This document shows, piece by piece, positions 1 through 64,000 of a stretch of DNA of 64,000 bases. The translations under genes were made by a program, and so were the position numbers. The notes below the pieces were generated by a model. The model was not told the origin of the DNA. It saw only the letters and a program-made list of their open reading frames with translations, and made no database searches. Source of the stretch: an uncultured Aminicenantes bacterium (GTDB lineage Bacteria; Acidobacteriota; Aminicenantia; UBA2199); contig CBDAFS010000055.1 in assembly GCA_965195285.1 (NCBI GenBank), positions 61,728-125,727 of the forward strand, written 5' to 3'. The number at the start of each line of letters is the position of its first letter. Position 1 is the stretch's first letter.

Positions 1-647
1 CGTTCAAAAATCAAAACCGACGCGGTCATGGGGTGATAGGCCAGAATGACTACGGCTCCAAATTCTGATATTCCCCGGCCCCACATCATGATGGAACCGG
101 AAAAAATGGATTTCTTCACCAGGGGAAGGCTGATGGTTTGAAAGGCTTTCCAGCGACTGGCACCCAGGGTTAGGGCTGTTTTTTCATACCGTTCATCGAT
201 CAATTTAAAACCTGTTTTCACCGCATTGACCAGAAAGGGAACCGAAACAAAGAACATGCCCATGGAAATGGCTGCTTCGGTCCCGATGATCCGGAGTCCG
301 CTTATTTCGGATAAAAAGGAGTTTCTTCCCCATACAGCCAGCAGGGCTATGCCCGCAGCTGTATGCGGAATAATCACCGGGAGATCGATCAGGCCTTCGA
401 TCAATTTTTTACCTTTAAACCGGCCCCTGGCCAGAATATAGGCCAGCGGGATGCCAACCAACAAAGCTGTCAGGGTGGCCCAGAGCGAGGCCCGGAGAGT
501 CAAACCGATCGATTGATAGACCTCGGGCTGAAGTGTGGTATTTATCAGGTCAGAGACATCGGTTGAAAGTAAAATTTTCAGGATCGGTAAGCCGATTAAT
601 AAGACCAGCAGGAATCCCAGGAACGAGAAAACAATTTTAAATTTCAT
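1..647 (-). CDS. wtpB: Tungstate/molybdate ABC transporter permease, 3' end outside window
   Basis: Not in ORF track. Hand translation from ATG at 647 (ATGA overlap with the wtpA stop) gives MKFKIVFSFLGFLLV...LIDLPVIIPHTAAGIALL...YEKTALTLGASRWKAFQTISLPL...WGRGISEFGAV, with the EAA-like loop of ModB/WtpB permeases. Confidence 0.85.
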   Translation of the reverse strand, partial: MKFKIVFSFLGFLLVLLIGLPILKILLSTDVSDLINTTLQPEVYQSIGLTLRASLWATLTALLVGIPLAYILARGRFKGKKLIEGLIDLPVIIPHTAAGIALLAVWGRNSFLSEISGLRIIGTEAAISMGMFFVSVPFLVNAVKTGFKLIDERYEKTALTLGASRWKAFQTISLPLVKKSIFSGSIMMWGRGISEFGAVVILAYHPMTASVLIFE

Positions 648-1594
648 TTGATTTCAAAAAAAGGTTTCAATATCCCGGGCAATCGGTCCGGGTAATCAAC
701 GGCCGGTGGCACCATTTCAGGCTGGCCGTTTTGCTTCATGATTTTCCGGCCTTCCACCCCCAGCACAAAGGCCACAAAGCGCCCCCCCCAGAGTGGATTC
801 CGGGCATTTCGGGGCACGGTAATGCCATAGACCATGGGAAATCCCTTTTTGATCATCCATTCACCCGGTTTTTTTCCGGTGATTTTTACCGAAACCTGCT
901 GGTAGAAGCGGGAAAATGCGGAAGATTTCAAATTGATTTCATCCGGCAGAACTACATACTTCATCCTGTGTTGCCGGGCAACACTTCTGTATATAAACAC
1001 ATAATCGAGTTCGGAAACCTCTAACAGGGCAATCAGGTCCGTTTCCTTGGGACGGATATTTTTCCGGGGCATTTTGGAGCGTAGTTGGGAAAACAAGCCC
1101 GGGAGACGGTAAAATTTTTCAGCCAGTTTCCAGGTTAACACCGCCCGGTACCCGCAGGGATCTGAATTTGGATCGGAATGTCCAAATTGCACCCCGGGCC
1201 TGAGCAAAATGTCAACCCAGTTATTGGAGTTGATCTCTCCGGCAAACCGGCTGGATTCGCTGTACATCAATACCATCTCGTTGGTAGAAAAATCAATGCA
1301 ATAACTGGCATATTCCGGTATGAGCATGTTTCTAATAACTGCAGAATCCGCCGCAGCCATGACATCGGCCAACCGTTTCAGATCACTGATCTGGCGGGCA
1401 GCGGTGCGGCTGCCATGGGCTTCCAGTCTCACCTGGATCTGGGGAAATTTATTCATGAACCGGGCAGCCATCTGCTTGAACGGAACCGAAAGTGAACCCG
1501 CATGCAGAACCAGCAGTTCACTTTTTCGAGATTGACCGCAGGACCAGGCTAAAATGATAGCCAGAAATAGTAGAATATAACCATACCGCTTCAT
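644..1594 (-). CDS. wtpA: Tungstate ABC transporter substrate-binding lipoprotein
   Basis: HAGSL, GSR, DPNSDPCGYR and PKETDL motifs of WtpA; lipobox AWSC. Start moved to MKRYGY (1594, GGAG upstream) because the longer ORF runs through the riboswitch. Confidence 0.85.
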   Translation of the reverse strand: MKRYGYILLFLAIILAWSCGQSRKSELLVLHAGSLSVPFKQMAARFMNKFPQIQVRLEAHGSRTAARQISDLKRLADVMAAADSAVIRNMLIPEYASYCIDFSTNEMVLMYSESSRFAGEINSNNWVDILLRPGVQFGHSDPNSDPCGYRAVLTWKLAEKFYRLPGLFSQLRSKMPRKNIRPKETDLIALLEVSELDYVFIYRSVARQHRMKYVVLPDEINLKSSAFSRFYQQVSVKITGKKPGEWMIKKGFPMVYGITVPRNARNPLWGGRFVAFVLGVEGRKIMKQNGQPEMVPPAVDYPDRLPGILKPFFEIK

Positions 1595-1636
1595 TGCATT
1601 TCTCCAGAAACTGAAAGGGAATTTTTTCACTGAAAA

Positions 1637-1733
1637 TTCTCCTTTCCAAGCACGGGAGGCAAATCCGTTTCCAAATTTACCCTGTCGGTTCAAAGGACAT
1701 AGATAAAAACGGTAGCCCCTTGAACTCGGAGAA
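1637..1733 (-). ncRNA. Moco/Wco (molybdenum/tungsten cofactor) riboswitch-like leader
   Basis: Minus strand reads TTCTCCGAG-TTCAAGGGG...CCTTTGAAC-CGACAGGGTAAATTTGGAAACGGATTTGCCTCCCGTGCTTGGAAAGGAGAA. P1 is TTCTCC/GGAGAA, and it carries the CAGGG...GAAA...GCCTCCCGT..TGGAAAGG signature of the Moco RNA motif. It lies directly upstream of wtpAB. Confidence 0.85.
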
Positions 1734-1850
1734 TCCGTACCTCTTTTGATATAATCGGCAACAGAATATCAATTTATCAGGAAAGGTCCGATTTGTCAAA
1801 TATCAGCCGAAAATATCACCGAAAATATCACATCGAAAAGGCAATCCCAT

Positions 1851-1879
1851 TTGACTATTGAGGTAAAAAATAATACAAT
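1851..1879 (+). promoter_or_regulatory. sigma70-type promoter of hslVU
   Basis: TTGACT-N17-TACAAT; ATG follows 6 nt later with no SD sequence. Confidence 0.6.
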
Positions 1880-1885
1880 AACCGA

Positions 1886-2422
1886 ATGAATAACCAACTC
1901 AAACATACCACTGTGCTCTGTGTTAAACACAAGGGAAAGATTGTCATCGGTGCTGACGGACAGGTTTCCTTTCAGAATACGGTTTTAAAACACAAAGCCA
2001 AAAAAGTACGCCGGCTCTACAATAACGAGGTACTGGCCGGTTTTGCCGGCTCCACCTCAGATGCCTTTTCCCTGTTTCAACGATTCGAAGGCAAGCTAGA
2101 AGAATACAACGGAAATTTATCCCGGGCCGCCATCGAACTCTCCAAAGAATGGAGGACGGATAAGATACTTAGAAGACTGGAAGCCATGCTCATTGTAGCC
2201 AACAACGATAATCTGTACATCCTTTCCGGTTCCGGAGACGTGATTGAACCGGATGAAGATGTGCTTGCCATTGGAAGCGGAGGCCCCTATGCCCAGGCAG
2301 CGGCACTGGCTCTGAAACGGTTCTCGAACCTGGGTGCCCGGGAACTGGTCGAAAAATCACTGGAAATTGCCTCAAACATTTGCATCTATACCAACGAGAA
2401 ATTTACTATTGAGGAACTTTAA
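1886..2422 (+). CDS. hslV: ATP-dependent protease subunit HslV
   Basis: HTTVL N-terminal Thr, [17 protein letters not shown] and AIGSGG motifs. Confidence 0.97.
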
Positions 2423-3807
2423 TGGAAACCATAAATAAAAAAGAGCTAAAAAAGGATGATGACTTGACCCCGAAGGAAATTGTCCGGGAACTTGATAAAT
2501 ATATTGTCAGTCAGAATGATGCCAAAAAAGCAGTGGCCATTGCCCTGCGCAACCGGTTTCGGAGACAGAAACTTCCCAAAGAAATTGCCGATGATATTAT
2601 TCCCAAGAATATTTTGATGATCGGTCCCACCGGGGTGGGAAAGACTGAAATCGCCCGGAGGCTGGCCAAGTTAACCCAGTCCCCATTTATCAAGATAGAA
2701 GCATCCAAATTCACCGAAGTGGGCTATGTTGGAAGGGATGTGGAATCCATTATCAGAGACCTGATCCGGATAGCCGTGGACCTGGTCAAAGTTGAAGAAA
2801 TGGAAATCAATCTGGAAAAGGCCCATCAGAATGCTGAGGAAAAAATACTCTCTCTGCTCCTGCCCGAGCAAAAGAAGGTCAGGGGGCCGGCAGCTGAACT
2901 GGATCTTGAAAACAAAAGTTTCAATGAAACCAAAGAAAAATTGAGGAAATTACTGAGGAACGGGAATCTCGATAATAAAACCATCGAAGTGGAGACCAAT
3001 GCTTCCAGAACCACTCCATTCGAAATTTTTTCCGCTTCGGGCGTGGAAGAAATCGGTATTACCATCAGCGAGATGATGCCCAATATGTTCGGTGGCGGAA
3101 AATCAAAAAAAAGAAAAATGACCGTCGGTGAGGCCCGCGAATACCTGCTAAAGGATGAACAGAACCGGCTGCTGGACATGGATGAAATTTCAAAGATTGC
3201 CATTCAGAAGGCAGAACAAATGGGAATCGTGTTTCTGGATGAAATCGATAAGATTGCCGGGCGGGAAAGCGGTAGCCAGGGCCCCATGGTTTCCCGGGAA
3301 GGGGTACAGAGAGACCTGCTGCCCATCATCGAAGGCACAACCGTAAATACCAAGTACGGGATGGTCAAGACAGATCATATTTTGTTTATTGGTACCGGTG
3401 CTTTTCATGTCACCAAACCCTCTGACCTGATTCCTGAATTGCAGGGCCGGTTTCCCATCCGGGTTGAATTGCTTTCACTGAGTCAACAGGATTTCATCAA
3501 AATTCTTACCGAACCCAAGAATGCCCTGGTTAAGCAGTACCAGGCCCTGATGAGCACCGAAGGATTGGATATCCAGATCAGCGAGAACGCCATTACCGAA
3601 ATCGCCAAAATCGCAGAAGAGGTCAATTCAACCTCTGAAAATATCGGGGCTCGCCGATTGCACACCATTATGGAAAAAATCATGGAGGAAATCTCTTTCG
3701 AAGCCTCGGATATCGACCAGAGCCAGGTTAAAATCGATCGGGAATATGTGCTTAAAAAAGTAGAGGGGATTGCCAAAGACAGTGATCTGAGCAAATATAT
3801 ACTGTGA
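2422..3807 (+). CDS. hslU: ATP-dependent protease ATPase subunit HslU
   Basis: [32 protein letters not shown] and NIGARRL motifs; coupled to hslV. Confidence 0.97.
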
Positions 3808-4904
3808 TGAAAAGAAAAAAACTGGAGTCAGTAACAAATCATATTTCCTCTTATACATCAAAACAATCCACAAATTTTTCATTTAAATTTTTTGTTTACC
3901 TTTTTTTAATATTCAGTTTCATTAGTTGCGGGAAAAAGGGACCCTTGAAGCTGGAACCCAGAAAGCTGCCGGTTAAAATCAGGGATTTACAGATCAAGCA
4001 AATCGGTAACAATATCAAGCTCATGTGGAATTACCCTACTCTGCTGTCAGACAAAAAAACCCGGATGGAAAAAAAAGAAGTCAGTAAAATTCGGATATAT
4101 TATACCAGCAAGCAGTTATCCCCAAAAAAATTCAAAAAAAAATCAACCCTACTCATGAAGCTGGATCATAAAAAAATAAAGACGGAAAACAAAATGTTTA
4201 CCGTATCCATCCCATTCAAAACCAAAAACCTGGACCGAAAACTGCATGGCTTTGCCATTAAATATTCATATGAAAGGAAAAAATCCCCCCTCAGCATCAT
4301 CGCCACGATTCAGACCATCATGCCCGCCAAGCCCATTATCGATTTAACCATCAAAAAAGAAAACAAAGTTGTTAAACTGAAGTGGACCCGTCCTGTCCTT
4401 AACCTGTCCAATAAGCCCATTCAATATATTACTGGGTACCGGGTTTATAAAAAAATCCAAAAAGGCCCATTTCTACTGGCCAATAAGGAAAGTGTGCTCC
4501 AGGAATTTTATGAAGATATGGATACAGGAAAGGACGGGGAATATTTTTACCGGGTATCTGCTGTCATGTCCAAGGAAATTGAGAGCGATATTTCCAATAC
4601 CGTCTCGGTCAAGGTAAAGGACATATTCCCGCCGGATCCTCCTGCCAATTTAATCAGCTTTAAAACCGAAGACCACATCTTTCTGACCTGGAGCCCGGTC
4701 GAGGATAAGGACCTTGCCTTTTACAAGGTCTTCCGAAGATCTGATCCGGAGGCAGAATTTAAATTGATAGCCGACCAGCTGAATCAGAACTTTTATAAAG
4801 ACACCGGGCTAAAGCAGGGTAAGACATATATTTATGCGGTTTCCGCTGTGGACCACAAGGGAAATGAAAGCCAGGTCTCAAATGTCGTGCAAGAGGATTT
4901 GTAA
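3804..4904 (+). CDS. Lipoprotein with fibronectin type III-like domains
   Basis: [10 protein letters not shown] lipobox; FN3-like segments (LKWTRP..GYRVYK; LTWSP..FYKVFR; [13 protein letters not shown]). Confidence 0.7.
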
Positions 4905-4983
4905 TCAGCCGCTCAAACGGCAAACATTTTAATTTTCCCCACTCCAGATGATAAGGAAATATCCCCCTGGTTCCAATAAAAAC

Positions 4984-6129
4984 ATGAAATCACGGGTAGT
5001 GCTGGTCGAGTGCCCCGAATACAGGCAGGAAACCGTATCCCGGGCCGTTCAAAAGGGAATTGATCTCTTGGGGGGGGTGGGACAATTTGCCCGCAAAAAT
5101 GAGACCCTGCTCCTGAAACCTAACCTCCTGGCCGGGGAACCTCCGGAAAAATCAGTCACCACCCACCCGGCCGTATTCAGAGCAGTGGGAGAGGTTTTCA
5201 AAAATCAGGGTATCCGTCTGGTCTATGGAGACTCTCCGGGTATTGGAAATCCAGAAAAGGTCGCCCGGAAATCAGGCCTGAAAACAATGGCTGATGAGTT
5301 GAATATTCCCCTGACCGACTTCAAAACTGGCCGTAAAATAACCTATACTCAGGCACTGGTGGCCAGGCATCTAACCCTGGCCAGGGCAGCCCTGGATGCC
5401 CACGGTATCATCAGTATCAGTAAGATGAAAACCCATGCATTGACCGGAATCACCGGGGCTGTCAAAAATAGCTTCGGATGTGTACCCGGCTTCCTGAAAG
5501 AGGAATTCCATCTGAAGATGAAGGATATCAACCTGTTCTGCTCCCTGCTGGTGGACATTACCGCCTATCTCAGACCCCGATTGCATATCATGGACGGGAT
5601 TGTAGCCATGGAAGGAAACGGACCCCGCAGCGGTGATCCCAAGAACATGAATGTTCTGCTATTCTCCACCGACCCGGTGGCCCTGGATTCGATATTCTGT
5701 CAAATGATCGATTTCAATCCCCTCTATGTCCCCTATTTGAAAATTGGCCAGGAATCAGGGCTGGGGACCTGCAACCCGGCTGAGATCGAGGTCAGCGGTG
5801 ATAACTTGAAAAAGTTTATCCGGACCGATTTTAAAATCAAGAGGCGCCCGATCCAGAAACTGACTCTGGCCCAGAACCTCCCCCATTTTATCAAGAACAT
5901 CATCATATCCAAACCAATTATCGATTACCGGCTCTGCACCAATTGCGGCTCCTGTGTACTCCAGTGTCCGATACCGGAAAAAGCAGTCAACTGGAAAACA
6001 GGAAAAAAAAAGGAAAAACCGCGCTACGATTACAGCCGGTGTATACGCTGTTACTGCTGCCAGGAAATCTGCCCGGAAAAAGCCATATCGGTAAAAACTC
6101 CGTTTTTAGGCAAAATGATTTTCAGATAG
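4984..6129 (+). CDS. DUF362 family protein with C-terminal 2x[4Fe-4S] ferredoxin domain
   Basis: LLKPNLL, TTHP, KMKTH..TGAVKN, MEGNGP; CTNCGSCVLQCP and CIRCYCCQEICP. Confidence 0.85.
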   Translation: MKSRVVLVECPEYRQETVSRAVQKGIDLLGGVGQFARKNETLLLKPNLLAGEPPEKSVTTHPAVFRAVGEVFKNQGIRLVYGDSPGIGNPEKVARKSGLKTMADELNIPLTDFKTGRKITYTQALVARHLTLARAALDAHGIISISKMKTHALTGITGAVKNSFGCVPGFLKEEFHLKMKDINLFCSLLVDITAYLRPRLHIMDGIVAMEGNGPRSGDPKNMNVLLFSTDPVALDSIFCQMIDFNPLYVPYLKIGQESGLGTCNPAEIEVSGDNLKKFIRTDFKIKRRPIQKLTLAQNLPHFIKNIIISKPIIDYRLCTNCGSCVLQCPIPEKAVNWKTGKKKEKPRYDYSRCIRCYCCQEICPEKAISVKTPFLGKMIFR

Positions 6130-6243
6130 ATATATATTTTCAACCACAACCTTAGAAGCCTGGAGACAGAAGTCAGAAGATAAAAATCTGATGGTGAAAT
6201 CTAACAAACTCAGCATAATTTCCCATAACCCTAATCTCCTTTT

Positions 6244-8217
6244 TTAAAATAGTTCAATCAATACGTTTTTCAGGTATTTGATCCGATCTCTCAATAACGC
6301 AGCTACTTTAAAATCAAGTTCCGCGGCCTTTTGTTTCATCAGCAAAGTTAGGTTGTCGATCTCCTCAACCAGCGATTCCCTGTTTTTGAACTGAACATCG
6401 ATCTTTTCCTCGCTTTTCTGGATCCAGTAGTCATCATCGTAAAAATCCTTGATACCCTTGGAGATCGACCGGGGTTTAATACCCTGTTTCCGGTTATATT
6501 CCATCTGGTATTGCCTTCTTCTCCTGGATTCACTTATGGCCTTTTCCAGTGAATCATTCAGGTCCCGGACATACAGGATAACCCGACCCTTCACATTACG
6601 GGACGCCCGGCCGAACGTCTGAATCAGGGATGTTTCCGAACGTAAAAAACCCTCCCGGTCCGCATCCAGAATAATGACCAGGGATACTTCAGGCAGGTCC
6701 AGGCCTTCTCTCAACAGATTAATCCCCACCAGTATATCAATTTCTCCGGTTCTCAGTTTTTTTATCACCTTTATCCGGTCCAGGGGTTTGATATCAGAAT
6801 GGAGATAGGTACACTTGAAACCATTCGTCATCAGGAAATCGGTCAATTTTTCAGACATCTTTTTGGTCAGGGTCGTGATCAGTATCCGGTCATGTTGCCT
6901 TAATTCGGATTCTATTTCTCCGATCATATCTTCTACCGGAGACTCTGTTTTTTTTATGGTTATTTCCGGGTCCAGCAAACCCGTTGGCCTGACCATCAGT
7001 TCCGTCACCTGATTACCGGACTCCATGATTTCATATTCAGAAGGGGTTGCCGACACATAAAGGACCTTGTCCAGCTTGGCATTGATTTCATCAAAATTCA
7101 GTGGACGGTTATCCATGGCAGTGGGCAAACGGAAGCCGAATCCCACCAGTTTTTTCTTCCGGGACCGATCACCTTCATACATTCCCCTCAGCTGAGGTAC
7201 GGTAATATGGGACTCATCAATGATCAGTAAAAAATCTTCACCAAAAAAATCCAGCAGGGTATAGGGAGGTTCACCTTTTTTTCTACCGGTCAGATAAAGA
7301 GAATAGTTTTCAATGCCAGGGCAATGGCCGTATTGTTCCAGCAACTCCATATCGAACAGGGTTCTTTCCGTCAGGCGTTCGGCAAACTCGGGGTGGCCTG
7401 ATTTTCTGAAAAAATCAATCCGTTCTTCCAGTTCAAGTTTAATTTCGCGGATGGAATCGTTGATTCGATTCCGGTGGTAGTGAAAGTAAGAGACCGGGTA
7501 AATGGTAACCCGATCCAGTGATTCCGAGGCAATTGCCGTAATGGCATCAAATACTTCAATGCCTTTCAATTCATCTCTTTCCAGGACCAGGCGTACCGGA
7601 TTTTCCTCACTGGTGGAAAAAATTTCAATAAAATCGCCACGGACCCGAAACTGGCCGCTTTCAATGAAATCCTCGGTTCGATTATATCCCAGGCTGATGA
7701 ACTGGCGCATCAGATGATCCCGGTCCAGCTTTTCTGCCATCGAAAAAGTGATTTTTTGAGAAAAGAAATCATCCGGTGATCCGATGCCGTATATGGCCGA
7801 TACCGAGGCGATGATCACAGTATTTTTGGATTCCAGGATATTTCTGGCCGCATCGATGCGAAGCCGCTCCAGTTCCGGATTGATGGATACCTCTTTGGCA
7901 ATGTACAGATTTTTCTGGGGTATATAGGCCTCTGGAAAATAATAATCATAGTAACTGACAAAATACCCCACCCGGTTTACGGGGAAAAAACCCCTGAACT
8001 CCTGATACAGCTGGGCAGCCAGGGTTTTATTGGGCGCCAGGATCAGGGCCGGGCGGTCAAGCTTCCTGATGATGTGGGCCATGGCAAAGGTTTTTCCCGA
8101 TCCGGTCACCCCCAGCAGTACCTGTCTTTTTTTCTGCTCTTGGAACCGCTGGCTCACCAGATCGACAGCCTGCTTCTGGGCCAGGGTGATTTCATAACGG
8201 GATTCTAATTCATACAT
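6244..8217 (-). CDS. uvrB: Excinuclease ABC subunit B
   Basis: GVTGSGKT, FVSYYDYYFPEAY, DESH, GINLLREGLDLPEV and C-terminal UVR motif. Confidence 0.97.
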   Translation of the reverse strand: MYELESRYEITLAQKQAVDLVSQRFQEQKKRQVLLGVTGSGKTFAMAHIIRKLDRPALILAPNKTLAAQLYQEFRGFFPVNRVGYFVSYYDYYFPEAYIPQKNLYIAKEVSINPELERLRIDAARNILESKNTVIIASVSAIYGIGSPDDFFSQKITFSMAEKLDRDHLMRQFISLGYNRTEDFIESGQFRVRGDFIEIFSTSEENPVRLVLERDELKGIEVFDAITAIASESLDRVTIYPVSYFHYHRNRINDSIREIKLELEERIDFFRKSGHPEFAERLTERTLFDMELLEQYGHCPGIENYSLYLTGRKKGEPPYTLLDFFGEDFLLIIDESHITVPQLRGMYEGDRSRKKKLVGFGFRLPTAMDNRPLNFDEINAKLDKVLYVSATPSEYEIMESGNQVTELMVRPTGLLDPEITIKKTESPVEDMIGEIESELRQHDRILITTLTKKMSEKLTDFLMTNGFKCTYLHSDIKPLDRIKVIKKLRTGEIDILVGINLLREGLDLPEVSLVIILDADREGFLRSETSLIQTFGRASRNVKGRVILYVRDLNDSLEKAISESRRRRQYQMEYNRKQGIKPRSISKGIKDFYDDDYWIQKSEEKIDVQFKNRESLVEEIDNLTLLMKQKAAELDFKVAALLRDRIKYLKNVLIELF

Positions 8218-8229
8218 TCAGGTATTATT

Positions 8230-9198
8230 TCAATACCGTTTCCACTCCGGGATCAAATGGTCAGGCACTTGCCCGGTCAGGGCTCTATCCACACTTCTGA
8301 CCGTCATCATGGCCATCTCCAGACGGGCTTTGGTGGTGGCACTTCCGATATGCGGGACCAGTACTGCATTGTTCAGCTTTTTCAGTTTTTCGGTGACCCG
8401 GGGTTCATGTTCATAGACATCCAGGCCGGCACCTAACAGGGTTTGGTTTTCCAGTTTTTCAGCCAGGTATTTCTCGTCCATGAGCGACCCCCTGGAGGCA
8501 TTGATGAATATGGCATCCCTTTTCATCAGGTCAAACACATCCCGGTTAAACAAGTGATGCACATCGGGACTGTAGGGTATGTGGAGCGACACCACATCGG
8601 ATATTTTTATCAGGTCCACAAACCGCCTGTATTCAAAACCATGCCGGGCTTCAAGTTCTTTTTTCGGGTTTCGGTCATAATAGACCACCTTCATGCCGAA
8701 ACTTTTAGCTCTGATAGCGGTTGCCAGTCCGATCCTGCCCAGGCCCACGATTCCCAGGATGGCCCCGTTCAATTCCTTACCCAGCATCAGATTGGCCCCC
8801 CAGCCGTTGAACTCCCCTTTTCTCAGGAAGGCATCAGCTTCAACAATCCTCCTGGACACCGCCAGAATTAAGGCCATGGTCAGATCAGCGGTGGCATTGG
8901 TGAGAATATCCGGTGTGTGGGTGACATAAATACCTTGGCCCATGGCATATTGAAAATCAATGTTGTTATAGCCGACAGCATAATTGGCAATAATCTTCAG
9001 GTTCGGGCCGCCTGCAATAATTTCCCCATTGATATCATCAGACAGAAAACTGATCAGGGCTTGGGTATCTGTATTCGCTTTCAGGATCTCCAAAAGGTTC
9101 CGCGAATCCTGATCAGCGATAATCAACTGATAGTCCTCTTTTAATTTTTCTATGGCTTCATCCTGGTAAATCTGGGTCAATATGACTTTTTTTTTCAT
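8230..9198 (-). CDS. D-2-hydroxyacid dehydrogenase (glyoxylate reductase/D-glycerate dehydrogenase type)
   Basis: AVGYNNID, GLGRIG, INASRG, GLDVYEHEP, PHIGSAT. Confidence 0.9.
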   Translation of the reverse strand: MKKKVILTQIYQDEAIEKLKEDYQLIIADQDSRNLLEILKANTDTQALISFLSDDINGEIIAGGPNLKIIANYAVGYNNIDFQYAMGQGIYVTHTPDILTNATADLTMALILAVSRRIVEADAFLRKGEFNGWGANLMLGKELNGAILGIVGLGRIGLATAIRAKSFGMKVVYYDRNPKKELEARHGFEYRRFVDLIKISDVVSLHIPYSPDVHHLFNRDVFDLMKRDAIFINASRGSLMDEKYLAEKLENQTLLGAGLDVYEHEPRVTEKLKKLNNAVLVPHIGSATTKARLEMAMMTVRSVDRALTGQVPDHLIPEWKRY

Positions 9199-9229
9199 GA
9201 GCTTAGCATTCCTCCATTTTTTCAGGCCA

Positions 9230-9898
9230 TTACCGATCCTCTATTGGTTTTTCCCCCTGAATAAGGCTTTCAATGAATCCAAAGGTCCCGGCAAATACCT
9301 TTTTTAACCGCTCTACATCCGAAAAAGGCCGGATCCCATTCCCGGTAACCCGGTCCGATAACACCACCAGGGCCACAAATGGCTTTTCCAGAAATAATCT
9401 TAGTGGAAATAACTCCATTTCCACCGCATCGATTCCCCGACTTTCCTGACTTTTCAACCAGCTCCGGGTTTCACGCTGCAGGATATCCACACTGACCGCG
9501 CTGACCCTTTCAAACTGATCATTTTCCAAATCTTTAAGCCCAAAGTCCCGGCGAGTGGAAAAATGGGTAAAAACCGAGCTGGCATGGATCCGGGTGACAT
9601 TGAGGGCGCAGGGATGATCCCATCTTGGGTTAATGCTGCCAGCAGTTCCCAGGAAAAAGATCTCCTTTTGTTTCACCCCGGCAATGAATTCCAGCAGAGT
9701 GAGCAGGAAAGGATACCCCAGGAAACCAGTCACCAGGGCATAGGCCTGAAACACCAGCACGTCACTTCCCAGCAGGTGAACGATCTTTCTGGCCCGGATT
9801 TGTAACTTCTTAAAAACGGCCCGGTCGTAAAAGTGGGGAATCAATACCAGGGTATCGGGGACATTGATTTTTTTTGGGGAAAACAGTATGTCTGTCAT
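9230..9898 (-). CDS. Nucleoside phosphorylase-like protein
   Basis: GTAGS, AVEME and VLSD motifs of the PNP/UDP fold; divergent. Confidence 0.55.
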   Translation of the reverse strand: MTDILFSPKKINVPDTLVLIPHFYDRAVFKKLQIRARKIVHLLGSDVLVFQAYALVTGFLGYPFLLTLLEFIAGVKQKEIFFLGTAGSINPRWDHPCALNVTRIHASSVFTHFSTRRDFGLKDLENDQFERVSAVSVDILQRETRSWLKSQESRGIDAVEMELFPLRLFLEKPFVALVVLSDRVTGNGIRPFSDVERLKKVFAGTFGFIESLIQGEKPIEDR

Positions 9899-9973
9899 TG
9901 AAAAGAGTGCAAATTATACAACACTTTTCCAATCTTGCAAAATGGCTGCTGCCAATAAGGCTAACAAAGGGCT

Positions 9974-10037
9974 ATTGGAAACATTTGATTTCTTTATTCT
10001 TTAGACCTGACCCCGGTTATTCTTTAGACCTGACCCC
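9974..10037 (+). repeat. Partial MITE-like family A (right end) with tandem duplication of the terminus
   Basis: TTCTTTAGACCTGACCCCGGTTA occurs twice; the upstream sequence matches the right ends at 48996 and 50536. Confidence 0.7.
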
Positions 10038-10075
10038 GGTTATTCTCGGTTATGCGGTTACCGGGTACGGCCGAT

Positions 10076-11182
10076 TTAGAATGGTTTCAGACGGTAAATA
10101 CAGTTCCACTTTTGATATACGGAGAAGTATAGCTCTCTTGTTGTGGGGAAATAGATAACCGACCAGGTGGTGCCTTTCTGGGAGACATCCTGCAGGATTT
10201 TCAGACCGGCCTTCCAGTCTATAGCTCCTTTTGATTTTTCGAGAGTTTCGGATATGCTTCGATAACGCCAGCATTTTTCTCTCAGCTTGGCATCCGGAAC
10301 ATTATGAATGGACTTATTTGTGAGCACTTGACTGGTTTTATCAGAATATATTTTTCTCCATTGATCCTGACTGTATTCCAGAATCACAGACTGTCCGGAG
10401 GCATCGACAACCAGCAAATGTGTGTTCAAGGAATTGATATCCAAATCAAAGGGGATGAACTTTTCAACCAGGGTCACCGCTTCTTCGATGTTCTTGGTTT
10501 GATCAAGAATTTTACGTACTAAGAAAGTAACGAACACAAGTTCCTTATCGCTCTTTGGTTTGTGTGTGGTTTGCTTTACACCGGCTACGGCCACGGCCAG
10601 GCCGTGTTCATTGATCCCGTCCATTGCATAAAAAGGAGCCAACAACAGCTTTTTTCCCAGTTCACTCGATTTGAGTTGCTCCAGATCGATGTTTAACGGA
10701 AAACCCATATCAATGGCTCTGGAAAAGGAAATCGAAGTGTATCCCCCGGGGGAATGATAGAGACTGATGATTATGGAACCCACATTTTGATTATCCCAGT
10801 TTCTACCCATAATGACAGAATTCTCAGTGGTTGTGGAGAACACACTGCAATAGCGCCAGGTTTGATCGATCATCGGATTGTCAATTGCATGTTGGTTTTC
10901 TTTTTTAAAGACATCCTCACGATCGCCAACGTGAGTCATTAGATAAAGGCCTCCTGTAGAATATGTCTCGCTTATCTCTCTTACTTTTACCAGGCTCTGC
11001 AGGGTTCGGGATACATCCGAATCCGAATCAGGAGGCTGTTCGAACTTCAAATCAATAATTTCAGCCTGAGTTCCACCGAATCCGGCAATCACCAGAGATG
11101 AAATAATAGTCAGAAAGATGACCCGTTTCTTTTGTTTTTTAACACACACCATAAAAATCTCCTTACTTTTTTTTAGGTTCAT
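10076..11182 (-). CDS. Secreted Ntn-hydrolase (linear amide C-N hydrolase/peptidase C45-C59-like)
   Basis: Internal CSVF nucleophile, GRNWD, MDGINEHGL and LTN motifs; N-terminal hydrophobic segment. Confidence 0.8.
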   Translation of the reverse strand: MNLKKSKEIFMVCVKKQKKRVIFLTIISSLVIAGFGGTQAEIIDLKFEQPPDSDSDVSRTLQSLVKVREISETYSTGGLYLMTHVGDREDVFKKENQHAIDNPMIDQTWRYCSVFSTTTENSVIMGRNWDNQNVGSIIISLYHSPGGYTSISFSRAIDMGFPLNIDLEQLKSSELGKKLLLAPFYAMDGINEHGLAVAVAGVKQTTHKPKSDKELVFVTFLVRKILDQTKNIEEAVTLVEKFIPFDLDINSLNTHLLVVDASGQSVILEYSQDQWRKIYSDKTSQVLTNKSIHNVPDAKLREKCWRYRSISETLEKSKGAIDWKAGLKILQDVSQKGTTWSVIYFPTTRELYFSVYQKWNCIYRLKPF

Positions 11183-11269
11183 GTCAATATATAGAAACGG
11201 AATGAAACATGGAAAGGTTGCATTTTTATTCAGTACAATAATTGGGTCACGTCAACCGGTTTTTTATTT

Positions 11270-12418
11270 TTATTTAATTCTGTTGTTCACGACCTTTAAT
11301 TTGAGGGTGCTGTTTATACCTTTTCTGGGGTTTTTTAAGAAGTTTGTTACTGTTATGGGAATAGTCAGATCATAAACACCAGGTTCTGCATCCTTCTTAA
11401 ATCTAAGAGTCAGAATATCAGTGGTCTGAGGCAGAATGTTGACCTTTTCAGTCAGGGTATAGGCATCTGAACTGTTATTGGTATTTATCATTATCGGAAT
11501 ATCTGAATTATTGGTAATCCGTATCAATGCTTTGCCTGATTCATTGCTGGATAATTCTTTAGTAATAAGATCGATACAACTCATAAATAGAGGTTTTAAC
11601 CACTCCTCCCTGCCCATAATAAAATGTCGGTCATAAATTAAGGTCCGCCGGTTCTCAAGCGCATCCCTGACACCATCCAGGGTCCATTCTTTGGAAAAAA
11701 CCAGGGTATAGGGCCTGTGCTGGCCTCGTAGAGGTTCAAATTTAAAATCTATTCTGGTATGAATATCAGAATTCCCAAAGAGGGTCAAGTTTTTTTCCAG
11801 AGCCCAGTCAAATACCTCGGGATAGTACTCATCCCAATTTACCACTTCAATCCCCTTTAACCATCCCTTGTTGAGCAGCGTGGTATGCTCCTTGTACCAG
11901 CGCACCTCCTTATCCTCTTTTAACTGAGAACCCCAGCCCGGATGATTCCATATGATAAAAGCTCCCTGCTTTATTGCCAGCTCAATCGCTTTAAATGGAT
12001 TCTTTTCCGTCATGGGTGTTTCATCTTGGATAAAAAGAGCGTTAAAATGTCCGGGGGGCATATCCCGGGTAATCTCAGTGGCTTTGATTAAGAGTATTCC
12101 CAGTTCCTGTGCACGGGGAAGAGCCAACTCATAAGCCCGGTTGTATTTGATTGGAACATCCTCCCTGGAGGATTTATAATCAGTTTCAACATGATCGGTT
12201 ATGGCAATCACATCCAGTCCTTCTCTATAGGCTTCTTCAACCCGTATGGTGGGCCAGACATCACCATCCGAAAAGAGTGTATGAATATGAAAATCCCCGA
12301 TCAGGGTTTTATACCCTTTAATATCGGGAATTCTGATCTCTCTCCGAATCTGAGTGTACAAAAATCCGGGGATTAACAGCACGATCAGCAGGACAATCGG
12401 AATGATATTTTTCTTCAT
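11270..12418 (-). CDS. Secreted PHP-domain phosphoesterase (Sb-PDE-like)
   Basis: DFHIHTLFSDG, AITDH, GHFN, NHPGW and NSDIH metal ligands; signal peptide. Confidence 0.85.
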   Translation of the reverse strand: MKKNIIPIVLLIVLLIPGFLYTQIRREIRIPDIKGYKTLIGDFHIHTLFSDGDVWPTIRVEEAYREGLDVIAITDHVETDYKSSREDVPIKYNRAYELALPRAQELGILLIKATEITRDMPPGHFNALFIQDETPMTEKNPFKAIELAIKQGAFIIWNHPGWGSQLKEDKEVRWYKEHTTLLNKGWLKGIEVVNWDEYYPEVFDWALEKNLTLFGNSDIHTRIDFKFEPLRGQHRPYTLVFSKEWTLDGVRDALENRRTLIYDRHFIMGREEWLKPLFMSCIDLITKELSSNESGKALIRITNNSDIPIMINTNNSSDAYTLTEKVNILPQTTDILTLRFKKDAEPGVYDLTIPITVTNFLKNPRKGINSTLKLKVVNNRIK

Positions 12419-12524
12419 TTTATCTCCTTCTTGGCCCTTAATTATAACTTATTTTTTTTTATTGTGTAATAAAAATACCATAGATAAAATACCTGGGAAC
12501 AAGTTTACATTAAAGCTTAAGGGA

Positions 12525-12706
12525 AAAAGTCGGTGCCTGGGGAGGAGCCGGGGAACTTTTTTCAAATTTAGAAAACGGTTGGAATGAAAGGACTGGGCGA
12601 TGCAGGATTTACAAGTGTGACTCATCGTACACTTGCCTGCGGCTCCTTCCTTTCAGTCAGTCGTGCTGATTCGCTTAAGGCGAATCATGGGAACCTGCAA
12701 CTTCTA
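12525..12706 (-). repeat. att-like tRNA-Val 3' fragment plus flank, split by an 80-bp insert (12611-12690)
   Basis: TGGGCGATGCAGGATTT [80 bp] GAACCTGCAACTTCTA matches the tRNA at 19154; ~70 bp of flank resembles 19085-19153. Confidence 0.8.
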
Positions 12707-12750
12707 ATGGACATCACCCCTTTTCACCCCCTTTTTTTTATTTCAGTTTT

Positions 12751-13125
12751 TTATTTGTCTTTAAGCTCTCTGTCTTTTACATTAAAGATTATTGATAATA
12801 TTAATGCGGTTAAAAATAGTAGAAGAGTAATCATATCAACCATTCTGGCATTTACATTCCAGTCAGTAATTGAGTCAATGAGAAATTTAATATAAGATAA
12901 AGGCATATCATATAGTTCCAGTTTCACCCTTACTTTCCAGTGCCATTCGGTACTGGGACAAAATCCAAATCCATACCAAATACCCAGAATAAACCAGGAA
13001 AAGGCAGTCAACAAAAGTAGTATGAGATTTAATTTTCTGGTTTTTTTCCATATCCACCCAAAAAGGTTAAAAAAAATGATGCCTGTATGAAAAACAAAAA
13101 AGAATTTATCTAGAAACAGGTACAA
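12751..13125 (-). CDS. DUF2784-like membrane protein
   Basis: HTGIIFFNLFGW, GFCPSTEWHW and SYIKFL pattern; three hydrophobic segments. Confidence 0.7.
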   Translation of the reverse strand: MYLFLDKFFFVFHTGIIFFNLFGWIWKKTRKLNLILLLLTAFSWFILGIWYGFGFCPSTEWHWKVRVKLELYDMPLSYIKFLIDSITDWNVNARMVDMITLLLFLTALILSIIFNVKDRELKDK

Positions 13126-13351
13126 ACTATATCCTCCATCATTTATATTTATATTATAGTAGGTTTTATTCTAAAATTTTTTAATAATCAAGAAATATTC
13201 AATATTGAGTTTATTTTTATAAAAATGTAAAAATGTAAAAAAATGGGGACGTTGCTTGACAGTGTGACAGTAAGTTACAAAAAAGTCACTTCTTGTTGGA
13301 ACTTTTGTGGGAAAGATATGTAAGAAAAATGGTCGATGTCCCTATTTTTTA

Positions 13352-13414
13352 AAACTGTTGATGATAAAGGACTGGGCGATGCAGGATTTGAACCTGCGAC
13401 TTCTACCGTGTGAA
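13352..13414 (-). repeat. att-like tRNA-Val 3' half (anticodon loop to discriminator) plus flank
   Basis: 13373-13414 is identical to 19154-19195; flank AAACTGTTGATGATAAAGGA versus AAACTGTTGATAATAAAGGA at the intact gene. Confidence 0.9.
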
Positions 13415-13420
13415 ACAAAG

Positions 13421-13590
13421 GGGGACGGTGCCTTACTTTATTACTTTTTGGATGACTGTAAAGGACATGCCCTACTTGTGTGTACATCTTCAAACTATAA
13501 ATTTACAGATTTGCATGTCCTATCCCGCTTGGGGTACACCGTTACCGTTTTCCTATCGAACGGAAAAATCATGTCAAGAAGTCAAGCACC
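13421..13590. mobile_element. MITE-like repeat family B, copy 1 (right end lacks GTCCCC)
   Basis: Near-identical to 17670-17844; begins GGGGACGGTGC and ends GTCAAGCACC. Confidence 0.8.
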
Positions 13591-13844
13591 AATCAATATA
13601 AAATGGGGTTTAAAGGTCTTCTTACTAGTGACATAAAAAAATATTCTATAAAAAAGAAGAGAATTGTTTTTTTCGCTAATACTATCGGAACACCAAACCG
13701 TACCTTTCAGTTCAATGGGATCCTCTGGTCGATTATATACTTTTTTGGTTGCCATTCTAAAAAAAAATAGTTTGCATAAAAAATTTCCTTTTGTTATATA
13801 TGATATGAAAGGCCTGTTGTGAATTGACATTATTGAGTATTTCA

Positions 13845-16800
13845 ATGATAGGAAAAACAATTTCTCATTATAAGATCCTCGAAAAAATCGGTGAAGGGGG
13901 GATGGGAGTAGTCTTTAAGGCTGAGGATACCAAACTTGATCGTCTTGTTGCACTCAAATTTCTTCCCAGGCAATACAGTATAAACAAAGAAGAAAAACAG
14001 AGGTTCATACATGAGGCAAAAGCTGCGGCTGCATTAGATCACACTAATATCTGTGCAATCTATGAAATTGATGAAACTGAAGACGGGCAGATGTTCATTG
14101 TCATGGCCTACTATGATGGGGAAACCTTAAAAGATAAAATTACCTCTGGCCCCTTGCCCATCGCCGAGGCTATTAATATCACAATCCAGGTTACTGAAGG
14201 ATTAAATAAAGCACATACAAAAAATATTATTCACAGAGATATAAAAGCAGCCAACATCATTATTACCAGTGATGGAATTGCCAAAATAGTAGACTTCGGT
14301 CTGGCCAAACTGAAAGGTCAAACCAAGCTGACCAAGGAGGGATCTACCCTGGGAACTGTTTCATATATGTCACCGGAACAGGTCCTGGGAGAAGAGGTTA
14401 ACCATCAGACTGACGTATGGTCATTAGGAGTAGTGCTTTATGAAATGACTATAGGCCAGTTTCCTTTTAAAGGAGAACATGAGCAGGCAGTAATGTACTC
14501 TATTATAAATGAAGAGCCGGAACAGATTGCTGGGATCAGGCCTGAAGTACCTGAAAAACTGGAACAGATTATATTTAAGGCTCTTGAAAAAGAACAAAAT
14601 AATCGGTACCAGAACGTAAAAGAACTATTTACAGACTTACGATCCTTGGCAAAAGGTGTTGATTCTGCAATCTCGATAGAAGAACAATTCCAACCGCCCC
14701 CGTTTCTTGAGGCAGAGGATCATGAGGATATTGAGCCTCCCGTCTTTGTAGCCCGGGAGCAAGAACTTGAGAAGCTTAATAAATTCCTCGACCGGACAAT
14801 TGAAGGAAAAGGTCAGGTTGTTTTTGTGAAAGGAGAAGCCGGTAGCGGAAAGACCGCCCTGGTGCATGAATTTGCCCGGCGTGCTCAAGAGATTCATTCT
14901 GATCTTATAGTTGCCACCGGGAAATGTAATGCCACTACCGGGGTTGTTGACCCCTATTTACCTTTTTTAGAGATAATGAATATGCTCACTGGTGATGTAA
15001 AAGAGAAGTGGATAACTGGAAAAATAACCAGGGAGCATGTCATCGGGTTATGGAATCTTCTTCCTCTTTCTATTCAGGCACTGGTGGATAATGGGCCTGA
15101 CCTGATAAATATATTTGTGCAAGGAGGTAATCTGCTGAAACGCCTAGAAGTTTTTTCACCAGGCAGGACATCCTGGAAAGTCAAGTTGAAGAAACTTGTG
15201 GAACATAAGGCAGCCCTTCCCCCGGACCCAAACCTGCAACAAAGCTACCTTTTAAGGCAATTCACCAGAGTGCTCATCGCACTTTCACGAGAGCAGCCAT
15301 TGCTTTTAATACTTGACGACCTGCACTGGGCAGATTCAGGTTCCATTAACCTGCTTCTTAAGCTGGGCCAGAGTGTAGAGGGCAGCCGTATCCTGTTAAC
15401 AGGAACTTACCGTGGAGCAGAAGTAGCCATGGGAAGGGAAAACAAACCACATCCCCTTGAGCCTTTAATTAATGAATTCAAACGGAACTTCGGTGAATTT
15501 GAAATTGACCTGGGAAAAACAGAAGACAGGGAATTCCTAAACTCATTTCTTGATACAGAACCAAATGAATTAAGCCAAAATTTTAAGGATACTCTCTACA
15601 AGCAAACCAAAGGGCACTCCCTCTTTACCGTTGAATTGCTGCGGAGCATGCAGGAAAGTGAAATGCTGGTCAAGGACAAAGATGGAAACTGGATTGAAGG
15701 GCCGGAGTTAAACTGGGAGACAATGCCCGCACGGGTGGATGCAGTGATTGGAGAACGTATCAACCGGCTTTCTGATACGCTTCGTGAAATATTGACCATT
15801 GCTTGTGTGGAGGGTGAAGAATTTACAGCGGAAGTGGTTGCCAGGTTAAAGGATACTGAAGTCCGGGAATTGGTCAGACTTTTAAGCAGTGACCTGGACA
15901 GGCACCATCACCTGGTGAGCAGCCAGGGTATCCGCCGGATTCAAAAATTGCGCTTATCCTTGTACCGTTTCCGGCACATCCTCTTTCAGAGGTATCTTTA
16001 TAACAGTCTTGATGAGACTGAGCAGGTTTTTCTTCACGAAGATGTGGGAAAAATGTTAGAGACGCTTTATGGAGAGCGAGCAGAAAAGATATCTGTTCAA
16101 TTGGCTTATCACTTTCAAAAAGCGGGAATAACTGAAAAGGCGATAGAGTATCTTAAAAAAGCAGGAGATAGATCCTTGGGGTTGTATGCCAATGAGGAGG
16201 CGATTTTGCATTTTACTAAAGGTCTGGAGCTACTTAAAACTTTACCGGATTCACCAGAGCGTACCCAGTTGGAACTTACTTTACAACTTGCCTTAACTCC
16301 TGCATTACAATTCACCAGGGGCTTAGGGGCTGCAGAACTGGAACAGACACTCGCCCGGGCTAAGGAGCTTTGCCAGCAGTTAGGGGAAACGCCTCAACTT
16401 TTAATAGCACTTGTTCAACTTTCATTTTTTCATGCTGTAAGAGGAGATTACCGTAAGGCGCTAGAGTATGGAAAACAGGTAAAAAGAATGACAGAGCAAG
16501 GTGATGATCCAGTTTTTACTGCTTTTTCTAATGTAATACACGTGTGGCCATTGCTTAATGTGGCAGATTTAAATCAATCTCTAACCTGCGCACAGCAGGT
16601 AATTTCATTCTATGATCCTAAGAAACATGGATCTTTGTTATTCACGACCGGGATTGATATGGCAATAATCTCTTACGGATTCGGAGCCTGGGGTTTTTGG
16701 ATTCAAGGCCATCCGGATCGAGCCCGGGAGTGGTGTAAAAAAGCAATGGCTCTGGCCCGGGAGCTGGCTGAACCTTATAATTTAGCTTTTGCCTATCTTC

Positions 16801-17432
16801 AAGCCTCTGAAACCTACCTGTTTCTTAAGCAAGCTCAGATGGTTAAGAAGTATGCCGAGAAGATGGCTCCAATCGCCATAGAAAAAGGCTTTGGGTATTT
16901 GGAGGCTCATGTAATTTTTTATCGGGGCTGGCTACAAACTTTAAAGGGTCACACTAAAGAAGGTATAGGACAAATGAATCATGGACTAAGAATGATGCTG
17001 GCTACAAATACCGAAACATGTTTCACCCGTCTTTACGCCTGGATGGCCAGTGTGTGTCTGGAAGTGGGTCAGATAGAGGATGGACTGACTGCAATAACAA
17101 AGGCTATGGAGGTAATGCGAAATAAAGATGAGATTTACATTGAAGCTGAGCTGTATCGTTTAAAGGGGGAGTTGTTGTTGATGAAGGCGCAGGGGAAGGA
17201 TGAGGCGGAGGTTAGGGTCTGTTTTCAGAAGGCCATCAATGTTGCCCGACATCAGAAGGCTAAGTCCTGGGAGCTTCGAGCTGTGATGAGCCTAAGCCGT
17301 TTGTTACAGAAAAAGGGAAAGAAAGCAGAAGCGCGAAAAATTCTGGCCGAGATATACGGCTGGTTTACTGAAGGCTTTGATACCCTGGATCTCAAAGAGG
17401 CCAAGGCGCTTCTTGAGGATTTGTCAGGTTAA
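13845..17432 (+). CDS. Ser/Thr kinase - STAND/AAA ATPase - TPR-like fusion protein
   Basis: GEGGMG, VALK, HRDIK and DFG kinase motifs; Walker A GEAGSGKT, Walker B LILDDLHWAD; helical C-terminus ending WELRA...FTEGFDT. Confidence 0.9.
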   Translation: MIGKTISHYKILEKIGEGGMGVVFKAEDTKLDRLVALKFLPRQYSINKEEKQRFIHEAKAAAALDHTNICAIYEIDETEDGQMFIVMAYYDGETLKDKITSGPLPIAEAINITIQVTEGLNKAHTKNIIHRDIKAANIIITSDGIAKIVDFGLAKLKGQTKLTKEGSTLGTVSYMSPEQVLGEEVNHQTDVWSLGVVLYEMTIGQFPFKGEHEQAVMYSIINEEPEQIAGIRPEVPEKLEQIIFKALEKEQNNRYQNVKELFTDLRSLAKGVDSAISIEEQFQPPPFLEAEDHEDIEPPVFVAREQELEKLNKFLDRTIEGKGQVVFVKGEAGSGKTALVHEFARRAQEIHSDLIVATGKCNATTGVVDPYLPFLEIMNMLTGDVKEKWITGKITREHVIGLWNLLPLSIQALVDNGPDLINIFVQGGNLLKRLEVFSPGRTSWKVKLKKLVEHKAALPPDPNLQQSYLLRQFTRVLIALSREQPLLLILDDLHWADSGSINLLLKLGQSVEGSRILLTGTYRGAEVAMGRENKPHPLEPLINEFKRNFGEFEIDLGKTEDREFLNSFLDTEPNELSQNFKDTLYKQTKGHSLFTVELLRSMQESEMLVKDKDGNWIEGPELNWETMPARVDAVIGERINRLSDTLREILTIACVEGEEFTAEVVARLKDTEVRELVRLLSSDLDRHHHLVSSQGIRRIQKLRLSLYRFRHILFQRYLYNSLDETEQVFLHEDVGKMLETLYGERAEKISVQLAYHFQKAGITEKAIEYLKKAGDRSLGLYANEEAILHFTKGLELLKTLPDSPERTQLELTLQLALTPALQFTRGLGAAELEQTLARAKELCQQLGETPQLLIALVQLSFFHAVRGDYRKALEYGKQVKRMTEQGDDPVFTAFSNVIHVWPLLNVADLNQSLTCAQQVISFYDPKKHGSLLFTTGIDMAIISYGFGAWGFWIQGHPDRAREWCKKAMALARELAEPYNLAFAYLQASETYLFLKQAQMVKKYAEKMAPIAIEKGFGYLEAHVIFYRGWLQTLKGHTKEGIGQMNHGLRMMLATNTETCFTRLYAWMASVCLEVGQIEDGLTAITKAMEVMRNKDEIYIEAELYRLKGELLLMKAQGKDEAEVRVCFQKAINVARHQKAKSWELRAVMSLSRLLQKKGKKAEARKILAEIYGWFTEGFDTLDLKEAKALLEDLSG

Positions 17433-17580
17433 AACAAGCCAAAAATATTTGGAATTTTGATCGAATATTCTCAAGAACATGGGGTCTAAAGAATAAAGAT
17501 TTGTCAATAATGTTTTTCATCCCAATACTCAAGGTATTAACCTGCATCATCTAAAAAAATAGGAACACATCACTTTTATT

Positions 17581-17622
17581 TAATGGGATGTGTCCCTATT
17601 TTAATGGGATGTGTCCCTATTT
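17581..17622. repeat. 21-bp tandem duplication in REP/MITE-like terminus
   Basis: TAATGGGATGTGTCCCTATTT twice, preceded by the partly complementary ATAGGAACACATC. Confidence 0.7.
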
Positions 17623-17669
17623 TAGGGGAATTTCTCTAAATAGAATAAAATGGCGGGAACGGCATGAAT

Positions 17670-17844
17670 GGGGACGGTGCCTTACTTTATTACTTTTTGG
17701 ATGACTGTAAAGGACATGCCCCACTTGTGTGTATATCTTCAAACTAAAAATTTACAGATTTGCATGTCTTATCCCGCTTGGGGACACCGTCACCGTTTTC
17801 CTATCAAACGGAAAAATTATGTCGAGAAGTCAAGCACCGTCCCC
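17670..17844. mobile_element. MITE-like repeat family B, copy 2 (complete)
   Basis: Terminal inverted repeats GGGGACGGTGC...GCACCGTCCCC. Confidence 0.8.
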
Positions 17845-17953
17845 AATCACCCCTTTTTGTTAGTACCGTCATTCCTTCTTTTCTACAATGGTAGAATAAT
17901 TTTAATTTTTCCGACATAATTGAACATAGAATTTCCGTTAAAAAAGGAGAAAT

Positions 17954-19030
17954 GTGATGAAATCAATAAAAATACATTTTTATCAATGGGTTCTTATCAG
18001 TTTATTATTCTTTACTTTATCCGGGCTTTCAGCCTCCAACTTTTCTGAAGTTGAGATTTCCCCTGATACACCCGCTGATGTAAGACTGGCAATCGAAGGA
18101 TTGTTTTCTACTGAAGCCATCACCCGGGTAAAATCGGCCACTAGATTAGGAAATATTGGAGCCCGGGCAATCCCAGCAATCCCATTTCTCATTGAAATGC
18201 TAAATGATACCGTAGAAGTCCGGTTGCAATCCAGTTCTCAACCAACCTCCCCTGCCAGTGAAGCAAATAAAGCACTAATAAAAATTGGTAAACCTGCAGT
18301 TAAACCACTTATTGCAGCATTAAAACACGATGACTGGGTTATTCGATCATGGGCTGCTGAAATACTGGGAAATTTAAAAGATCACCAGGCGTCACAACCA
18401 TTGATTACAAGCATGAGTGATAAGAATTCCATAGTAAGAAAATTGGCAGCAGAGGCATTGGGGAAAATTGATCCAAAAGCGCTTATTAATACTTTAAAGC
18501 ACAAACAAGCTCAAGTTCGAGCCGGTGCGGCCTGGGCATTAGGAGAGCTAAAAATTCAGTCTTCAGTAGAACACTTAATCAAATCCCTTGATGATAAGAA
18601 AACTCTAGTTCGAGGCTATGTCATTGAGGCCTTGGGTAAAATAAAAAGTACCAGAGCTACAATTCCTTTACTTAAATTTCTGAAGGATAAGAAGAGAATC
18701 ATTCGTGAAAAGACTGGGATGGCCCTGGGAAAGATAGAAGATCCCCGGGCTGTTGTAGCCCTGATTGCTGCATTGAAGCATAAAGATTGGGCAACCAGAT
18801 GGAAGGCTGCCCTGGCTACCGGGATGATAAAAGATAAGCGCGGTGTTGAGCCTCTTATTATTGCTTTAAACGATAAAAAAGCCGAAGTACGTTTTACGGC
18901 AGCCTGGGCTCTGGGAGAAATCAAAGATTCCCGGGCAGTGAAATATTTGATTCCTCTACTGGAAGATGGATACGTAACTGTGCGGCAGAAAGCTAAAGAA
19001 GCTTTGAAGAAAATAACTGGAAAAGATTAA
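17954..19030 (+). CDS. Secreted HEAT/PBS-lyase repeat protein
   Basis: Repeated VR..AA.ALG.I.D.RAV..LI..L.D units after a signal-like N-terminus. Confidence 0.9.
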   Translation: MMKSIKIHFYQWVLISLLFFTLSGLSASNFSEVEISPDTPADVRLAIEGLFSTEAITRVKSATRLGNIGARAIPAIPFLIEMLNDTVEVRLQSSSQPTSPASEANKALIKIGKPAVKPLIAALKHDDWVIRSWAAEILGNLKDHQASQPLITSMSDKNSIVRKLAAEALGKIDPKALINTLKHKQAQVRAGAAWALGELKIQSSVEHLIKSLDDKKTLVRGYVIEALGKIKSTRATIPLLKFLKDKKRIIREKTGMALGKIEDPRAVVALIAALKHKDWATRWKAALATGMIKDKRGVEPLIIALNDKKAEVRFTAAWALGEIKDSRAVKYLIPLLEDGYVTVRQKAKEALKKITGKD

Positions 19031-19153
19031 CACATAAATAAGGGGTCAGATAAGGGGTCAAATCTGTGTTTGACGTTTGGTAAAAAAAGCCGAAGCCAAG
19101 TGTTGAAGCTGGGGACTTTTTTCAAATTACGGAAACTGTTGATAATAAAGGAA

Positions 19154-19226
19154 TGGGCGATGCAGGATTTGAACCTGCGACTTCTACCGTGTGAAGGTAG
19201 CACTCTAGCCACTGAGTTAATCGCCC
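19154..19226 (-). tRNA. tRNA-Val(CAC), CCA not encoded
   Basis: GGGCGAT acceptor stem; anticodon arm CTACC-TTCACAC-GGTAG; T arm GCAGG-TTCAAAT-CCTGC. Confidence 0.95.
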
Positions 19227-19234
19227 GTAAGTTC

Positions 19235-19263
19235 ATTATAAATCACAATTCATTTGACGTCAA
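19235..19263 (-). promoter_or_regulatory. sigma70 promoter of tRNA-Val
   Basis: TTGACG-N17-TATAAT on the minus strand. Confidence 0.7.
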
Positions 19264-19502
19264 GACATTGGGTTTTTGAGTTTTTCAAATCCAAATCCAA
19301 CAATAAGTTGAGCATAGATGATAATTAAACTATCTTAAGCTGAGGTAAAGGTGAAGTTTAAAAATTTTTCAGGTATTGATTTATTTCTTAACCTTAACCT
19401 TTGCCTTAACCTATGTCAGAATTCAGATGGAAGTTAGGAACTTGACAGAAAACCAGTTTCAACATAATATCTATTCTTAAAATCAATTTTATTGACTGCG
19501 AC

Positions 19503-20840
19503 ATGGATGACAAAAAGCAATTCACCTGTGACTGGATTTTCAATACCCTGGTGGTGCTGTGCGACGGTAAGGTGGTCTGCGGCTGTGCCGATCCAAACGG
19601 TGAACGCCCATTAGGCGATCTCAAAGATGAAAGCCTTCAGTCCATCTGGAAATCAGACCGGGTTCAAAACATCCGCCAAGGATTAAACCGGGGATATGCA
19701 CCCTTTTGCCTGGATTGCGGACTGAAAAGATTCCTGGAACCGGGTGAGACCATTCCCCAGAGACCGGTTCAACCGGAGACCATCCCCAGGGTTTTCATCG
19801 AACCCACGGTTTTGTGCAACCTGTCCTGCTTCGGGTCCGTATGCTCAAAAGAATCGGGAATCATCGATACCCGGTCCCGGATGCATTTACCCTTGGATAC
19901 ATTTATCCGGATAATCGATGAGATCGGACCTACCCTGGTCAGACTGGATCTGTTCAATTACGGAGAACCCTTTCTGAATCCTCAGGTCCTGAACATGATT
20001 GAATATGTCAAAGAAAAATACCCCGGAGTCTATCTGTATATCAGTACCAATGGCCTGATACTGAACCGGAATAAAATCCAGAGGATTGTCCGAGCCGGAG
20101 TGGATGAATTTACCTTTTCGGTTGATGGCGCTGACCAGGAAACCTACGAAAAGTACCGCTGCCGCGGTAATTTCAACCAGGTGCTCCGTAACATGCGGAT
20201 ATTTGTTGAAGAAAGGAACAAATCCGGCAGGGAAGTTCCCCACATCAACTGGCGCTGCATTCTGTTCAAATGGAACGATTCCAGACAGCATATGAAAAAA
20301 ATCAAGAAATTGGCCGAACAAACCGGGGTAGACCGGTTTACCTGGGAGATCACCGATCATCCCAAAGAGGGTATTTCCGCTAAATATCAGATCGGAACCC
20401 GGCATTGGAAGGAAATTTTCTACGAAATTTGGGATACCAGCGGTATCAGCAATGCCATAAAAAACAAAGGTTTTTCAGCCAGGATCAGGGTATTGTCATC
20501 CCCGATCCGGGCCCAGGCTGCCCAATCCACACCGGTGCGAGTCAAGGTAAAAAATATCGGCGGTGCACTCTGGCCGGACCGCACCCATTCGGGAAGGCGC
20601 CTCATTCGGCTGGGTGCCCAGTTATTTGATCCTGACCGGAAGATGATCGAATTGAATTATGCCCGGGCTTTTCTTCCCCACCCGCTGGTTGCTCATAAAT
20701 CGGTGGTACTCAATATCGAATTGCCGCCATTGAACCGGACCGGAGAATTCTGGTTGAAATTCGATATGGTTTCAGAGGGAGTTGACTGGTTTGAACCGGC
20801 CGGTTCCAAAGTGGTCTGGACAAAATTCACTGTCACATGA
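19503..20840 (+). CDS. Radical SAM protein with N-terminal SPASM/Twitch-like domain and C-terminal Ig-like domain
   Basis: N-terminal C..VLCDGKVVCGC..LGDL...SIW...CLDC; CNLSCFGSVC, YGEPFL, STNG and SVDG core; beta-rich tail VKVKNIG..W...FDMVSEGVDWF. Confidence 0.8.
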   Translation: MDDKKQFTCDWIFNTLVVLCDGKVVCGCADPNGERPLGDLKDESLQSIWKSDRVQNIRQGLNRGYAPFCLDCGLKRFLEPGETIPQRPVQPETIPRVFIEPTVLCNLSCFGSVCSKESGIIDTRSRMHLPLDTFIRIIDEIGPTLVRLDLFNYGEPFLNPQVLNMIEYVKEKYPGVYLYISTNGLILNRNKIQRIVRAGVDEFTFSVDGADQETYEKYRCRGNFNQVLRNMRIFVEERNKSGREVPHINWRCILFKWNDSRQHMKKIKKLAEQTGVDRFTWEITDHPKEGISAKYQIGTRHWKEIFYEIWDTSGISNAIKNKGFSARIRVLSSPIRAQAAQSTPVRVKVKNIGGALWPDRTHSGRRLIRLGAQLFDPDRKMIELNYARAFLPHPLVAHKSVVLNIELPPLNRTGEFWLKFDMVSEGVDWFEPAGSKVVWTKFTVT

Positions 20841-20911
20841 ATACTTAAAATCAGATTGACATCCGGGTCCAATCCTTGACAGGATTGGACTATTCTTATA
20901 CAATTCAGACC

Positions 20912-21448
20912 ATGGTTGCCACCGGTTTCAAGCCATATTTCAAATCCATTTTTCTGCATATTCTGGCAGCCATTGTGATCCTTTTTTTACTGGTGAATTT
21001 TATTGCCACCACTGTAAAAATCAAGGGTTCATCGATGCAACCCATTCTCCAGGACCAGGAGAGAATTATCATTTTAAAACTGGGCCTGGCAAAAAACCAT
21101 ATTGATCGATTCGATATCATTGTTTTTTCCATCCCGGATATAACCCACAAAAAGTTGATCAAAAGGGTGATCGGCCTTCCCAATGAACATATAGAAATCA
21201 AGACAGGGGAAATCTATATCAATAACCGGGTACTGAAACAGACCGTCAGCTCTGTTTCCACCAACACGAGTGCGGGTTCAATCTCCATGAAACCGATTCG
21301 GATACCGGAGAATCACTATTTTGTCATCGGAGATAACCCCTGCATGAGCCAGGATTCCCGGGAATTCGGATTGATTCCCAGAACCAATATAATCGGGAAG
21401 GCCATCCTGCGCTACTGGCCCTTTTCACGATTCGGCAAAATTTCATGA
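20912..21448 (+). CDS. lepB: Signal peptidase I
   Basis: GSSMQP Ser, LIKRVIGLP Lys and GDN..SQDSR motifs. Start placed at ATG 20912 behind TTGACA-N17-TACAAT. Confidence 0.9.
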   Translation: MVATGFKPYFKSIFLHILAAIVILFLLVNFIATTVKIKGSSMQPILQDQERIIILKLGLAKNHIDRFDIIVFSIPDITHKKLIKRVIGLPNEHIEIKTGEIYINNRVLKQTVSSVSTNTSAGSISMKPIRIPENHYFVIGDNPCMSQDSREFGLIPRTNIIGKAILRYWPFSRFGKIS

Positions 21449-22764
21449 GAAAATCAGGCTCACTGTTTTTAATAAGCACTTTTCTATCCGCCATTCTCAT
21501 CGGCACCCTGCTGCTCATGTTGCCGTTTTCCACTCAGGGCCGTTCCATAAGCCTCGAAAATGCCCTGTTCACTTCCGCCTCTGCAGTTACTGTCACCGGC
21601 CTGATTGTGGTGGATACATCGAGTTATTTTACCTTTTTCGGAAAACTGGTCATCCTGATCCTGATGCAATTCGGGGGGCTGGGATTCATGACGGTTTCAA
21701 CCCTCATCATCCTGCTGGTGGGGAAAAGCATTTCGCTGTCCGATAAATTTCGGATTGAAAATGAATTCACATCCGGTCATTACAAGAATATCGCCGAATT
21801 GGTCAAAAAAATCTTTTTCATGACCGTCATCTTTGAGGCTGCCGGCTCCATGATTCTATTTTTCCAGTTTTCGGAACTGGCCTTGAAAGAGCGAATCTTC
21901 AGTTCGGTCTTTCATTCGATTTCAGCATTCTGCAATGCCGGTTTTTCGGTTTTCGGAAACAGTTTCGAATCTTATCACTCCCGAACCGGTATAAATGTCA
22001 CCCTGATGGTATTGATCATTGCCGGTGGAATTGGCTTTCTGGTGCTAAATGAAATATATTTACTGGGCCGGGGCAAAATAAAGAAAATATCCAGGCTCTC
22101 CCTTCATTCCAAACTGGTCATCATTACCAGCCTGCTGTTGATCGTTATTGGTTTTGGACTCATATTAATCGAAGAACTTTTGAACAAAAGCAATACCCTG
22201 CCCCTGAAAACCAAAATTCTTACTTCGCTTTTTCAGTCTGTTACCGCCAGGACTGCCGGTTTCAACACCGTCAATCTAAACCTGTATGCCTCAGCCTCGG
22301 TATTTATCCTATTAACACTGATGTTTATCGGTGCCTCTCCGGGATCAACCGGAGGGGGAGTCAAAACCTCCTCCCTGGGAATGGTTTTTGCCTATCTGCG
22401 TTCACGGATACGCAACCGGGAGAACATTGACCTCTTTTACCGCCATATCCCCTCCAAGACCATTGAAAAATCGTTCATGGTCATATTCCTGGCCCTGTCA
22501 CTTATCTGTCTGTCATTTGTGTTGCTGCTCAGTTTCGAAAAAGAATTTAAGGTGATTGAACTGCTGTTTGAAACCATATCGGCTTTCGGTACCGTGGGAT
22601 TGAGCATGGGGGTTACCGCCAAGCTGTCCCTGGCTTCCAAAATTATCATCATCATCACCATGTTCATCGGAAGGATCGGGCCGCTTACAATTCTGGTGGC
22701 CCTGAGCCGAAGAGAATCCAAAGCAGACTATCAATATCCGGAAGAAAATATTATGATCGGATAG
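21445..22764 (+). CDS. Ktr/Trk potassium uptake membrane subunit (KtrB/TrkH family)
   Basis: SAVTVTGL, SAFCNAGF, ARTAGF and SAFGTVGLS pore motifs. Confidence 0.92.
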   Translation: MRKSGSLFLISTFLSAILIGTLLLMLPFSTQGRSISLENALFTSASAVTVTGLIVVDTSSYFTFFGKLVILILMQFGGLGFMTVSTLIILLVGKSISLSDKFRIENEFTSGHYKNIAELVKKIFFMTVIFEAAGSMILFFQFSELALKERIFSSVFHSISAFCNAGFSVFGNSFESYHSRTGINVTLMVLIIAGGIGFLVLNEIYLLGRGKIKKISRLSLHSKLVIITSLLLIVIGFGLILIEELLNKSNTLPLKTKILTSLFQSVTARTAGFNTVNLNLYASASVFILLTLMFIGASPGSTGGGVKTSSLGMVFAYLRSRIRNRENIDLFYRHIPSKTIEKSFMVIFLALSLICLSFVLLLSFEKEFKVIELLFETISAFGTVGLSMGVTAKLSLASKIIIIITMFIGRIGPLTILVALSRRESKADYQYPEENIMIG

Positions 22765-22799
22765 TGTAAATCCATAAATTTGAGCAAAGAGGAGGATGT

Positions 22800-23462
22800 A
22801 TGAAAAAATTTGCGATCATCGGATTGAGTAGTTTCGGCCTCAACATCGTAAAAACCCTGGCTCAGAAGAACGTGGAAATCCTGGCCATCGACAAGGATGA
22901 GAACAAGGTGAAGGAAATAAAGGATATCGTTAATCAGGCCATTACCATGGATGCCTCCAACAAGGAAAACCTCTCTTCGGTCGGTATTACGGAAATGGAT
23001 TTTGTAATCGTGAGCACCGGCCCCTCCCTGGAACCGAGTATACTGACAGTTCATATTCTCAAAGAACTGGGTGTGAAGAAGATCATTGCCAAGGCCCTGT
23101 CCGAAGACCATGAAAAAATTCTCAACCTGGTCGGCGCCACCGAAGTCTCTTTCCCGGAAAGGGATGTGGCCATCAAAATCGGAAACCGGCTGACCTTCAG
23201 CAACCTTCTTGATTATCTGCCCCTTGAATCCGGCTTTGTTATACAGGAAATTGCACCACCGGATTCATTTATCGGAAAAACCCTGGCAGAAATTCACCTC
23301 CGGAAGAAACACAACATAACAGTGGTAGCCATCAAATCCATTATCCCGGAAAAAACCATTCCCAATCCGGGCGGAGATTTTCTGGTTAAGGAAAGTGATA
23401 TTCTTATTGTGCTCGGCAGCACGGAAGACATTGAAAAATTTCAAAAAAAATTAAATCAATAA
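22800..23462 (+). CDS. Ktr/Trk RCK regulatory subunit (KtrA/TrkA family)
   Basis: IIGLSSFG nucleotide-binding fold, FPERD and C-terminal RCK_C domain. Confidence 0.9.
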   Translation: MKKFAIIGLSSFGLNIVKTLAQKNVEILAIDKDENKVKEIKDIVNQAITMDASNKENLSSVGITEMDFVIVSTGPSLEPSILTVHILKELGVKKIIAKALSEDHEKILNLVGATEVSFPERDVAIKIGNRLTFSNLLDYLPLESGFVIQEIAPPDSFIGKTLAEIHLRKKHNITVVAIKSIIPEKTIPNPGGDFLVKESDILIVLGSTEDIEKFQKKLNQ

Positions 23463-23504
23463 TACCCCTCCTGAGCAATAAGCTGCCCAAAAGGACATTT
23501 TATT

Positions 23505-25658
23505 CTATCGATTAATGCCCAGCAAATCCAGCATAAAAACGTATTCCATGGCAGTTTCTTTATACCGTCTGAATCTGCCCGAGACTCCGCCATGACCGGC
23601 TTCCATATTAATTTGTAATAGTATTTTATTCCGGCTGGTGTTCATTTCACGTAATTTTTGAATCCATTTGACCGGCTCAAAGTACTGGACCTGGGAATCA
23701 TGCAAACCGGTGGTTACCAGCATAGCAGGATAGGGTTTGGCTTCCACGTTGTCATATGGAGAATAGGATAACATATATTCATAATAATCTTTCTGTCTCG
23801 GATCACCCCATTCATCGAATTCGGCTGTTGTCAGGGGGATACTATCATCCAGCATGGTGGTCACCACATCCACCCACGGAACACCGGCAATAATTCCTCT
23901 GAATAGCTCAGGCTCCATATTAACCACGGCTCCCATCAACAAACCTCCGGCACTTCCCCCCATGGCAAACAATTTCTCTGAACACGTATATTTTTCTTGA
24001 ATTAAATATTTAGCACAATCAATAAAATCATAAAAGGTGTTTTTCTTTTTTAACAGCTTTCCATCTTCATACCACTGCCTGCCCATTTCCTGCCCACCCC
24101 GGATATGGGCAATGGCAAAAATAAATCCCCGGTCCAAAAGACTCAACCGAACCGAACTGAAATAGGGATCCATGCTTGCTCCATATGACCCGTAACCGTA
24201 AAGTAACAGAGGATTTTTTCCATTTCTTGTCATTCCCTTTTTATATACCAGTGAGACAGGAACCCGGGTGTTATCCCTGACCGCTACATTGAACCTCTCG
24301 CCATGATAATTTCCAGGATCAAAATCTCCAACAATCTCCTCTTGTTTAAGGAGTTTTTGCTTTCGGGTATTCATATTATAATCAAAAATGGATTTCGGTG
24401 TGGTAAGAGATGTATAGCCATACCTTAACACATCGGTCTCGAATTCGGGATTTGTGGAGATATATGACATGTAAGCATCTTCTCCAAACCTGATATAGTG
24501 ATCTCCTTTTCCATCCCATTTCTTTACTCTTAACTGCCGCAATCCCTCTTTTCTCTCACCTAAAACCAGAAAGTTCTTGAATATTTCAAAATTCATTAAC
24601 TGGACATCATCACGATGGGAAATGACATCCAGCCAGTTCTCCTTTGATGGTGAGGCAATGGGTGCCTTGATCAATTTGAAGTTTTTGGCCCGGTAATTGG
24701 TACAGATATAAAAATAATCCCCATACTGGTCGACATCATATTCCAGGTTTTTTTCACGCCTTTGAATAACCTTGAATTGATCATCGGGGTAATCTGCATT
24801 GATAAACCGATATTCAGATGATAAAGTATGGAATGAGCCGATAAAAATGTATTTTCTGGATTTGGACTTAAATACATAAGTGGCGAAAGTGGGATCCTTT
24901 TCATGAAATATCTCCCTGTCATGTGAAACATCGGTTCCTATAACATGCTTAATAATTTTGTAAGATCTTAAGGTATTATCCTTCATGGAATAAAAAACCG
25001 TTTTGTTGTCATTGGCCCAGGCGGCTCTCCCGGTGGTATTGATCAGTTCATCCTTCAATATTTCACCGGATTTAAGATTCTTAAAATAAATCTTATATTT
25101 CCGCCTGCTTACCGTATCAACCCCAAAGGCCAGCATATTATTGTCGGGGCTGACTGAATGCCCGGCTACATGAAAGAAATCATAATCCCTGGCCATCTCA
25201 TTCACATCCAGAAGTATTTCTTCCTTATTCTTTAAATTTCCCTTCTTTCGGCAGTAAATGGGATACTCCTCTTCTCCTTTATAGCGTTGATAATAATAAT
25301 ATCCCTGGTATTTATAGGGTACGGACATGTCGGTTTTCTTAATCCTTCCCACGATCTCATCATAGAGTTTCGTTTGCAGCGCTTCGGCAGGTTTTAAAAC
25401 CGAATCTTTATACCAATTCTCCGCTTGCAGGTGTTTGATAACTTCAGGATTCTCCCTTTGATTCAACCAGTAATAATAATCAATCCGGGTATGCCCGTGG
25501 ATAGTCAATTCTTTCTTGATTTTTTTGACTATCGGCGGTGCAATCTCTTTTTCATTTTTATTTTTCTGAGAATAACCCAGGCCAAAAAACAAAATGAAAA
25601 TAGCGGTCATAATAAAAATATGACCCGTCAATCTCTGAAAAGTCTTATGATAATTCAT
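23505..25658 (-). CDS. ptrB: Oligopeptidase B (S9A), with signal peptide
   Basis: DYYYWL, YGYGSYG, GGSAGG, HDSQV and AGHGG motifs. Start moved to MNYHK behind GGAGG. Confidence 0.9.
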   Translation of the reverse strand: MNYHKTFQRLTGHIFIMTAIFILFFGLGYSQKNKNEKEIAPPIVKKIKKELTIHGHTRIDYYYWLNQRENPEVIKHLQAENWYKDSVLKPAEALQTKLYDEIVGRIKKTDMSVPYKYQGYYYYQRYKGEEEYPIYCRKKGNLKNKEEILLDVNEMARDYDFFHVAGHSVSPDNNMLAFGVDTVSRRKYKIYFKNLKSGEILKDELINTTGRAAWANDNKTVFYSMKDNTLRSYKIIKHVIGTDVSHDREIFHEKDPTFATYVFKSKSRKYIFIGSFHTLSSEYRFINADYPDDQFKVIQRREKNLEYDVDQYGDYFYICTNYRAKNFKLIKAPIASPSKENWLDVISHRDDVQLMNFEIFKNFLVLGERKEGLRQLRVKKWDGKGDHYIRFGEDAYMSYISTNPEFETDVLRYGYTSLTTPKSIFDYNMNTRKQKLLKQEEIVGDFDPGNYHGERFNVAVRDNTRVPVSLVYKKGMTRNGKNPLLLYGYGSYGASMDPYFSSVRLSLLDRGFIFAIAHIRGGQEMGRQWYEDGKLLKKKNTFYDFIDCAKYLIQEKYTCSEKLFAMGGSAGGLLMGAVVNMEPELFRGIIAGVPWVDVVTTMLDDSIPLTTAEFDEWGDPRQKDYYEYMLSYSPYDNVEAKPYPAMLVTTGLHDSQVQYFEPVKWIQKLREMNTSRNKILLQINMEAGHGGVSGRFRRYKETAMEYVFMLDLLGINR

Positions 25659-25680
25659 ATAACCCTCCTTTTTATTTTTA

Positions 25681-26670
25681 TCATTTATAATATTCTTTAA
25701 GTATCTCATCCATCACCCGGTTGGTTCGGGCCGCAGAAATCCCGGTGCTGGGACACGATCCCCGGCCCATCAGTTCATCCACCACCGAAGTGATTAACGG
25801 TTGCTGAATATGCCTGGGATTGATCCGTCGGTACCGCTGACTGACCTTCCCCCGTTTCCACAGAACCGGGGAAAAATCAAAAGTCGAGAATACAATTTTC
25901 CCCTCACTGCCGACAATTTCAATCCGATCGGTTTCATTGGCCCGGGGTGCGGCAAAACACCAGCTTCCACAGCCAGAGATACCCGATCTAAAACAAAAAC
26001 TGGCATTGACCGTATCCTCGGCCCGATACCAGCCTGCCTGATTGGAAACCATGGATTTGACCGTAGCAATCGGTCCCAGCAAATGATCCAGCAAATCCAG
26101 TTGATGGGAACCCAGATCCACAAACAGGCCCCCTCCGGATATCTCCGGAATATACCGCCAGGGCAGATGTTCAGGGTCCGGCTTTTTTTCGGGCAGGGCA
26201 CGCCATAATTTCAGCTGCACCAATCGAATATCCCCGATAGCACCCTGGAGCAAGAGGGAATTGACTTTCTGGAAATAGGGAAGGCAGCGACGATAGTAGG
26301 CTACAAAAAGTTTGACCCCGGACCGTTCCGCGGCCCGAATCATTTCCCGGCATTCCCGGTAATTCAAGGCCATGGGCTTTTCCACATAGACATGTTTCCC
26401 CGCATTGGCGGCCATAATAGCATATTTGGCATGAGATGAAGGTGGAGTGGCGATATATATGGTATCAACTTCGGGATCGGCAATTAATTTTTCTGCATCA
26501 TCATACCAGGACGGCACTCCATGGCAGCGAGCATAATCACGGGCCCGGGCCGCATTCCGACTCATAACCGCCACCAGCCTGGAATCCCTGACCCGGTTGA
26601 AGGCCGGACCGCTTTTCTTCTCGGTCACACTGCCGCAACCGATCATTCCCCAATTGACCTGTCTCATCAT
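25681..26670 (-). CDS. Gfo/Idh/MocA family oxidoreductase
   Basis: GMIGCG, YIATPP, VEKP and DLGSHQLD motifs. Confidence 0.9.
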   Translation of the reverse strand: MMRQVNWGMIGCGSVTEKKSGPAFNRVRDSRLVAVMSRNAARARDYARCHGVPSWYDDAEKLIADPEVDTIYIATPPSSHAKYAIMAANAGKHVYVEKPMALNYRECREMIRAAERSGVKLFVAYYRRCLPYFQKVNSLLLQGAIGDIRLVQLKLWRALPEKKPDPEHLPWRYIPEISGGGLFVDLGSHQLDLLDHLLGPIATVKSMVSNQAGWYRAEDTVNASFCFRSGISGCGSWCFAAPRANETDRIEIVGSEGKIVFSTFDFSPVLWKRGKVSQRYRRINPRHIQQPLITSVVDELMGRGSCPSTGISAARTNRVMDEILKEYYK

Positions 26671-26708
26671 TCACCTGTTGCTAACAATGGAAAAGGAAAG
26701 AGAGATCA

Positions 26709-28394
26709 TCATCGGATGGATCTTACCGGGCGGACTGAAACATGAAGCCAGGGGGGATAGGTGAACAAACCCGCCTGTCCCTTGTAATTAAAAAGAATCA
26801 CATAGTAACGCTGGTCTTGCTGTATATCTCCGGTCCAGAGATGCCGCTGGTTGGGTGAAAATATCGGGTCAATATACAGATCGCCATTGCTCTTCCGGTT
26901 CTCAACCAGGCTGGCTCCCTCCTCCAGTGTGGGGAGCCTCCAGTCATGAAAACCCGCATATCCCTTCTGGTTAAAGTTTCGTAACCACTTGCCGGCATTC
27001 TCAAAAACCATGCTATCCGGGGATCCGGCCTGATGCCACATCAAACCGGTAGCCAGATCAACCACCACCCGGTCATTCCCGATCTTCCTCAACTGAAATT
27101 TGTTTTTAAACTGGCCGGTTTTATTGGCAGCGCTATCATAAAAACCGTACTTTTTCAATACGGACCGGGCAGCTTTTTTGGATACCGTCTGATAACGTGA
27201 ACGAAAACGGCGTCCCGGCCAGGAGGGCGTCCTGGGTTTTGGCTGCTTTTCCACGGCTGTTTTTCGGGCAGTTTTCTTTTTGATCGGGGTCGGTTCGCTT
27301 TTACCCGGCCCGGGTACGGACTGCCAGTAGCGAATTCTGGTTTCCGAATAGGCCCGTAACTGCTCATCCTGTTCGCTATAGGGATTGTTTTGATTGAAAT
27401 TTTTCAATATTTTTTCCCAGGCCTTCTTCTTGGTTTCTGAGGAAATCACCGCATCCCCATCAATTTTCTTCATCGTCTCAACATTCTGAACCATTTTTTC
27501 CTGCCAGTTCCTCCAGGCGGCTTCCCGTTTCAGTTTTTCCAGGTCAAGCTCAGGGGGATCGGCCGGCAGAGTCGGTTTTTTATCATAAAAATAAAAGTTC
27601 CCCATCAAGGACGATGATTCCCAGGGTATCTGGGCACCCCGGGTCTCAGCCGATACCCCCCTTCTCACCTGGCGCAGCAGATGGGCAATCTCAAGTTCGC
27701 TCTCCCGGATCACCCGGATGAGATGTTTGGTAAAAATGCCATTGCGGCCCTGTCCATCCGCTGCAGTTTTTCCCGGACTAGTTGAATAAACGATCAGACT
27801 GCCCCGGGGGGCATCCATCCGGGCTAAACCCCGGGTTCCGGAACGGAAGCTACGGGCAAAGGGATTATCCCGGCAAGCATCCAGGATCAGTATGTTCAAT
27901 TTATTCCCTGCCGCCTCCATCTTGCTCAGAATAAAATTGGCATCAACTGCCTTGAACTTGATCTCATCTTCTGCCAGAATTTTTGAATCCACCGGTATCA
28001 GGTAGTTCACGCCGTCGACCTGCATCCCGTGACCGGCATAATAAAAAAGCCCGATACCGCCCCGGCTGATTTTCTTCCCGAACCTACGGATGGCTGTTTC
28101 CATCAGCTGGTGGCCTGCATTTTTATATACACTGACTTCAAAACCACAATCCTCGAGCAGATCAGCCATATCACTGGCATCATGAACCGGGTTTTTCAGT
28201 AAAGCGGTCTTGTAGTCACCGTTGCCAATCACCAGGGCATAACGTTCTGAACCCCCGGGTTGGATCAATTCAACTCCGCGCCGGGTTTTGTCAAGCAGAC
28301 TATCGGTCCGGTCTTTATCTCCGGACTGACCGCAGGCAGCCCAAAACACCAGTAAAAACAACAGGGAAAATACTCTACGGATGGTTTTTGACAT
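26709..28394 (-). CDS. Lipoprotein with caspase-like (C14) domain and C-terminal DUF1566/Lcl domain
   Basis: WAAC lipobox; YAGHG and LDACRDNP catalytic dyad; DLATGLMW, WRLPTLEE and VRPVR of DUF1566. Confidence 0.85.
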   Translation of the reverse strand: MSKTIRRVFSLLFLLVFWAACGQSGDKDRTDSLLDKTRRGVELIQPGGSERYALVIGNGDYKTALLKNPVHDASDMADLLEDCGFEVSVYKNAGHQLMETAIRRFGKKISRGGIGLFYYAGHGMQVDGVNYLIPVDSKILAEDEIKFKAVDANFILSKMEAAGNKLNILILDACRDNPFARSFRSGTRGLARMDAPRGSLIVYSTSPGKTAADGQGRNGIFTKHLIRVIRESELEIAHLLRQVRRGVSAETRGAQIPWESSSLMGNFYFYDKKPTLPADPPELDLEKLKREAAWRNWQEKMVQNVETMKKIDGDAVISSETKKKAWEKILKNFNQNNPYSEQDEQLRAYSETRIRYWQSVPGPGKSEPTPIKKKTARKTAVEKQPKPRTPSWPGRRFRSRYQTVSKKAARSVLKKYGFYDSAANKTGQFKNKFQLRKIGNDRVVVDLATGLMWHQAGSPDSMVFENAGKWLRNFNQKGYAGFHDWRLPTLEEGASLVENRKSNGDLYIDPIFSPNQRHLWTGDIQQDQRYYVILFNYKGQAGLFTYPPWLHVSVRPVRSIR

Positions 28395-28491
28395 GACCCG
28401 ATACTCCTTGTTCTTTGATCGAACTCTATTCCATTTTAAAAAAGGAAAAACAAAATGTCAATTGCAGAACGGAACCGGTAACCTCTGGGAG

Positions 28492-30855
28492 TCAAAAATC
28501 CTGGTGTTCGGTTCTTCGGATGATCTCATTCTGGAGTTCTGTACTTAAATCAATAAAATAGTCACTGTACCCGGCCACCCGGACAATCAGATGACGATAC
28601 TTATCGGGAAATTTCTGGGCCTCCCTCAGGGTTTGAGTATTAACCACATTAAACTGAATGTGGTGCCCGTCCATTCTGAAGTAACTTCGTATCAGGTGAG
28701 TGACCTTTACGATTCCGCTGTCATCGGACAGCAGCTGGGGAGTAAACTTCATGTTTAACAGGGTGCCGCCGGTGCGGATATGGTCAATTTTTCCAGCCGA
28801 TTTCATGACCGCTGTGGGCCCTTTCCGATCGACTCCCTGAACCGGTGAAACACCCTCTGAAAGTGGCTCTGCGGCATTTCTGCCATCCGGCAGAGCCCCG
28901 GTGACACTGCCAAAGTAAATATGGACAGTGGTGGGTAGCAGATTGATTCGGAAGGTTCCGTTTTTGGTATTGGGTCGACCATCAATAGATTGAAAATACA
29001 CCTCAAAAACATCCTTCATCACCCCATCGGCATAATCATTGTCATTGCCGTATTTTGGTGTTTCCTTCAGCAGGCTCTGCCGGAGTTTTTCATGACCGGA
29101 AAAATTATCGGCCAGGGCCTTCAGCATGTTTTTCATTGAGATCTTTTTTTGATCAAACACGTTGTATTTCAATGAAGCCAGGGCATCGGTAACCGTTCCC
29201 AATCCCACCCCCTGAATATAGGAACTGTTGTAACGGGCACCGCCGGCATTGTAGTCAATACCCCGGTCCATACAGTCATCGATCAGCAGTGACAAAAAGG
29301 GAACCGGCATGTATTTGGCATACAGGCGCTCAATGATATTGTTGCCCCTGATCTTTATATCCACGAAATATTTTACCTGCTTTTGAAAGGCCTTGAAAAA
29401 TTCCTGGTAATCGGGAAAGGATTCCGGATTCCCGGTCTCCAATCCCACCTGTTCCCCGGTTCGGGGATCAACCCCGTTGTTCAGGGTTAACTCCACCAGC
29501 TTGGGTAAATTGAAATACCCGGTTAAAATATAACATTCATGACCGAAGGCACCGGTCTCCACACAACCGCTGGATCCCCCGCTGCGGGCATCCTCAATGG
29601 ACTTGCCCTGCCTGACCAGTTCCTGGATTATGATATCGGTATTGAATATCGAGGGTTGCCCGAACCCGGTCTTGATGATGTCCAGCGCTTTCCGGATCAA
29701 TAAATCCGGATTTTTCTTGCTCACCTGGATCATGGAACCGGGCTGAAGGATCCTCATTTCGCCAATGACCTCCAGGATAAGATAGGTCAATTCATTGACC
29801 CCGTCGGAACCGTCCTTGGTCAATCCACCCAGGTTAATCAGGCAAAAATCCGTATATGTATTGCTCTCCTGAGCGGTCACCCCCACTTTGGGTGGGGCAG
29901 GATGATTGTTGAATTTTATCCAGAAGGCCTGCAGCAATTCCCTGGCCTGTTCCCGGGTCAGCACGCCTTGTTCAATATCTCTCCGGTAAAAGGGATACAG
30001 ATTCTGGTCCAGTCTTCCCGGATTAAAGGAATCCCAGGGATTCAACTCGGTAATAACCCCCAGGTGGGTAAACCAGTAGTACTGCAAAGCTTCCCAGAAA
30101 GTTCGGGGGGATTGGGCAGGAACCCGCTGACAGATTTCTACTATCTGGTTCAATTCCTTTTTCCGCTGCGGGTCCTTTTCTTTGAAAGCCAGGGGTTTCA
30201 AGGCCTGGGCATGACGGCCGGCAAAAATCATCAGGGCATCGGCTGCCACATCCATGGCCCTGAGTGTTTCTCGCTTATCCAGGGCCAGAGGATCATTTTC
30301 AATATCCAGCTGATCCAGGCTGAGAGCAATATCAGTTCTAAAATCAGCAAATCCGCTGCTGTAAATTTTATCGCCTAAAACGGTGTGGCCGGGGGCCCGC
30401 TGTTCCTGGAACTCGGTAAATACCCCGGACCGGTAGGCACTCATCCAGCTGGCTTCCATTTCACTGAAAATCTTCTCTCTCATGGAACGGCTCGACCAGA
30501 AGGGAATGATTACTTTTTCATATGCCCGGCGGGTTTCAGGATCAACCCCAAATGAAATTTTCTCCCTGGAATTCAGGATATCCAGATCCTTCAGGGTGTG
30601 AGTGCAAATTTCAGGGTAGGTGGAGGTGGCTTTAGGTCGGGGCCCCCTCTCGCCCACAATCAGTTCTCCGGGATTGATGCAGATCTCTTTATGCTCCAGA
30701 ATATATTTAAAAGCCAGAGCCCGTTGAACCGGAATGGAAAAATTTTCATCCTGCTGCTCTTTATAAAATTCGGTCAATAACAAGGCCCGCTCAATCGATA
30801 TACTGGGCCTGGCTTCCAGGCTCTGCTGCCTCAAAGACCGGATACGCTCGTTCAT
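28492..30855 (-). CDS. hypD: Glycyl radical enzyme, trans-4-hydroxy-L-proline dehydratase type
   Basis: EQRAPGHTV, WDSF, ESNTYTDF, SGCVETG, LPTT and RVAGYS match HypD active-site segments as recalled. Confidence 0.82.
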   Translation of the reverse strand: MNERIRSLRQQSLEARPSISIERALLLTEFYKEQQDENFSIPVQRALAFKYILEHKEICINPGELIVGERGPRPKATSTYPEICTHTLKDLDILNSREKISFGVDPETRRAYEKVIIPFWSSRSMREKIFSEMEASWMSAYRSGVFTEFQEQRAPGHTVLGDKIYSSGFADFRTDIALSLDQLDIENDPLALDKRETLRAMDVAADALMIFAGRHAQALKPLAFKEKDPQRKKELNQIVEICQRVPAQSPRTFWEALQYYWFTHLGVITELNPWDSFNPGRLDQNLYPFYRRDIEQGVLTREQARELLQAFWIKFNNHPAPPKVGVTAQESNTYTDFCLINLGGLTKDGSDGVNELTYLILEVIGEMRILQPGSMIQVSKKNPDLLIRKALDIIKTGFGQPSIFNTDIIIQELVRQGKSIEDARSGGSSGCVETGAFGHECYILTGYFNLPKLVELTLNNGVDPRTGEQVGLETGNPESFPDYQEFFKAFQKQVKYFVDIKIRGNNIIERLYAKYMPVPFLSLLIDDCMDRGIDYNAGGARYNSSYIQGVGLGTVTDALASLKYNVFDQKKISMKNMLKALADNFSGHEKLRQSLLKETPKYGNDNDYADGVMKDVFEVYFQSIDGRPNTKNGTFRINLLPTTVHIYFGSVTGALPDGRNAAEPLSEGVSPVQGVDRKGPTAVMKSAGKIDHIRTGGTLLNMKFTPQLLSDDSGIVKVTHLIRSYFRMDGHHIQFNVVNTQTLREAQKFPDKYRHLIVRVAGYSDYFIDLSTELQNEIIRRTEHQDF

Positions 30856-30856
30856 A

Positions 30857-31741
30857 TTATCCTCCTATCCTGACTGTGAATCCCCGGAATTCAAGGTTTT
30901 TCCGGATTGACTCTAATATTTTCCTATCGGAATCAGAACTGCCGAGTGAAAATTCCTTTTCCGAAGAGGAAAGTCGATTTTTTATGCGGTTGGGGATTTT
31001 TAACCGGCAATATTTACGTTCGGCAAAACGATGAAAGGGCAGGAGATCTATGATATTCACATTCTCCAGGTCTGAAAGAAATGCGGATATTTCTTCTACA
31101 TTGGCTTCGCTACTGTTGATTCCCGGAATGACCGGAAAACGGACGATCACCGGTCTGGCCAGGCGGTCTACAGTTTTCAAATTGTCCAGGATCAATTGAT
31201 TGTCGACTCCGGTATATTTCCGGTGAAGGACCGGATCAATAAATTTCAGATCGTACAAAAAAAGGTCAACCCGTTGACAAACCGATTTAAAAACAGCTTC
31301 CGGTGCATAACCGCAGGTATCCAGCGCGGTATGGATCGCCCGTGACCGGCATTGATCAAGAAGCGCTGACAGAAATTCGGGCTGCATCAGCGGCTCGCCC
31401 CCGGAAAAGGTTACCCCTCCTCCGGATTCATCAAAAAACAACACGTCCCGGTAAATTTCATCCATAATCTGGTTAACGGTTTTGACTTCCCCGATCAGAT
31501 CAAATCCGCTGTCAGCATTTTCTGCGTCCTTTGCCACTCTCTGAACCTCAGGGGTAATTCCCTCCGGGTTATGACACCACCAGCAATTGAGCGGACAACC
31601 CTTGAAAAAAACCGTAAGTCGGATCCCGGGACCATCATGAATGGCATAATGTTTGATATCAAAAACCAGGCCGGAAGGAGATGACGGATGTCTGGACTGG
31701 GTTCCGGTATCTCCGGAAACATTATGGCTTGCCCTGCTCAT
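30857..31741 (-). CDS. Glycyl-radical enzyme activating protein (radical SAM)
   Basis: HDGPGIR, CPLNCWWCHNPE and SGGEPL; no ferredoxin insert; adjacent to the GRE. Confidence 0.92.
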   Translation of the reverse strand: MSRASHNVSGDTGTQSRHPSSPSGLVFDIKHYAIHDGPGIRLTVFFKGCPLNCWWCHNPEGITPEVQRVAKDAENADSGFDLIGEVKTVNQIMDEIYRDVLFFDESGGGVTFSGGEPLMQPEFLSALLDQCRSRAIHTALDTCGYAPEAVFKSVCQRVDLFLYDLKFIDPVLHRKYTGVDNQLILDNLKTVDRLARPVIVRFPVIPGINSSEANVEEISAFLSDLENVNIIDLLPFHRFAERKYCRLKIPNRIKNRLSSSEKEFSLGSSDSDRKILESIRKNLEFRGFTVRIGG

Positions 31742-31915
31742 TTGGCTTCCACTGCAGGGGATGTTTTTCTTTTCCTGCAGATAATATTATAAGCCATTAC
31801 CCGTATTTTTCAAAACAATTGTCGAATTGATTTCTTCTGCGATTTTGGTTTTCAGGTTTTTTTTGGGATTTTTATCGCAGTTATTTGCAAAACCTGCTAC
31901 AATTGGAGAGAGCAA

Positions 31916-32893
31916 ATGAGAAATAAAACCCGTTTCAAAATGTTGCTTTTTCTTTTGATCGGCCTGTTGATATTCGATATCATCGGCTATATCATCATCG
32001 AGCAGGTGGGAGTGCTGGATGCGCTATACATGACCATTATCAGTATTACCACGGTGGGATTTAATGAAGTCTTTCCCCTCAGCCTCCCAGGCAGAATTTT
32101 CACCATGGTGGTGATTGTGACCGGAATCGGATTTTTTTTCTATATCGCCATGTCAGTTGCCGAAAACACTATCGAGGAGAGAGTCAGAAAAATTTTAGGG
32201 AGAAGAAAGATGAGGACTTTGGCAAAAATGAAAGATCACATGATCATTGCCGGTTTCGGCCGGATGGGAAAACTGGTTGCCTGCGACCTCCAGTCAAAGA
32301 ACATCAAATTTGTCATCATTGAAAATAATCCGGAACGATTTGCCATGGCGGATGAACTGGGATATCACGTTCTCCTGGCTGATGCCACTTCGGAAGAGAC
32401 CCTTGAACTGACCGGTATAAAGAATGCAAAAACATACATTGCCCTGCTGAGTTCGGATGCCCGGAACCTGTTCACGGTTCTGACCGCCAAGGAATTGAAT
32501 CCCTCACTCTTTATCATTGCCCGGTGTTTTGAACCCCAGAACGAGAAAAAACTGACCAAATCAGGGGCCCACCGGGTGGTAACCCCCCATCAATTATCTT
32601 CCCGCCGAATTGTCAATACCGTACTGAAACCCAATGTGGTCAACCTGATTGACCTGGTTTCCCAGTCACAGGACCTGTCCCTTTCACTGGAAGAAATCAC
32701 CATTGGAGCGGAATCCGAATTCATTGGCAAGACCATCCGGAATTCCGGGATTAAGGAGCGGTTCAATGCCATGGTGGTAGCGGTCAAGCGGGCTGAAAAA
32801 CTGTTTTTCAATCCGGAAGCCAATCTGGTGCTGGCCCCCTATGATATCCTGATCCTGATCGGAGAGAAGGAAAAAATAACCCGCATCTCCTGA
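31916..32893 (+). CDS. Potassium channel protein (pore + TrkA-N/C)
   Basis: TTVGF selectivity filter; GFGRMG RCK domain. Confidence 0.9.
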   Translation: MRNKTRFKMLLFLLIGLLIFDIIGYIIIEQVGVLDALYMTIISITTVGFNEVFPLSLPGRIFTMVVIVTGIGFFFYIAMSVAENTIEERVRKILGRRKMRTLAKMKDHMIIAGFGRMGKLVACDLQSKNIKFVIIENNPERFAMADELGYHVLLADATSEETLELTGIKNAKTYIALLSSDARNLFTVLTAKELNPSLFIIARCFEPQNEKKLTKSGAHRVVTPHQLSSRRIVNTVLKPNVVNLIDLVSQSQDLSLSLEEITIGAESEFIGKTIRNSGIKERFNAMVVAVKRAEKLFFNPEANLVLAPYDILILIGEKEKITRIS

Positions 32894-32901
32894 TTACCCT
32901 G

Positions 32902-33762
32902 ATGGCCATTTCAAAGCGATTTTCATCTCTTATATCCAGAACTCTGCCCGATCCCCTGCACCGGAAAGTCCTGGATATCGAACAATTCATTGCAGACAGA
33001 AGGATTCAAGCCATACCGAAGACAGCGGTATTTGACCTGGACGACACCCTGCTGGAGGGTGATATCGGGGATACGGTCTTTGCCCAATTGAAGCGGGATG
33101 AATCCAAACGTTATTTAACCGTTCAGCAGAAATCCCTGCCCCTGGGCTGGAGAGAATATCGAAATTTGATTAAAACCGGGAAAAAGCAGGAAGCCTATCT
33201 GAGGGTGGTCACCTGCATGGCCGGAGTCCCATTGGATGTTCTCAGTGAAACCACCCGAAAAATCCTTTGCTCACCCCACCGCTATATCAAAATCGAGGGA
33301 GAGACCGTACCCATCCCCCGGATCAACCCGACCATGTTTGGATTTCTCCAGCTTCTCCGAAAACTGAAATACCGGATCATGGTCATTTCCGCCAGCAATC
33401 ACTTTTCGGTCCGGGTGGTGGCCGGAGAACTCCTTCAGCTACCCAGATCCCAGGCCTTTGGTATCCGGTCCTTGCTGAAATATATCAAGCCGGAACCGAG
33501 CCAAAAAAGAATCGCCGTCCTGAGCGGAATTCTTCAGAAACCCATACCCTGGGCCCAAGGCAAGGCCGAGGTCTATACCCGGCATGCCGGCCAGGTCCCC
33601 CCCCTGATCACCGGAGGTGACAGTGAAACCGATTTTTTTTTACTCAACCTCACCCACCCCCTGGGACTGGCCATCTGGGCGGGAAAGGACCAAAAACGGA
33701 TCAAATCAATGCAAAAAAAACTCGATCATCCCCGTAACCTGTATTCTTTATACACGGAATAG
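32902..33762 (+). CDS. HAD-superfamily hydrolase (SerB-like)
   Basis: FDLDDT, ISAS, GK and GDSETD motifs. Confidence 0.8.
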   Translation: MAISKRFSSLISRTLPDPLHRKVLDIEQFIADRRIQAIPKTAVFDLDDTLLEGDIGDTVFAQLKRDESKRYLTVQQKSLPLGWREYRNLIKTGKKQEAYLRVVTCMAGVPLDVLSETTRKILCSPHRYIKIEGETVPIPRINPTMFGFLQLLRKLKYRIMVISASNHFSVRVVAGELLQLPRSQAFGIRSLLKYIKPEPSQKRIAVLSGILQKPIPWAQGKAEVYTRHAGQVPPLITGGDSETDFFLLNLTHPLGLAIWAGKDQKRIKSMQKKLDHPRNLYSLYTE

Positions 33763-33798
33763 AGAAATTTGATGCCACCTGCTCGGCTGGAACTGAAA

Positions 33799-36700
33799 TC
33801 ACGCTGTTTTTTCAACCACCTTCTTCTTTACCGTAAACATCCGGTACAGTACCGGCACCACAATCAGGGTCAGAACCGTTGAGGTCAGTAAACCGCCGAT
33901 AATGGTCCAGCCCATGGGGGCCCAGAGGGTTCCCCCCCGAAGGGTCAGCGGTAACAAGCCTCCGATAGTGGTAGCAGTGGTTAATATAATGGGGATAAAC
34001 CGGGTCTCGGCCGCTTCCTGGATGGCAGTTATCAGGTCTTTTCCTTCTGCCCTCAACTGGTTGCCGTAATCCACTAAAATAATGGAATTATTGACCACGA
34101 TACCCACCAGGCTAATCAAGCCGATAAAGGCGGTAAAAGAAAAGGTATTGCCGGTTGCTAACAGAGCCAGGACGGAGCCGATAATGGCCAGGGGCAGGGC
34201 TGAAAAAACAATCAATGGCTGGGTAAAGGATTTGAACTGCAGGACCAGCACCGCAAAAATGGCGATAATGGCAATGATAATGGCCTTACTCATCCCGCCG
34301 AAAGACTGCTCCTGGCTTTCCTGTTCACCGCCCACATGATAATTATAGCCGTCCGGCCACTGGTAACGGTTGAGCCGGGAAATAATCTGGCCCGTCAGGC
34401 GGTTCACCGAAAATCCTGGCAGCACATCGGCAGTCAGAGTCGCGCTCCGCTCCAGGTTGAAATGGCTGATTTTGGCAGGACTTGATTTTAATTCCAGGCT
34501 GGCGATTTGCCTCAGGGGAATATGGACCCCGCTGGCCGAGCTCAAATAAATCCGGTCAAAAATATTCAGATCAGGCCTCTGGCCGGAGGATAGCCGTAGA
34601 ACAATATTATACTCTTTTCCCTCCTTATCCCGGTATTTGGAGACGGTCATGCCAGCCACGCTGAGCCTGACGGTCCGGTCAATTTCGACCAGCGGAATAC
34701 CCAGCATACCGGCTTTGTCACGGTTGATCTTCAACTGTATATCGGTCTTTGAGGTCAGCAAGGGGTTGTTGATATTCACCAGGCCCTCAATCGATTCAAA
34801 AATGGACTGGATATCAGCAGCGATTTTTTTCAATACCTCCACTTTTCTTCCTAATACCTTGATCTCCACCGGCGCCTGTACAGGAGGGCCCTGTTCCAGT
34901 TCCTTGATTTCAATTTTTGCCCCTGGAAATGTTTTGAATTTTTCTCTGAACCGTTCGATCAAATTTGACATCTCCCGCAGTCCTGTATCCTTTTTCAGTT
35001 GGACAAAAATATGGGAAATGGTGCTCTTTCCCTGCCTATCCATGATATTGTAATAAATCTGGGGATTGGTCCGGCCCACACTGGTGGTGTAATCCTGAAC
35101 CGGTTCGAGTGATTCCAGATAAGACTCAACTTGCCTGGCCACCCGGTCGGTCCGGTCAATGGCCGTGCCTTCGGGAGTGGAAATATCAATAAAAAATTGG
35201 TTCTTCTCCGCCTTGGGAAAGAAGCTGATCCCAATCAGGGGAAACAGGGACAGGCTCGCCACAAATATCGCCAGGGCCAGACCGATAATGATTTTAGGCC
35301 GGGACAGGCATAACCGCAGCCATTTACGGTATTTGTTCTCGATAAAGCGGGCAATGATCTGCTGAAACCGGGTTTTCCTTTGACCATTTTTCAGCAACCG
35401 GATGGAGATAAAGGGGGTGAAAGTCAGGGCAATGAACAGGGATGCCAGCAGGGTGTAGATGACTGTCACCGGCATACTGCGGATAAATTCACCCGACACA
35501 TTCCGCATCATGATGAGGGGAATAAAGGCCAGGACCGTAGTGGCGGTTGCCGAAACAATGGCCCAGCCAATCTGGCGGCTGCCCTTTATGGCAGCCAGCC
35601 GGTTGTTCTCCCCAAGCTGAATAAATCGGGATATGTTCTCGGTCATGACGATGGCATTATCAACCAGGAGTCCCAGAGTAATGATCAGGCCTGCAATGGT
35701 CATCTGTTGAATTCCATAACCGCTGATATCCACAAATCCGATGGCAATAAATAAGGAAAAGGGGATGGCCAGCATGACAATAAAAGACCCACGGAGACCA
35801 ATGGTAATCAATATCACCACCCCCACCAGCAGGATTCCCTGCAGGAGGTTGGAAAAGAATCCATTCAGCCGGGCCTCCACACTTCCGGACTGGTCATATA
35901 CATAGTAAAGTGACAGGGAAGGTGGCAGATGGGCTTCAAAATCAGCCACCATGGTTTTTACTCGTCCAATGATATCAAAAATATTGGTGTCCTTTTTTTG
36001 ATTGGCAGTTACAAATACCGCCTTCTGTCCATTGAAGCGGGCAAAATAATGAATATCTTCATAACCCAGGTAAACATCGGCCACTTCTTTTAAAAACACA
36101 ATTTTGGTTCCGCTGCTATGAATGACAATATTCCGGATTTCATCAACAGAACCGAAAGAACCACTGGTCTGGATGTTGAACCGCTTGGATCCGGAATCAA
36201 TATTACCACCCGGGATGTTTATATTGGCGCTCTGGATGGAACCAATGATCCGGTTCAGTGGAATTTTTAACTGAGCGATTTTTTCCAGATTCAGAGCGAT
36301 GCGGACCTCCTGTTTCGGGTAGGCCCACATCTTTACCCGCCTGACCCCGCTGATCTTTTCCAGTTGTTTTTTCAGGTTTTCGGCCTGATATTCCATCTGG
36401 CGGTAATCCGTATCATCAGATACCAGAGCCAGTTGAAGAAAATTGGTATCCTCAATGGTCCATTTAACCGTCTGCAGGCTGAGCAGGTCATCCGGTAATT
36501 TATCCCGGATGCTGTTGACTTTTTCATTGACATCGGCAAATTTATCATCAGGATCCCCGCCGAAAAAGAACTCCACACGAATCACGGCCAGGCCGTCCTC
36601 ACAATTGCTTTCAATTTTCTTGATATCCTCCAGCTCATTGACCGCCTCTTCCAGAGGTGTGATCACCAGCTGTTCCATATCGGCCGGAGTGGCCCCCGGA

Positions 36701-36852
36701 TAAAGTACAATGATGCTTGAACCGGGTTTGGATACCGGAGGATCCTCGGTTCGGGGCATGGTCATGAAAGAGACCAGACCGGCCAGTACCAGCAACACCA
36801 CCAGGGTCAGGGTAAACTGGAAATTGTCGATTGCAATTTTAGGTAATTTCAT
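33799..36852 (-). CDS. RND efflux permease (AcrB family)
   Basis: GLLVDNAIV, GIVVNNSIILVD and RFIPIILT; 1017 aa. Confidence 0.95.
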   Translation of the reverse strand: MKLPKIAIDNFQFTLTLVVLLVLAGLVSFMTMPRTEDPPVSKPGSSIIVLYPGATPADMEQLVITPLEEAVNELEDIKKIESNCEDGLAVIRVEFFFGGDPDDKFADVNEKVNSIRDKLPDDLLSLQTVKWTIEDTNFLQLALVSDDTDYRQMEYQAENLKKQLEKISGVRRVKMWAYPKQEVRIALNLEKIAQLKIPLNRIIGSIQSANINIPGGNIDSGSKRFNIQTSGSFGSVDEIRNIVIHSSGTKIVFLKEVADVYLGYEDIHYFARFNGQKAVFVTANQKKDTNIFDIIGRVKTMVADFEAHLPPSLSLYYVYDQSGSVEARLNGFFSNLLQGILLVGVVILITIGLRGSFIVMLAIPFSLFIAIGFVDISGYGIQQMTIAGLIITLGLLVDNAIVMTENISRFIQLGENNRLAAIKGSRQIGWAIVSATATTVLAFIPLIMMRNVSGEFIRSMPVTVIYTLLASLFIALTFTPFISIRLLKNGQRKTRFQQIIARFIENKYRKWLRLCLSRPKIIIGLALAIFVASLSLFPLIGISFFPKAEKNQFFIDISTPEGTAIDRTDRVARQVESYLESLEPVQDYTTSVGRTNPQIYYNIMDRQGKSTISHIFVQLKKDTGLREMSNLIERFREKFKTFPGAKIEIKELEQGPPVQAPVEIKVLGRKVEVLKKIAADIQSIFESIEGLVNINNPLLTSKTDIQLKINRDKAGMLGIPLVEIDRTVRLSVAGMTVSKYRDKEGKEYNIVLRLSSGQRPDLNIFDRIYLSSASGVHIPLRQIASLELKSSPAKISHFNLERSATLTADVLPGFSVNRLTGQIISRLNRYQWPDGYNYHVGGEQESQEQSFGGMSKAIIIAIIAIFAVLVLQFKSFTQPLIVFSALPLAIIGSVLALLATGNTFSFTAFIGLISLVGIVVNNSIILVDYGNQLRAEGKDLITAIQEAAETRFIPIILTTATTIGGLLPLTLRGGTLWAPMGWTIIGGLLTSTVLTLIVVPVLYRMFTVKKKVVEKTA

Positions 36853-36867
36853 TTTAACCTCGCTCTG

Positions 36868-37908
36868 TCAATCGACAATTTTAATGGCCATCCCATCAGT
36901 CAAATAGGCGGCGCCATCGGTAATAACCCTGCCCAGGCTCTCGGAGCCCGGATCCACAGCCACTTTATCCCGGAACAAATGCACAATCCGAATTTTTATT
37001 TTCCGGGCCCGGTTCTTCAGGGGGATGAAAACATAAGCCGTGCTTCCCTCACTGTCCACCAGGGCATCGACCGGAATCAGGGTGTAGCGATTCTTCTTTT
37101 CCGGTACTACATCCACCTGGGCCACAAAACCGGACATCAGCGTTAAGCCTTTATCCCGGATACCCAGTTCCACTTCTATGGTACCGCTGGCCGGGTCAAC
37201 CGCCTGAGAAATTTCAGTGATCCGGGCTGAAAAAATCTCGGCCGGATAGGCATCAAATCTCACGCGGGCCGGATCATTCATTTCGATCAGCACCGCATCC
37301 CGGGCCGAGACGCCCGCCTTCACCACCCACTGATTTTCGGTGGACCCGAATATAAAAACCGGATAACCGGAACTGATCACCTCATTGACTTCGACCAGTC
37401 GTTTCAGTATTTTACCCCGGAAGGGAGCTCTGATCACGGAGTGGTCCAGGTTAAACCGGGCAATCTCCATATTAGACCGGGCAATTTCACAGGCGGTTTC
37501 GGCATTCTGGTGTTGTTCCAGTGTTGCCGCCCGGTCCCGGTAGAGATTTGTTACCCGTTCCAGATCCCGTTTGGTTTTCAGGAATCCATTCCGGGCATTG
37601 TTAAATCCGGCCCTTATTTCAGCCAGGTTCAGGCTGGCCAGGACCTGTCCCTTTATTACCGAATCCCCTTCATCAGCAGAAATCTTTTCAATGATACCAC
37701 CGGTCTTGAAACTCAGCTTGATCTGGGTTTTGGGTACCAGCCGGCCGCTGGTACGAATGGGAATTGATATTTCCTTCACCACCGCTTCTTCAATTTTCAC
37801 CGGGATGACCACCGGCTGGTTCTGACCGTTATTTTTAGGCTGGCATCCAAACAACATGAAAACCAGAATAATCAATGCCAACCATAGGAAAAAACCTGTT
37901 TTTTTCAT
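36868..37908 (-). CDS. RND periplasmic adaptor (MFP)
   Basis: Lipobox LFGC; EGDSVIKGQVLA and IRAPFRG lipoyl-hairpin motifs. Confidence 0.92.
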   Translation of the reverse strand: MKKTGFFLWLALIILVFMLFGCQPKNNGQNQPVVIPVKIEEAVVKEISIPIRTSGRLVPKTQIKLSFKTGGIIEKISADEGDSVIKGQVLASLNLAEIRAGFNNARNGFLKTKRDLERVTNLYRDRAATLEQHQNAETACEIARSNMEIARFNLDHSVIRAPFRGKILKRLVEVNEVISSGYPVFIFGSTENQWVVKAGVSARDAVLIEMNDPARVRFDAYPAEIFSARITEISQAVDPASGTIEVELGIRDKGLTLMSGFVAQVDVVPEKKNRYTLIPVDALVDSEGSTAYVFIPLKNRARKIKIRIVHLFRDKVAVDPGSESLGRVITDGAAYLTDGMAIKIVD

Positions 37909-39308
37909 CTCTCTGTCTCCTTATTTGTCAATGGGAAGGAAGCCGAGGCATGTTCCAGCCGGGCCTCCATAATATAACAATCAAATACGGCAATGATGCG
38001 ATTGATACCGGCCCGGGTATATTCATTCCGGGCCTGGATATGCTCAATCTGAGGAACCATTCCCTGTTCATATTTTTTAGCCACGATATGAAAGGCTTCC
38101 CGGCGGCTATGCAGAAGGTCCTGTGCGGAACGGATGGTTTCCCGGGCCACCTCCAGGTTGTGATAGGCCTCCCGGACCTGCATTCTGACTTGCTGCTCCA
38201 GCTCCAGCTGCCGGGCGTGAAGCTTTTTCTTTTCCACCCGGGCCTGAAACTTTTTTTCCGAATCCTTAAAACCGTTGAACAGGTTCCAGCTGAGAACCAG
38301 CGAGGCCATCCAGAAATCATCCTCTCCACCGAAACGATACTGCTCCCCCTGGAAACCGTAATCCAGTACAACGGTCACCGCTGGTAAAAACTGTGCCCCC
38401 TGAAGCCGGATATTGTGTTGGGCAGCCTCGATGGAGGCCTGAACCTGGGCAAACTCGGCCCGGTGATCCAGGGCACGGGCTTCCAGTCGATCAAGATCCG
38501 GGATATTACTTAACAGCGGATCGGCATCCACTGACCCGCTGATCTTTTCATCCAGGGAACGGTTGAGCAAAAAGTTAAAATAAGCGGTTGACAGGTTGAT
38601 GTTCTTTTTCGCTTCGGCCAGATTGCGGTCCAGTTTACTGAGTTCGGCCCGGGACCGAAAAACAATCTCTTCGGTGACCTTATGGTTTTTAAACAGGCTT
38701 TTACTGACCCTGAGGTTTTCCTCCAGCAGTACCCGGGTGTTAGCCAGGAGGCCTCTGATTTTCAGGGTTTTCAAATGAGTAAAATAGGCAGTCTTGATAT
38801 CCCCAACCAGTTGGCTTCTGAAGGCATCCACCCGGGCTCCTTGAATCCTGCTGATCCGGGATTTAATTTTGACATAATGATAGATCCGGGGTTGAAAAAT
38901 CGGCTGAACCAACCGTATTTTGGTTTCGTGCTCCCGGGGACGCAGGAATGGAATCATCTCATCCTCAATATCGGTGGGAAATGGCGCAGGCTGGTTATGA
39001 ATACCCAGTAATTGATTTAAGGTTTCATAAACAGGATTCATCAGCTCACCAACGGGAAATTCAATAATTCTACCTCCCCCGGCCAGTGAATAGCGGGCTT
39101 CCAGGGAAATTTTAGGCAGGAACATTCCCCTGGCCTCTTTCAAGGCCGAGAGGCTCTGATCCAGGGAAAAGTTTTCCTGCTTCAACACCAGATTGTCCCT
39201 GAGTCCCATTTTAATGTATTTTTGCAAAATCGCGGTTTCAGCCGGTATTGCTCGAACCATAACCGGCAGTAAAACCAGCCCCATAACCATAAACAGGAAT
39301 AATTTCAT
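37905..39308 (-). CDS. TolC family outer membrane protein
   Basis: Signal peptide, two OEP-like repeats (LP...; YEQG), operon position. Confidence 0.9.
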   Translation of the reverse strand: MKLFLFMVMGLVLLPVMVRAIPAETAILQKYIKMGLRDNLVLKQENFSLDQSLSALKEARGMFLPKISLEARYSLAGGGRIIEFPVGELMNPVYETLNQLLGIHNQPAPFPTDIEDEMIPFLRPREHETKIRLVQPIFQPRIYHYVKIKSRISRIQGARVDAFRSQLVGDIKTAYFTHLKTLKIRGLLANTRVLLEENLRVSKSLFKNHKVTEEIVFRSRAELSKLDRNLAEAKKNINLSTAYFNFLLNRSLDEKISGSVDADPLLSNIPDLDRLEARALDHRAEFAQVQASIEAAQHNIRLQGAQFLPAVTVVLDYGFQGEQYRFGGEDDFWMASLVLSWNLFNGFKDSEKKFQARVEKKKLHARQLELEQQVRMQVREAYHNLEVARETIRSAQDLLHSRREAFHIVAKKYEQGMVPQIEHIQARNEYTRAGINRIIAVFDCYIMEARLEHASASFPLTNKETER

Positions 39309-39324
39309 GATGACCTCCTGCTGA

Positions 39325-39972
39325 TCAGGGTCGACTGCCCAGATAACATCTCATCAACTGAAAGGAATAATCCATGATATCCCCGGTCTTGATCCCCATC
39401 ATTTTTTCAAAGAATTCTCCCTTGGATTCTATAATCTGCATGACACCGTTGGAATGGGCCCACAATACAATGGATATCAATAATGGATCAAGGTCAGGCT
39501 GAAGACTTCCATCCTGGATTCCGGTTTTAACAGCCTCCTGCATAAATCCAAACAACTTGTTTCCGGTTTCATTACAACGAGCAACATAAGGATTTTTCTC
39601 ATTGCATTTGATTTCAATCTTATGTCCTTCGTGGTGCAGCATGGCATTTGCATATTCCGGGTATTGTTTGTAAAAATCATAGTAGGCTTTTCCGATAGCA
39701 TTCAACTTATCGATTCCTTTCTCCTCTTTGGCTACTACTTTTTCAAATGAAGAATAAAGAAGATTGAGTCCTCGATGAATAATGGCATGGTATAAATCAT
39801 CCTTATTCTGGAAGTAAAGATAAAGGGTACCCTTGCTCAATTCAGCGGCTGCTGCCACTTCATCCATGCTTGAATTTTCAACTCCCTCCGAGAAAAATAT
39901 TCTCTCGGCCGCATCAATAATGGTTTTCTTTCGCTGTTCCTTCTCTCTTTCACGTCGTTCGGTTATACCCAT
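39325..39972 (-). CDS. TetR/AcrR family regulator
   Basis: SMDEVAAAAELSKGTLYLYFQNKDDL HTH. Confidence 0.95.
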   Translation of the reverse strand: MGITERREREKEQRKKTIIDAAERIFFSEGVENSSMDEVAAAAELSKGTLYLYFQNKDDLYHAIIHRGLNLLYSSFEKVVAKEEKGIDKLNAIGKAYYDFYKQYPEYANAMLHHEGHKIEIKCNEKNPYVARCNETGNKLFGFMQEAVKTGIQDGSLQPDLDPLLISIVLWAHSNGVMQIIESKGEFFEKMMGIKTGDIMDYSFQLMRCYLGSRP

Positions 39973-39994
39973 ATATTCCTCCAGTTCACAAATC

Positions 39995-40086
39995 TGACCT
40001 GCGGTCTTTTATTAGACAAGGATTTAATTTTTGACTGCTGGTCATATCATTAACAACAGTATAGAACAATTTTTTATTCCTGTCAA
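39995..40086 (-). promoter_or_regulatory. Promoter and candidate TetR operators
   Basis: TTGACA-N17-TATACT (40086-40058); palindromes TGACTGCTGGTCA (40032) and TGACCTGCGGTCT (39995). Confidence 0.55.
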
Positions 40087-40147
40087 CTTTTTTTTAATTT
40101 TTTAGAATTTTTTTAAATGGGATTTCGGATTTACCGATAGAACAAAA

Positions 40148-40966
40148 TCAGTTCCGGTCTTCTTCTTCAAGAAATCCGATGGCTTTGGTGGGACACTTGC
40201 CCACCCACTGCATGGCTTCTTCATTCTCCAGGACATCAAAGTTGTTAATCATGGAGAGATTGTTTTCCACCACGATCTCGCTGTTCTGGACCCCTTTGGT
40301 ACAGATCATGCAGCCGGTGCAAGCATTTTTACAATTCTTCCGGGAATTCTTGGGATTGTCCAGGGACTTGCAGAACACGAAGAATTTTCGGGAAATCGGG
40401 TGGAGTTCTAATAAATTTTTAGGGCAGGCTTTCACACACAAGCCGCAGGCCGTACACTTCTCCCTGTCCACTACCGGAAGCCCCTCTTTGTCTATGTACA
40501 GGGCATCAAAATTACAGGCGTCCACACAATCGCCATAGCCCAGGCACCCGTAGCTGCAAAACTTATCCCCACTCTGGACCAGGGAGGCGGCATAACACTG
40601 CCGGATGCCCCGGTAGTCGGCCTTTCTTCGGGCCGCTGTTTCGGTCCCGCGGCAGAGCAGCACCGCCACCTGTCTTTCGGTTTCAATGATTTCCACTCCC
40701 AGAACCCGGGCGATTTCCCGGGCTGTTTCAGAACCTCCTACCGGACAGCTGCTGGCATCGACCTGGCCGCTGGTTATGGCTTCGGCCAGGGCCCGGCATC
40801 CCGGATACCCGCAGGCCCCGCAATTGGCCCCTGGCAAAACTTCTTCAACTTGATCGATTTTAGGATCTTCCTCTACTTTAAATTTATTCCTTGCAATGGA
40901 CAGGCCAAAGGCAAAAAACGCACCCAGTATTCCCATGGTCAGGATGGATATGGCTATATTGAACAT
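40148..40966 (-). CDS. rnfB: Rnf complex subunit B
   Basis: LPGANCGACGYPGC and further ferredoxin Cys motifs. Confidence 0.93.
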   Translation of the reverse strand: MFNIAISILTMGILGAFFAFGLSIARNKFKVEEDPKIDQVEEVLPGANCGACGYPGCRALAEAITSGQVDASSCPVGGSETAREIARVLGVEIIETERQVAVLLCRGTETAARRKADYRGIRQCYAASLVQSGDKFCSYGCLGYGDCVDACNFDALYIDKEGLPVVDREKCTACGLCVKACPKNLLELHPISRKFFVFCKSLDNPKNSRKNCKNACTGCMICTKGVQNSEIVVENNLSMINNFDVLENEEAMQWVGKCPTKAIGFLEEEDRN

Positions 40967-41005
40967 GTTGTCTTCCTCATTCCGGTTTCAGACTCGGCAT
41001 GATCA

Positions 41006-41584
41006 TCAGATTAACCCGGCAAATCCCATGAAGGCCAGAGATAAAATTCCGGCCACGATCAGGGTGATGCCCGCTCCCTTCAAAGATTCCGGTATATCAG
41101 CGGTCTCCAGTTCTTCCCTTATCCCGGCCATAATCACCAGGGCAAGGGTGAATCCCACACCTGCTCCCAGGCCGAAAACCAGGCCCTGGATAAAGCTGTA
41201 TTCCCGTAGAGAAATAAACAGGGCCAGCCCCAAAATGGCGCAGTTGGTGGTGATCAGGGGAAGGAAAATCCCCAGGGCCCGGTACAACGGCGGACTGATC
41301 TTCTTGATAACCATTTCCACAAACTGCACCTGGGAGGCAATCACCAGGATAAACACTACATATTGCAGGATCTCCAGGTGAAAGGGAATCAGGATTAAAT
41401 GGTTAATCAGCCAGGTGATCACCGCGGTGATGGACATCACAAAAATGACGGCCAGCCCCATGGAAAAAGCGGCATCGATTTTCTTGGATACGCCTAAAAA
41501 GGGACAGATTCCTAAGAAATAACTCAGTACAAAATTGTTGATGATGGCCGCCGATATGAAAAGCAGTATCAATTCCATTTTCAC
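41006..41584 (-). CDS. rnfA: Rnf complex subunit A
   Basis: FLGICPFLG and LPLITTNCAILG. Confidence 0.93.
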   Translation of the reverse strand: MKMELILLFISAAIINNFVLSYFLGICPFLGVSKKIDAAFSMGLAVIFVMSITAVITWLINHLILIPFHLEILQYVVFILVIASQVQFVEMVIKKISPPLYRALGIFLPLITTNCAILGLALFISLREYSFIQGLVFGLGAGVGFTLALVIMAGIREELETADIPESLKGAGITLIVAGILSLAFMGFAGLI

Positions 41585-42195
41585 ACCGTTCCTTTACTGG
41601 ACCTGTTTTTGATTACCCCGGACACGCCCAGGATAATACCCAGCATAAAAAAGGCGCCCGGGGGCATGATCATGATTACCCAGGGTTTGAAAAACGCGGG
41701 CATGAGTTTGATGCCGAACCAGGTCCCATAGCCTAAAATTTCCCGGAAGGATGACAGCAGCACCAGGGCGATTAAAAAACCCAGGGACATTCCCAGGGCA
41801 TCCACCAGGGACATTTTTACCGTGTTCTTGGAGGAAAAGGCCTCCTGCCGGCCCAGGATAATGCAGTTCACAATGATCAGGGGAATAAAAGGCCCTAATG
41901 CCTTGGAGATATCGTAAAAATATGCAGCCAGGAACCGGTCGGCCAGGGTGACAAAAGAGGCAATAATCACAATATAGGAGGCAATCCTCACCGATCCCGG
42001 TATCCACTTCCTGAAAGTCGATACCATCAAAGAAGACATGATCAGCACGAATGAAGTGGCCAGCGCCATGGCCAGGCCGTTCACCACCGTAGTGGTCACG
42101 GCCAGGGTGGGACACATACCTAACAGTTGGACTAGGACCGGGTTATCATTCCACAATCCCTTGGCAAATTCAAAAGCCGGCGTTCCTTTTTTCAC
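41581..42195 (-). CDS. rnfE: Rnf complex subunit E
   Basis: LGMCPTLAVT, PLIIVNCIILGR and PPGAF. Confidence 0.93.
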   Translation of the reverse strand: MKKGTPAFEFAKGLWNDNPVLVQLLGMCPTLAVTTTVVNGLAMALATSFVLIMSSLMVSTFRKWIPGSVRIASYIVIIASFVTLADRFLAAYFYDISKALGPFIPLIIVNCIILGRQEAFSSKNTVKMSLVDALGMSLGFLIALVLLSSFREILGYGTWFGIKLMPAFFKPWVIMIMPPGAFFMLGIILGVSGVIKNRSSKGTV

Positions 42196-42196
42196 T

Positions 42197-42781
42197 TTAT
42201 TTCACCCTATTTTGTTTGATTTTTTGATGTCCTCGAAGCTTTTTGAGGTTGTCATTGATAATGGACAGCAACTTTTGGGTAGAAATGGTTGCCGCTGATA
42301 TGGCCTGGATCATGTTACTGCCAGGCATTGGTTTCTTGTTTTTGACAAATCCGATCGTCTTGAGAACCGAGAGTCCTTTGAACTGGGCCCGGAAACCCTC
42401 TTTTTTGATGTTGTCCCCCAGTCCCGGGGTTTCCTTCTGTTCCAGGACCTCGATTCCTAACAATTTTGAAATGGCCGGATCCGTGGCAGCAATGATGGAT
42501 ATCTTGTCCTGAAAACCCGAACCGGACAGGATGAATCCCCAGCCCATCAGCTGCTGGCCCTTCAATCCCCGGTAGACCACGAATTTGTCCCCTTTCTCCT
42601 GGATTTCCATTTTTTGGAAATCTGCTGCCCCGGGAATCAACTTTTTCAATCCGGTTTTGATGGCCCTGGCCTTGTTAATCTCAATTTTGGGCTTGGTGAA
42701 GCTGTCCACCACCGCTAATGAACCGCCGGAAATGACCGTGATCAGTGACAATACCATCACCATTCTCAAGGATTCATTCAT
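42197..42781 (-). CDS. rnfG: Rnf complex subunit G
   Basis: ETPGLG and ISAATIST FMN-attachment motif. Confidence 0.9.
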   Translation of the reverse strand: MNESLRMVMVLSLITVISGGSLAVVDSFTKPKIEINKARAIKTGLKKLIPGAADFQKMEIQEKGDKFVVYRGLKGQQLMGWGFILSGSGFQDKISIIAATDPAISKLLGIEVLEQKETPGLGDNIKKEGFRAQFKGLSVLKTIGFVKNKKPMPGSNMIQAISAATISTQKLLSIINDNLKKLRGHQKIKQNRVK

Positions 42782-43736
42782 TTTTAACCTCCCCGAAAAC
42801 CCTGGGCCTGGTATAGCGGTTCATTAGGGGTACAAAACTGTTCATAAATAGAATGGCAAACATGACCCCTTCCGGCAAACCGCCGAATATCCGGATAATC
42901 ATGACCACCAGCCCGATTCCGATTCCGAAGATAACACTTCCCAGCGGGGTGATCGGCGAGGTCACCATGTCAGCGGCCATGTAAAAACCGCCTAACATCA
43001 AACTGCCTGAGAATAGATAAAACAGCGGATCCGCATATTTCTGGGGATCGATCAGGTGCAGTATTCCGGAAAACACAAGGACCGTTGAAAATAGGGAAAC
43101 CGGGATTCTCCAATCCGCCATTTTCAGCAGCAGCAGAATCACCCCGGTGATAATGATCAGTATTGCCGAGGTTTCTCCAATACTGCCGCCGACATTACCT
43201 AAAAACACCTTTTTCAGGGGGGTCAGGTCATTGGAGAACTTCAGGCCTCCCAGGGGTGTGGCCGTGGTGATGGAATCCAGTCTGAAAAAGAAAGGTTTGA
43301 CCCAGGTGGTCATATCCAGGGGAAATGAGGCCTGGAGAAAGGCCCGCCCCACCAGGGCCGGGTTGAAGATATTGAACCCTATTCCACCGAAAACCTGCTT
43401 GCCGATAGCAACGGCCACCATAGAACCCAGGGCCACTTCAAATAAGGGCAAGGTGGGGGGCAGGGTGAGTGCTAACAAAATTCCGGTAATCACGGCTGAC
43501 CCGTCCCAGATTGCAGAAATATCTTTTTTTCGCAGTTTTAAAAAAACAAATTCAGTGATCAGGGCCACTGCCGTGCTCAGCAGAATACGTACCAGGGCAT
43601 GAGTACCGAAAAAATAAACCCCGGCAACGCACATGGGCATGAGCAGGGCCACCACCGTATACATGACTTGAGGAGTGCTTTTTTTACCCTTTAAATGCGG
43701 TGAAGACTCCAGGACAGGATATAATTGATCGGTCAT
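42774..43736 (-). CDS. rnfD: Rnf complex subunit D
   Basis: SSPH, FGGIGFNIFNPALVGR, TTATPL and GETS. Confidence 0.93.
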   Translation of the reverse strand: MTDQLYPVLESSPHLKGKKSTPQVMYTVVALLMPMCVAGVYFFGTHALVRILLSTAVALITEFVFLKLRKKDISAIWDGSAVITGILLALTLPPTLPLFEVALGSMVAVAIGKQVFGGIGFNIFNPALVGRAFLQASFPLDMTTWVKPFFFRLDSITTATPLGGLKFSNDLTPLKKVFLGNVGGSIGETSAILIIITGVILLLLKMADWRIPVSLFSTVLVFSGILHLIDPQKYADPLFYLFSGSLMLGGFYMAADMVTSPITPLGSVIFGIGIGLVVMIIRIFGGLPEGVMFAILFMNSFVPLMNRYTRPRVFGEVKNE

Positions 43737-45061
43737 TTTTTATCCTTGACTTCCTTTTTGATTTCGATGATCCGGTTTTTAGCCACACGGATCCAGTGAA
43801 CCAGGGGGATATTGGAGGGGCATACAAAGGAACAGCAACCGCATTCGATGCAGTTGAGAGCGCCATAGTCCTCGGCCTTGTCCCAGATATCGTTCCGGGC
43901 ATAGCGGGAAATCTTGGTAGGCACCAGAAACATGGGACAGTTATGGACACATTCCGCACAGTTAATGCAATTATACTCTTTTCTGGGTTTGGCCTTGCCC
44001 GTCACTAATATTCCCGAAGTGGCCTTGGTCACCCCTACATCGGGATTGAACTGGGCCACTCCCATCATGGGGCCGCCCAGCAGAATCTTTCCCACCTCCT
44101 GGGAAAATCCGCCCAGATACTCGAATAAAAAAGAAAAGGGGGTACCGATCCGGACCATCAGGTTGGCCGGCCGGGTAAGGGCATCCCCGCTCAGGGTCAC
44201 CACCCGTTTATACAGCGGTATTTTTTTCACCACGGCATCGAATACAGCTGCGGCCGTACCCACATTGGATACCACCACCCCCACGTGCAGGGGAAGTTTA
44301 CCGGGAGGAACCCGGATACCCAGTACCGCATCGATGAGCATCTTTTCAGCGCCCTGGGGGTATTTGGTTTTAACCGCCTTGACCCGGATGGAAGGTTCAT
44401 CCTTACACAGCTCGGTCAGTTTCACAATAGCATCGGGCTTGTTGGTCTCGATACCGATAATGGCTTTTTCCGCAGCCACTGCTTTCATGATGATTTTCAA
44501 ACCAAAAACGATCTTTTCACCGGCTTCCAGCATCAGGCGGTGGTCAGCGGTCAGGAAGGGTTCGCATTCACACCCGTTCAATACCACGGTGTGAATTTTT
44601 ACACCCTCGGGCGGAATGAATTTAACCGCAGTTGGAAAAGCCGCACCCCCCATGCCCACTATACCGGCCTGGCGGATGGAATCCACGATCTGTTTTGCGG
44701 ATAAAGATTGATAATCAACCACAACTGCAGGATCGAAATCCAGTTCTTCGGCTTCCTCGGTCTGGATTTCGATGCAGGTGTCGGAAGCCGCTAATGGGCT
44801 GGGTGCATTGCCCACGTTTTTGACCACACCGGTCACGCTGGAGTGAACCGGGGCCGAGACAAAGGCATCGGCTCGGGCAATGACCTGGCCGGTTTTGACC
44901 CGATCTCCCTTAGTCACCAGTGGTTGCAGGGGGGCACCGATATGCTGCCGAAGCGGGATGATCACCCGGGGAGGCAGGGGTGCTTCCTGAATAGCCAGAT
45001 TTTCTGACAACTCTTTGAATTCTTCAGGATGAATACCTTGTTTAAATGTTCGTGTTTTCAA
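43733..45061 (-). CDS. rnfC: Rnf complex subunit C
   Basis: QHIGAP, GMGGAAFPT, ECEPFLTAD, GGPMMG and two Fe-S motifs. Start moved to TTG 45061 because the longer ORF begins inside the tRNA. Confidence 0.93.
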   Translation of the reverse strand: MKTRTFKQGIHPEEFKELSENLAIQEAPLPPRVIIPLRQHIGAPLQPLVTKGDRVKTGQVIARADAFVSAPVHSSVTGVVKNVGNAPSPLAASDTCIEIQTEEAEELDFDPAVVVDYQSLSAKQIVDSIRQAGIVGMGGAAFPTAVKFIPPEGVKIHTVVLNGCECEPFLTADHRLMLEAGEKIVFGLKIIMKAVAAEKAIIGIETNKPDAIVKLTELCKDEPSIRVKAVKTKYPQGAEKMLIDAVLGIRVPPGKLPLHVGVVVSNVGTAAAVFDAVVKKIPLYKRVVTLSGDALTRPANLMVRIGTPFSFLFEYLGGFSQEVGKILLGGPMMGVAQFNPDVGVTKATSGILVTGKAKPRKEYNCINCAECVHNCPMFLVPTKISRYARNDIWDKAEDYGALNCIECGCCSFVCPSNIPLVHWIRVAKNRIIEIKKEVKDKK

Positions 45062-45085
45062 CGTTTTTCTCTTCTTTTTGATTAC

Positions 45086-45170
45086 TGCCGGAGGGGGGAA
45101 TCGAACCCCCACAGGGCTAGGCCCCGTCAGATTTTGAGTCTGATGCGTCTGCCAATTCCGCCACTCCGGC
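45086..45170 (-). tRNA. tRNA-Leu(CAA), CCA not encoded
   Basis: GCCGGAG acceptor; anticodon arm TCAGA-CTCAAAA-TCTGA; long variable arm; GGGGG-TTCGATT-CCCCC. Confidence 0.95.
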
Positions 45171-45182
45171 AGGCGATGCCAT

Positions 45183-45211
45183 ATTATAGTAACTCAGGCT
45201 TTTTTTGTCAA
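45183..45211 (-). promoter_or_regulatory. Consensus sigma70 promoter for tRNA-Leu (and probably rnf)
   Basis: TTGACA-N17-TATAAT. Confidence 0.8.
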
Positions 45212-45676
45212 TTAAAATCATCAACAAAATCCCAGAATTAAAGCAAAAACATCTTTATGCTTCAGTTCCGATTCCAATTATCAACAATCATAGATTTATT
45301 GGCACCACTCCCAATCGTTCAAAGCTATCCTTTGAAATTAACAAAAATTAAAAAATTAAAACCCCGTCCCCGCTTTTTCGCTTTTTTTCTATGTAATAAG
45401 ATAATACAATTTATCCATATATCAAAACAGGATTGTCTCAAAACAATACATTCCGAAAACAACTCAATATACCTGATATTATTATCTTTATATAATATCT
45501 CTTGAAAAACTGATCTAAAATGAAACAGATTTTTATTCGGGGGAATACCTAAAATCTGTATTATTTCAAGGTTTTAGACTTGTTTTAGATCTGGAAACAA
45601 AATTGCTGATATATAGATTCAAATATTGAGCAATAGCAGAGGATAGAATTTTTGAAAAGAAGGAATATTACAATAT

Positions 45677-46018
45677 ATGAAACATAAGAATCTATGCAAA
45701 AAGATTATCGAATATGTTTGGTCACTAAACTTGGAAGAATTATCACAACTAACAAGATATAAAATCGCAATAAAATTTGGAATTAATGAAAGCTATTTAT
45801 CAAGAAAATTTAAAAATGATACCCAAATGTTACTTTCTAAATTTATTCTGGTTGTAAAAATTAATAGAGCAGAAGATTTGCTAAAAATAAGATCAGATCT
45901 AAATATCAGGAATATTTCCAAACAAGTAGGATTTATAAAAATTGAGCAATTCAGGCAATATTTTAGAGCTAGAACAGGCCTGAATCCGAGTAAATACAGG
46001 AGATACCATCAAAATTAA
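45677..46018 (+). CDS. Stand-alone AraC-type HTH regulator
   Basis: IAIKFGINESYLSRKFK and ISKQVGF..FRQYFRARTGLNPSKYR; no sensor domain. Confidence 0.85.
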   Translation: MKHKNLCKKIIEYVWSLNLEELSQLTRYKIAIKFGINESYLSRKFKNDTQMLLSKFILVVKINRAEDLLKIRSDLNIRNISKQVGFIKIEQFRQYFRARTGLNPSKYRRYHQN

Positions 46019-46156
46019 CATTTTGGGGGGTTGTATTCTCATTGTCTTTTTTAAATAATTTCTAATGAAGAATAAAAATGATTGCAACTTTATTAATAAA
46101 TTGAATATCAATATTATTTTTATTGATAAATATTTAATATAAAAAGGGAGGATAAG

Positions 46157-46336
46157 ATGATTAAAAAGATTTTAAAAATGTTTTTTGTAACTTTAATGTT
46201 ATTTGTTTTAGGTTTATCTATTTTGAATGTTACGTCATTTGAGACAGAAGCTGTTATTGTCAATATGACTTATGTTCATTGGTTGAATAATTGCTACTTA
46301 CCTAAATCCAATTGCGTAATTATACACAAGATATAA
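46157..46336 (+). CDS. Small secreted peptide, 59 aa, with two cysteines (not in ORF track)
   Basis: GGGAGG SD, then MIKKILKMFFVTLMLFVLGLSILNVTSFETEAVIVNMTYVHWLNNCYLPKSNCVIIHKI*; Sec-type signal ending in T-E-A. Confidence 0.75.
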   Translation: MIKKILKMFFVTLMLFVLGLSILNVTSFETEAVIVNMTYVHWLNNCYLPKSNCVIIHKI

Positions 46337-46480
46337 AGAGGTAGATATCATAACTTATAAAATATTATTTCTAAAACAGCATTGAATAATAGTAATCAAG
46401 ATGGAGCAATGTTATCTGTTCCATATAGATTACATATATTGATTAAAATTTAGACAGGGAATAAAAGGAGTGCATTCATT

Positions 46481-47584
46481 ATGAAGAAATTGGTCTTATT
46501 TTATACAGTATTTTTGTTATGTGTCAATTATTTATTTTCACTAAATATAAAAAAGATAAATTCTTTTATTCTTGAACATAAAAAAGAACATTATATTCAC
46601 ATTCCTGGCTCTTTTATTGTAACCGATGATAATTACATATATTTAACAGATAGAAAGGAAGGAAATCTAAAAATATTTGATATTAAAGGAAATTTTATTA
46701 AATCCTTATGGAGAAAGGGACGAGGTCCAAACGAGTTTGTAAGTCCTCATTTGATGACGGATTATCAAACCCAAATATTAGTGACAGACTTTCAAGGGAA
46801 TTCTTTATATGTATTTAATAGAGAGCCGAAAAACATATTAGAATTAAAGGATAAAGTATTCTTCATAACATTAGCAACAGACTTTCATTTTCTAAACTCT
46901 CACGAATTATTGATGTCTGGAAGAATCATAAATGCAGATAACTCCGAGACAGAGAACTACGGTTTATTTAAATATAACTTTGAAACAAATAAATATCATT
47001 ACCTAATACCCTCACACGTCTGTTACGGGTATAAGACTCAAAATGAGTTCAATAAGGCATTCACCTCAAAAATGATCTATATTGGTATACCAAGTTATTT
47101 ATGTGTTACGGAGAGCGATATTTTTTTTGTATATACAGGGGCTCTGAACATTTTAAAATTAAACAGAACTTCCAAAAAGATCTCTTTTTTTGGGAAAAAA
47201 ACCTCAAATTACACAAAGCCATATGTAAGCCCGGAGTTAATAAAAGCATATAATAGATTTGATAGAAATAATACTTATAGAGAAAAAATAAGAAGAACCA
47301 TGTCCTTTGTTTTGGATTTGTTTGCTATAAACAATAAGGAAATAGGACTTATATATTCAAGATTTAAAAAGAATGATGATACTATTGATCTTTTTTTGCA
47401 GGTTTATGATTCATCAGGAACTTTTATTAAAGAATTTTTATTTATGAACACTAAAGCATTTGGTAGAGATGAGTTATTTTTTTATTATAAAAAAAACAAA
47501 AATCTATTGCATGTATTGGAAACAAAAACTGACGATGATTTTGAGCAATTTCATGTAATTAGTGTATACAAAATAGAGAAATGA
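46481..47584 (+). CDS. Secreted 6-bladed beta-propeller/NHL-like protein
   Basis: Signal peptide; IYLTD...LKIFDIKGNFIKSLWRKGRGPNEFVSP motif. Confidence 0.7.
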   Translation: MKKLVLFYTVFLLCVNYLFSLNIKKINSFILEHKKEHYIHIPGSFIVTDDNYIYLTDRKEGNLKIFDIKGNFIKSLWRKGRGPNEFVSPHLMTDYQTQILVTDFQGNSLYVFNREPKNILELKDKVFFITLATDFHFLNSHELLMSGRIINADNSETENYGLFKYNFETNKYHYLIPSHVCYGYKTQNEFNKAFTSKMIYIGIPSYLCVTESDIFFVYTGALNILKLNRTSKKISFFGKKTSNYTKPYVSPELIKAYNRFDRNNTYREKIRRTMSFVLDLFAINNKEIGLIYSRFKKNDDTIDLFLQVYDSSGTFIKEFLFMNTKAFGRDELFFYYKKNKNLLHVLETKTDDDFEQFHVISVYKIEK

Positions 47585-48066
47585 AAAATTATATTATTGG
47601 AATACTTATAGTATTTGTTTTATTCTTATGTAGTTTATTTTACAAGAATAACAACCAATCAAATTTTGAATGTTTTCCAATACCAAAAAGCTTAATTGCT
47701 CAATCTGAACATCCAATCTTATATATTTTTATTGTTTTTTCAAAGGATAATTGCAGTGATTGTTTAGGTATTATAGATGTATTGAATAATCTTCCCTCTA
47801 ATTTTATTGTTTGTGGAATTGTTAATAAGGAAGAAATGAAGGATGAAAATGAGTTCAGAACTATAATTGGGGCTAATTTCCAACTAAAAACTTCTTTTAG
47901 CAAATTAACAAAGTTCTCGCCAAATTATACCCCAACAATCATTGGGGTTGGTCAAAATGGTAAAATATATTTTGTTCTCCCTGGAGTTCCCAATGAAAAA
48001 GAGTACTTGGAAAAGTTCTTGAATGACTTCTATACACGAGCCTTCCCATTATTAATGACAAAATAG
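47581..48066 (+). CDS. Membrane-anchored thioredoxin-fold protein
   Basis: N-terminal TM segment, CSDC motif after a beta strand, YTPT cis-Pro-like loop; ATGA-coupled to the propeller gene. Confidence 0.6.
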   Translation: MKNYIIGILIVFVLFLCSLFYKNNNQSNFECFPIPKSLIAQSEHPILYIFIVFSKDNCSDCLGIIDVLNNLPSNFIVCGIVNKEEMKDENEFRTIIGANFQLKTSFSKLTKFSPNYTPTIIGVGQNGKIYFVLPGVPNEKEYLEKFLNDFYTRAFPLLMTK

Positions 48067-48199
48067 TACTCACATTTACATTCAAATCTCAAACTATTTG
48101 AAAATCCATTTTTTTCCTGATAAAAAATGAACTGAGGGACTCAATCTGTTAAAAAGTGTGTAAAATTCTTAACACTACCAAACTTTCGAAACTTCTGAA

Positions 48200-48424
48200 A
48201 AATTACAACTGGGCCGTTGCGGAGAATCTCTTGGAAAAAGTTGTGAAAGAAAGGCTCCTACATCAAAGTTGCTAAAAACAAATTTGTATTGATAGATCCA
48301 ATACCTGCTATTCAACACTTCTACATTTATACGCACCGTACCCTCTTTAACACCCAACTCCGGTAATATATGACAAAGATTTCTTACTTAATTAAAAAGT
48401 GGTGCAATAAATGGGAGCAGGTCA
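48200..48424 (+). pseudogene. Degenerate IS3-family transposase 3' remnant with right end
   Basis: Fragments NWAVAENLLEKVVKERL, IQHFY and TPVIYD resemble the NAVAESFF..LKKE / FYN..R.HSSL..TP C-terminus; terminus reads 5'-TGACCTGCTCCC on the minus strand. Confidence 0.45.
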
Positions 48425-48427
48425 AGT

Positions 48428-48598
48428 TCAATCAGTACTAATAATATTTACTATGCTTTTATAATCAGATGCATCTTTAAAAATATAATGAGGACTATAC
48501 TTTTTTAAGGTCTCATATGAATATTCACCGGATGCTAATGAAATAATTTTAGCCCCTACAGAAAAGGCACATTCGATATCCCTTTTTAATGTATTTGA
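48428..48598 (-). pseudogene. C-terminal fragment of a HAD-family hydrolase
   Basis: Hand translation RDIECAFSVGAKIISLASGEYSYETLKKYSPHYIFKDASD; no intact N-terminus. Confidence 0.5.
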
Positions 48599-48831
48599 AA
48601 TTGCCCTCTATTTTGTAATTATTTTTTTTTACTGACATACTAATAACAATTCTGATTTCAAAACTGTGTCACTAACTGTGTCACCTGATGGTACAGTTTA
48701 ATACAGATAATACGTTTAATTGGAATACTACAAAACTGCTGTAAATCCCGAAAACATGCATTATCACTGATTATAGAGCTATATTGCCCGTTTCGCAAAA
48801 CTACTAAAAATGATGGGGTCATAAAAATGAT

Positions 48832-48996
48832 GGGGTCAGGTCTTGCATTGCAGCATTTTCAGTGAAATCAATTGTTACATTATATTATTTTTATAACTCA
48901 TTCCTTTCACCCCCATCAAATATAACATCCCAATTAAATATGAATCCTCAAAAATGTTGGGAACAATTGATATCTTTATTCTTTAGACCTGACCCC
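48832..48996. mobile_element. MITE-like repeat family A, copy 1
   Basis: Terminal inverted repeats GGGGTCAGGTCT...AGACCTGACCCC; the 3' ~95 bp is shared with 50377-50536. Confidence 0.8.
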
Positions 48997-49159
48997 GATC
49001 ATTCTTGGAAAATTATTCAACAGAGCAAGAATGAAAAATCACAAAAAGTGAAGAAGTCAAGAAGTCATGCACCGTCACCCTATTTTTTACGTCACCCTAT
49101 TTTTTATCAAGCAACGTCCCCTCTATATTCATCCTTTTTATGTTAGAATGACATACTGT

Positions 49160-50347
49160 ATGTCGAAGGAAAACCAGATGATCGGAGAGGTCAAAACCAT
49201 TGGCAAGGGAGGACGGGGAATCGTTCTTTTTGAGGAGAAACCGGTTTTTATAGACCGGGTTCTGGCCGGAGAAACGGTTGAATTCACCATTACTGGGAAG
49301 AGGCATTCGGTATGGTTCGGTTCGCTGACAAAAATAATCGGAGCTTCGGAAGACCGGATTGCGCCACCCTGTCCTTATTATTCCCGTTGCGGAGGCTGCA
49401 ATTTCCAGCATATCGCCTACCCGAGGCAGGTCACGCTTAAAAAAAATATCCTTACAGACAACCTGAAAAAAATTTCCGGGATACGGCAGGTTCCCCCGGT
49501 CAACATTTTCACTTCTCCGGCTTTCGGATACCGGACCAAGGTCGTTTTAAAAGTCAGGAACGGCAAAGTCGGATTCCTGCAGAGAGAGAGCCACCGGCTG
49601 GTCGAGATCGACCGCTGCCTGCTCTTGCCGGGAGGCGGGGAAAAAGTGATAACCGACATCAGAAGAAATCCCCGGACAAAAAAGGTCATGAATGGCGAGA
49701 TCATGGTCCTGTGCAATGACCGGGAGTTTTCAGCCCTGGCCAAAGAAGGGCAAACCCTATATTTCCTGACTCCAGAAAAGGAAATCACATTTGATGTGAG
49801 AGGTTTTTCTTACCGGTTCACACCGGATAATTTCATCCAGGCCAACCGGTTCACCCTGGATGTTATGATTGAATTGGTCGAGAGTCAGATGAAATCAAAT
49901 CCATGGCACCATGCCATTGACCTGTATTGCGGGGCCGGCTTTTTTACCATCCCTCTGTCGCGGGGATGCGAAAAGGTCATTGCCTTCGATATTGAATCGG
50001 GAAACCTCCGTTCATTGGAAAAAAACCTTCAGGCCAACGGAATCAGAAATGTGACCGTGATAAAAGCCGACATAAACCGGTCTTCACTGCCCGATGCGGA
50101 TCTATATCTGGCTGACCCGCCCAGGACCGGCCTGAAGCCGAATACCATACGTAATATGTCCCGGGGTCCGGGAAAGCGGATTTTCTACTTCTCCTGTGAT
50201 TCGGCTACATTTTGCCGGGATATATCCCGTTTCCGGGCCAACGGATACCGGCCGAAAAGTATAACCCTTGTCGACAACTTTCCCCAGACCGATCACTTCG
50301 AGATTTTTAGCTGTCTTGAATACTTCTCCGGAAACAAAAAAAAATGA
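49160..50347 (+). CDS. RlmD/TrmA-family uracil-5 RNA methyltransferase with TRAM domain
   Basis: CPYYSRCGGCNFQH, FIQAN, DLYCGAG, DPPRTG, YFSCD and FPQTDHFE. Start uncertain; ATG 49160 chosen. Confidence 0.88.
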   Translation: MSKENQMIGEVKTIGKGGRGIVLFEEKPVFIDRVLAGETVEFTITGKRHSVWFGSLTKIIGASEDRIAPPCPYYSRCGGCNFQHIAYPRQVTLKKNILTDNLKKISGIRQVPPVNIFTSPAFGYRTKVVLKVRNGKVGFLQRESHRLVEIDRCLLLPGGGEKVITDIRRNPRTKKVMNGEIMVLCNDREFSALAKEGQTLYFLTPEKEITFDVRGFSYRFTPDNFIQANRFTLDVMIELVESQMKSNPWHHAIDLYCGAGFFTIPLSRGCEKVIAFDIESGNLRSLEKNLQANGIRNVTVIKADINRSSLPDADLYLADPPRTGLKPNTIRNMSRGPGKRIFYFSCDSATFCRDISRFRANGYRPKSITLVDNFPQTDHFEIFSCLEYFSGNKKK

Positions 50348-50376
50348 AAATCCTGACACTCGATTAAATGAAGACT

Positions 50377-50536
50377 GGGGTCAGTTCTTTCATTATAACA
50401 TTTAATATTAAGATAATGGGACCATTTTTTTATAACCCATCCCTTTCACCCCTCATCAAATCAAATATCCCAATTATATGGGAATCCTCAAAAATGTTGG
50501 GAACAATTTATATCTTCATTCTTTAGACCTGACCCC
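50377..50536. mobile_element. MITE-like repeat family A, copy 2
   Basis: GGGGTCAGTTCT...AGACCTGACCCC, followed by a TGACCCCGGCTA duplication. Confidence 0.78.
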
Positions 50537-50682
50537 GGCTATGACCCCGGCTATAAAAGCGGGGTACAGGGGCTCGGCCCTCTGTTAGAGTCTGAAATGG
50601 CCCGTATGCGAAAAACCACATTATAATTGAATATAATGGTATATTTATCTTTTTAGAAAAGTCTTAAATTTCTCCATGACCG

Positions 50683-50764
50683 GATTTTGAGTCTGATGCG
50701 TCTGCCAATTCCACCACTCCAGCAAGCGATTGATAATTATCTAAACCAAATCTCATTTTGTCAT
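50683..50764 (-). repeat. tRNA-Leu 5'-half copy with decayed promoter
   Basis: GATTTTGAGTCTGATGCGTCTGCCAATTCCACCACTCCAGCAAGCGAT versus 45130-45177, three mismatches; ATGACA-N17-GATAAT at the same offset as the intact promoter. Confidence 0.85.
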
Positions 50765-50899
50765 TACTCTATTGACAATGAACAATAATGCTCCTAATAT
50801 TTCATTGAGAAGAAAAAAGAAATTTCCTATGGTGTTCTCTTCTCCAGGTTTGTTATTTTATGAAAGAAAATAAATTTAATAAGAAAAAGGAGTGAGCTT

Positions 50900-51880
50900 A
50901 TGGATCTCTCGGTTAAATACATGGGAATCGATCTCCAGAATCCCCTGGTTGTATCCAGCTCCGGGCTTACCAATTCTATAGAAAATATTAAAAAATGCGA
51001 AGCCAACGGTGCCGGGGCTGTCGTTTTAAAATCATTATTCGAAGAACAGGTTGAGTCGGATATCCAGAAACTGGAAGGCGAAGGCGCTGCCTATCCCCAT
51101 CCCGAGGCCGTTGATTACATGAGACAGATGAAGACCTGGCACAGCCAGGGAGAATACCTGAAACTCATCCAAGGCGCCAAGCGCGCCTGCTCTATTCCGG
51201 TCATTGCCAGCCTGAATGCGGTATCACCCAAGTGGTGGGTAAGCTGTCTCAAGCAAATAGAAAATGCGGGCGCCGATGGCCTGGAGCTGAATATATCACT
51301 CCTTCCCACAGACATGCGCAAGAATCCTGCTGAATACGAACATACCTATGTTGAAGTGCTGAAATCCGTTAAGAGCGAAACCAGCCTTCCCCTGTCGGTG
51401 AAGATAGGGAATCATTTTACCTCCATTCCCAACATGGCTTTCCGCCTGGCCAATGCCGGCGCACAGGCCCTTGTGCTCTTCAACCGCTTTTACCGGTTAG
51501 ACATGAACATCGAGAAGATGTCACTTAAACGCGCCATTCCATTCAGCACTCCGGTTGAAATGGCCCGTTCTCTGCGCTGGATTTCCCTGCTTTACGGACA
51601 GCTTGACATTGATATGGCGGCTTCCACGGGAGTGCATACCGGCGCCAGCGCCGTCAAAATGCTGCTGGCCGGCGCTGCAGCCGTGCAGGTCTGCTCCACG
51701 CTTTATCAGAACGGAATTGAGCACCTTCAGAAAATACGGAAGGAAATGGAGGCCTGGATGGCCAGGCACCGGTTTCAGAAAATCGACGACTTTAAAGGCA
51801 AACTGTGCCAGGAGCAAAGCGAAAACCCCGAGCAATACGAAAGGCTGCAATATGTTAAGGCCCTGCTCGGCAAAGAATAA
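50900..51880 (+). CDS. Dihydroorotate dehydrogenase-like flavoprotein
   Basis: GAVVLKSLFEEQ, LELNI, LVLFNRFY, ASTGVH and YERLQY. Confidence 0.88.
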   Translation: MDLSVKYMGIDLQNPLVVSSSGLTNSIENIKKCEANGAGAVVLKSLFEEQVESDIQKLEGEGAAYPHPEAVDYMRQMKTWHSQGEYLKLIQGAKRACSIPVIASLNAVSPKWWVSCLKQIENAGADGLELNISLLPTDMRKNPAEYEHTYVEVLKSVKSETSLPLSVKIGNHFTSIPNMAFRLANAGAQALVLFNRFYRLDMNIEKMSLKRAIPFSTPVEMARSLRWISLLYGQLDIDMAASTGVHTGASAVKMLLAGAAAVQVCSTLYQNGIEHLQKIRKEMEAWMARHRFQKIDDFKGKLCQEQSENPEQYERLQYVKALLGKE

Positions 51881-51963
51881 CGGACAACATGTGAAAAGTT
51901 GAAATGTATACCAATTTAATTTATAATGCTCAGTTAAAATTATTTTTAAAGTGAGAAATTTAA

Positions 51964-53004
51964 ATGAATGAACTGATTGTTTTTGTTGGGCCTAATGAAC
52001 GAATTACTCCCCTGGAAGTTGAAGCTTCGAGAGAAGGTTTCAAGTATATAGAAGTCTGCGCATTCGACTACGAACACGAATATGCATCAAAAAAGTTAAA
52101 AGAATTCTTAAAGATGCAGGACAGAGAAGTTCTTTTCAGGTTCATATTCCCATTTAACTTTATTACATTCAACCAAAAGATGCAAAACCTGATTGATACC
52201 GGAACAGAAGAAAGCCTGGCAAAGTTGCAAATATTTGAAGAGTATGTTAATGGCTGGAAAAAATTCATAAATTCTGTTAATACGCCGATAAGGGAGGTCA
52301 ATCCTCTTGAGGCTGTGATTTTTCAGAGAAATAAGCAAAAACAGTATAAAAAACTTGAAAAAGAGCTCAACAATCTTCCATTTACAGTATATCTCTCAGA
52401 AGAAAAAGATCATAAAAAAATATTAGATATGCTTGAAGAATTTAAAGGTGTGGTGTTCAAACCAATAAGTGGTGCGGAGAGTAAGGGAATTTACATAATC
52501 AAGAAAGAACAAAACAGATATCTGCTAAAATCAGACATAAAAGAAAGTAGAAATATAAAAGACATCAGCCATTCATTAGAAGAGACTTTGAAGAAATTAC
52601 ATTCACCAGGTTATGTAGTCCAACAAAAAATTGAATTTTCAAAAGTTTTTGGGGACTGTGATTTTGACTTAAGGATACATACAATAGGCGGAGAAGTTGT
52701 CGGAACTGCAGCTTTTTTCTACAACCCGGAAACAAAAACTGAAGAGATTAAGTCGATAGAGTCCATTGCAGAAAAAAATCTTAAACTTAAAGAAGCCTTG
52801 GAAGAATCAAAATTGATCGGAATAAAGGCAACCCAAATCTTAGGTTTGGATGTTTCCGGAGTAGACATAATGCTTTCAGGTAAGGATTATAAACCGTACA
52901 TCATCGAAATCAACAGCTTTCCAGGCTGGGCCCTGTTAGAAGCCAATCCTGAGCTTGATATCGCACGGAAAGAGGTTGAATTCTATAAAAAAATATTACG
53001 TTGA
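51964..53004 (+). CDS. RimK-like ATP-grasp ligase
   Basis: VFKPISGAESKGI, QQKI, DLRI, GVDIM and IEINSFPG. Confidence 0.8.
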   Translation: MNELIVFVGPNERITPLEVEASREGFKYIEVCAFDYEHEYASKKLKEFLKMQDREVLFRFIFPFNFITFNQKMQNLIDTGTEESLAKLQIFEEYVNGWKKFINSVNTPIREVNPLEAVIFQRNKQKQYKKLEKELNNLPFTVYLSEEKDHKKILDMLEEFKGVVFKPISGAESKGIYIIKKEQNRYLLKSDIKESRNIKDISHSLEETLKKLHSPGYVVQQKIEFSKVFGDCDFDLRIHTIGGEVVGTAAFFYNPETKTEEIKSIESIAEKNLKLKEALEESKLIGIKATQILGLDVSGVDIMLSGKDYKPYIIEINSFPGWALLEANPELDIARKEVEFYKKILR

Positions 53005-54041
53005 GTGAAATAAAAATAAACCTAAAAAAAATAGTCGGGAACTATCTCTCTTTAAAAGAATACACAAAAAGAAAAGATATAATTATCACGCCGGTGGTAA
53101 AGGTTGTTGCCGGAAACATAAATATTGTTCGGAGACTAGAAGCGAATGGTGCAGAAATTATTGGTGACTCCAGGATATACAATATACGAAAATTTAAAAA
53201 AGCCGGTATAAACTCAAAATATCTTCTTTTAAGACTCCCGGCTAAAGGTGAAATCAGCGAGGTTGTAAAATATTCTGACTATAGTCTTAACTCAAGTGCA
53301 GACACTATTTCAATGATTGATAAAGAAGCAAAGATGCAAAAAAAACAACATGGAATAGTATTAATGATTGAGATGGGTGATCTGCGTGAAGGTGTTTGTT
53401 TAAAAAAGGCTTTGGAAATTTCCAAAAGAATATACAAAATGGATAATATATACCTGAAAGGAATAGGTTCAAATTTTGCCTGTTATGGGGGTGTCGAGCC
53501 GTCGGATAATAAAATGCGTACTCTGAGTGAGATTGCAGAAAATTTTCCTGGAATCGAATGGATTTCAGGGGGGAATTCTGCCAATATCTGTTGGATGAGA
53601 AATTCCAATAACATGTATAAAATAAACCACCTAAGGTTAGGAGAATCTATAATGTTAGGCCTCGAAACCCTGTCAAGAAAACATATACCAGGGTTATATC
53701 TCGACTCTTTTGTACTGAGTGCTGAAGTAATAGAGTTCGAAAAAAAAGACTCAATTCCTGATGGTAAAATCTCACAAGATGCTTTCGGTAAAGTTCCAGA
53801 ATTCACAGATGAAGGTATGATATCCAGGGCAATACTCGATGTGGGAAGGCAGGATGTAGACCCTGATGGTCTGACACCTATTAAAAAAAACATAAAAATA
53901 TTAGGAGCCAGCAGCGACCATTTAATAGTCAAATGTGATTCTAAAATCCTTGTGGGAGATAAATTGGAATTCATTCCAAACTACTCTGCATTATTAAGAA
54001 TCATGACATCAGTATATATTAAAAAATCATATACTGAATAA
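53001..54041 (+). CDS. Alanine/ornithine/lysine racemase family PLP enzyme
   Basis: PVVK PLP Lys, IGDSRI, GDLREG, NFACYGG, ISGGNS and GASSDH. Confidence 0.88.
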   Translation: MSEIKINLKKIVGNYLSLKEYTKRKDIIITPVVKVVAGNINIVRRLEANGAEIIGDSRIYNIRKFKKAGINSKYLLLRLPAKGEISEVVKYSDYSLNSSADTISMIDKEAKMQKKQHGIVLMIEMGDLREGVCLKKALEISKRIYKMDNIYLKGIGSNFACYGGVEPSDNKMRTLSEIAENFPGIEWISGGNSANICWMRNSNNMYKINHLRLGESIMLGLETLSRKHIPGLYLDSFVLSAEVIEFEKKDSIPDGKISQDAFGKVPEFTDEGMISRAILDVGRQDVDPDGLTPIKKNIKILGASSDHLIVKCDSKILVGDKLEFIPNYSALLRIMTSVYIKKSYTE

Positions 54042-54181
54042 TATTGAAGAGAATGGGGCAATAAACTGAATGAAAGATGACAATATCTTATTGGAAGAAT
54101 TTATTTTTTATGTTATACTTAATTTTTCATAATAGGAGAATGGTTTGAAGGATTATACGAGTATTATGCTTGTAGGCATAC

Positions 54182-55585
54182 ATGTTTAAGTTACCAAAAA
54201 TAGAGACACCAGACTGGCTTTTACAGAAATTTCAGCTGCCAAAGGTAAAAGTCCCGAAGTTGAAGATAGGCGATTTAATATCTGATATTCCTATCATACA
54301 GGGCGGAATGGGAGTAGGGATTTCTCTATCCGGTCTTGCTTCTGCTGTGGCCAGAGAGGGAGGAGTTGGTGTAATCGCCGCCAATGCCATCGGAATGCTG
54401 GAACCCGATTATTTTAAAAACGGAAGGAATGCAAACAAAAGAGCTCTGAGAAAAGAGATAAGGAAGGCAAGGGAAAAAAGCAGTGGCATTATTGGTGTGA
54501 ATATAATGGTGGCTGTCAAGGATTTTGGAGATCTTTTGCGGGTTTCCATAGAAGAGAAGGTCGATGTGGTTTTTGTGGGTGCAGGACTACCAATTAAAGA
54601 TATACCGGTAAAGGAATTAAGAGATTCAAATGTGAAGTTTGTTCCTATTGTGAGTTCTGCAAGGGCTGCCAAACTCATATGTAGATACTGGGAGAAGAAT
54701 TATAATGACATTCCCGACGGACTTGTTGTTGAAGGTCCTGACGCGGGTGGCCATCTGGGATTTAAGAAGGAACAAATAGACCATCCGGATCATAAACTCG
54801 AAAAGATTTTGCCTGAAGTAATATCTGAGACAAAAGCATTTGAAAAAATCTTCAATCGAAAGATACCTGTGATTGCTGCAGGTGGTATTTTTACAGGTGA
54901 AGATATCTACAAGTTTCTCAATTTAGGAGCAGCGGGCGTTCAGATGGGAACAAGATTTGTTGCTACTCATGAATGTGATGCGGATATAAGATTCAAGAAA
55001 TCATATCTCGAGTGCAGCCAGAAAGATATTGTTATAATAAAAAGCCCGGTGGGTCTTCCGGGAAGGGTGATAAAGAACAATTTCATCGAGAATATCGATT
55101 CAGGCAAAAAACAATTTTTCACCTGTCCCTGGAGATGCCTTAATAGCTGTGATGCACGGAATGCCAGGTACTGTATTTCGATTGCTTTGAATAATGCAAG
55201 GAAGGGTAAGTTTAGAACCGGATTTGCATTTGCAGGATCCAATGCTTATAAAATTAACAGAATAATTTCCGTTAAAGAACTTCTTAAAGACCTTACTAAA
55301 GAATATCTCGCAGCAGCGGAAAAGGGAACAATCAGTTTGTTAAATGAATTAACAGTTGCTCTGGAAAAACTCAATACTCTGAAGGATGAATATGCAAAAA
55401 CTGTTGATAAGAATATTCGAATTTTTAAGGATGAATATGTAAAAGTGCTGGAAAAAGGCAGTGAAACCTTAAGAGAAGAATATGGAAATATACTGATGAA
55501 AATCAATAATCTAAAAAAAGAGTATATGGACTATTTTAATAAAGCAAACAGCCTAAAGAGTCAGCTTTCGAAATTTTTTACATAA
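54182..55585 (+). CDS. Nitronate monooxygenase/FabK-like flavoprotein with C-terminal coiled coil
   Basis: IIQGGMGVG, EGPDAGGH, AAGGI, QMGTRF and CPWRCLNSC; heptad-rich tail. Confidence 0.85.
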   Translation: MFKLPKIETPDWLLQKFQLPKVKVPKLKIGDLISDIPIIQGGMGVGISLSGLASAVAREGGVGVIAANAIGMLEPDYFKNGRNANKRALRKEIRKAREKSSGIIGVNIMVAVKDFGDLLRVSIEEKVDVVFVGAGLPIKDIPVKELRDSNVKFVPIVSSARAAKLICRYWEKNYNDIPDGLVVEGPDAGGHLGFKKEQIDHPDHKLEKILPEVISETKAFEKIFNRKIPVIAAGGIFTGEDIYKFLNLGAAGVQMGTRFVATHECDADIRFKKSYLECSQKDIVIIKSPVGLPGRVIKNNFIENIDSGKKQFFTCPWRCLNSCDARNARYCISIALNNARKGKFRTGFAFAGSNAYKINRIISVKELLKDLTKEYLAAAEKGTISLLNELTVALEKLNTLKDEYAKTVDKNIRIFKDEYVKVLEKGSETLREEYGNILMKINNLKKEYMDYFNKANSLKSQLSKFFT

Positions 55586-55622
55586 AAATTCTAAGAAAAA
55601 AAATCAGAGGTAACTTCTAAGT

Positions 55623-56657
55623 TTATATATCGGTAATCAGGAGGTGCCAATCCTCTCCCTCTTCGTCCTCCACTACCTGGTATATCTTCGAGTTTTTTAT
55701 GCAATAAGGAAAATATTCACGAACATTGACCTGTTTCAGGGGAACCATAACTCTTTTTTCCAGTTCATGGGTCTTGTTAAAAATATAAAATTCACATTTC
55801 CCATTTTTGTTTTTATAGGTCTGGATATAAATTTTTCCGTCCCTTACCCTTATAGACTGAATGGCCGGGAATCTGTCAGGGAGCTCAATGCGGTTTTTAA
55901 ACCGTTCCCAGTTGTTTTTATACCTTACATTTTCATAATAATTCATGATTTTTGCCTTTAACTCTGAAGAGATATGAATAGGCTTATAGTCAACTTTAAT
56001 GGAAGTTTCATTGTCACCGTTGGAATTCATTACGTTAATTAAAAAGTCCTGGGAATAAAACAAGTAAATTTTATTATTTCCGGTGTCATAGCCAAAAACC
56101 GAAGAAAATTCGTTTATTTTTCTATTGCTTCGGCGCATCATTCCACCGAAATTTACCGCTACCCTGCATATTTCTTTCAGCTTGTTTAAATCTTTATCAT
56201 AAATGTTAATGGCTATTGCCGGTTCACTTTGCCGAAAACCGGTGAACTGGCTTCCGATATAGTTGTTACCAAAGGGTAGGATACGGGATCCAAAACCCTG
56301 TACGGTTTTTTTCTCTGAAAGAAAACGGCCGTCTTTATTAAAAAATATTATTTTATTCCTGCTGTTTACGATAACCTTGTCCTTTCGGGGAATTATATTT
56401 ATCATATTTATATTGAAATGACGCCCTATGGGAAATTCTCCGGGGCCCTCACCCTTTTTCCCGAATTTTGTCTTCAACATCAGGTTTTCCAAACTGTAAA
56501 CATAAATGGATGCATCCTCGATGATATAGATTTGATCATCCCCCACTTCAATTTTTGCAGGTCTTAAAAGTTCCGGTAGTACCGTGGTTTGAGTGGAAAA
56601 AACAAGGCTGGAAAATATGAAGACAAATAAAATTAAGATTATTTTTTTCATTATCAT
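55623..56657 (-). CDS. Secreted 6-bladed beta-propeller-like protein
   Basis: Signal peptide; FGKKGEGPGEF motif. Confidence 0.65.
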   Translation of the reverse strand: MIMKKIILILFVFIFSSLVFSTQTTVLPELLRPAKIEVGDDQIYIIEDASIYVYSLENLMLKTKFGKKGEGPGEFPIGRHFNINMINIIPRKDKVIVNSRNKIIFFNKDGRFLSEKKTVQGFGSRILPFGNNYIGSQFTGFRQSEPAIAINIYDKDLNKLKEICRVAVNFGGMMRRSNRKINEFSSVFGYDTGNNKIYLFYSQDFLINVMNSNGDNETSIKVDYKPIHISSELKAKIMNYYENVRYKNNWERFKNRIELPDRFPAIQSIRVRDGKIYIQTYKNKNGKCEFYIFNKTHELEKRVMVPLKQVNVREYFPYCIKNSKIYQVVEDEEGEDWHLLITDI

Positions 56658-56892
56658 TTCATCCTTATTATTATATTTAACTGCTTAAAACTTGGCTTTC
56701 GTTTTCCTTAATTCACAGCCTTATAATGTAGTTTATTATAGTATAATATTAATGGTTTCTCAATAAAAATCGATTTGTTTCCCGCCTGCCTTTACTGCGC
56801 CATCCCCTACCCTGAAATAGTACCAGGGCTTTAATATTCTGGGAATATGTAATACAATATGATTGCACTTTTCAGGTTTGAACCGTTTACAG

Positions 56893-57756
56893 ATGAAGAA
56901 TTTTATCAAGAAATATCCCTTGTTGTACTATAGCACTCTGACCGGGGTATTCATTTTTGCATTTTTAAACGTTTTCAAACCCTTTGGATTCCAAAAGGTT
57001 CCGGAGGAAGTTTTAAATCCCCTTTTCCTCGGATATAGCCTGATCGGGTTTTTGCTGGTGCTGCTCAACCACATTCTTTTTGGAGGTTTGATGGACAGGC
57101 ATTTCTCCGATAAAGGTTCAATGGTAAGGGTATGGCTCTGGCCAATGTGGATTACCCTCACCATTATCCTTATCAATGTTGCCTATACCCGCTGGTTTTT
57201 CGTCAAAACCGGACTCACCACACCGGAGTATTTTCAACCGAGGCCGGTGATCGTGGGCACCCTGGCCATCGGTGCTTTGTGTATATTCATTATCGAAATG
57301 ATCGATCAGAATATCCGGCTCAAACAAAATCTCAACACCCAGCAGTTAGCCAATCAAAAATTAAAAGAGCGATTACCCGGCAGCATTAAAAACCAGAATA
57401 ATGAGAAAACACTGTTGATCAAAGCACAGAATGAAAAGGATACCTATCAATTCAACCCGGGAGACCTCTTTTTTATGAATGCCCGGGAGAATTATGTTGC
57501 AATTCATTATAAGAAAGATAAAAATGAGAGGGTCCTGATCCGGAATACCATTTCATCGGTGTCAGACCAGTTAAAACAACATTATCCGGTGTTTTTCCGT
57601 TGTCACCGGGGTTATATTGTAAATATCCGAAAAATTCAATCGGTTACCGGCAATGCCCAGGGATTCAGGTTATTTCTGGACCAGATCCCGGAGGCAATCC
57701 CGGTTTCCCGAAGTTATGTTCCGGAGTTTCGAGACATTGTCAGAAAGTATCTTTAG
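56893..57756 (+). CDS. Membrane-anchored LytTR regulator
   Basis: Four TM segments, then ENYV and FFRCHRGYIVN..IPVSRSY. Confidence 0.88.
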   Translation: MKNFIKKYPLLYYSTLTGVFIFAFLNVFKPFGFQKVPEEVLNPLFLGYSLIGFLLVLLNHILFGGLMDRHFSDKGSMVRVWLWPMWITLTIILINVAYTRWFFVKTGLTTPEYFQPRPVIVGTLAIGALCIFIIEMIDQNIRLKQNLNTQQLANQKLKERLPGSIKNQNNEKTLLIKAQNEKDTYQFNPGDLFFMNARENYVAIHYKKDKNERVLIRNTISSVSDQLKQHYPVFFRCHRGYIVNIRKIQSVTGNAQGFRLFLDQIPEAIPVSRSYVPEFRDIVRKYL

Positions 57757-57777
57757 GTCCTATTTCTCCGCTCCTTG

Positions 57778-57814
57778 TCATCTGTCACAAAACCGGTTCA
57801 TCCGTCACAAAACC
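57778..57814 (+). promoter_or_regulatory. Candidate LytTR direct-repeat operator
   Basis: TCATCTGTCACAAAACC / TCATCCGTCACAAAACC with a 20-bp period. Confidence 0.65.
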
Positions 57815-57884
57815 CCTTTACAGCTGTTCCGATCGAATTATAATGAAAGCGGTGCAGCGAACAGATGCGCACCGGGAGGATGAA

Positions 57885-58979
57885 ATGACAATGAAAAAAA
57901 TAGTTTCCACGATCTTGATTCTACTCTTTGTTCTGTTGTACGGAAATCACCTGATTCCCTGTTCCACATTCTTTGCCCAAGGAAAGCAGGTTAAGTTGTT
58001 CGGGCGCAATTACGATTTTTTTACCCATACCGGTTTTGTGGTCATCAATCCCCGGGGAATGGTGAAACAGGCTCTGGTATACCCGGGAGAATCTCCCGCC
58101 GGTTGGAGCAGTAAATACGGAAGCATTACCTTTAACCAGGTGGGGCAGGAATTTCCCACCGGTGGAATGAATGAAGCTGGCCTGGTAATCGAATGCATGT
58201 GGCTTTCCCATACCCAGTATCCCATGAAGGATACCCGCCCCTCGGTGATGGAACTGCAGTGGATGCAGTATGTCCTGGATACCTGCGGGACGGTTAAAGA
58301 AGTAATAGAGACAGACCAAAAGATACGGATCCAGCAGAAGGGACAGCCCCTGCATTTCCTGGTGGCAGACAAAGACGGGAATGGTGCAATCATTGAGTTT
58401 ATTGGTTTTTATCCCTATTTCTACCCCTTCGGAAAAAAACATCCCGCCACCCTGACCAACTCTTCCTATGCCGATTGCCTGGTCTATCTAAAACGGTTCA
58501 GGGGATTTGGAGGTAAAAGCAAGATCAGAAAGACCATCTATTCCGTGGACCGATTCGTGCAGCTGGCTGCCGCTGTTAAGGCTAAAAAGCCGACGGTGGA
58601 AAAAGCCTTTTTCTGGCTGGAAACGGTGTCCGTGCAACCGGGTGAAGCCGGTAACAGTTATACCTGCTGGAGTATTGTGTATGATCCCGTCAACCTCAAC
58701 ATATATTTTAAAGCTTTCGGAAAAGAAGGAATCCATACATTAAATTTTTCAGATTTTCCCTTTGACTGCACACATAATGCCAGAGTACTGGATATGGAAA
58801 ACATCCGGGGAACGAACCTGAAAAACGACTTTATACTCTTGACCCCCCAGTTGAATACCAAACTGGTGAAACGGATCTTTGGCATCTATAAAAAGAATAA
58901 CTTTTTAACCGAGATGCCGGATATGTACCTGGACGTCCTGGGCAATTATCCCGCATCCTTCAAGTGTAAGGAAAATTAA
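57885..58979 (+). CDS. Secreted linear amide C-N hydrolase (choloylglycine hydrolase/penicillin V acylase family)
   Basis: Signal peptide, then CSTF nucleophile, GRNYD, GMNEAGL and LTN; GGAGG before ATG 57885. Confidence 0.87.
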   Translation: MTMKKIVSTILILLFVLLYGNHLIPCSTFFAQGKQVKLFGRNYDFFTHTGFVVINPRGMVKQALVYPGESPAGWSSKYGSITFNQVGQEFPTGGMNEAGLVIECMWLSHTQYPMKDTRPSVMELQWMQYVLDTCGTVKEVIETDQKIRIQQKGQPLHFLVADKDGNGAIIEFIGFYPYFYPFGKKHPATLTNSSYADCLVYLKRFRGFGGKSKIRKTIYSVDRFVQLAAAVKAKKPTVEKAFFWLETVSVQPGEAGNSYTCWSIVYDPVNLNIYFKAFGKEGIHTLNFSDFPFDCTHNARVLDMENIRGTNLKNDFILLTPQLNTKLVKRIFGIYKKNNFLTEMPDMYLDVLGNYPASFKCKEN

Positions 58980-59015
58980 TCCGTATAGATGATATGAAGC
59001 GGTATCCCGACATTT

Positions 59016-59447
59016 TTACTCTTCAGAAAAATGCGGGGTGCGGCGCTGTTTCTTTTTTTCCGATTGGTGCTTTTTCTCCTCCAGGCGACGAGCTTTAGCT
59101 GCCTTCGTGGGGCCGGTCCTTTTCCGTTTCGGGGGAGGAATAGCAGCCCGTTGAATCAGAGCGATGAGTCGCTCACGGGCATCCCTCCGGTTGCGTTCCC
59201 GTGTCCGGTAGCGGTGAGCTTCTATGATCAGTTCACCGCCTTCGGTCAGCCGGGACCTGACCAGTTTTTCCAGGCGCTCACGCACATCATCGGGCAAGGA
59301 GGGTGAGCGCCGTACATCGAATCGCAGCTGGACCGCAGTGGCTACTTTGTTCACGTTCTGCCCCCCGGGACCCGGAGAGCGAACAAAGGCCTCCTCCAGT
59401 TCATTTTCATCAATGAAAATTGTAGTGGTAACCTTAATCCATGTCAT
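59016..59447 (-). CDS. arfB: Alternative ribosome rescue peptidyl-tRNA hydrolase
   Basis: GPGGQNVNKV and basic C-terminal tail. Confidence 0.93.
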   Translation of the reverse strand: MTWIKVTTTIFIDENELEEAFVRSPGPGGQNVNKVATAVQLRFDVRRSPSLPDDVRERLEKLVRSRLTEGGELIIEAHRYRTRERNRRDARERLIALIQRAAIPPPKRKRTGPTKAAKARRLEEKKHQSEKKKQRRTPHFSEE

Positions 59448-59631
59448 GGATTCTCCTCTATTATTATACTTTCCGGTCAGTCAAATTTCAATTGTCAAAC
59501 TCCCCCCGCTACTGTCTCGGGCGTCTTGCCCCAAAGAATAAATCCATTTTGCCCTTAAATAAAAAAATAAAAAAATTGCAATAAAATTCCTTTTTTGTTA
59601 TAAAAAATGGGGTAAATTCAAAGGTGGATTA

Positions 59632-62286
59632 ATGATCGGGAAAACAATTTCCCATTACAAAGTCCTTGAGAAACTTGGTGAAGGGGGAATGGGTGTGGTT
59701 TATAAGGCCCAGGACACCAAACTCAAACGCCTGGTTGCCCTTAAATTTCTTCCCAAAGATCTCATTGCCAGTCAGGATTCTAAAAAAAGATTCAAGCGGG
59801 AAGCCGAAGCCGTGGCCCTGCTCAACCATCCCAACATCATTACCATCCACGAGATCGATGAACACCAGGGTAGAAGCTACATGGTGATGGAATATGTGGA
59901 GGGGAAAACCCTTAAACAGAAAATTGAAAAATCCCGGGAAATCCCCTGTGACCTGAAAAAAATCAGGGAAATGGTCATATTAGCTATCCAGATCTGCCGG
60001 GGTCTGGGCAATGCCCACCAGGCCAATATCATCCACCGCGACATCAAGCCGGCCAATATCCTCATCAATGCTGATGAGCAGGTGAAAATCATGGATTTTG
60101 GACTGGTCAAGCTGACCGATGCCAGTAAAATCACCCGGGACACCTCCACCCTGGGCACTGTCCATTACATGTCACCCGAACAAATAGAGGGCAGTGAAAT
60201 TGACATCCGGGCCGATATCTGGTCATTCGGAGCGGTGCTGTATGAATTGATTACCGGCAGGGTGCCTTTTATGGAAAATTATCTGCAGGCCCTGTTCTTC
60301 TCCATCATGAATGAACAGCCAGCACCGATTTTAGATCTGTGTCCCCTGGTCCCGCCGGAACTGGAAACCCTGATCAACCGCTGCCTGGAAAAGGACGCCC
60401 ATAAACGCTACCCGGACCTGGGAGAAGTATTGGAGGAATTGAAGGGGATCAAGAAAAAACTGGACTCCCAAACCCAGTCCGGAAAAATCATAAAAGCCAC
60501 ATATCGGCGACAAGTTTTCCGGAAACTGGCCAAAATGGCTGCTCCCCTGGCCGTTTTGCTTCTGGTCATTCTGTTCACCCTGATACCGAATCCAGGGCGC
60601 CAGTCCTTGAAGAACTGGCTGTTTCTGAAAAAGCTACCGGAAAATAAATACCTGGCCGTACTCCCTCTGGTCAATCCCGGTAAGGATCCCCTCCAACAGG
60701 CCTATGCAAATGGCACCACTGCCAGACTCATTGACAAGTTGACCGGACTGGAACAGTTTCATACGCAATTCTGGGTGGTTCCGATCAGCGAGTTGCGCCA
60801 ATATAAAATCAACAGCGTAAAAAAAGTAATAAAATCCGTTTATGTCAGCCTGGTGCTGACCGGAAGTTTAAAATTGGATGGAGACAACATCATACATGAA
60901 TTCAACCTGGTGGATGCCAGCAGCCGGAAAACATTGAGAACCAGCAGTTTGACCAACCACATCACCAACCTGTCCGGCCTGCAGGATGGAATGATCAAAA
61001 ATATCACGGAAATGCTTGATCTCCGATTATCACCGGCTGCCGAGACCTCCCTTTTTGCCGGAGGAACCTCAATGCCCGGGGCCTACCAGCTCTACCTTCA
61101 GGGTCTTGGCTTTCTCCAGGAGAGTGAAAAGAAAAACAGTATCGGTCAATCCATAGAAATGTTTAACCAGGCCATTGATCAGGATAACTCCTATGGCGAA
61201 GCCCATGCATCATTAGGCAAGGCCTGCTTATTCATGTATAGATTAACCAAAGAAAAAAACTGGCTGGAAAAAGCAAAGGTTAACTGTAACCGTGCTCTAG
61301 AAATCAATAAACGACTATATCCTGTACATATAATCTTGGGATACATTCAAAATGAAACCGGAAAATATGAAAATGCCATAAAAAAATTTCAACAGGCCCT
61401 GGATATAAATCCAGAATCTTTCCAGGCTAGGCACGAAATGGCCAAAACATTCTATTTTTATTTAGGAGAAAAAAATAAAGCCGAAGAAGAGTGGAAGAAG
61501 GCTATTAAATTAAGGACTGATTTCTGGGTGGGATATAAATTTTTAGCTTATTTTTATTGGCAGGCTAGCCGGATTCTAGAAGCTGAAGATTTATTACTTA
61601 AGGTTGTTGATCTAAATCCAGCTGATATTTGGGCCTATAAAGTCCTGATCGGTATCTATTATAAAAGGACCGATGAAATCAGTGCCCTAAAAGCACAAGA
61701 GATATTCGAAAAGTCAAAAAAAATCGGACCTGATGCTGAAATTTACTCCAATATGGGAGTCAACCTGTATTTACAAAAACGTTATGCAGAAGCTCGCGAT
61801 ATGTATGTAAAAGCGATAGAATTGGGGGAAAATGGCCCATGGATATTTATGGTATGGGGGAATCTGGCAGACAGTTACCGGTTTATTGGGGGATATGAAC
61901 AGGAGGCACAAAGAGCGTATCAAAAGGCGGTCAAATTAGTACAAAAAAAACTCACAGAAAAACAAAACGACGCTACTATGCATTCCAGCTTGGGATTATA
62001 CCTATCCAAGTTAGGGGAGTCTAATCGGGCCATTCTTGAAATTGACAAATCACTAAAACTGGATCCTAATGATTTAGAGGTAATTCAGAATTCTATCGTG
62101 GTCTTTGAACTTTCTGGAAAGCGTAACCGAGCTTTGTTATGTTTAGAAGAATTTATCAAACGTCAAGGAACCATAGGAGAATTGAGCAGGAATCCTTTTC
62201 TGGCTGAACTCCATAAAGATCCGCGATACTTGAAACTGGTTAAACGAAAAAAGCCACTTAAATCAAATTCAAAAAGAGATAAATAA
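59632..62286 (+). CDS. Receptor-type Ser/Thr kinase (kinase - TM - LAVLP/TolB-N-like - TPR)
   Basis: HRDIKPAN, DFG and YMSPEQ; hydrophobic segment around aa 305-318; multiple TPR-like repeats. Confidence 0.9.
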   Translation: MIGKTISHYKVLEKLGEGGMGVVYKAQDTKLKRLVALKFLPKDLIASQDSKKRFKREAEAVALLNHPNIITIHEIDEHQGRSYMVMEYVEGKTLKQKIEKSREIPCDLKKIREMVILAIQICRGLGNAHQANIIHRDIKPANILINADEQVKIMDFGLVKLTDASKITRDTSTLGTVHYMSPEQIEGSEIDIRADIWSFGAVLYELITGRVPFMENYLQALFFSIMNEQPAPILDLCPLVPPELETLINRCLEKDAHKRYPDLGEVLEELKGIKKKLDSQTQSGKIIKATYRRQVFRKLAKMAAPLAVLLLVILFTLIPNPGRQSLKNWLFLKKLPENKYLAVLPLVNPGKDPLQQAYANGTTARLIDKLTGLEQFHTQFWVVPISELRQYKINSVKKVIKSVYVSLVLTGSLKLDGDNIIHEFNLVDASSRKTLRTSSLTNHITNLSGLQDGMIKNITEMLDLRLSPAAETSLFAGGTSMPGAYQLYLQGLGFLQESEKKNSIGQSIEMFNQAIDQDNSYGEAHASLGKACLFMYRLTKEKNWLEKAKVNCNRALEINKRLYPVHIILGYIQNETGKYENAIKKFQQALDINPESFQARHEMAKTFYFYLGEKNKAEEEWKKAIKLRTDFWVGYKFLAYFYWQASRILEAEDLLLKVVDLNPADIWAYKVLIGIYYKRTDEISALKAQEIFEKSKKIGPDAEIYSNMGVNLYLQKRYAEARDMYVKAIELGENGPWIFMVWGNLADSYRFIGGYEQEAQRAYQKAVKLVQKKLTEKQNDATMHSSLGLYLSKLGESNRAILEIDKSLKLDPNDLEVIQNSIVVFELSGKRNRALLCLEEFIKRQGTIGELSRNPFLAELHKDPRYLKLVKRKKPLKSNSKRDK

Positions 62287-62386
62287 TGACCAGTTATAAA
62301 AGTGTATATATTTTAAATTACAAATAAAAAATATTTTCCTTAGATCTTTAGAAATCCTAAAGACAGGAAATTTAAGGAGGTAAAAA

Positions 62387-62884
62387 ATGAAAAAAGGTAT
62401 GGTCATTTTATTTATTGTCACCATCATTTCCATTTTTCTATTAGGTGATGAAAGAAAAAGATCAGTGGGTGCACCAGCAACGCTGCCTGACGTGATAATT
62501 GAAATCACAGTACAGTCATCTGGAGAACTTTGTTACGGAGAGGATTGTGAAAAGCACACCGTAGGTGCTTACAAAAACAGCAAGATTGTGTGGAAGTGTA
62601 AAGACGAAGAAAATAACCCACTTACCTTTTCCATTCGCTTTAGAACTAAATCACCTGTTCAAGAAAAGAATCCAAATGTTCAAGTAAAGAATTCAAATGA
62701 ATCACCTTACTACCCTGTGGAGTCAGGAATTACAACGGCAATACATTCAGTAAATGGAGAGAAAACCCTATGGATTAGTCCCAATGCTGAAGATGGCACT
62801 TATAAGTATAGTGTTGCAGTTCTTAAAGGTGGCATAATCTTTATCGATGACCCTCAAATTATTGTTCCACCACCAAAAGGTTAA
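62387..62884 (+). CDS. Small secreted beta-rich protein ending IDDPQIIVPP
   Basis: AAGGAGG SD, signal peptide, YKYSV...DPQIIV C-terminus; family uncertain. Confidence 0.7.
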   Translation: MKKGMVILFIVTIISIFLLGDERKRSVGAPATLPDVIIEITVQSSGELCYGEDCEKHTVGAYKNSKIVWKCKDEENNPLTFSIRFRTKSPVQEKNPNVQVKNSNESPYYPVESGITTAIHSVNGEKTLWISPNAEDGTYKYSVAVLKGGIIFIDDPQIIVPPPKG

Positions 62885-62911
62885 GTAAATCTTAAATGCT
62901 CATTGACTCAT

Positions 62912-62942
62912 TGGGGACGGTCCTTGACTTTTTGACTTTTTT
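62912..62942. repeat. Isolated family-B-like terminus
   Basis: GGGGACGGTCCTTGACTTTTTGACTTTT. Confidence 0.5.
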
Positions 62943-63146
62943 AATGATTCCTGACCCGATGGATCACTTTATAGCAACCAGCAATTAATTTTGTATCAGA
63001 GAACAGGTATAACCTGAGGGGACTGGTTTATTTCAATTCTAAATTTGATAGACAAAATATGATATTCAGAAAAGGGGCTTGAAAAACATCTATTGAATAC
63101 CAGCTGATTTAAATAGATCTCAAAATTGTAAAGGCCACATTCTTTT

Positions 63147-63800
63147 TTATGTCTTACCCCGGGGAAAATCCGGGTCAATACTACCCGACTTTTTGCGTTC
63201 TCTGAGGTGGGAGAAGATATCAATCACCGTTTTTAACCCGACCATTACCAAAAGAGCGGCTGGCGGGGATCCCAGTGATTTAACCATAAATCCACCGATG
63301 ATAATGGTGATATGCATGATCACCACCCGCGAATAGGGCTGGATAAAGAGATCCTGATAGGATACCCGTTCAAATTCCCCCCGGCCAATAAAATTATGAA
63401 AATAGGAAACACCATGGCTGATAACTATGAGCAGCAGGGGAATCAATAGCCAGTTTAAGTTCTCTACGGGAATGCCAAACAGCACCACCACAAAAACCCC
63501 GTGCCCCAGGGTAAACATGCCGTAGTGAATCAAAAAAAAGGACATGACACCAGCCCGGCTCATTTCCCGGGGGGAACGGTCATTGATGCTGTACCGGGAT
63601 TTCATCTCCTGCCCCCGGGCCTTTTTCATCTTGACCAAGTTGAACATGCCGATTACCAGATTTTCAGCCCAGTAGAGGAATAATATGGTTGAGACATCCC
63701 AGCCCAGCAAAAATACTCCGACCACCGGAACCAGATTCACCCCAACCAGCCACAGTACCGAAGCCCGGATGGTCTCAATACCTGTTTTATCCTGATTCAA
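63147..63800 (-). CDS. DUF6498-like membrane protein
   Basis: YWAEN, HYGMFTLGH, SHG and PYSRVVIMH pattern. Confidence 0.7.
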   Translation of the reverse strand: MNQDKTGIETIRASVLWLVGVNLVPVVGVFLLGWDVSTILFLYWAENLVIGMFNLVKMKKARGQEMKSRYSINDRSPREMSRAGVMSFFLIHYGMFTLGHGVFVVVLFGIPVENLNWLLIPLLLIVISHGVSYFHNFIGRGEFERVSYQDLFIQPYSRVVIMHITIIIGGFMVKSLGSPPAALLVMVGLKTVIDIFSHLRERKKSGSIDPDFPRGKT

Positions 63801-63846
63801 GATAAACCCTCAGAACTCTGTTTACCCTATTCCGGTTTTTTTTTCT

Positions 63847-64000
63847 TTAAAGCGGTTTTAGGCTTTCCATAATATTGGTGAAGGGCACCTTGTAGCTCCC
63901 GGCCCTTTCCATGCGTCTCAGCAGTAACATGCCCATGGCCCGGGGCGTTTGAACCAGCAAAACAGTAACGACCCAGTTTGCCCGCTTATGACGGGCTTCT
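63847..64000 (-). CDS. 3' end of an unidentified CDS running off the window
   Basis: One minus frame is open from the edge to TAA at 63847. Confidence 0.35.
   Translation of the reverse strand, partial: EARHKRANWVVTVLLVQTPRAMGMLLLRRMERAGSYKVPFTNIMESLKPL

Follow-up and report, generated by a model that had tools for sequence, protein, structure and literature searches.

The DNA analysed here (the window) is a 64,000-nt stretch of a contig from an uncultured Aminicenantes bacterium, in which four co-oriented open reading frames (ORFs) on the + strand encode, in order, an AraC-type helix-turn-helix (HTH) protein, a 59-residue protein, a beta-propeller and a protein with a CxxC motif. An earlier note on this DNA had described a co-oriented, AT-rich four-gene block, and the ORFs, their strand and the low GC content were all confirmed. 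The block lies within an AT-rich insertion of ~3.8 kb (45240..49021, boundaries approximate), placed from the GC profile and from comparison with a same-genus genome. GC content is 0.23-0.32 over 45250-48750 versus ~0.47-0.56 to either side (0.23-0.36 versus ~0.5 for the insertion as placed), and the insertion starts just past a tRNA-Leu(CAA) gene on the - strand (45085..45171; ARAGORN, with an Rfam tRNA score of 60.2 bits). In G001, the genome used for this comparison, only 165 nt separate the counterparts of window positions 45239 and 49022 and the insertion is absent; in another genome (G003), the contig ends at the equivalent of window position 45263.

Besides the four genes, the insertion holds a stop-to-stop fragment on the - strand (48431..48607) that resembles the C-terminus of a HAD-type hydrolase (Pfam Hydrolase_like, 23.3 bits against a cut-off of 22, E 6.1e-5), a decayed gene. 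No second copy or remnant of the gene for the 59-residue protein was detected elsewhere in the insertion (best E 0.32). Between that gene and the propeller gene, the predicted fold includes a centroid hairpin on the + strand (46392..46433). The whole 151-nt intergenic stretch folds with a z-score of -1.67, which is not significant alone, and a consensus terminator scan returned no terminator between the two genes; the stem-loop is a possible partial terminator.

The first ORF (45677..46018, + strand) encodes a MarA/SoxS-sized protein of 113 aa made up of an AraC-family DNA-binding domain only. Pfam HTH_18 (58.3 bits, cut-off 33.6, E 9.4e-16) fills residues 31-109, HTH_AraC also passes (31.7 bits, cut-off 26.6), and the protein has no N-terminal ligand-binding/dimerisation domain; its score against the SoxS equivalog, 25.8 bits, is far under the cut-off of 174. 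The earlier note had counted this protein into the system as a sensorless regulator, a membership that does not hold: a short AraC-type HTH adjoins the cassette in just 3 of the 42 loci compared, a set made up of the window, one further locus (L008) and the best 40 of 90 listed class-wide matches. From its sequence and neighbourhood, the AraC-type gene is a candidate local regulator on the AT-rich insertion, outside the conserved unit.

A family of small proteins with a cysteine loop

The second ORF (46157..46336, + strand) encodes a small, putatively exported protein of 59 aa, documented by the ORF call, an alignment of 38 members and contigs from RNA libraries. A GGGAGG Shine-Dalgarno sequence stands a few bases 5' of the ATG. 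The protein has a Lys-rich N-terminus, a long hydrophobic run (~17-19 residues in the window copy), a c-region ending in T-E-A and a C-x6-C motif near the C-terminus, in agreement with the strong Shine-Dalgarno sequence, Sec-like signal and Cys pair ascribed to it earlier. It had also been said to be missed by the ORF track. The ORF is indeed absent from that list, because it falls one residue under the 60-aa listing threshold, but it is listed at a minimum of 30 aa and is already a called protein (P0172) in the protein collection.

Inspection by eye of the sequence and of the alignment suggests n-, h- and c-regions in which positions -1 and -3 are taken by small residues. In the window peptide, an A-x-A-like site ends at Ala32 and is followed by a 27-aa part that carries Cys46 and Cys53. 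Asn24 and both of these cysteines are invariant among the 38 sequences, and the spacing is C-x6/7-C across the family. Beyond the Cys loop, conservation is highest in the hydrophobic leader, the invariant Asn included. At 7-8 positions past this Asn a small residue, mostly Ala, recurs, and the residue two places ahead of it is small or aliphatic. The mature regions are strongly divergent between subfamilies.

A phmmer search with the window peptide alone retrieved two relatives (5e-5 and 7.7e-4), and a reversed-sequence control of the 2196 ORFs searched for the peptide family gave 0 matches at E<=10. In close peptide pairs (at least 55% identity), dN/dS is 0.14-0.56 in 12 of 12, pN/pS is 0.42 in the leader and 0.35 in the mature part, such that both parts are under purifying selection, and the mature part, when tested for diversifying selection, gave a negative result. 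Contigs from two RNA libraries cover positions 46104-46466 and 46111-46462, such contigs alone being no proof of transcription. Both contain A for G at 46281, which converts codon 42 from TGG to TAG upstream of the Cys loop; they derive from another sample, and the peptide may be truncated in the population behind them. Position 46281 lies outside the DNA contigs, as runs X2 and X3 yielded short pieces only, and the substitution is compatible with either a genomic allele or an RNA difference. The RNA contigs leave uninformative gaps over the greater part of the AraC gene and over all but the first bases of the propeller gene.

One might argue from its shortness, its AT-rich setting and the codon-42 stop that the 59-aa ORF arose by chance or belongs to a non-coding RNA region. 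This reading is contradicted at family level by the recurrence of the peptide family in 37 of 42 loci with invariant Asn, Cys and Cys, by the dN/dS ratios below 1 and the empty reversed control, and by the lack of any Rfam match in the peptide-gene region at E<=1, and we consider its probability close to negligible. On these sequence grounds, the ORF is a real gene and a member of an unannotated small-protein family. The databases searched hold no Pfam or NCBIfam family for these proteins, which bear only the name "hypothetical protein"; DUF6520 (PF20130) reaches 14.5-16.1 bits in 3 of the 13 peptides scanned, under its cut-off of 25.4, and gives no match to the window peptide.

The propeller and the CxxC protein

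The third gene (46481..47584, + strand) encodes a six-bladed NHL/DUF5128-like beta-propeller of 367 aa with an N-terminal hydrophobic helix, an assignment drawn from Pfam, AF2, Foldseek and PDB profile searches. Pfam DUF5128 (PF17170) matches at 26.6 bits versus a cut-off of 22.9, aligned over residues 25-196 only. The AF2 model (pLDDT 95.6, pTM 0.92) presents six four-stranded sheets, and its nearest structural neighbours are NHL domains and functionally uncharacterised exported proteins of Bacteroides: Foldseek returned 3s9j, 6xg7, 4raa and 5ex7 at E 2.5e-11 to 7e-10, with NHL domains also among the top matches, and the PDB profile search returned NHL domains at 2.5e-34 and weaker, plus 4raa. 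Near-invariant columns comprise D57, K64, G70, G77, G80, G82, P83, D103, F237, P247, Q307, Y309, G313 and E318. The propeller family is much broader than the cassette, with 2625 cluster representatives at E<=1e-3; one related genome holds up to 26 propeller matches, most of them without a CxxC neighbour. The closest relative in the propeller searches (P0002, encoded on a 2929-nt contig) is 83% identical. Pattern scans with the window propeller gave no match in genome contigs or metagenome contigs, and a scan with P0002 gave a single weak, unrelated locus (L006, 34% over 80 residues). A complex prediction for propeller residues 21-367 with peptide residues 24-59, run with alignments, scored 0.02 against a mark of 0.32, values that carry weight neither way on binding.

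Some six-bladed propellers are enzymes, and methylamine dehydrogenase combines a propeller, a small Cys subunit and the thioredoxin-like MauD. By analogy with such an arrangement, the propeller could be a peptide-modifying enzyme in a minimal ribosomal-peptide pathway, or the peptide could be a small Cys-rich subunit docked on it as in quinoprotein amine dehydrogenases; a weak profile hit on 3fvz (E 0.0082), which is the peptidylglycine amidating monooxygenase lyase domain, points the same way. Against this, the near-invariant columns include no conserved His cluster or obvious catalytic set, the flanks include no radical-SAM, MauG-like or other recurrent maturase gene, and in structure the propeller comes closest to NHL domains of the binding type and to exported proteins that are uncharacterised. 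We regard an enzymatic propeller as highly improbable.

The fourth gene (47581..48066, + strand) begins with a 4-nt overlap (ATGA) between its start and the propeller stop, and encodes a 161-aa CxxC protein in which a thioredoxin fold follows an N-terminal membrane helix. In the AF2 model (pLDDT 86.7), the N-terminal helix spans residues 2-29, the motif C58-S-D-C61 is at the N-terminus of a helix that runs from residue 60, and the conserved Pro118 precedes a strand from residue 119. C58 and P118 are invariant in the alignment, C61 is kept in 25 of 27 sequences and 2 of 27 homologues have CxxN; the membrane helix is conserved as well. Foldseek matches include DsbE, ResA, CcmG and StoA structures (among them 3gl3, 3c73, 2f9s and 1kng) with probability 1.00, a TM-score of ~0.6 and an rmsd of 2.7 A over 110 columns. 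Since Pfam Thioredoxin_2 scores 19 bits, under its cut-off of 27, the thioredoxin assignment rests on fold and not on sequence; NCBIfam gave no match, PDB profile E-values were 0.16 or worse, and among 87 listed relatives only the window's own protein carries a precomputed Pfam domain. The model thus indicates a membrane-anchored ResA/DsbE/TlpA-like thioredoxin fold, in line with the earlier description of a membrane CxxC protein coupled to the propeller, and such a fold makes a dedicated oxidoreductase plausible.

Among the genomes searched, the CxxC protein occurs in Aminicenantes only, and viral contigs, plasmids and phages yielded no relative. Pattern scans for relatives used an 8-row alignment, the 27-sequence alignment being too diverse. 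Protein Atlas look-ups, which serve as leads only, pointed to clusters from Acidobacteriota and, at 0.93-0.94, to some thioredoxin-like clusters from Bacteroidota. The genome encodes two DsbD/CcdA-type proteins (DsbD_TM), one VKOR-type protein and no DsbB; because DsbD/CcdA-type and VKOR-type partners are both encoded, either redox direction would be open to the CxxC protein. ResA, CcmG/DsbE and StoA are mostly specific reductants. Given that these closest structural relatives are mostly reductants, the statement that the CxxC protein makes a disulfide is no safer than the statement that it reduces or edits one.

The conserved helix of the CxxC protein also bears on the fate of the small protein. 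As the hydrophobic segment of the latter is long and unusually conserved, with the invariant Asn at its end, the protein might stay uncleaved as a single-pass subunit whose helix packs on the CxxC helix and which tunes or anchors a propeller-thioredoxin complex acting on other envelope proteins. In favour of this reading, ResA/TlpA-type proteins normally serve separate, specific client proteins. However, the recurrent small residues after the invariant Asn resemble a signal-peptidase I site, and the simplest view of the invariant Cys pair, which lies in the exported part, is that the thioredoxin fold acts on it. We consider an uncleaved subunit unlikely, while giving it some weight.

Linkage and distribution of the cassette

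Linkage was assessed for 44 CxxC genes in the 42 loci. A propeller gene stands directly upstream of the CxxC gene in 37 of the 44 cases, 23 of these 37 with the 4-nt ATGA overlap. ORFs of the peptide family, 39 in total, were found in 37 of the 42 loci, which include the best 40 of the 90 listed matches. Where a peptide gene is missing (5 of 42), two loci reach a contig end within 45-57 nt, and the other three (L045, L055 and L080) have room for the gene with none seen. Gene order is variable, with the peptide first, last or in the middle, and the trio is kept. A cross-tabulation of a third peptide Cys against an extra Cys in the CxxC protein gave counts of 12/3/9/14, a co-occurrence confounded by relatedness. 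Examination of 133 flanking ORFs gave no other recurrent neighbour, exporter, peptidase and maturase genes included; no Peptidase_C39 was present, and ABC_tran appeared only in two partial ORFs (L045 and L078).

The proposal that homologous loci should carry small Cys-peptide ORFs upstream is thereby borne out. As judged from gene content, the conserved unit is peptide, propeller and CxxC protein, a three-gene cassette so far seen only in uncultured Aminicenantes, and none of the papers listed in a literature search dealt with an Aminicenantes cassette of thioredoxin and beta-propeller. Distribution within the class is patchy (56 of 339 genomes, 25 of 95 genera and 0 of 3 same-genus genomes), cassettes may be multi-copy or in tandem (L070 and L058), and in 33 of 34 loci the AT content of the cassette exceeds that of its flanks.

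These accessory features would suit a released, disulfide-looped peptide of bacteriocin-like or signalling function, in which the propeller would confer immunity or act as the receptor, and a dedicated enzyme, the CxxC protein, would form the disulfide. The divergence of mature regions between subfamilies would suit it too, as would the presence of a dedicated thiol oxidoreductase gene beside that of a small Cys peptide, an arrangement described for bacteroidetocin loci (PMC6671954). Opposing this reading, the flanking ORFs include no C39-peptidase ABC exporter and no recurrent export or processing gene, and a hydrophobic leader conserved to this degree, invariant Asn included, is not usual in a simple Sec signal. 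The mature part is under purifying selection as much as the leader, and close pairs thus give no sign of an arms race in the peptide. In a cell with two membranes, Sec export alone ends in the periplasm, and the product would stop there in Aminicenantes, whose envelope we take to be of this type from the phylum. The released signal or antagonistic peptide of the earlier note accordingly receives no specific support, and we hold it to be improbable, albeit worth keeping in mind.

Proposed role and comparison with known systems

We favour, with a probability of roughly 0.55, the reading that the cassette is an extracytoplasmic thiol-redox module of which the small Cys-loop protein is the dedicated client. 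All three proteins have N-terminal hydrophobic segments, which would place them on the outer side of the cytoplasmic membrane or further out. The small protein would be Sec-targeted and probably cleaved at the conserved A-x-A-like site, releasing a product of 27 aa here and ~20-70 aa in relatives, with the C-x6/7-C loop as its sole invariant feature. The membrane-anchored ResA/TlpA-like protein would then act on the Cys pair to form, reduce or edit a disulfide. The docking partner may be the NHL-type propeller; its gene and the CxxC gene are coupled in translation in most cases. By analogy only, propeller and CxxC protein could be a split counterpart of NHLRC2 and SOQ1, in which a thioredoxin-like domain and an NHL propeller are fused. 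A bolder version, which we put forward as rather a long shot, is that the cassette defines a new class of ribosomal peptides that are delivered by Sec and cyclised through a disulfide, and whose invariant-Asn leader is recognised by a split thioredoxin and NHL-propeller machine. Of the earlier interpretation as a whole, the linkage of a Cys-pair peptide gene to propeller and CxxC genes stands, AraC membership falls away, the NVEALA comparison is reduced to an analogy, and the released peptide lacks specific support.

Small NVEALA proteins of Bacteroidota are reported to be paired with DUF5128/DUF4221-type propellers, and the cassette propeller resembles Bacteroidota propellers in that it passes DUF5128 and has structural matches that include Bacteroides 3s9j (DUF4221) and 4raa. 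NVEALA (PF14055) itself gave no match at E<=1 to the window peptide, to 12 relatives or to the locus in a whole-genome scan, such that the comparison drawn in the earlier note is one of analogy and not of membership; the literature searched made no mention of NVEALA or DUF5128. Bacteroidetocins are class IIf bacteriocins of Bacteroidales, and an oxidoreductase gene in their loci is needed for full toxin activity (PMC6671954). As in the cassette, a small Cys-containing peptide gene there adjoins a dedicated thiol oxidoreductase gene in a two-membrane bacterium (PMC6671954). The bacteroidetocin loci have a 15-residue GG leader, a peptidase-domain ABC transporter, a five-TM protein and no propeller (PMC6671954), in contrast to the Sec-type leader, the propeller and the lack of a transporter in the cassette.

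With ResA, CcmG/DsbE, StoA and other TlpA-like proteins, the CxxC protein has in common an N-terminal membrane helix, a thioredoxin fold, a CxxC at a helix N-terminus and a Pro loop, whereas sequence similarity is under family cut-offs. ResA/CcmG-type clients are a cytochrome or a copper protein; here the candidate client is a co-encoded small Cys-loop protein, and the oxidoreductase gene is paired with a propeller gene. The clients of dedicated envelope oxidoreductases are usually hard to identify. With a candidate client encoded next door, the redox hypothesis is directly testable with three small genes.

A parallel in organisation is offered by NHLRC2 and SOQ1. According to PMC6107167, their TlpA-like thioredoxin domain and six-bladed NHL propeller act as one functional unit; in SOQ1 a membrane helix precedes both domains, which lie on the non-cytoplasmic side, and the redox motif of NHLRC2 faces the propeller. 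These proteins are fused and have the motif CC(I/V)NC (PMC6107167), whereas the cassette has two genes, propeller first, with CSDC in the window and CxxC in the family. In the PDB profile search, SOQ1 matched the propeller at E 0.046-0.17 over ~40 residues, and NHLRC2 was absent among the matches listed, so that the sequences indicate no specific kinship with these proteins. Unlike the cassette, NHLRC2 and SOQ1 have no co-encoded small peptide. The analysis thus adds to an uncultured Aminicenantes lineage a conserved, unannotated small-protein family that is genetically tied to an NHL-type propeller and a protein of thioredoxin fold, and whose members, although they define the cassette, are overlooked by gene lists cut at 60 residues. 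If the propeller pairing follows the same logic as in the fused eukaryotic thioredoxin-NHL proteins, it could inform the long-open question of their substrates. Were the split-machine reading true, the cassette would give a thioredoxin-NHL module, for the first time, a natural client defined by genetics, and would be a bacterial model for what NHLRC2 and SOQ1 do to their targets.

The small peptide gene and its family

Inspection of the locus reveals the co-oriented, AT-rich block of four genes described in the earlier note, as judged from ORF coordinates, GC content, sequence features and Pfam matches. A 113-aa AraC-type HTH ORF (45677-46018) is followed by a 59-aa ORF (46157-46336), a 367-aa propeller ORF (46481-47584) and a 161-aa CxxC ORF (47581-48066), where the propeller stop and the CxxC start share an ATGA overlap. 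GC content is 23-32% across this stretch and about 50% in the flanks. The first protein carries an AraC-type HTH_18 domain and no other Pfam domain, the propeller matches the DUF5128 six-bladed propeller narrowly over the cut-off, and the CxxC protein matches Thioredoxin_2 below threshold only; an NCBIfam scan of the four proteins returned nothing specific beyond Pfam. The 59-aa ORF lies 3' of a ribosome-binding site read as GGGAGG and encodes a Lys-rich N-terminus, a hydrophobic run, a c-region that closes with T-E-A and, last, 27 residues containing C-x6-C.

A class-wide search with the CxxC protein as query places it in 56 of 339 genomes and 25 of 95 genera. The best 40 of 90 listed places, with wider flanks fetched, were combined with the window and the related locus L008 into a set of 42 loci holding 44 CxxC genes. 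A propeller gene lies immediately upstream of 37 of these 44, with an identical 4-nt overlap in 23 of the 37. Candidate peptides were first picked by pattern (small ORF, hydrophobic N-terminus, Asn-Phe motif, at least two Cys), and such ORFs precede most propeller genes. A profile made from them was then used to search the loci for more members, adding peptides 3' of the CxxC gene or between the propeller and CxxC genes, to give 39 peptides in 37 of the 42 loci; for two of the five loci lacking one, the sequence stops 45-57 nt past the CxxC gene. The same profile found no match at E<=10 among 2196 ORFs of a reversed-sequence control, and the window peptide as a lone query, with no profile, recovers two relatives (5e-5 and 7.7e-4).

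Across an alignment of 38 peptides only three columns are invariant: Cys46, Cys53 and Asn24, which closes the hydrophobic segment. A further recurrent feature, 7-8 positions past the Asn, is a small residue that is mostly Ala. All 12 peptide pairs with at least 55% identity give a dN/dS of 0.14-0.56. Given the family recurrence, the invariant residues and these ratios, the 59-aa ORF is, on sequence grounds, a real protein-coding gene of a conserved family. The hidden Cys peptide proposed earlier is genuine, and its proposed link to the propeller and CxxC protein recurs in most of the related loci. The length and conservation of the hydrophobic segment make an uncleaved, membrane-anchored subunit a serious rival reading of the peptide.

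Neither Pfam nor NCBIfam holds a family matching the window peptide or 12 of its relatives; the NVEALA comparison made in the earlier note stands as an analogy, not as Pfam family membership. Searching a collection of 5.8 billion proteins with the profile yields 26 clusters, none with a name other than "hypothetical protein"; the label Candidatus Saccharicenans is attached to some of them. The family is undescribed in Pfam, NCBIfam, this collection and the literature as far as searchable.

The propeller and CxxC partners

Confidence in the model of the propeller is very high (pLDDT 95.6). Structurally the propeller comes closest to two exported Bacteroides proteins, 3s9j and 4raa, and to eukaryotic NHL domains; its sequence profile likewise picks up NHL domains and 4raa. 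The family comprises 2625 cluster representatives at E<=1e-3 and 59 at 1e-30, and the cassette draws on one branch of it. DUF5128/NHL-type propellers are strongly expanded in the class (relatives G028, G022, G013 and G007), the highest count being 26 matches, in a genome of 2.5 Mb. Most of these copies stand apart from any CxxC gene, and some form tandem arrays, such as three in succession in L010.

In the CxxC protein model (pLDDT 86.7) a long helix at the N-terminus precedes a thioredoxin fold, which superposes on DsbE, ResA, CcmG, StoA and similar membrane-anchored oxidoreductases. In the family alignment the first Cys and Pro118 are invariant and the second Cys is present in 25 of 27 sequences; two members, L044 and L054, carry CxxN, a single-Cys active site. 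Measured against the window's own copy, sequence identity spans 31-51% among CxxC relatives, about 21-46% in the alignment of propellers and 16-36% among the peptides, which makes the CxxC protein the most conserved member of the trio. Peptides with a third Cys beside a loop Cys (L068, L070, L071, L073, L075, L076, L079, L081, L082 and others) tend to pair with CxxC proteins whose soluble domain has an additional Cys. Both features occur at 12 loci, the peptide feature only at 3, the CxxC feature only at 9 and neither at 14, a co-occurrence that is a lead only because a single clade dominates the count.

The AraC-type regulator, included in the unit by the earlier note, falls outside it, as just three of the 42 loci (those of the window, L053 and L057) have a short AraC-type HTH beside the cassette. 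Among 133 flanking ORFs, Pfam recognises housekeeping genes, transposases, kinases, WD40/STAND proteins and diverse regulators, with no recurrent partner gene and no recurrent peptidase-ABC exporter or maturase. The cassette adjoins large WD40-repeat proteins in some genera (L046, L055, L056 and, partially, L049), that of L055 also having a STAND NTPase domain. The subfamily with propeller-CxxC-peptide order (L063, L067, L074) adjoins a divergent pair encoding a ~190-aa protein and a ~500-aa AAA_22 ATPase.

Distribution, insertion and expression

Of 401 genomes sampled evenly from the phylum, 9 encode the CxxC protein, all in the window's class; about 360 sampled genomes from other classes have none, and searches of viral contigs, plasmids and phages gave no relative. 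Carrier records are named Candidatus Aminicenantes or Acidobacteriota, and several are labelled "uncultured Clostridia/Eubacteriales" (L085, L090, L094 and L097, for example), labels that look generic rather than taxonomic, as the genomes fit the window's family or class. Close relatives of the propeller and CxxC proteins are missing from the three genomes of the same genus. In one of these, G001, the sequence 165 nt past the same tRNA-Leu resumes at the equivalent of window position 49022, where the window has 3.8 kb with no integrase gene. In 33 of the 34 loci with measurable flanks the cassette exceeds its neighbours in AT content (mean difference 8.7 GC points), and it behaves as accessory DNA.

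The AT-rich insertion also holds a HAD-hydrolase-like C-terminal fragment (48431-48607, minus strand; PF13242, 23.3 bits), which is a decayed gene. A repeat of ~110 nt, 90-92% identical (48888-48997 and 50427-50537), brackets a 426-aa methyltransferase-like gene (49067-50347), and the 5' half of the tRNA-Leu with its upstream region (45130-45210) has a 79%-identical copy at 50683-50763, a stretch in which ARAGORN and Rfam both find no tRNA. The repeat pair and partial tRNA copy suggest past rearrangement at the tRNA locus. Decay of the cassette itself seems common, since in-frame stops interrupt 8 of the 90 CxxC matches listed (for example G023:C114, G061:C279, G013:C17 and G213:C46).

Two metatranscriptome libraries of one study contain contigs over 46104-46466 and 46111-46462, that is to say, the peptide gene with short flanks, and smaller contigs cover the 3' ends of the AraC and CxxC genes. 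Such cover is a hint only, as contigs cannot prove transcription, transcript ends or levels. Folding places a stem-loop at 46392-46433 that could be a partial terminator; a consensus terminator scan found none there. Both peptide-gene contigs carry A for G at 46281, which changes codon 42, upstream of the Cys loop, from TGG to TAG. At this position, which no DNA contig covers, a strain allele and an RNA difference are indistinguishable. The window peptide copy may be truncated in the RNA-library population, which would count against a strict need for the full peptide in this lineage.

Possible function and comparison with known systems

The peptide may be released as a toxin or signal, as the earlier note proposed, with the propeller as a putative binder or immunity protein; the best precedent for such release is the bacteroidetocin loci, which encode their own thiol oxidoreductase (PMC6671954). 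Weighing against release, the cassette has no export route, and close peptide pairs are under purifying selection both in the mature part (pN/pS 0.35) and in the leader (0.42).

All three cassette products start with hydrophobic segments, one product combines CxxC with a thioredoxin fold, and in the peptide's exported part only a Cys pair is conserved. The simplest reading of these features is that the thioredoxin-fold protein would act on the peptide Cys pair, with the translationally coupled propeller as its putative docking partner. The folds nearest the CxxC protein are mostly reductants, and the window genome has DsbD/CcdA-type and VKOR-type proteins and no DsbB, so that the redox direction could be either.

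NHLRC2 and SOQ1 combine a thioredoxin-like domain and a six-bladed NHL propeller, towards which the redox motif points (PMC6107167). Plant SOQ1 has a HAD domain ahead of its thioredoxin-NHL part (PMC6107167), a curiosity beside the HAD fragment of the insertion for which no link is claimed. Membership tests place the cassette outside the NHLRC2/SOQ1 family; by analogy, it may work like a split module of that type. The cassette as a whole is a fresh variant built from already known kinds of system.
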